From assembly GCF_000400465.1 (NCBI RefSeq), contig NW_008806287.1:30001-62000 (forward strand): a DNA stretch of 32,000 bases. The letters run 5' to 3'. A program made the position numbers and the translations under genes. Of this stretch, positions 1 through 32,000 are shown piece after piece; within the stretch, counting starts at the first letter, position 1; the number at the start of each line of letters is the position of its first letter. Below the pieces are notes generated by a model, which saw nothing but the letters and a program-made list of their open reading frames with translations, made no database searches and had not been told where the DNA came from. This DNA comes from Wallemia ichthyophaga EXF-994 (Eukaryota > Fungi > Basidiomycota).

Positions 1-1105
1 CGCCGTCCATCATGGATACAACCTCTTTCGCTAGCACCAGCTCACCCCGAGCTAGCAGAAGCGGGATGGCGTCATGGATAGTCTCCAAGTAGACTTCGTC
101 GCCATCCAAATCCATCACCGTATCCTCGCTTATCGTCTCGTCGTTGTGCAGCGTACGCAGTTGGATATTGACTTTCTTCGCATCCGTCTGGCGACTCTTG
201 AGCGCGAGCTGGTGGTATATCTCGAAACTCCTCACGGCCAAGTCGGCAGTGATGGGTGTGTCTCTGTTGAGGTAGAAGAGGCAGCGGAAGTTAGACTGCG
301 AGAGGAAGCTGAAGGCCTGGGCGGAGATGAGGAGGTCGTTGATGACGGGTATTAGGCTGAGTGGCTTCTTGTAGTGCACCCACACGTCAAGCATAGCCTG
401 CTGGAATTGGAGAATGTGGGTATTGTAGTGGCCTGATTTGGGCGTTGTGAGGTGCTTGGATAGGAGAGAATAGGTCTTGTATAGGAATTCTGTTATAGGG
501 GTCGGTGGATGAGTGAGTAGAGTTTGTAAATGTCTCAGATGGATATCGACGTTGTTGGAGTGCTTGACAGCGTGTGAGGTTAGGGTGAACTTTGATTCAC
601 TGTCCAAACCCCCTTCTGATGCGTGCTTTAACGCGTTTAGAATAATGGTATCTGATAAGTGATTGTAGGTGTTGATATTGAGGATTCTCAGGGAATTATC
701 TGGTACTTGGATCAGTCCTCTCAACATCAAGACATCATTAAATACTTGAAAAAGCTCATTTGCCTCTTTATCGTTGAATTGATTGAGATTTGATGGTTTG
801 TAGGACATGAATTGGGTGCTAGGCGTATACAGGAGACAGGAATAGTTGTGAATAATGGCGTCATTTGATTGCAAGTGTGAGCCTTGCCTATCGCCGCCAA
901 TATCCGCCTTCAATAAAACCTCAAACGCCTTCAAATCGTCATCATTCTCTCTGCCGTGCTTCTTCAACTTCCTCAGAAGCTCATTCAAATTGGTAGTCTC
1001 ATCATTCGCCAGTTTAACCAGCAATTCTTTCAAATTCTTATTAAATTTTAGCTCGTTCATGGCACTGGTGGTGGTGGTGGTTTGAGCGTGAGGTGTGCTA
1101 AGCAT
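1..1105 (-). CDS. Partial gene running off the window start; probable YPP1/TTC7-like TPR scaffold (PI4K complex / cargo-transport protein)
   Basis: Uninterrupted minus-strand frame from ATG 1105 (alternative ATG 1060) to position 1, absent from the ORF track because no stop lies in the window. Translation includes NELLRKLKKH near the N-terminus and LAVRSFEIYHQL...LDGDEVYLETIHDAIPLLLARGE..LAKE, which resemble motifs I recall from fungal Ypp1. Coding status is strong; identity is moderate. Confidence 0.55.
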   Translation of the reverse strand, partial: MLSTPHAQTTTTTSAMNELKFNKNLKELLVKLANDETTNLNELLRKLKKHGRENDDDLKAFEVLLKADIGGDRQGSHLQSNDAIIHNYSCLLYTPSTQFMSYKPSNLNQFNDKEANELFQVFNDVLMLRGLIQVPDNSLRILNINTYNHLSDTIILNALKHASEGGLDSESKFTLTSHAVKHSNNVDIHLRHLQTLLTHPPTPITEFLYKTYSLLSKHLTTPKSGHYNTHILQFQQAMLDVWVHYKKPLSLIPVINDLLISAQAFSFLSQSNFRCLFYLNRDTPITADLAVRSFEIYHQLALKSRQTDAKKVNIQLRTLHNDETISEDTVMDLDGDEVYLETIHDAIPLLLARGELVLAKEVVSMMDG

Positions 1106-1585
1106 ATGGATAAATGCTGAACAACTCGCAGTAATCCACGCCTATGTGGCTTGTAGCCTTGTGCTCTTACTGGGCTGCGGATTTGAGCAGCGTACACGTC
1201 ACTCAGGAAAGGCTATCTGACGCGTTCGCAGTGGTGCGGGAGTATATAGAATATCCAGAGAATCTGGGAATATATGGGAATATCCGATTACAGCAACGGC
1301 TTTTGGATGTTTTGACACACTCACGCACGTACGCGTCTGGAACACAATACAAACAACTTGGCACTGAGATCAAAACCATTTGAAAAGACCAATACGCCTA
1401 TCAGGGAATTCCTACACCTGCTCTAATATACTGCCTTCTTTACTTGGCTCGTATCTGGCTTCTATCCGGCTTAAAGTCAAACTTGAAGCTCTACGGAACA
1501 TCAAGCAATATATAAAGCAATACAGTCCATTGCGTTTCATTAGAAATTAAGCTCCCGCTGCCTTCACGTCATAGCTTTTGTCCTA

Positions 1586-1595
1586 ATGACGTCAT
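1586..1595. promoter_or_regulatory. CRE-type bZIP site (ATGACGTCAT palindrome) in the divergent promoter region upstream of ADH copy 1
   Basis: Perfect 10-bp palindrome containing TGACGTCA, the established Atf1/Sko1-class site; a CACGTCA half-site lies about 20 nt upstream (1565-1571). Confidence 0.4.
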
Positions 1596-1906
1596 CAGAA
1601 TACGCAGGTAGCTGTCAGAAGGCTTATTTCTTCTTCGGATGGTTGAGTGGCCACGCTCTTATTGATAGCCCTCTATTGCTCTTAATATACCCCACAACGG
1701 TCCCCGAGACATCTGACTGCCCTACCAATACGGTACTCGCAGAAGAACCCAGGTAATCCTTTGTCTACGAAACGCAAAGACACCAAAGGATGTAAATTTC
1801 AAAAATTTTTCAATCAAAAATCATTTTTAATCCAATATACTCCGCCGTTTCATTTAAGTTATTACACCTTGGTTTATTTTTAATCAATCACCGAGAAACT
1901 TAAGCA

Positions 1907-2969
1907 ATGACAGAATTCACAGCATTTAGAGGACAGCACGACGGAACCGTTAAGCAGTCTGTCGGTCGCGTAGACAACCTCGGGAACAAGGATGTTCTCA
2001 TGAAGTTGACTCACGCTGGTCTCTGCTTCACAGACGTGCACTACATCGAAGCTGGCATTGCGCTTGGTCACGAGCCTGTTGCAAAGGTTGTACAGGTTGG
2101 CAGCGACGTTAGACATATTGCAGTCGGCGACACCGTTGGATATGGCTATAACCGTAAGTAGACTTGAGTGCGTAAAGTGTATAGCTAACACGTCTCAAGA
2201 CGGCGCCTGCGACGACTGCGACGAGTGCCGTCTCGGCAACGACACTCTCTGCAACGAGAGAAGAATGTATGGTGAAGTTGACACCGATTTCGGCGGTTTC
2301 GGCGAGTACGCCAAGCTTCATGAGAGATTCGTACACAAGATCCCAGAAGGAATGGCACCAGAACATGCAGCACCATTGCAATGTGCTGGTGCTACCGTCT
2401 TTGCGCCATTCTTAAAGCATGACATCAAGCCAATCCACCGCGTTGGTGTTATTGGTATTGGTGGTCTTGGTCACTTGGCCTTGCAGGTTGCAAACAAGTG
2501 GGGTTGTTCTGTTGGTGCTTTCACTACCTCCGAGAACAAAGTCGCGGAGGCAAAATCATTTGGTGCACACGACGTCATCGTTACGAAGCGCGCAGATGGA
2601 AAATCATTCGTCCCTGAAAACGACGCTGACAAATTCGACTTTATCATCTGCTCCGTCAGCTCTCAAGTCCCTTGGGACGACTACTTTGACTGCCTCAGAC
2701 CACGCGGTCAGATCATCCCACTTGGTGTCGACTTTGGCAAGTTCGAAACTAACAAATACATTTCGCTTCTCGCTAGAGAGAACAAGGTCGGCGGTAACAT
2801 TGTCTCTAACCGCTACCAACACCAAAAGATGCTTGAATTCTGCGCTAGACACGACATCAAGCCTGCTGTTGAGGTTCTTGATCTTAATGAGAAGAACCTT
2901 AACACTGCGTTTGACAGGCTGAAGAAGAACGACGTTCGTTACAGATTCGTCCTCAAGCATCAAGAATAA
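1907..2969 (+). CDS. Zinc-dependent medium-chain alcohol dehydrogenase, cinnamyl-ADH/ADH6-7 type (probably NADP-dependent), copy 1
   Basis: Exon 1 1907-2153, intron 2154-2199 (GTAAGT...GCTAAC...AAG), exon 2 2200-2969. Catalytic Zn ligands GLCFTD, GHE and PLQCAG; structural Zn CDDCDEC...C; Rossmann GIGGLG; C-terminal VRYRFVL. Confidence 0.93.
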
Positions 2970-3773
2970 ACGTTGTGAACGTACTGAAAGAAGTGTATTT
3001 ATGATATTATAATTTTATTGATATGTTTTATGCTAAAGTGCAAGTATTCAGGTGTGGTGCAGTCATCTCCCTCTTTTTCGGGTTTTCGGAATCTTGACAT
3101 CCCTTATCGTGCGTCTGGATTCCTCGGAAGTAAGATAATGTTCATGCATTCCTTTTAAAGCAAGAGACCGTCTCAAGGTAATTTCTTATTCTCTTCTCTT
3201 TCCGGAATTAGTTTTCATCCTTCGTACGAGTCGATTTGAGATGGAGCAATGACAAATGATTGTTTTACAAGTGCATTTGAAATTCACTAGCCTATTCCAG
3301 CTCTCTATGTTGGCGAAAAGACTATGCTAATTCGCTAGCATGTCATGGCGTACGATAACCACCGCTTACAATTGCCACCGATTATCCAATCTTCACTGAA
3401 TATCAAGGATAATTCCAATATATTCTTTCAATATGCTCATCGAATCGCCTCGCTCATCAAATCATCTCCTCGGCTCAATCTTTTAGCCATTTATTGCGCT
3501 GCACAAATTTGCACGTCTTCTCTCTTCGCACCTTACCCGGGTACTTCGCTAAACTACAGGAAAGATTCTGGAACACCTTTATAAGCTTTCAAGTATTGTA
3601 ACCAGGCTATGGAAAAAGCTTGTATGCCCATTGAATGCATTTGGAATGCTCCAAAGAAATAGCGCAACACGATATGTCATACAAGTCGATTACGCAACAT
3701 GAGCAAATTTATAAAGGCTTCTCCCTGTTTCGGTCGCTGATAAATCCAAACCAAACCTCCACACAGGGCTTAG

Positions 3774-3779
3774 TATAAA
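3774..3779 (+). promoter_or_regulatory. Candidate TATA box of ADH copy 2
   Basis: TATAAA about 50 nt upstream of ATG 3830; motif match only. Confidence 0.35.
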
Positions 3780-3829
3780 TTTGTTCCCGTTTACCACTCA
3801 GCCTTGAACATAGCATAACACACTGGAAA

Positions 3830-5071
3830 ATGGTTATGGAATTCAAAGCATTCAGAGGACAACACGATGGTAGTGTTAAGGAGTCTGTCGGACGCGTAGA
3901 TGACATCGGAGACAACGATGTTCTTATCAAATTGACCCACGCAGGTCTTTGCTTCACGGACGTACACCATATTGAATTAGGCAACGCATTGGGACATGAG
4001 CCAACTGGTAACATTGTTGAAACAGGCAAAGATGTTCGCCACTTGAAGGTCGGCGACATGGTCGGATATGGGTACAACCGTGAGTGGAAGTAAACATAAA
4101 GTTATACATTTACTTACCTTCTCAAAAGACGGCTCTTGCGATGACTGCGATGAATGTCGCCTTGGTAATGATACCCTCTGCAATGACAGAAAACTTTACG
4201 GTCAAGTAGACCTCGATTTCGGCGGTTTTGGGGAATACGCCAAGCTTAACGAGAGATTCGTACACAAGATCCCAGAAGGAATGGCACCAGAACATGCAGC
4301 ACCATTGCAATGTGCTGGTGCTACCGTCTTTGCGCCATTCTTAAAGCATGACATCAAGCCAATCCACCGCGTTGGTGTTATTGGTATTGGTGGTCTTGGT
4401 CACTTGGCCTTGCAGGTTGCAAACAAGTGGGGTTGTTCTGTTGGTGCTTTCACTACCTCCGAGAACAAAGTCGCGGAGGCAAAATCATTTGGTGCACACG
4501 ACGTCATCGTTACGAAGCGCGCAGATGGAAAATCATTCGTCCCAGAGAAAGAGGAGGAGAAGTTCGACTTTATCTTCTGCTCCGTCAGCTCACAAGTCCC
4601 TTGGGACGACTACTTGAAAACGACGCTGACAAATTCGACTTTATCATCTGCTCCGTCAGCTCTCAAGTCCCTTGGGACGACTACTCGACTGTCTCAAGGC
4701 TAGAGGTACGATCATCCCACTTGGTGTAGATTTTGGCAAGTTTGAGACCAACAGATATTTCTCTCTCCTCGCTAGAGAGAACAAGGTCGTGACTGCCTCA
4801 GACCACGCGGTCAGATCATCCCACTTGGTGTCGACTTTGGCAAGTTCGAAACTAACAAATACATTTCGCTTCTCGCTAGAGAGAACAAGGTCGTGGAAGT
4901 TTAGTGGCCACCAGATATGAGCACCAGAAGATGCTTGAATTCTGCGCTAGACACGACATCAAGCCTGCTGTCGAGGTTCTTGATCTTAATGAGAAAAACC
5001 TCAACATTGCCTTTGAAAGGCTGCAAAAGAACGATGTTCGTTACAGATTCGTGCTCAAGCACCAGGAGTAG
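3830..5071 (+). CDS. Zinc-dependent alcohol dehydrogenase, copy 2 (tandem paralog); frame broken in this assembly at 4615-4893
   Basis: ATG 3830, intron 4080-4128 at the same position as in copy 1, same Zn motifs, ends ...FVLKHQE-TAG at 5071. Two inserted segments identical to copy 1 (4615-4685 and 4790-4893) plus single-base losses break the frame. Removing them and restoring one base at each junction gives a complete paralog. Confidence 0.85.
4544..4893 (+). repeat. Two consecutive tandem pairs of diverged units (71+71 nt and 104+104 nt); each pair is a copy-2 version followed by the copy-1 version
   Basis: 4615-4685 is identical to 2615-2685, and 4790-4893 is identical to 2687-2790; each follows its copy-2 counterpart (4544-4614, 4686-4789). 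Confidence 0.92.
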
Positions 5072-5259
5072 GTGACTGAGAATAGAGCGAGTCCCTTGTA
5101 CGAGTATGTAAATTAATTAATTTATATTCAAATATCGTGAGGTGTGCTTTGGGTGTCTTTAGTGTTTATGTGAGCTAGTGCTCTGCATCACTTGTCAAAT
5201 AATCTGTCATTCCTGCTCGGATAAGGCTAAGCTGAAAACAGCACTTTTTGTCATAATAA

Positions 5260-5562
5260 TCATGAATTTGCAGCTGCTAAGTTCACTTTGACCCGTCTAG
5301 ACTTGATGCATTGAATTGACACACTGGATAAATTTTTATTGTTTGGTAGAAATTTACCTAAATTTGGAGAAGTAGCGTCGTAAAATCCCTCATTGAACAT
5401 TTGAATGAATGATTCCGAGCCATACTATTGAATATCGAGGTATTTCAAATTATTCAACCTTGAAAGCTTTTGAGGACTCAGGCAAAAAATTTTTGAGTTA
5501 CACAACGAATCTGGAGAAGCTAGACGTTTTCTTGCTCTAAACATTACAATGCATGCATAACA
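5260..5562 (-). pseudogene. Possible decayed leucine-rich-repeat-like gene fragment
   Basis: About 100 codons with a single internal TAG (5425-5427); contains LSRLNNLKYLDIQ and FLPNNKNLSSVSI, which resemble LRR motifs. No homology search was possible. Confidence 0.25.
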
Positions 5563-5710
5563 CTATCTGATTGATCTGGGTTTAAAGATATTCTCCCCAC
5601 TTTTCGCGATCAATATACGCGTCTAGACGGGTGCATGTGTGAGATGTACTGTATATTACCGATATGTATTGTACGTGCGAGATTGTTTGTGGTGTGTGGT
5701 TTACTATATG

Positions 5711-6727
5711 CTATGTGTGGTGGTTTTGTTGCGTGTTTGGATTATCTGACTGACATTTGACACACTCACTCACAAACGCGGTGACTATACGCGGCCACGA
5801 AGGCTTAGAGTAAGCGTTCTCGTGCAGAGCGCCGGGAATGACGTGCATGCGAGATCTAGGGAGGGCGTTATGAAGCGCCAGGCCATGCTCGCGGGGCACG
5901 AGCTCGTCGTCTCCGCTAACAAGGACCATCGTCGGTACTTGTACGTCTTTCGCGGCGCCCAGCGCGTCCCACTTGTCAAACACAAGCGGGTGCAGATGGT
6001 AATAAGGCACCTTGGGCGAGACGAAATAAGCCTTTACCATGGCAGGGATGCTTTCAAAGGCGTTTTCGAGAATAAGGGCGTGTACACCGCTACATAAATC
6101 CCCGCTGCCGCTCCGGCCCGCACACAACAGCGTCGCTATCGACCCACCCAGACTGTGGCCGTAGAGGATGATTGGCGCGTGCGGGTAAAGCTGGTGCGTG
6201 CGACGCAGTGCCGCGGCGTAGTCCTCCAGCAGTCTCGGCTGGGTGGGTGCGCGCCGAGTGCTGGTCCAGTAGGAAGAAGGAGCGAACGCAATGATGCGCA
6301 TGCTGCTGCTACTGGACTTGCTTATCTGGCTGCCCTTGCTGCTCACGCCTAGAATTCTCGCGAACAGCGGCAGCCGCGAGAGGGGATTGCCGGCGTTGCC
6401 CTGCAAGTAGAATAGAATGGGCGTTTGCGGGCTGTGTGCACCGCTTGCCGCCTCCAGCCCATCGACTCTCACACCACGCGCCACCTCTGCGCTGATCTTG
6501 GTGATACGCATCCCACTCTTGAGCTCATCAGCGCGAGCAAGTTCCTCCGTACGCGCACCGACAGGGGAATAGCCCATGTAGATTATTCTGCGCTGGAAGG
6601 CTACGAGCATGGCGGACTGGGTTGTTAGACTGCTAGGCGGCGCACTTGACTCCAAACACACCTTGAACGTCCACAGCGCGGCTGGGAGGCCTATGGCCGT
6701 GGTGAATAGTGTTGTCAGCGAAGGCAT
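5711..6727 (-). CDS. Alpha/beta hydrolase, ABHD13/Bem46-like
   Basis: Likely start MPSLTTLF at 6727 (alternative ATG 6790); in-frame 45-nt intron 6617-6661 (GTGTGT...CTAAC...CAG). Motifs LYLQGNAGN, YGHSLGG nucleophile elbow, LENAF, SGDDELVP and LHENA. Confidence 0.85.
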   Translation of the reverse strand: MPSLTTLFTTAIGLPAALWTFKVCLESSAPPSSLTTQSAMLVAFQRRIIYMGYSPVGARTEELARADELKSGMRITKISAEVARGVRVDGLEAASGAHSPQTPILFYLQGNAGNPLSRLPLFARILGVSSKGSQISKSSSSSMRIIAFAPSSYWTSTRRAPTQPRLLEDYAAALRRTHQLYPHAPIILYGHSLGGSIATLLCAGRSGSGDLCSGVHALILENAFESIPAMVKAYFVSPKVPYYHLHPLVFDKWDALGAAKDVQVPTMVLVSGDDELVPREHGLALHNALPRSRMHVIPGALHENAYSKPSWPRIVTAFVSECVKCQSDNPNTQQNHHT

Positions 6728-6864
6728 TCGTAGACACTCGCTAGTCAAGGCAACACCTATGAATCCACTAGCAACGCGACTCAAAAACATTTTCAAGAGC
6801 ACGCACGGCGACTTGTATAAAGGCGGAGCTGTTTGCATTGAATAACTCTTACACACACACACCC

Positions 6865-7524
6865 ATGTCTTCCTTAGAAGCCTACCAAAGCGATTTCATA
6901 ACAACGTGCCTCTCAAATGGAATACTTAAATTTGGCTCATTCACTCTCAAGAGCGGCAGGACATCGCCATATTTCTTCAACGCAGGTGATTTGTCGACGG
7001 GCGAATTGGTGCTGATGACTGCGCGAGCATATGCATCGGCGATTATCGCGAGCGGCGTGCAGTTCGATATGTTGTTCGGACCGGCGTATAAGGGAATTCC
7101 GTTGGTGGCTGCTACAGCACTCATCCTCCAGTCAGAACACAGCATCAACGTACCTTTCGCATTCGACAGGAAGGAGGCAAAAACACACGGCGAAGGCGGC
7201 AATATCATCGGCGCTCCCTTCAGAGGCAGAGTGTTAGTGCTTGACGATGTCATCACTGGTGGGACCTCCATCAGACACTCAATCGAGCTTATTAGGAAGG
7301 CGGGTGATTGTGCTCAATTTGCAGGCGTAGTCGTCAGCCTTGATCGCCAGGAGAAAGGCAAAGGGGAAAAGTCAGCAATCCAGGAAGTTGAAAGTGAGGA
7401 AGGTGTCAAGGTTTTTAGCGTGATTGGTATGAATGATATCATCAAGTACCTCGAGGAGACCAGAAATGGCCAAGAAAACATCATCAAGCAGATGATGGAG
7501 TATAGGAATGTCTATGGATGTTGA
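6865..7524 (+). CDS. URA5: Orotate phosphoribosyltransferase
   Basis: Intronless; motifs FGSFTLKSGRTSPYFFNAG, FGPAYKGIP, RKEAKTHGEGG and the PRPP-binding VLDDVITGGT. ATG 6865 is more plausible than 6838. Confidence 0.97.
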   Translation: MSSLEAYQSDFITTCLSNGILKFGSFTLKSGRTSPYFFNAGDLSTGELVLMTARAYASAIIASGVQFDMLFGPAYKGIPLVAATALILQSEHSINVPFAFDRKEAKTHGEGGNIIGAPFRGRVLVLDDVITGGTSIRHSIELIRKAGDCAQFAGVVVSLDRQEKGKGEKSAIQEVESEEGVKVFSVIGMNDIIKYLEETRNGQENIIKQMMEYRNVYGC

Positions 7525-7619
7525 TATTTAGTACTAAGAATGGATACATACCGAATTTCTCATTTCTCATAGAATATAGCCATTTTTGGAAGGTTTGGCA
7601 TTCTTGATTAGAACTTGCC

Positions 7620-8255
7620 ATGATGAGAGAGCTGTTAGGCTTACTGGGAGTACTTACATTACTAGGAATACTTACATCTCCAGTCGCGTCCCTCACTGCG
7701 AAACAACTCGAGCAGGTTGCGCCAAAAACATCAAGTTGCAGTGAAGCGAGCTATATGGAGGAATGCGCGACAAGCGATGTGGCTTCGGAGAGGCTGACTG
7801 AGGCCATCGAACAGCACAATACCATCGCGAATGAGAGTGCAGCCATCATCGCTTGGCAATTGAATGAGTCTTTGGAATATCGTTACAACATTAATCACTT
7901 CAGCAATGACCAAAAGAAGCACAACCCAGGCCAAGGCACGCGTTGCATGGCCAACTCAGAGTTCATTGTGGGGTATGTTTCAGCACATGAAGATTTGCGC
8001 GGAGAGGCGACAGTTGATTTGGGGGGAAATTTGAGCGATGAGGAGAAGGATAGCGTGTTAGATTTAGTACTAGATGACTCACACACCTACGACGTTGCAT
8101 TTTGGTTCTACGACACACAATGTACAGACAGCGTGAAAAATCAAGTTAGAAAGGGAGGAATGGGCGGATTAGATGCATTCATGCAGCAATGCGTAGGTGG
8201 ACCCACACCTCAGAAGATATACGAATACTTTGATTTGCTTGTTGATGTACTTTGA
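7620..8255 (+). CDS. Secreted 211-aa protein of a fungal hypothetical family; lysozyme-like/GH19-like motifs
   Basis: Hydrophobic signal peptide (LLGLLGVLTLLGILTSPVAS), several Cys, motifs AAIIAWQLNES..YRYN.NH, PGQGTR.M, AFWFY..QC and CVG. Intronless. Confidence 0.75.
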   Translation: MMRELLGLLGVLTLLGILTSPVASLTAKQLEQVAPKTSSCSEASYMEECATSDVASERLTEAIEQHNTIANESAAIIAWQLNESLEYRYNINHFSNDQKKHNPGQGTRCMANSEFIVGYVSAHEDLRGEATVDLGGNLSDEEKDSVLDLVLDDSHTYDVAFWFYDTQCTDSVKNQVRKGGMGGLDAFMQQCVGGPTPQKIYEYFDLLVDVL

Positions 8256-8285
8256 TGTTTACCACCTTGATCCCATACCATCATC

Positions 8286-9943
8286 ATGCACTATCTTTCT
8301 ACGCGCGGCGGCGATGAGAAATTAAGCTTTGAGGAGGTGCGTATGGGGGATTATCGTCCAGCAACTCCAACTCTAATAGACCCCAGGCAATCCTTCAAGG
8401 CTTAGCACCAAATGGTGGTTTGTACATTCCAGCCCAAGTGCCCGAGCTGCCTGAGAATTGGGAAAACGACTGGGCCAACCTCCCATTCGACCAACTCAGC
8501 TATGAAATTACAAAATTATTCGTCCCCGCCTCTGAAATACCGCCAAATGACCTGAAATTGTTGATAAATAGATCATATTCCACCTTCAGACACAGCTCAC
8601 GCACGCCAATCACCCAAGTTGATTCACACAGGTTCATATTAGAGCTCTTTCACGGCCCCACCTTCGCTTTCAAAGACGTAGCTCTCCAATTCCTCGGAAA
8701 CCTCTTTGAATACTTCCTCAACCGCCGTAACGCACGTAAGAGCGCAAACGACGCCAGAGACAAGCTTACTATAGTTGGTGCAACCTCGGGTGATACGGGT
8801 AGTGCGGCTATATATGGTGTCAGGGGCAAGCAAGACATCAGCATCTTCATTCTCCACCCTAAGAACAGAGTATCACCCATTCAAGAAGCTCAAATGACCA
8901 CTGTTCTCGACAGCAACGTTCATAATTGCGCTGTTAAGGGCACTTTCGACGACTGCCAGGATATCGTCAAGTCACTCTTCTCCGACAAGCCCTTCAACGA
9001 CAAGCACAAGCTGGGTGCTGTGAACTCTATCAACTGGGCGAGAATTCTCTCACAGATCACCTACTACTTCTACTCATACCTCCAGGCTAAGAAGCAGACT
9101 CCAGCTCACTCTCACATCCAGTTCGTTGTACCTACAGGTAACTTTGGCGATATCTTGGCCGGGTTCTACGCTAAGAAACTTGGTCTCCCTTCTCAACCCA
9201 TGGTCATTGCAACAAACGCAAATGATATCCTCACTCGCTTCTGGAGAACGGGTGTGTATGAGAAGCACGACTCAAGCCAGCACGTCCAGGCGCAAGACAG
9301 TGCCGTCGAAGCAGCTCAAGGATCGAGCGACGGTAAGCAGGCAGTTGGTGGAGTGAAAGCGACGCTCTCACCCGCCATGGATATACTCGTTTCATCCAAT
9401 TTCGAGAGATTGCTTTGGTACATTGTCCTCGAATCGATGGTCGATGGAGATCAATTGGCCGCATCTAGACAAGTGAATGAGTGGATGAATGAGCTTAAAC
9501 TTCACGGCAGATTCCAAGTCCCACAGGCGGCACTCAACGTAGCTAGACGTGATTTCACTGCTACATCGGTCAGCGATGAGGAGACTACACAGACTATTAA
9601 ACAGTACTTTTCTCATCCTCGCCCTGGTTACTCAAGCTACACAGTCGATCCACATACTGCTGTCGGTTTAAAGGCGGCGGCTGATGTCGGTTGCAATAAT
9701 AACACTTATCAAATCTGCTTAGCTACTGCGCACGCTGCCAAGTTCTCAGAAGCTGTCGAGAACGCTCTCAATGATGAAGCATCTTTCAACTTCCAAAGAG
9801 ATGTCCTTCCAACGGAATTCCACGGGTTAATGGATAAACCAAGAAGAGTTATAGATGTTAACGGTATTGCTCCAGAGCTTACCAAGGAAGTCATTGAATC
9901 AAAAGCAACTGAGGAAGTTTCCCAACAAAATGTTGGCATCTGA
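8286..9943 (+). CDS. THR4: Threonine synthase (PLP-dependent)
   Basis: Exon 1 MHYLSTRGG...SFEE (8286-8336), intron 8337-8386, then AILQGLAPNGGLY; PLP lysine motif FHGPTFAFKD; ATSGDTG, NSINWARI and PTGNFGD. Confidence 0.97.
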
Positions 9944-10095
9944 GACTAATCAAGGCATTTTCAATTTCGGGACTTGTAAAAGTAATAAATCATAGTCATA
10001 TCACTATTACGGGTATTTTTTATTAAAGACGAACAAAAAGGAAAACCTTTTAATGACCTTGACTATATGGCTATACTAATTTACTGCTTTTCAAT

Positions 10096-11791
10096 TTACT
10101 CCTCAACATACTCCTCAACACCCTCTTCAACATACTCTTCCTCAATATCCTCATCAATACCAGCAGATTCATATTGTTGGTATTCAGAGATAAGATCTTG
10201 CATGTTTGATTCAGCTTCAGTGAATTCCATTTCATCCATACCCTCTCCTGTGTACCAGTGCAAGAAAGCCTTTCTACGGAACATAGCGCTGAATTGATCA
10301 TGTACACGCTTGAATAAATCTTGAATAGCTGTAGTGTTAGCGATGAAAGTAGCCGACATCTTAGAACCCTTTGGTGCGACATTACATAAAGCAGTTTGAA
10401 CGTTATTTGGAATCCACTCGACAAAGTAGTCAGAGTTCTTATTTTGCATGTTGTTCATTTGATCTTCAACTTCTTTCATAGACACTTTACCGCGGAAGTA
10501 AGCGGCGACAGTGAGATAGCGCCCGGATCTTGGATCTGAAGCTGCCATCATGTTGCGCGCGTCGAACATCTGTTGGGTGAGTTCAGGTACTGAAACTGCC
10601 CTGTATTGTTGTGATCCTCTAGCTGTTAATGGCGCATATCCAAGCATGAAGAAGTGGAGACGTGGGAATGGTACCAGGTTAACTGCCAATTTTCTCAAGT
10701 CAGAGTTGAGTTGACCTGGGAAACGAAGACAAGTGGTGATGCCAGACATGACAATTGAAACGAGGTGATTGAGGTCACCATAAGTGGGTGTGGACAGCTT
10801 GAGAGTTCTGAAACAAATGTCGTAGAGTGCCTCATTATCAATACAAAATGTCTCATCTGAGTTTTCGACAAGCTGATTAACAGAGAGAACAGCATTGTAT
10901 GGTTCAACGACAGTGTCTGATACCTTTGGTGATGGTACGACAGAGAAAGTGGCCATCATACGGTCAGGGAACTCTTCTCTGATCTTGGAAACGAGGAGGG
11001 TACCCATACCAGAACCAGTACCACCACCTAGAGAGTGGGTAATTTGGAAACCTTGAAGACAGTCAGTAGCCTCAGCTTCCTTGCGAAGAACGTCGAGAAC
11101 AGAGTCAACAAGTTCAGCACCTTCAGTGTAGTGACCTTTGGCCCAGTTGTTACCAGCACCAGATTGGCCGTGAACCATGTTGTCTGGTCTAAAGAGATCA
11201 CCGAGAGATGAAGACTTGATCGCGTCCATAGTGCCTGGTTCCAAGTCGCTGTGAATGGTGTTAAAAGTGCCAATTTTCACGAGAATAGGATACATACACG
11301 AGGACAGCACGTGGGACATATCTACCAGCTGAAAATGAGGTGTTAGAAGGGAGGAGATAGGTTTAATTCGTTTGCCCACTTTGAGCTTCGTTGTAGTAAA
11401 CGTTGATACGTTCGAGTTGTCTGGAGTGGGATGAGAATACGTTTTAGGCCGGAGTAAACAGCCTACTCATCAATATCACCTTTGTAGTTACCTGCGCCAT
11501 CAAGACCGTGTTCTTCACCGATTACATCCTAAAATTGACGTGAGTCGGTGGTTTTTAGTGGATAGCAGCCCTACTAACCCAGAATTTGGCACCTGAAGGA
11601 TATTTGAGAGGGGAAATAACGTATATAACACTTTAACCCACCAATTTGATTACCGCACTTGAAGTTTTACTGTCAGCAGAGTACACGTCACTTGCACAAA
11701 ACCAACCTGTCCAGTTTGAAGGTGTACAATTCTTTCAAATAATGTCAGTCTGCTTTCTCCTGGCTCTAGAAATTCCCCACTCTCTTCCCAT
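10096..11791 (-). CDS. TUB2: Beta-tubulin, copy A (7 introns, several micro-exons)
   Basis: Spliced N-terminus [22 protein letters not shown]; GGGTGSG signature; [11 protein letters not shown]; acidic C-terminal tail. Seven GT-AG introns lie in the 5' third of the gene (about 11230-11780). Confidence 0.96.
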
Positions 11792-11960
11792 TTTTAAGCT
11801 TAGATCGACGCGAGAAGAGGACAGTGAGCAGCGCACAAGAAATAAACTAACAAATTTTTATCTGAAATACAACGAAATTTATAAATAACTTTCATTTAAT
11901 TTCATTTATTCTTCAACGTATTGCTGTAATTTCTTTGTTAGATTGTATTTTTAGCGTGAT

Positions 11961-13505
11961 TTATATTCCATCTCCTACCTCATCTTCCATAACTTCTTCT
12001 TCGTAATATTCCTCCTCTTCAACACCTGCATTTTCATATTGTTGGTATTCTGATAGAAGATCCGCCATGTTTGATTCAGCTTCAGTGAATTCCATTTCAT
12101 CCATACCCTCTCCTGTGTACCAGTGCAAGAAGGCCTTTCTACGGAACATAGCGCTAAATTGATCATTGACACGATGGAAGAGCTCTTGGATAGATGTAGT
12201 GTTTCCAATAAAGGTAACTGCCATCTTTGTATCCTTTGGAGCAATATCACAGTGTGCTGTTTGTATGTTGTTTGGAATCCATTCAACAAAGTAGTCTGAG
12301 TTCTTGTTTTGCACTGCTTGCATTTGTTCCTCGACTTCCTTCATTGACACTTTACCACGGAAGTAAGCGGCGACTGTCAAGTAGCGACCGTTTCTAGGGT
12401 CAGATGCAGCCATCATGTTCTTCGCATCGAACATTTGTTGTGTAAGTTCTGGTACGGAGACGGCTCTGAATTGTGAGGTACCCTTTGCTGTAAGTGGAGC
12501 GTATCCGACCATGAAGAAGTGGAGACGTGGGAATGGAACCATGTTGACTGCCAATTTTCTCAAGTCAGAGTTGAGTTGACCTGGGAAACGAAGACAGGTG
12601 GTAACACCAGACATGACCATAGAAACGAGGTGATTGAGGTCACCGTAGTTTGGTGTAGACATTTTAAGAGTCTTGAAGCAAATGTCATAGAGTGCCTCAT
12701 TATCAATACAGAAAGTAAGATCCGAGTTTTCGACTAATTGGTGGACAGAGAGAACAGCGTTGTATGGTTCAACGACAGTGTCTGATACCTTTGGTGATGG
12801 TACGACAGAGAAAGTGGCCATCATACGGTCAGGGAACTCTTCTCTGATCTTGGAAATGAGGAGAGTACCGAGACCGGAACCAGTACCACCACCGAGAGAG
12901 TGAGCGATCTGGAAACCTTGCAGGCAATCGCAGTTCTCAGCTTCGCGACGCGTGACATCGAGAATTTGGTCAACGAGTTCAGCACCCTCCGTGTAGTGAC
13001 CTTTAGCCCAGTTGTTACCAGCGGAGGACTGACCGAAGATCATGTTGTCTGGTCTGAACAAGCCTCCGATTGAGCTCGCTTGCACGGTTTCGATAGTACC
13101 TGGTTCCAAATCGACAAGGACAGAGCGTGGCACGAATTTCTTCTCTGCGGCCTCGTTATAGTAGACGTTGATACGTTCGAGTTGTCTGGATGGAGTGTGA
13201 GGGGAAGTTTAGCTGCGTACACCGCGCCTACTGGTCAATGTCTCCGTAGTAAGCACCTGATTCGTCGATGGCGTGTTCTTCGCTCAGTGTTTCCTAGGCG
13301 CGGGTGTCAGGCATTGGAAAAGCAAGACAGGCGTACGAACCCAGAATTTAGAACCAATTTGGTTACCACACTTGTCAGCGTCAGCTACAGTCACACTAAC
13401 AGCAGTCTAACCCACTTGACCTGTTTGAAGGTGTACGATTCTATCAAACACCAGATTAGCTTCAAAATTAATAGTCGCCGCGTTTGAAACTCACTCTCTG
13501 CCCAT
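11961..13505 (-). CDS. TUB2: Beta-tubulin, copy B (4 introns), tandem paralog
   Basis: Spliced N-terminus [22 protein letters not shown]; GGGTGSG; ERINVYYNE; acidic tail. All four intron positions are shared with copy A. Confidence 0.96.
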
Positions 13506-13971
13506 TTTTTATTTCTGTCTTGATGAGGGTTTTGGTAGTGCGCGTGAACCTTGGACTAGAACGTAGAGGTGAAAAATGCAAAGAGAGCAAAGTCGAGAAC
13601 CAAGTGGCATGCAGTGTATTTGATAGTGCTCGACATATCACTACGCTCCATGCCACTCCTCGCTGTGTTTGTGCTTGCGTCTCCGCCGAGTCCCGACGCA
13701 CCACGGCCAAGTCAAGTGTGCTAGCCTCCTATGCCAGCACGCTGTTACGTTCGTGGGATAGCAACCCGGCCACCGCCCAGCTTGTCATTCCAAGTCGCGG
13801 CCACCCGTTCTGGGTGGTTGTGCAGATTTGCTCGGTCGGTGGCCGTCGTGCAAAGACCAGCTTCCACATGACACGTCGTTGTTCTCTACACGCACGTTGC
13901 TACTAAAGCTGGCCGACATGTATTTCTCCTTTTGTAAATTTTACATAAACGCCATTTGCTCATACAAGACC

Positions 13972-15122
13972 ATGACGGCAAGTGCTAATTGGAGCGTGAC
14001 AGAGAGCATCACCAAGGCTCTTGCAGCGTACACGCCCAACTCTGCTGGCTTGCTCATGATAGCACTCGCGCAGCTCTTCTTCGCGTCAATGTCTCTGTGC
14101 GTCAAGCTGCTTGGGCAAGTCGATCCACCCGTGTCTGCGTTGGAGGTGTGTGTCTGTTCGCGCTCCCGCCTCTTCTCACCGCTCTCCAGCTCGTCGTCGT
14201 GCGTATGGCCATCACCGGGATTTGTGCACAGTCTTGGATACTCGTGCACAACGCCTTCTCCGATAACAAAATACCCAATCCAATCCTTGGCCCTTTGCAC
14301 GTCAGGTCGCTCCTGTTTGCCAGAGGATTTGTCGGGTTCGCTGCCATTTCCGCGCTTTACTACAGTCTCGCTTTTCTCGATCTCAGCGACGTTACAAGTC
14401 TCGGTTTTCTTCTGCCCGTCGTTAGTGGCTTGTTGGGATGGCTCTTCCTCAACGAGCCCTATCTCCCCATAGAGCGCTACTCCAGCGTCGTGAGTTTGCT
14501 TGGGGTGGTGTTGATAGCCCGCCCACCTTTTCTCTTTGGCGGAGGTTTGGCTGACCAGGAGCACCATCTTAGCTCTTCGCTTGGGCAGCGTTCTTTCGCC
14601 GTCGCTGTCGTTCTGCTCAGTGTGGTCGGTGCGAGTCTGGCGTATGTCACCACGCGCGCGATAGGCACACGCGCGCACCCCATGCACGTAATACTCGCAT
14701 TTTCGTGGTGCTCCGTGGTCTTCGGTGGGCTGCTGATGAAGGCGCTTGGCGAGCCATTCGTCCTGCCCAAGTCGACCAAATGGTGCATCATGCTTGTCGC
14801 GATTGGTGCATTCGGTTTCATTGGCCAGATCCTCCTCACGCTCGGCCTGCGTAGAGAGAAAGTTGGAAGGGCTTCTCTCGGTATGTATCTACAGATGGTG
14901 TTTGCATTGCTGTTTGAGAAAATCTTCTTCAATTCTTCCCCTCATGTGCTGTCGGTGGTGGGGGCGGCGATTATTATCGCTACTAGCACCACTGTAGCAT
15001 TACAGAAGGACAAGAAAACTCAGCCATCTGGCACACTCGACGAACATGATAAACTGATACAGGACGAGAGAGAACGCTTCGCCCGTCTCGATTATGGTTC
15101 TTTGGAGCAGCGTGCAGGCTAA
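13972..15122 (+). CDS. EamA/drug-metabolite transporter (DMT) family, SLC35G-like
   Basis: ATG 13972, intron 14146-14189; about 10 hydrophobic segments in two repeats; motifs LFARGFVGF, LGWLFLNEP, GVVLIARPPFLF, GQILLT.GL.REK.GRAS. Confidence 0.88.
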
Positions 15123-15293
15123 TGTTTTGTAGTGCACACCGCACATAGAATATGGGATTTGTTGTATTTTTCATCACATGAAAAAAGATGCGTATGTTTG
15201 GAATGTTATCATGAGACACGTGTCGCGAAGGCGCACTAAAAGTAAATAAACCAAATGCGGGAGTGGAATCTTATTTATAACACTCACAACCTA

Positions 15294-16515
15294 ATGAAAC
15301 TAACTCTAGCAGCACTCTCGCTGAGCACTTTGACAGCAGCGCAATCAATCTTCCAGCCAACACAGGGCGGAACGGGTGCAAACTTTCCAGGCTCGCCAGG
15401 CTCACCGGTCTGGGGAGAAAAGCCATTCGGCGGTGCCCACACGCCCTTCAACGACAGACCGCCATTTGCAGGTGGTGGCCCAACAGAGCACGAACGACCA
15501 CCAAAAGGCGAGGGATATGAGTTAATGAAGGAAATGGCCGGGGAAACATTTTTCGAGCATTTCTACTTTTACGCGGACCAAGATCCGACGCATGGCTATG
15601 TCGACTATACAGATTCCGAGACAGCCTTCGAAAGAGGAATGGCGGGATGGACTGAGAGTGGTGGGTAGCGGAAATCTGACGCATAATTGCGTAAGGCGCA
15701 ACTTATACCAGCATACTAATCACCCACTTGCAGGCAACCCATTTTTCATGGTGGACGCAACGCCCAAGATCGACGGACCGCGCAGGAGCATCCGCTTGGA
15801 AAGCAACTTCAACTACACGCAAGGGGTAGTTCTGCTCGATATAGTGAGCATGCCTGGCAGTGTCTGTGGGTTGTGGCCAGCGTTCTGGTCGAATGGCGAG
15901 ACATACAACTGGCCAGCATGGGGCGAGATCGATATAATTGAGGGAGTGAACGCGTTCACGGAGAACCAGTCGTCGTTCCACACGGCCAGTGGATGCTACA
16001 TAGCGGAGGGCTCGTCGAACACGTTCACGGGGCAGCTAACGCACGACGGCGAGATAGCGCGCACGTGTTCGGCATTCGAGTCAAACAACGAAGGTTGTGG
16101 GATCAAAGATAACCACAAGAACACTTATGGCACCCCGCTCAATGAGCGTGGAGGCGGCGTGTTTGCAATGCAGTGGAATGACCAGGGTATATCTACGTGG
16201 TTCTTCCCGCGCGGTGGCATTCCTGGGGATGTTCACGCAGGTGATCCAGCCCCTTCGTCGTGGGGCAAGCCTTACGCTCACTTGGACAACGAGGCTTGCG
16301 ATATCGGCGAGTACTTTAAGAACCACCAGCTTATCTTCGACACCACCCTCGCAGGTGACTGGAGCGGCAGGGTGTGGGCAGAGGAGGAAGTCTGGCAAAG
16401 TGAGACGTGCGCCAACATGACTGGATACGCGACTCCGGAGGAATTCATCAGAGAGGAGGGCGAGCAGTTCGAGGATAGCGTGTGGGAGGTTAACTATGTA
16501 AAGCTGTACCAGTAA
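15294..16515 (+). CDS. Secreted glycoside hydrolase family 16 endo-1,3(4)-beta-glucanase
   Basis: Signal peptide MKLTLAALSLSTLTAA; Gly/Pro-rich linker; DPTHGYVDY; intron 15661-15733; catalytic WPAWGEIDIIEG (ExDxxE) motif; WEVNYVKLYQ end. Confidence 0.93.
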
Positions 16516-16584
16516 AATGTTTCAAATGAAATGAAAATTTGCACTGATTTGATAAATGCATCTTTGCTTAATTGCGTCATCATC

Positions 16585-17471
16585 ATGCCACCGAAAATGG
16601 GGAGCAACCCCGTCGACAGTTACCGAAAGGCGCAGAAGAAGCAGGATATAAAGAAGGTGCGTGACGGTCGCTGTTACCGCTCACCGCTCACGCGACGCAG
16701 GGCAAGGAAGGCAAGAGCGACAAGGCGGACAAGAACGCAAAACTCGCGTACAAGGACACGTTCCTGCTTGAGATTGAGATAAAATCGCTAGAAGAGCGCA
16801 GTGGGCGGGAGGAATTGGACAAAAACTTAAGTGCCCACTTCACCCAGCTAAAGGAGGAACTCGAGCAAATCACCAAAGCCAAGGCGGCATTCGTAGAGGA
16901 GCATCCCGAGAAGAAGTCAGACGTGTACAGGAACCTCTCCGCCCCTTCCGCTCAGGCGCAGGCAGCACTGGCTCGTCGCCGCGATGAAAAACCTAAACAG
17001 CGCACAGGCGCACTCGATAAGAAGGGCTTCCCGCTGCATCCTGCAAGGAGTGTCTACTACGACGCCACTTACAATCCAACTGGCGTACCTCCACCGGGTA
17101 TGCCATACGCCGAGCGAGAGGAAGAGAGTGGCAGTGGGAGTGAGAGCGGCAGCGACGACATTCCTATGCCGACAGCTCCTAGGCCTAGTGGCAGCCAAAA
17201 TGAGGTGGTTGATGATAGCGATAGCGATAACGATAGCGATAACGATAGCGATCTTGATGATATTCCTATGCCAGCTGGTCCACCACCGAACGCGGCGATA
17301 CACACACACACACAAACAGTCACACACCCACAACCCACCACAGAAATCACCGAGGATGAGCGCAGAAAGGCCGCTGAGAAGGCTACTATATCCTCCGCTC
17401 CACAGATGCGCGATCTCCAGAAAGAAAGCGCGATGCTGCTGCCTGCTCAGCTCGTGCGCAAGAAGAAATAG
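16585..17471 (+). CDS. WW-domain-binding protein 11 (WBP11)-like splicing factor
   Basis: N-terminus NPVDSYRKAQKKQDIKK, intron 16657-16700, SVYYDATYNPTGVPPPGMPY, acidic and Pro-rich tracts, and C-terminal ISSAPQMRDLQKES..LLPA. Confidence 0.8.
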
Positions 17472-17712
17472 ACAAATGTATGATATTAGCAAGATAGATG
17501 TTTCATGAGTAGATAAGAAATATTGCGCAATGCGATATCGCAGCTGTGTGGCCCCCTTGAAGCTACTTGACAAATACGCAACCACAATCTACATAGCCTT
17601 GTGAATGAATCAATACAAATACACGAAAAAACTCTACAGAATGAAAGAAAAAGATAGGCAAACGCAAAATAGCCAAGCAGTGGCAGTGACGATCCGCGTC
17701 ACAAGAACCCAC

Positions 17713-19411
17713 TCAAGGCACCTCAGCGACTTTTTCGAGAGTGTCTTTTTCAGCAGGCGTATCCTCTCGATCGCCTTGTACGGTTTCAATAGCGTCATGC
17801 TGGTGCTGCTGTTCGCGGGTGATAGCCTGACTGCGTTCCTCCATCCACTTCTCACGCTCGATTTCCTCCTTAGTGAGGCGCTTCAACTCGAGCGAGTAAT
17901 GCGATGCGGCTCTAATACGCGGACCGAAAGCGTAGAAGACGAACGGGATAGCTATGCACAATGTTGCGATGGCTGCGAGGATATAAGACGCAACTGCGTA
18001 TGTGTGGTGGTAAGGGCCGGGGACACCGTAGGACCAATCGTAGAAGGTCGTCGTCACTAGCGCGCATGTCGCAGCTAGTATCTCCCGACAGAAGGACTGG
18101 CCTGTCACCGCACTGCTCGCGAGCATCTGGTACGAGTCTATCGTGTAGTCACTAACTACCTGTGTGCGTGTAAATGTTAGCGTGGTGCGTTTTCCAGCAG
18201 AGAGTGACTTGCTATGAATAGTATGTGCGACGCAAATCCGAATAGCCCTATGGCCACCGTCGGGAGCCACACACTGTAATCCGGCTGCCCCGTTCCACCA
18301 TACCAGTACATGGAGACGGGGAAGACAAAGGCTGAGAGCATCCCCCAGAATAGCTTGTACTCCGGCTTGTCTTCCCCAGATCGCCGAGTCGCCCATGCCT
18401 GAGCTTTCAGTTGCAAGTGGTAGCAGAGCAGTGCTAATACAAAGCCGACTTCCATCGCAAAATAGAAGAGCGAGCTGTTTGGTGCGTCGACACCCATCTC
18501 AGCATAAACCAGGGGCATGCTCTCGATGAGAAGGTAAATCAATCCATAGTTTATACCCTGTAATAAAAGTTAGCATCCTTTATAACGTCTAAAAGGCTAC
18601 TTGCGTCGTATAATCCAAAAAACAAAACTACGTATTCCGTAAAGAACATGACTGGAGGTCTGAGCAAAGTCTCCTTGAAGATAGCCTCCCAACTGCGCTT
18701 AGTTTCGTAGATGGTCCATGCGTTTGGGTTGTGATGTTTGCGTATTTCTTTAGTGCGCTTGGTGAGAATGGGAGCGGGGCGGGTTTCCGGGACGAGGACA
18801 GCGAAGAGGATGAGGAGGAAGCCACCGACGGCCATTGGGATCCAAATAGCGAGACGCCAGTCGTACCTATCGACGATATAGTCACCAATAATCCCGCCCA
18901 ACACGACAGATTCTGCCATGAAGGCCCAGAAATTAACGCCCCACAGACCTGCCTTGTCGCCGCCGCGCCAGAGATCAGGAACAAGGCAGACATAGTTAAG
19001 GATGGGTGAGGCAAAGATACCGGCGATGAAGCGAGTGACTGCAAGAGTCTCTACGTTTTGAGCGAGGCCCTGAGGGATATTGAATATGTAGAGGATGAGG
19101 AGCGAGGCTATACCAATCGGCTTGCGGCCGTAGTCCTCGCTGATGGGGATGATGAGGACGGGGCCGAGACTGTAGCCGAGAAGATAGGTCATGATGGGTA
19201 CCTTGCTCGTGATCTCTTTGATGCCGAATTCTTCTCGGTAGCGGGTGGTGGCGGGGACAACGATGGTCGACAACATCATGGCCCAGAGGGTGTTAAGGCC
19301 TACGATAAGCACAATCATCCATTTCCGCCAGGATGGGAAGTTGTACGGGTTGGCTTTGTCGGCGACGGTGAAAAGGACGAGATCGTTCTCGTCTTTGGGT
19401 GGAGTTTGCAT
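17713..19411 (-). CDS. Major facilitator superfamily transporter, DHA1 (drug:H+ antiporter) type
   Basis: NPYNFPSWRKW, PISEDYGRKP (motif A), RFIAG, VPETR...L..R and FYAFGPRIRA.S.Y; multiple TM segments; two introns, 18558-18604 and 18160-18212, both requiring GC donors. Confidence 0.9.
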
Positions 19412-19419
19412 AGACTAGT

Positions 19420-19500
19420 AGATCCAATTAAATTATTAGCAATTCCTAGTGAATCCAAGTAAATTCAAGTAATTCCGAGTAAATTACTAGTAAATCCGGT
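19420..19500. repeat. Degenerate tandem repeat of about 10 bp (about 8 units, consensus near AAWTYCNAGT)
   Basis: AGATCCAATT AAATTATTAGC AATTCCTAGT GAATCCAAGT AAATTCAAGT AATTCCGAGT AAATTACTAGT AAATCCGGT, read directly from the sequence. Confidence 0.7.
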
Positions 19501-19540
19501 TGATGATGGTTTACGGTTAAGAGCCAACAGCCAGTGACTA

Positions 19541-20408
19541 ATGAACGCATCCTCACAAAGGCAGAGAATTCTAGTTGAAGAGTGGGTCAAGTGATTTATT
19601 AGTGACATCCATTTATTCGCTTCAACACAGCTTCAGGCAGATCACCAACACCAACAACGACACAGCGACGAGGTTTTTGAAGTTAAATGGCTGGAGGTTT
19701 GATGATGCGCTGGACGAGTACTTTGCCAATCCCCCTATTCAAGTTAATAAGTCAGCGCTGACGAAACTATGGAACAAGTACAAAGACAGCGACGACGAGA
19801 ACGTCATGAGTGTCCCCGATGGTCTTATCGAATATGGCGCTGATCTCGACGTAGATCTCACTTCCATGTCTGCACTCGCTCTAGCTCAACTCTGCGGCGC
19901 TACGCTTCAGGCTGAACATTGGCCCAAGCAGTCGTGGATTTCAGGTTGGAGTGGCGTAGGCGGTGATACGCTTGATAAACAGAAGGATTATGTCCACTCT
20001 GCACCCACCAGACTATCCCAAGACAGGCAGTTTTTCAACAAAGTCTATGCTCATACGTTTGAAATGGGGAAAGGGCAAGGTGCGAGGATATTAAGTTTGG
20101 AAGATGCCAAGGCATACTGGAGTATTCTATTGGCACCGCATCTGCCAGATGAACAAGCCACTTGTCAAGACACCCACGCGTCATTGAACAAGGACTCTGG
20201 CGAAGGCTGTCAATTCACAAAGCAAATGTTAGACGGGTGGATCGAATATCTGGAACAGGAGAATGTGGCAGTTACTAAAGATACTTGGCTTGAATTCCTC
20301 AACTTTGTTAGATCAATCAACGCAGATTTCTCCAACTTTGACGACACAGCAGCGTGGCCAAGCCTGATAGATGACTTTGTAGAGCATGTAAGGAGAAGGC
20401 TGGAATAA
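19541..20408 (+). CDS. DCN1: Defective in cullin neddylation protein 1
   Basis: ATG 19541, intron 19582-19630; UBA-like N-terminus (F.QIT......A..FL..NGW....ALDEYF); PONY domain ending KDTWLEFLNF...D..AAWPSLIDDFVE. Confidence 0.92.
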
Positions 20409-20462
20409 ATTTTGATTTGAATGAAGCGTGACGTGTGCCTGGGTTGAATCAGTACTTGCAAC

Positions 20463-21476
20463 ATGGTTAGTGGGGGAAAACCAAGGGAACATGAGTAACT
20501 AAATGCCTGAATGCCTCACAGACACAGCCAAACCCGCAATCCATCGAAACTTGCCATCAAGACGCCATCCACGACGCGCAATTGGATTACTACGGCAAAA
20601 GACTAGCCACGGCATCCTCTGATGGAACAATAAAGATAACCGACATATCGCAAGCCGCGGAATCCACTTACGGCAACTCAAACGCTGCAAGCTTACGCGG
20701 TCATCAAGGACCCGTCTGGCAAGTTGCCTGGGCACATCCCAACTACGGTTCCATACTCGCTAGCAGCAGCTACGACGGAAAGGTGTTTATATGGAAGCAA
20801 GAACAAGGCAATAGCTGGACGCGTATCAAGGACCACACACTACACACATCCTCTGTAAACTCTATTAGCTGGGCTCCACATGAGCTTGGCCCTACACTGG
20901 CATGCGCTAGCTCTGATGGCAATGTCAGCGTGCTCACATTCCACAAGGACGGTACTTGGGAAGCATCAATCCTCGCTGCTCACAAGCTAGGCGTTAGTTC
21001 CGTGAGCTGGGCGCCGGCTACATCCCCCAACGACGTGGCTGGATTGACGAGCAGACTTGTGACTGGTGGCTGTGACAGTCTAGTGAAGATATGGTCATTC
21101 AAGTGGGTAATTTCGTAAATAGGCGTATATCCACACTAACAGACGCAGCAATGAAAATAAACAGTGGCAATGCGATGAATCTATTGGCGCCCACACCGAC
21201 TGGGTCAGGGATGTCGCTTGGTCACCTAACGTAGGCCTCTCCAAGCAATACCTCGCCTCTGCGTCACAAGACAGAAGCGTCTTTATACACACTCAAGACA
21301 CTCCACGCTCTCCATGGACCAGCACAAAACTCAACCACGACTTCAAAGATACCGTCTGGAGGCTCAGTTGGTCTCTCTCGGGCAACGTACTCGCTGCGAG
21401 TGCTGGCGATGGCCAGGTCACGCTGTGGAAGGAGAATCTAGAGAATGTGTTTGAGCTGGTCAGTGGGGGTCTTTAG
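20463..21476 (+). CDS. SEC13: COPII/nucleoporin WD40 protein Sec13
   Basis: Coding exon 1 is the ATG only (20463-20465), intron 20466-20521, second intron about 21103-21148; motifs IHDAQLDYYGKRLATASSD, GHQGPVWQVAWAHP, HTDWVRDVAWSPN and VWRLSWSLSGNVLA. Confidence 0.96.
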
Positions 21477-21578
21477 CGGGTCTTTGTTTCTATATAATTT
21501 TAAATTCTCTTATCGATTATCTTGTGACGTTTGTGACTTCTCACGTAGATACATTTACCGTTAGTATATTCGTATAGA

Positions 21579-22067
21579 ATGAGGAATATAATGATTGCGT
21601 GGACTCTGGATGTTAGTGGTGTGCTAGTGTACTCATAACACCACACTCACACCGCGCTTTCCCAGCCAGCCGCTGAAATTGCATTTGATTATTACAGATC
21701 AACTATAGCCATGCCAGAAGACGTGTGAGTGTGCGTCTGCCTGTAAAATTCCCCGCTAACCACCAACAGCGTACACCTCGTCAATGTCAAACAAACCTCC
21801 GATCTAAATTTGCAGTTGCACAACAAAGCCCAGAAACTGCAACTGGACTTGGAGGGCGTCAGCACACATGTTAGCGAGCTATCAGGAGACGTAGCATCCG
21901 CCCTCATCGACCACGCTAACTCCACCCACCCCGATCTTGTTCTCGTCGGAAGACGCAACCTCGGCCATTGGGAACGCCTCACTTCCGAGCAGGGCTTCTC
22001 CCTTAGCTCTCACCTCTCCACTCACATCCTATCTCCAGTCATCGTAGTCAAGTTTGCTAGGAATTAG
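21579..22067 (+). CDS. Universal stress protein (UspA-domain)
   Basis: Introns 21612-21665 and 21725-21769 join MRNIMIAW..., VHLVNV, G...ALIDHA....DLVLVGRRNLG and S..L.....SPVIVVK, the typical USP layout. Confidence 0.8.
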
Positions 22068-22297
22068 TTGCAAATTTTCACCTGTGTCTCAGGTATTCTA
22101 AGTGTATCATAAAATAACATAAAGCATTCGATAAAACCAGGTATCGCTGCGTGTACTACATTAGATGATTGAAAATATTCGTTACTACGTCTTGTCGTGG
22201 GTAATTGAAGGTAAATGAGAGTATCTTTGAGTAAAATTTGAAAATTTAATGAGGGTTTATTGTGCTTTGAGTTTGCTGCTAACACGAAAAGCCTTTC

Positions 22298-22518
22298 CTA
22301 AGCCCCTCGCCCTCCTCTTCCACATTTCCCACATGTTATGACACACAAGATGGCGTTGAAGATGCTCATAATGACGCGCCCGATAGCTGAAATGACTGCC
22401 ATGACTGCATGAGCCACAGATCCAATCGCAGTGTTTATGCTGTTACTCGGTTAGCCTCAACCAAACCACAATATATCCAAACGTACCAACCAAAAATCGA
22501 CGAAATGACACCACCCAT
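22298..22518 (-). CDS. 57-aa hydrophobic microprotein (not in the ORF track)
   Basis: ATG 22518, intron 22440-22486 (GTACGT...GCTAAC...CAG), TAG 22298-22300. Product MGGVISSIFGCINTAIGSVAHAVMAVISAIGRVIMSIFNAILCVITCGKCGRGGRGA. Confidence 0.8.
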
Positions 22519-22748
22519 AACTACTGATTTGCTTTGCTAAAGGTGCTAGTTGATGGTCTTGGAAAACCAGCTCGCACGCACCCTTAAAGGGCCATCTGCT
22601 CCACATTTACTCCGCAGCATTCCCTGGAATGCGTCATACATTCAATTCTTCTGACAGCAATTATAGTCGCTGCATCTTACAGTTTGGAGTTTTAATCGCG
22701 TCTGTCTCACTATCTCTACCGCGCTCCATTCGCCCTTGTCGCGCATCA

Positions 22749-22756
22749 TTACGTCA
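22749..22756. promoter_or_regulatory. CRE-like bZIP site TTACGTCA upstream of the microprotein gene
   Basis: Motif match about 230 nt upstream of ATG 22518; no other support. Confidence 0.25.
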
Positions 22757-24319
22757 TACATGGGTTCCTTGACGGAATAATAGCGCTGATGCATACTCAC
22801 ACTCTCAAACTGTCACATCTGATATTGCTTTGACGGGTTGAGTCAATCGATCGGATTTAATTTGCCTGCTCATACTGCATATGTCCAATTAACAGTCAAG
22901 GTGAATTCCGGGATACCATATACTGACAATTTGAACAATGGAGCAACACTATCGATCTTTTAGCCTCGTCAGCATTTCAAATACATCCCTATCTAAACCC
23001 TCCCCTCAATACCCACAGAGTTGAATATTTCGACTACCACCTATCTTATCTCAAATGGCTAATTTACGAGTTTTGACAATCTCCAAATAGAAATGCTTTT
23101 TTATAGCCCTAATGAGCTTGATGAGGTGTCGCCAGATTTATACCCCTATGCCTTCAATTGCGCCCTGTAGACTGTTCGGAAGTTGCAATTGGACATCGCT
23201 CTAGAGCACGCCAAAATATAGATACGGAGGATATTGCGCGCTTCAACGATATGATCAGCATATATCTAGCTGCTGGAGACAACAAGCGCCCAGAAAAACC
23301 AAGTACCCACCCTTTCAGACGTGATTTACGTTTTCCGACACATGGTGTCCACAGGACTCAATGATGGCTAGAGTGAGAAAGGATTATCATTACGAATAAT
23401 TGCATGCCTATCGTCAAAGAAAAGTGGGGTCAGCCCAACTCTGAAGTCGGGGGTTTGGCTTCAGCTCGTGCATGTCGAAATTTCAAATAATGGGAGTGTG
23501 AAGGCGATTAAGGCTGCGTTAGAATCACAGAAGGCCGGCTAATAGGATTGTGTATTTCTGTATTGCAAATTGCGCTCCTTTACACATGCTAAAACTAACT
23601 TAAGCTTAGTCGGCTACACTATTCCAGTCAAGATATGAACATCTTTAGACTTTTCAAGAATCTAGTCGCTACAGAATACAGCACTCGTCATTGAGCATTA
23701 CCTTTACGATCTGGAGATTACGAGCTTTACTATGGTTGTTTGGTTGAATTATAGGATATTTCAGCTGTAATAGTGCTCTTTAATTATAAAGGCGGCTTTT
23801 TAATGTACGACTGTTGGATTTCGTGAGTGATTGACCGCGTCTGAGCTTTTGCTGCACTGTGTCGGTCAACTGTAATGCTGCATAGCGAGATAAGCGAAGA
23901 TTCATGTGAAATGCTGACACTGGATGTATTTATGCAGATGTTATAACCTACTTCCTCACACTTTGACTCGTCTTGACCAGCCTAAAGCCGGCGGAGTCTT
24001 TCAAATTACTCACCTTGATACAGATAGCTCGTTGAACAGACGCGCATAGAAAGTTTAACCATCCAGCCTCATTGTTGATACTAAATGCTAGGATAGGCTC
24101 TTGTCAAACTCTCACATACCTCGAATCACAACGCATTCACTGTGATAACCCGACTCTGGTGACATCATTGATGCACAACCAGAGGATTCAGATCGATGAC
24201 CAATAGTGCTACAGGTGAAATGCCGAAAGCTATTCTAAGCAACTCCGAGTCGTGGCTCATCATGTTGCACCGCAGGTTGAAGAGTTGTAACCCAAATTGT
24301 AATGCATAAACATAAGCTA

Positions 24320-26832
24320 TCAATGGATGTCGTTTATACGTACGAACGGAGCGTTCGTATAGAGACATTTCTTGGCAGAGTACGACAGAGCTGATGTTAG
24401 GATATCGAGCTCATTTCCATTTTCGTCGGCATTGGCGAATGTCAAGTCTTTGTACACCTGCTCAGAGCTGACGCTGCGCTTGACGTGGACGTCTGACAGG
24501 ATGCTGAGCGTCACTGCACATCTGGCTATGAGTGCGTTAGAAATGACTCCCACATGGCACTACACTCACGCCAGCTAATGCCTATATCCGAGACACCTTT
24601 GCGTACATCGTCGAATAGAATGGGTTGACCGCTTGCTGGACAATTCTCACCGAGGTTGGTCGAGTGAGTGAGTGAGAGTGGATCACTCATGTCCTGGGTG
24701 GAGTTGGCCATCACTTGGTCCCCCATACCCGGATAGCAATCTTGAATCTTGGTAGCTATCTCTATGAGCTGAGGTGGTGAGCTCTGTATATACTTGGCTG
24801 CGTGTGTTAGACGCGCAATTATCTGAGTGCAATTCTCAGGTAATAGTTGCATTTCTGCAAGTCCGAGCACCCTCTGACAAGTCATGAAAAGTATCCCAAT
24901 CAATAGGATAGCCTCGAGCTCGACACGCCTAAATCTACGATCCTGATTGACCATCATGTTAAGGTGGGTTGAGAGCAGGTACACCTTGCGTATTATATCA
25001 AATGCTGGTATGGTCCAGAAGTCACAGCTCAGCATCTGCTCTATCCTACTCTCGAGCGATATAGGTGCTGTGTTGATTTGTTGAAATGCGCCAGGGTTGT
25101 AGTGCGTGAGTATGACATTAGAGTAGGTTTCGACGAATTTGTGAAAGTATTGATCTAGTAGTGTTAACAATTCAACATTATTCACTTGCTGTTGACACCT
25201 CTCAATCACACCGCTTAAATCCCTAGTCGACGACTTCCATATATCGGTGAGCTGCATCACGTTTGCACTGATCTCGTCAATCAGTGATCCCCTCACTTCC
25301 TCATCAGGTAGAACATTATCGCTTATTGAGAGAATGCATGTCAGCTTGGCTTCCTCCACATACTCTGTATCTTCAGGTGAACGGTGAAAGAACAACCACG
25401 CGTATCCATTCGAATTGGGAAGTTTACGCGCTGAGTAGACGAGTGGTGCTTGCATCTTACCCACTCGCGACCCGTACACACTCTCAGCGATATCTTCGTA
25501 CAGCTTTCTCTGTTTCCGAGTTGCAGAAATCGACAACGCAGTAATAACGGAGCTTGTATATACGTCGATTATTTTTATTTCTCCATCTGCGAACCACAGC
25601 ACTAAGAAGTTTGATGACAGTTTATCCAATCCAACAACCATGCTCAGATTCGAGATATCTAACTCAACGGCCTCCTTAAGCGCCTGTTTAATAAATAGCG
25701 ATCCAGGTGTTGTCCATATTAAAGCACCGTCCATGTATTTGAAGGTTGTGAGAGATTGACCATTCGAAGGCTGTAGTATGGCTGGTTCGCTGTGTACTGA
25801 GGTTGTGTTTGTACTGTCTGAGTGTTTAAGTGCTGTCACGTAGATGTCGTAGTCAGTGTTAGCAAAGTAGATATCCAGAATGACTACCATGTAGGGTTAG
25901 TCGGGCATATCACACCAAGTTAGACAATACACACATCCATCATCGCAGCTGCGCCATTCGGAAGTGGTGATGAGGGATATCCAACATGCTGACGGTGTTT
26001 CCAACATGGATACCAATTCCATTTGGCCATGTTGAACGTGTCTAAGCTGATTAATAAGAACACCGCTGAACATACACCCACTCACCTCCACAAAAACAAA
26101 TCACCAGATTTAGTTCCAGTAATCAACACTGAGATGTCCCTAGGTGTTATTGGAAGGCTGTACGTAGGAGGATTGCTCGACCAAGCCATGCAGAGTATCT
26201 GAGATTTGAGAGCAACGCCAAAGAGGGCCAATTGATTAGATTTATCATTGTCGTTGAGTTGGTTCAAGTTAAACTCTCTCAGCCTGGCTGAAACATCAAA
26301 CGTCGGTAGCCATTTACCAACAAAGAAATTTACTTTCGGTGCAACGATAAACAAATCGCAGTTTGAAGACAGTGTGGCTAGTAAGCAGCCACCGTAAGAC
26401 GTTAAATTTGCAGGAGACCACGCCGTTGATTTCCATCCATTCCACAACGCCGAATCAGAAACTGGCTCAACGATACACGGATCTGCGCGAGTGCATCAGA
26501 GAGAGCTACGAACATAGTGCACACACACGTGGATAGTTTTCAATGTACATATGCGCAGGTGGGAATTCAGATAGAGGAATTTGGGTATCGAATACGTTGT
26601 ACTCTCCGAGTGAGGGCTTTGAGCGTATAGCAGCGTCCTCTGAGATGGACTTGGATTGTTTCTTCCATAGCGCTTTGGCCTGGTCTTTGTTGTGTAGCAG
26701 CGCAGTGTTTGGTGTGAGCACATCTACGCGTCGACGCAGAGACAGGGATAGCTGCCCGTTGTCGGAGATTTCAGTGAGAACACAATTACTTGGTCCAAGC
26801 GGCAGTCCACTTAGACGAATATAACTAGCCAT
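24320..26832 (-). CDS. Transcription factor IIIC subunit (GTF3C4/Sfc9-like; TFIIIC-delta N-terminal beta-propeller plus degenerate C-terminal zinc finger)
   Basis: ATG 26832; four GT-AG introns (last 24526-24569). Motifs WKSTAWSPANL...GCLLATLSSN and LCMAWS; C-terminal ENCP....ILF...W.RC.VT.....V, and terminal C-L-Y-x-N-x-P-F. Confidence 0.78.
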
Positions 26833-26887
26833 GGTGGTGGTAATACATGGAATCTGTAAAGCAAAACGGGTATCATTTAAATCCAAT

Positions 26888-27943
26888 TCATAAAATGCCG
26901 TGGGCGCCTCGAGCCCTTGGACCACCCCGATGACGGCGTCTTGAGCCGGGCTTGGCTTTTACATTGTTACGCTTCGAGTGGGCGCTTGAAATGGCATCGT
27001 CTGCGAGTGATGGACCTGGAATAACCATAGAAGATACTTGAGAGCTGTATATACTTCCATACAGAGTGCCGTCGTCGCCTTTAGGTGTGTGTCAGTGGAA
27101 AGTTTTCACCAACAACTCAAACAAACCCGGGTTGCTGTAGACATTGCCTGGAATGGTGACTGATTGGCCACTCAAAGAGCCTGTACCCCCATTGATATAT
27201 ACTTGGATACAGTGTGGGTAGAATTGAGGAGAACCTTGCGAGTGCAACGCGATGATTTCACTGAGGGAGGTTACTGTGTATAACGCCTCACCAACACGCC
27301 ACCCACTGTCTTATCAAGTAGGAGCCTTGCTGGATGCTCTCTGCCGGTGGAAGGTTGAAGCTCCAGCTGATATCCTGTGCAATGAGCCTGTCTGAAGCCC
27401 ATTGGCCCGCGCTGTCGTCGTAACCAGCTTCATCAATCTTGAACCAGCCTTCTGTGATAGATTGCTGGACGTTGTCACAGTCATTGTGACCATTACCGCA
27501 GTATTTGGCATAGGTGAGCACAGGACCTTTGAGGAGTGTAAACGTGTGAGACAGAAACACAAACAACGCCACCAAAAGCCCACCTTTATGATCATTTGGC
27601 CATCTGTTCCACTTGACAATCATTTCAGATCCTGGCGCGGCGTCTGCAGTCATTTCAGCTGGAGTGTTTGTACCGACTTTGTTACAAGTGAGGTTTGGAT
27701 CGTCTTTAGAGTAAAGAGGGCCATCATCTGTCATTGGTCTGTTCACTTTATTAGCGTGTGGCTGCCATGGATCTACTTGTGGGTCGTAAGCAGGGTATCC
27801 TCGACCTGATGTGTTTGTTAGAAGGGAGTGGAACATTATCACAAATGAGAGAACGCGCCATTGATGGTGAATGATTGTGGTACACCGTGAGTCTTAACTA
27901 GAGTGATAATAGCTGGTATGGCTACGAATGATGAAAATTTCAT
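26888..27943 (-). CDS. AA9 (GH61) lytic polysaccharide monooxygenase
   Basis: Signal peptide followed by His1 (HGVPQSFTINGRGYPAYDP); second brace His in WPNDHKGP; WFKIDEAG; YLIRHEIIALH; PQFYPHC (axial Tyr); IPGP. Four introns, the first GC-AG (27806-27858). Confidence 0.93.
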
Positions 27944-28203
27944 TGTGCTTGTGTTTAGAATATTGAAAGATTGTATCCGCTGTGCTAGTTTAGTTTATGA
28001 TAGGATATCGGTAATAGCTTTTCTCTATTGACTGCGCAGTCAGGGAGATTTAGATACGTCGATGACGATGACAATGTCAATAACGTCAATGAGAATTAAA
28101 GATATGCATAAGCATGCTTACATTCCATGCCCGGTACTAAGAATACTAAGACATGAGACAAATTATAAATAGTGAGGAATGTTTAATTTGGTATTGGAAA
28201 GGT

Positions 28204-28836
28204 CTAAGAAGGCTTTTCACCGGCGTTGAGCTTCGCTTGTATGAGTTGTACGACAACGTTAGCGTTCTAGAGGTATGTGAGGTGTTTATTTGAGCTTTAA
28301 CGACCAACTCACATCTTGTTTTGTCTCCAAAGTCTTTTGTAGTTGACTCAAGTTTGAGGTTACGTAATCAACTTTGTTTTTGTAGTATTGAGTTGCTTGA
28401 TTGGTGGACTATGATTCGTTAAGATATGAGTTCATACAAGTAAACCCAACAAACCATCTTAACGTAATAGCCAGTACCAATATCAATAATAACATCCTCA
28501 ACATTTGAGAGCTTCCCAGGTAAATACAAAGAGCTTGTCAAAGGGAGAAGACATTTAGTGTCTGGAGAGGTGTGAAGGTAGTACCAAGGCATGAACTTAT
28601 TCACCTACCCTTATTACCCCCATTTACTTGCTTAAGTGAATCTATCGACTGATTAAATTGAATTGAAACCCTTTTAAGTTGAGAATAAGATTGAGTCAAA
28701 TGTGTTAGCTCCTGTTGCTTGGGCGTTAGAAGCCTGAATTGAAGCAATCACAATAAATCAAACGCACTCCATCTAATTGCTTCTTAACGCTAATCAATTG
28801 TTGTATATTTAAACTGTTTATATCAACTTTTGACAT
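28204..28836 (-). CDS. GIM5: Prefoldin subunit 5 (alpha type)
   Basis: Four introns join [60 protein letters not shown] and A..YY..KVD...NL..LQ.TL..KQ. Confidence 0.92.
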
Positions 28837-28857
28837 TTTACACTCTACCACTCAACG

Positions 28858-30226
28858 ATGGAGGAATACAAAGAAATTCTAAAGGATTTGACTATTAATT
28901 TGTTATCCACAGATTTGAATAGAGCTAAGGGTAGATGGGATCGTACTGCAATCGATGCAAACGATTTGGCTAGCTATCCCATTCCATCAACTTACTCAAA
29001 TACTCCACTTATAAAAGGCTATGAAGCAACAAAGCAGTCAACCTATAACACACGTAATCTATCCTCTACCAGCTTATCTCACTTACACTCGTTAAATCAA
29101 ACTAAACGCTCAGTCTTATCCGAAGAAATTGAAAGAATAGATAAAGAAATAAATAATCTTAATAAAGTCAAATTTGAGCTTCAATCTCAATTATTAAGAT
29201 CCCGTGAATTCGATTTGGAACTGACTGATAAACTGTCTCAGAATCCTTTTACATCCTCAGACAACTCAACCTTCTTACCCGATGAGCACGATGATTTACC
29301 CATCAATATGCCATTCATGTCCATTCAAGCTGATCCTTGTTCCTTGAATGACCTCTCAATTGATAAACCATACGGTCATCTCATTACTGCATCAAACAAT
29401 CCTTCTCCGCGCATTTGGAATCTTTCTACAGGGGACGAAGTCGCTCAGCTAACAGGTCACACCGACGATATCACTTCATTACAGTTCAACAACAACTCAA
29501 TCGTCACAGCAAGTAGGGATTGCTCAATAAAACTATGGAATAAATCAGATTTCTCCGAAACTCTCACTTACTTTGGTCACACTAAACCTATAGACATGAT
29601 ACAAGCTTCTCAGCATAACATTGTAAGTGGTGCTTCAGATCAGACAGTTAGATTATGGGATTTAAATTCGGGTCAATGTAATCTAACAATGGATCTCCTA
29701 TCCTATTTAGATAGACCACATTCTCAATTACAATCTCAATCTCCTTACATTGGCGGATTACAATTCTATTACAATGCTTTAGTTACTGGTTCAGCTGATT
29801 CTATCATAAGACTTTGGGATATGAGAACGGGTGTACCTCATCGCAATTTAGTCGGTCACAGTGATGCTATTACGTGTCTTTCGTTTGATCAATATCACGT
29901 CATTTCAGGAAGTAGTGATGGTACTATGAATGTGAGTTGGTTTTGTTAATTGAAATACCAAACACTCACCGCCTATAAAGATCTGGGATATACGCACAGG
30001 AAAAGTATTAGATAGTCTACAATTTGAATCACCTTTGACAGATTTACAATTTGATAATAGAAAGGTAATGATTTCAGGTGTTGGGGATGGTTTAGCTTTA
30101 TATAACCGAGTTTCAAAACAAATTCAAGATCTTTCGAGTGATGATACAGTTACATCGCTTCAATATATAGATACCTATATGGTTACAGGATCATCTAATG
30201 GACAAGTAAAATGCTGGGCAATTTAG
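28858..30226 (+). CDS. MDV1: Mitochondrial fission adaptor Mdv1/Caf4-like (coiled coil plus WD40), about 439 aa
   Basis: Coiled coil EEIERIDKEINNLNKVKFELQSQL; WD repeats; LVTGSADSIIRLWDMRTG..HRNLVGHSDAITCLSFD; LQFDNRKV; intron 29932-29980. Confidence 0.82.
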
Positions 30227-30347
30227 ACTTGTTCCAAGACAAAGACACAGACATTTCAAACGACAAAGACACGTACAATCAACACAGCATTAATAAAATG
30301 ATATTTATCGATATAAATGATATTTTATACCTATTTACTACACAGCG

Positions 30348-30943
30348 ATGAACTTTCTGGTCCAAGCATCAACACGCAGAGCATTACCTGTATTTTCAAG
30401 AAGCTTACATAGAACACCAGTGAGTATGTTTAGCGATGGATTCAGGGATGCTCCAAGGTTACAATACAAGGATATAAAGCCATTAACCAAAGCTCCAACT
30501 GAGGTGAGTTGAGGGGAATATTGTGAGTATATGGCTAACATTGGAGTGTCTTAGGACAGGGTTTTGATTGGTAAGTGCATTTAAACCCACCAAACAACCC
30601 CACCCACCAACTTCATTCAGATGTTCGTGAACCAAATGAAGTAATCCAGGGTAGTATTCCATCAAGCGTGAATCTGCCACTGTCAAACTTTGAGCACGCT
30701 TTAGACCTCGATGATGCAGAATTCAAGCATAACTATGGCTTCAACAAGCCATCAGATGGGATTGATGATAAGCGTAACTTCATCTTCTATTGCCGCAGTG
30801 GAAAGCGTTCAGCTACGGCATGTGATTTGGCATTCAGAAGGGGAATAAAGAATATCAACAACTACCAAGGCAGTTATATTGATTGGTTGGCTAATGAGCA
30901 AGCCAAAGACAAAGCGGGTAAAGAGGAAGAGGAAGATGATTAA
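30348..30943 (+). CDS. Single-domain rhodanese (thiosulfate sulfurtransferase) with a mitochondrial-type presequence, Rdl2-like
   Basis: Arg/Ser-rich N-terminus; introns 30504-30554 and 30571-30620 create LIDVREPNE; GSIPSSVNLPL; active loop FYCRSGKRS; NYQGSYIDW. Confidence 0.9.
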
Positions 30944-31015
30944 CATAAAGGTATTTTTGTAGACGTTGCAGCAATAATTGAATATTCAATTTGAATAAAT
31001 GATTTGAACAAAATT

Positions 31016-31683
31016 TTAAGCCTTCTTACCGGCACGGAGCTTACGAATGTAGAATTCGAGTTCCTTGCCTTCGAGGATAGAGCCGTCACAGCGACCAGAT
31101 TGACCAGGTCTAGAAGTGATGAGAGCGTAAAGACGACCAGCAGCGAATTGAGATTCGAGGAGAGGGTCGACCTTACCGGACTTCTTACGTTCATCTTGCT
31201 TAGCGGAGACGGAGTTTGATCTCTTTACGTTCTCGACTTGCTGGTCAGCTTCCTTGCGACCCTTCTTGGTGACTGGCTGGCCGTAGTGAGATTCATACCA
31301 TTGTCTGAATGGGTGAGCATCAATTTGAATGATAGCGCCCTTAACCAAAGTGTTAGTTCTGACCAATTCGTTGTTTGATGCGTTGTAGACAACACCAATC
31401 AATCTAGTCTTTCTGGTGCAGTGCTCAGAGCCCCAAGCAAAGTTACCAGAGTCTAATCTAAGAGCTCTGTGCTTGAGGTTACCACCACGAACTCTTACTG
31501 CTCTAACTCTCTTTTGGCCAAGACGAGTGTTGGCTGCTTGACGACCGAGCTCGTGGACACGCTTCTTACGGAATTGAGCGCGCTTGGCACCTGTAGCTGA
31601 ACGTTTGTGGAGCGTATCGCGAGTGATACTGAGAAAAGAGAAGTGAGAATGAGTTGAATAAAGAAATTGATTACTAACCCCAT
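31016..31683 (-). CDS. RPS8: 40S ribosomal protein S8
   Basis: ATG-GG exon, intron 31629-31678, then [17 protein letters not shown]...[19 protein letters not shown] and [21 protein letters not shown]. Confidence 0.98.
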
Positions 31684-32000
31684 GGTCTATTCAACGCGTT
31701 AACTTGATTTATTCTCATTCTTAAGAAATTCACTCACTCTATGCTACGTCGTCGTAAGGAGAGAAATTTGATCGATGAAAATCGACTTTGATAACGAAAA
31801 AATTAAAAATATTTTAAAATTGAAATGAGTGGTTATCTAGTAATAGGAATTGGAATATTATCATTAATTACTGCATTTCTTGCTTTTTATTTGACTAAAT
31901 CTGGTCCAAATCAGATGTGAGTGGTCGGATTCTTAGTGGGATTATTGGTGGCTTATTATGCACTTCAGAATTATACGAACATCCTTATTACTTACAATAG

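Follow-up and report, generated by a model that had tools for sequence, protein, structure and literature searches.

The literature describes Met-Arg-Glu-Ile (MREI) as the beginning of every beta-tubulin, and in animal cells the N-terminal tetrapeptide is the signal for tubulin autoregulation, which is abolished by substitution of Arg2. A close described counterpart of the N-terminus reported here is that of gamma-tubulin, MPREI, in which exactly one small residue, of a kind that permits removal of Met, stands between Met and Arg-Glu-Ile. According to a 2026 preprint, human TTC5 still recognizes this N-terminus with its one residue inserted after Met, and Arg3, Glu4 and Ile5 of MPREI are predicted to occupy the places of Arg2, Glu3 and Ile4. 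Published insertions in the N-terminal regulatory tetrapeptide are also found in divergent apicomplexan alpha-tubulins (Toxoplasma alpha3, MPREI; Eimeria, MPGEV), which are specialized, highly divergent isotypes present beside canonical ones. In addition, human TUBB4A p.R2G (DYT4 dystonia) is a known alteration near the start of a beta-tubulin, with Gly at position 2.

The window, i.e., the whole stretch of 32,000 nucleotides of Wallemia ichthyophaga DNA that was analyzed, contains two tandem beta-tubulin genes with a protein identity of approximately 81% (Table 1). The initial annotation had read both as beginning with Met-Gly-Arg-Glu-Ile (MGREI), a break in the near-invariant MREI, and this reading was confirmed at the first exon of each copy. 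Unlike gamma-tubulin, the inserted residue in Wallemia is Gly rather than Pro, and the protein belongs to the family that polymerizes into the microtubule wall, whereas MPREI is the ancestral state of another family, gamma-tubulin, which does not. In contrast to the apicomplexan isotypes, both of the otherwise conventional beta-tubulin genes at the locus bear the insertion. The TUBB4A variant replaces the essential Arg, whereas in Wallemia this Arg is retained behind an added Gly; thus, the two changes are not equivalent.

Table 1. Features of the two tandem beta-tubulin genes, in positions of the window
Feature	Position	Strand	Details
Beta-tubulin copy B, start to stop codon	11961..13505	-	450 aa, 4 introns, gene model
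Copy B exons	13505-13495, 13440-13416, 13370-13341, 13293-13232, 13185-11961	-	
Copy B exon 1, ATG GGC AGA GA	13495..13505	-	Inserted Gly codon GGC at 13502-13500
Copy B intron 1, 54 nt, GTGAGT...ATAG	13441..13494	-	Phase 2 within Glu codon
Beta-tubulin copy A, start to stop codon	10096..11791	-	450 aa, 7 introns, gene model
Copy A exons	11791-11781, 11731-11707, 11657-11642, 11592-11579, 11528-11467, 11420-11380, 11328-11298, 11248-10096	-	
Copy A exon 1, ATG GGA AGA GA	11781..11791	-	Inserted Gly codon GGA at 11788-11786
Copy A intron 1, 49 nt, GTGGGG...AAAG	11732..11780	-	Phase 2 within Glu codon

The introns of both gene models are 45-54 nt in length with GT...AG ends throughout, and each model translates into an uninterrupted beta-tubulin. 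The 11-base first exon, ATG GGN AGA GA, is joined to A-ATY-GTA in both copies: aaaa-ATG GGA AGA GA/gtgggg continues as A ATT GTA CAC in copy A, and aaaa-ATG GGC AGA GA/gtgagt as A ATC GTA CAC in copy B. For W. ichthyophaga EXF-994 there is a public fused model, P0121: its residues 1-445 match the copy B protein exactly, and its second half is identical to the final 438 residues of copy A.

Both translations are beta-tubulins. The Pfam domains Tubulin (PF00091; E = 2.6e-62 and 2.7e-65) and Tubulin_C (PF03953; E = 4.4e-42 and 1.1e-43) were found in the two copies, as in canonical beta-tubulin, together with the nucleotide-binding signature GGGTGSG, likewise shared with canonical beta-tubulin, and the T1 loop GQCGNQ (as TGQCGNQIG), and the closest database proteins are basidiomycete beta-tubulins. 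Solved canonical beta-tubulins (e.g., 6tis_B and 1jff_B) are homologous over their full length, with approximately 80% identity and E around 1e-254. Among the 60 matches listed of 72 in the search of solved chains at E <= 1e-150, all are beta-tubulin (E down to 8e-254), and each pairs query residue 3 with chain residue 2, an offset of +1 that corresponds to the one additional Gly between Met1 and Arg. The Pfam Tubulin domain begins at residue 4 of the Wallemia copies. Although residues 1-4 of neither copy read MREI, this N-terminus is a near-invariant conserved motif and not a defining feature of the beta-tubulin family. Besides the N-terminus, only one near-invariant site is altered in both paralogues (Thr to Val, position 187 of copy A in W. 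mellicola), and no sign of wider remodelling at near-invariant sites was seen. For the W. mellicola orthologue, AlphaFold2 with an alignment of 24 sequences yielded a model of low quality (mean pLDDT 43.9).

Both copies of W. ichthyophaga, W. mellicola and W. hederae, six genes in total, share the MGREI first exon, and each of the six carries ATGGGNAGAGA followed directly by GT. A cDNA of the W. mellicola orthologue of copy A (L001), a full-length capped contig with the template-switch oligo at its 5' end and a 5' UTR of 29 nt, is spliced and reads ...GTTGAAA ATG GGA AGA GAA ATT GTA..., and thus contains the predicted junction. The RNA evidence comes from this orthologue alone, neither from W. 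ichthyophaga itself nor from copy B, for which a look-up in W. mellicola returned the genome sequence as its sole match. As the first exon is shared by all six genes and is seen in cDNA, MGREI is not a product of chance.

The first exon is merely 11 nt long, and the public models at this locus are erroneous in W. ichthyophaga and W. hederae; both facts would fit an artefact of annotation, assembly or reading, with a true N-terminus of MREI supplied by another exon or start. This is nevertheless extremely improbable. For the copy-A orthologue it is refuted by the 5'-complete cDNA, in which the observed junction and the 29-base 5' UTR leave no room for a hidden first exon restoring MREI, the outcome that the initial annotation had named as fatal to its claim. 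In addition, no alternative first exon of the form ATG-Arg-GA/GT was found on the minus strand of the window, and in-frame stops lie upstream of both start codons, at 6 nt in copy B (TAA) and 69 nt in copy A; an upstream exon restoring MREI was therefore rejected. Assembly error was rejected as well, since the exon is kept in three independent assemblies with which the cDNA agrees. Taken together, these data support the conclusion that the Gly insertion is genuine, occurs in both paralogues and has persisted through time.

Concerning the history of the insertion, orthologues share 94-98% identity (96% between copy A and W. mellicola XP_006957944.1), versus 81% between paralogues. In a neighbour-joining tree copies A and B form sister groups in 68 of 100 bootstraps, a value for their monophyly that is possibly inflated by gene conversion. 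Tracts of 97, 66 and 50 identical nucleotides were found between the two copies, against a distance of 0.53 at 4-fold sites; the copies thus swap sequence by gene conversion and cannot be counted as two separate lines of evidence. All three copy-A genes encode the Gly with GGA; copy B uses GGA in W. mellicola and GGC in the other two species. The initial annotation had taken the differing synonymous codons as an argument for a real, selected feature; the feature is indeed real, but the codon argument is weak on its own given gene conversion. As the two copies group in the tree and exchange sequence, a single origin of the Wallemia insertion is most likely: it would date from before the tandem duplication or from about that time, and would have been retained since before the divergence of the living Wallemia species.

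MGREI, common to all three Wallemia species examined, is rare elsewhere. Beyond the genus it was found in two cases, one environmental, tremellomycete-like basidiomycete transcript and one predicted gene of Rhodosporidiobolus poonsookiae, both of which are independent origins. When the exact 18-aa N-terminal motif was searched with an X-padded query, only two cluster representatives matched, and thus the exact 18-mer is rare; this search is an exact-word filter that would miss sequence variants and non-representative cluster members, not a full survey. A 41-aa N-terminal query matched only fragments of 72 aa or less, including MPREI beta-like fragments. A different predicted start, MAPGSV-REI, was observed in the beta-tubulin of Dioszegia. 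No published description of MGREI was encountered in the literature searched; the initial annotation's proviso that the motif might prove common and already described across fungal lineages is therefore not borne out.

The most probable explanation, to which we assign a probability of roughly 60%, is that a single Gly codon inserted immediately after the ATG became fixed in both tandem genes as a tolerated, near-neutral change rather than a regulatory switch. Methionine aminopeptidase can remove Met when the residue that follows it is small (Gly, Ala, Ser, Thr, Cys, Pro or Val), whereas the canonical Met-Arg N-terminus retains its Met. Translation would begin at the AUG within its A-rich context, and because the second residue in both copies is Gly, co-translational removal of Met1, leaving Gly-Arg-Glu-Ile, is plausible from the sequence. 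The mature chain would then equal the canonical Met-Arg-Glu-Ile in length, and the net effect would be a change of Met1 to Gly that does not shift the register of Arg-Glu-Ile or of strand S1. As the residues read by TTC5 are kept and a one-residue offset is compatible with TTC5, the change is considered near-neutral rather than regulatory. The occurrence of MGREI in the environmental transcript and in the predicted R. poonsookiae gene suggests that it is tolerated elsewhere too.

N-myristoylation of the Gly was also considered. Its consensus combines Gly2 with an uncharged position 3 and a position 6 that is small or bears a hydroxyl group. With Arg at position 3 and Val at position 6 of M-G-R-E-I-V in both copies, the rule is violated, and this modification was rejected as unlikely.

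That the insertion was kept for so long, in both paralogues and in three species, also fits positive maintenance of a function. The exchange of a Met-retaining end for a Met-excised Gly end might alter tubulin stability, handling by folding factors or dynamics in an extreme xerophile and halophile; the Gly end could be a substrate for acetylation by NatA, or could avoid an oxidizable or recognizable Met1. The insertion has been strictly kept in both paralogues despite the divergence at 4-fold sites, Gly has persisted through the synonymous GGA/GGC change, and it is Gly, and no other residue, that recurs in independent lineages. However, such an adaptation appears unlikely, as the other lineages with MGREI are not known halophiles, the protein shows no co-varying remodelling, and start-codon relocation or local sequence can account for the recurrence of Gly.

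Selection might instead have acted on the RNA, with GGN providing a G at +4 (AAAAUGG) or altering the 11-nt exon so that initiation or splicing is aided, and Gly carried as a passenger. An A-rich stretch at -3 to -1 followed by ATGGG is indeed found in the six Wallemia genes, the cDNA, the environmental transcript and R. poonsookiae. However, canonical fungal beta-tubulins lack a G at +4 and yet reach high expression levels, and the variation of the third codon base with Gly kept is compatible with selection at either level; we regard this explanation as improbable.

The initial annotation had further proposed that the insertion implies escape from any MREI-based control, such that Wallemia beta-tubulin mRNAs would evade autoregulation of the TTC5 type. 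To our knowledge, TTC5-dependent autoregulation has been demonstrated in animal cells only. The proposal draws on the role of the tetrapeptide in animal cells, on the effect of Arg2 substitutions and on the universality ascribed to MREI in beta-tubulins, but it was not sustained by our analyses and is very improbable. The sequence read by TTC5, Arg-Glu-Ile/Cys placed after Met1 or after Met1 and one further residue, is present in both copies as Arg3-Glu4-Ile5, with every contact residue kept; gamma-tubulin MPREI, with the same single-residue insertion, is recognized by the human protein; and after the predicted removal of Met, GREI would stand at the canonical distance from the N-terminus. Moreover, fungi may have no such control to escape: the model yeasts S. 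cerevisiae and S. pombe lack CNOT10/11, the effector module of the TTC5 pathway, and a late evolutionary origin has been ascribed to the components of this pathway. Several of the TTC5 papers and reviews searched make no mention of fungi.

Two broader possibilities, which together we consider unlikely, are that MREI is kept mainly by a nascent-chain reader of the TTC5 type that was lost from, or never present in, Basidiomycota such as Wallemia, or that the Met-excised Gly N-terminus is a new handle on tubulin level or stability. If the reader is indeed missing, the N-terminus would be free for repeated remodelling, and the MGREI of Wallemia, the independent MGREI of the environmental transcript, the MGREI of R. 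poonsookiae by start-codon relocation and the MAPGSV-REI of Dioszegia would be cases of it. Under either possibility, the role of MREI outside animals could be addressed in Wallemia as a natural system.

In public annotation, the two genes are wrongly fused into one in W. ichthyophaga and W. hederae, and these models require correction. Primers for PCR or barcoding that expect a start of ATG-CGN/AGR-GAR will miss the Wallemia first exon, as will annotation pipelines with this expectation. The MGREI of Wallemia, a modest curiosity, provides a natural variant that is useful for asking whether the constraint on MREI is structural or regulatory, and whether a Met-excised Gly-Arg-Glu-Ile end is equivalent to Met-Arg-Glu-Ile. 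A genus with MGREI in both genes of the locus indicates that the extreme N-terminus of an essential protein can be changed without the protein being lost.

On the minus strand of the window, positions 13505-10096 hold a pair of tandem beta-tubulin genes, copies B and A, whose models were both built by hand and verified by translation. Each copy encodes 450 aa, all introns are 45-54 nt long with GT...AG ends, and intron number differs between the tandem copies (seven in A versus four in B). The two proteins share ~81% identity (365 matching positions over 452 alignment columns), and the closest full-length match is the W. mellicola beta-tubulin XP_006957944.1, at 96% identity. Both are ordinary beta-tubulins on every defining feature, and their sole departure is at the near-invariant MREI start. 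The initial annotation had read both N-termini as Met-Gly-Arg-Glu-Ile (MGREI), and our reading of the first exons, ATG GGA AGA GA in copy A and ATG GGC AGA GA in copy B, confirms this observation.

Coordinates of the tandem beta-tubulin genes and neighboring open reading frames in the window
Feature	Positions	Strand	Remarks
Copy B exons	13505-13495, 13440-13416, 13370-13341, 13293-13232, 13185-11961	minus	hand-built model; 4 introns
Copy A exons	11791-11781, 11731-11707, 11657-11642, 11592-11579, 11528-11467, 11420-11380, 11328-11298, 11248-10096	minus	hand-built model; 7 introns
First dehydrogenase ORF	2058-2969	plus	matches zinc-type alcohol dehydrogenase domain
Second dehydrogenase ORF	4068-4703	plus	matches zinc-type alcohol dehydrogenase domain

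The locus is syntenic with that of W. mellicola (alpha/beta hydrolase, threonine synthase, two tubulins, EamA transporter). Elsewhere in the window, the two adjacent dehydrogenase ORFs suggest either a tandem pair or a single intron-split gene. In the public annotation, the cluster of XP_006957944.1 includes an 883-aa W. ichthyophaga EXF-994 model, XP_009269181.1, of which the first 445 residues equal copy B and the final 438 equal copy A beginning at Cys13. These identities assign the window to W. ichthyophaga, and the model is an erroneous fusion of the two copies. As it splices GAG/GTAGGA in the copy-B tail (~11980; the slash marks a splice junction here and below) to copy-A exon 3, the first 12 residues of copy A are missing from the annotation. 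The 946-aa W. hederae model is likewise a fusion of both tubulin genes, and the W. mellicola annotation gives MGREI in both paralogues.

A Gly-bearing first exon was found in all six genes of three Wallemia species, reading AAAATGGGAAGAGA/GT in both W. mellicola paralogues and, in W. hederae, ATGGGCAGAGA/GTGGGT in copy B and ATGGGAAGAGA/GTGAGG in copy A. In addition, the 1544-nt contig L001, taken from a publicly available sequencing run, encodes the W. mellicola copy-A orthologue. It carries a template-switch oligo tail (TATCAACGCAGAGTACATGGGG) at its 5' end and an Illumina adapter at its 3' end; the oligo is followed by 29 nt matching the W. mellicola genome directly 5' of the ATG and then by ATG GGA AGA GAA ATT GTA, with intron 1 spliced out. 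Thus, at least for this orthologue, the contig proves at the transcript level both the junction and the absence of any coding exon further upstream. No alternative first exon restoring MREI was found in this contig or in the window, whose minus strand contains no ATG-Arg-GA/GT exon; the nearest in-frame stops precede the copy-B ATG by 6 nt and the copy-A ATG by 69 nt. Query residue 3 aligns to chain residue 2 in every solved beta-tubulin, and the Pfam Tubulin domain starts at residue 4. The change is a clean insertion of one residue between Met and Arg.

Every A copy and W. mellicola B use GGA for this Gly; W. ichthyophaga B and W. hederae B use GGC. The initial annotation had taken the synonymous codons as a sign of a selected feature. 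That the Gly persists across species while its codon has changed synonymously does establish that the codon is maintained; the two copies, however, are not independent evidence of selection. Orthologues are 94-98% identical and paralogues 81%, which places the duplication before the three species diverged; when a neighbor-joining tree is built with 22 further fungal beta-tubulins, the two Wallemia copies pair as sisters (68/100 bootstraps). Although the tandem copies differ by 0.53 substitutions per 4-fold site, three stretches of 97, 50 and 66 nt match without a single difference (CDS positions 458-554, 718-767 and 1183-1248; for example, ~12830-12730 in copy B and ~10990-10890 in copy A), which indicates gene conversion between them. 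The simplest history is that the Gly codon was inserted once, either ahead of the duplication or close to it, or else that conversion spread a single insertion, and under either the copies would not be independent witnesses.

The possibility that MGREI is common among fungi was not borne out. Among ~100 full-length beta-tubulins fetched, 91 begin MRE, and MGRE was found only in Wallemia and one other. An exact-word search with the N-terminal 18-mer against 5.8 billion sequences returned two cluster representatives, Wallemia and Rhodosporidiobolus poonsookiae, and when 241 million metagenome records were scanned for the intronless pattern MGREIxHxQxGQCGNQ, one contig matched; this rarity estimate comes from exact-word and exact-pattern searches, which variants and genes with early introns escape. 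In the R. poonsookiae genome, one exon reads ATG GGA AGG GAA ATC GTA CAC CTC CAG ACT GGC CAG/gt, and all six congener models retaining the N-terminus have MREI. The congeners start with ATGCG/GT-intron (L005, L006), and the homologous R. poonsookiae site (L003 1300-1560, BAABUT010000016.1) reads CCGTGTGAGT, without an ATG; the predicted new ATG lies in sequence aligning to the old intron's 3' end (ATGGGAAG/GGAAATC). The predicted MGREI of this species thus looks like a start-codon relocation. The metagenome contig (JGI Ga0314766_1024380) is cDNA-like and 1853 nt long, with a beta-tubulin at 147-1490 that starts MGREI (codons GGT CGA) after an in-frame TAA four codons 5'. Its protein, a divergent basidiomycete beta-tubulin, shows only ~80% identity to any fetched tubulin and groups with a tremellomycete; its MGREI is of independent origin. 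Taken together, MGREI is rare, yet has at least two or three origins within Basidiomycota.

Other unusual starts were also encountered. The Dioszegia hungarica beta-tubulin (JAKWFO010000005.1; L009 801-880) reads ATG GCT CCC GGA TCA GTG CGC GAA ATT, with GTG at the canonical Met codon and an annotated protein beginning MAPGSV-REI; either translation initiates at GUG or the N-terminus is extended by five residues. Short ENA metagenome fragments from eukaryotes (P0213, P0218-P0224, P0242) have beta-tubulin-like N-termini with Pro after Met, as in gamma-tubulin.

Methionine aminopeptidase cleaves Met before a small second residue and leaves Met-Arg uncleaved. Removal of Met1 from the Wallemia proteins is soundly predicted from this specificity and would leave a mature Gly-Arg-Glu-Ile end at canonical length. 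N-myristoylation of that Gly is unlikely, given the Arg after it and a Val at the position requiring a small or hydroxyl residue. Besides the insertion, the sole near-invariant site altered in both paralogues is residue 187 (NAVLSV; W. mellicola copy-A numbering), Val in place of the Thr of 22 other fungal and animal beta-tubulins, and the alignment of near-invariant sites gave no sign of wider N-terminal remodelling. The predicted structure had low confidence, and no conclusion draws on it.

The initial interpretation was partly supported. Its proposed escape from MREI-based control is not supported. The residues contacted by TTC5 are Arg2, Glu3 and Ile4 (2026 preprint), all intact in the Wallemia copies; human TTC5 binds ribosomes synthesising gamma-tubulin, whose MPREI likewise has one residue inserted after Met, with Arg3/Glu4/Ile5 modelled in the usual pocket and regulation abolished by R3H (2026 preprint); and the pathway has been demonstrated in animal cells.

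Gamma-tubulin MPREI and the divergent apicomplexan alpha3-type tubulins (MPREI or MPGEV) are the closest precedents for a residue inserted after Met1. Compared to both, the Wallemia residue is Gly, rather than the Pro of gamma-tubulin, and it occurs genus-wide in both otherwise conventional beta-tubulin genes at this locus. MGREI is already in public protein records and undiscussed in the literature searched, in which no paper containing "MGREI" concerned tubulin and none of the Wallemia papers listed addressed the tubulin N-terminus. Within that literature, it stands as a minor variant, not described before, of a very familiar protein. The most likely explanation is that the Gly insertion is a tolerated change; it would gain interest if Wallemia were found to encode a reader of the TTC5 type or if a function emerged for the Gly N-terminus.
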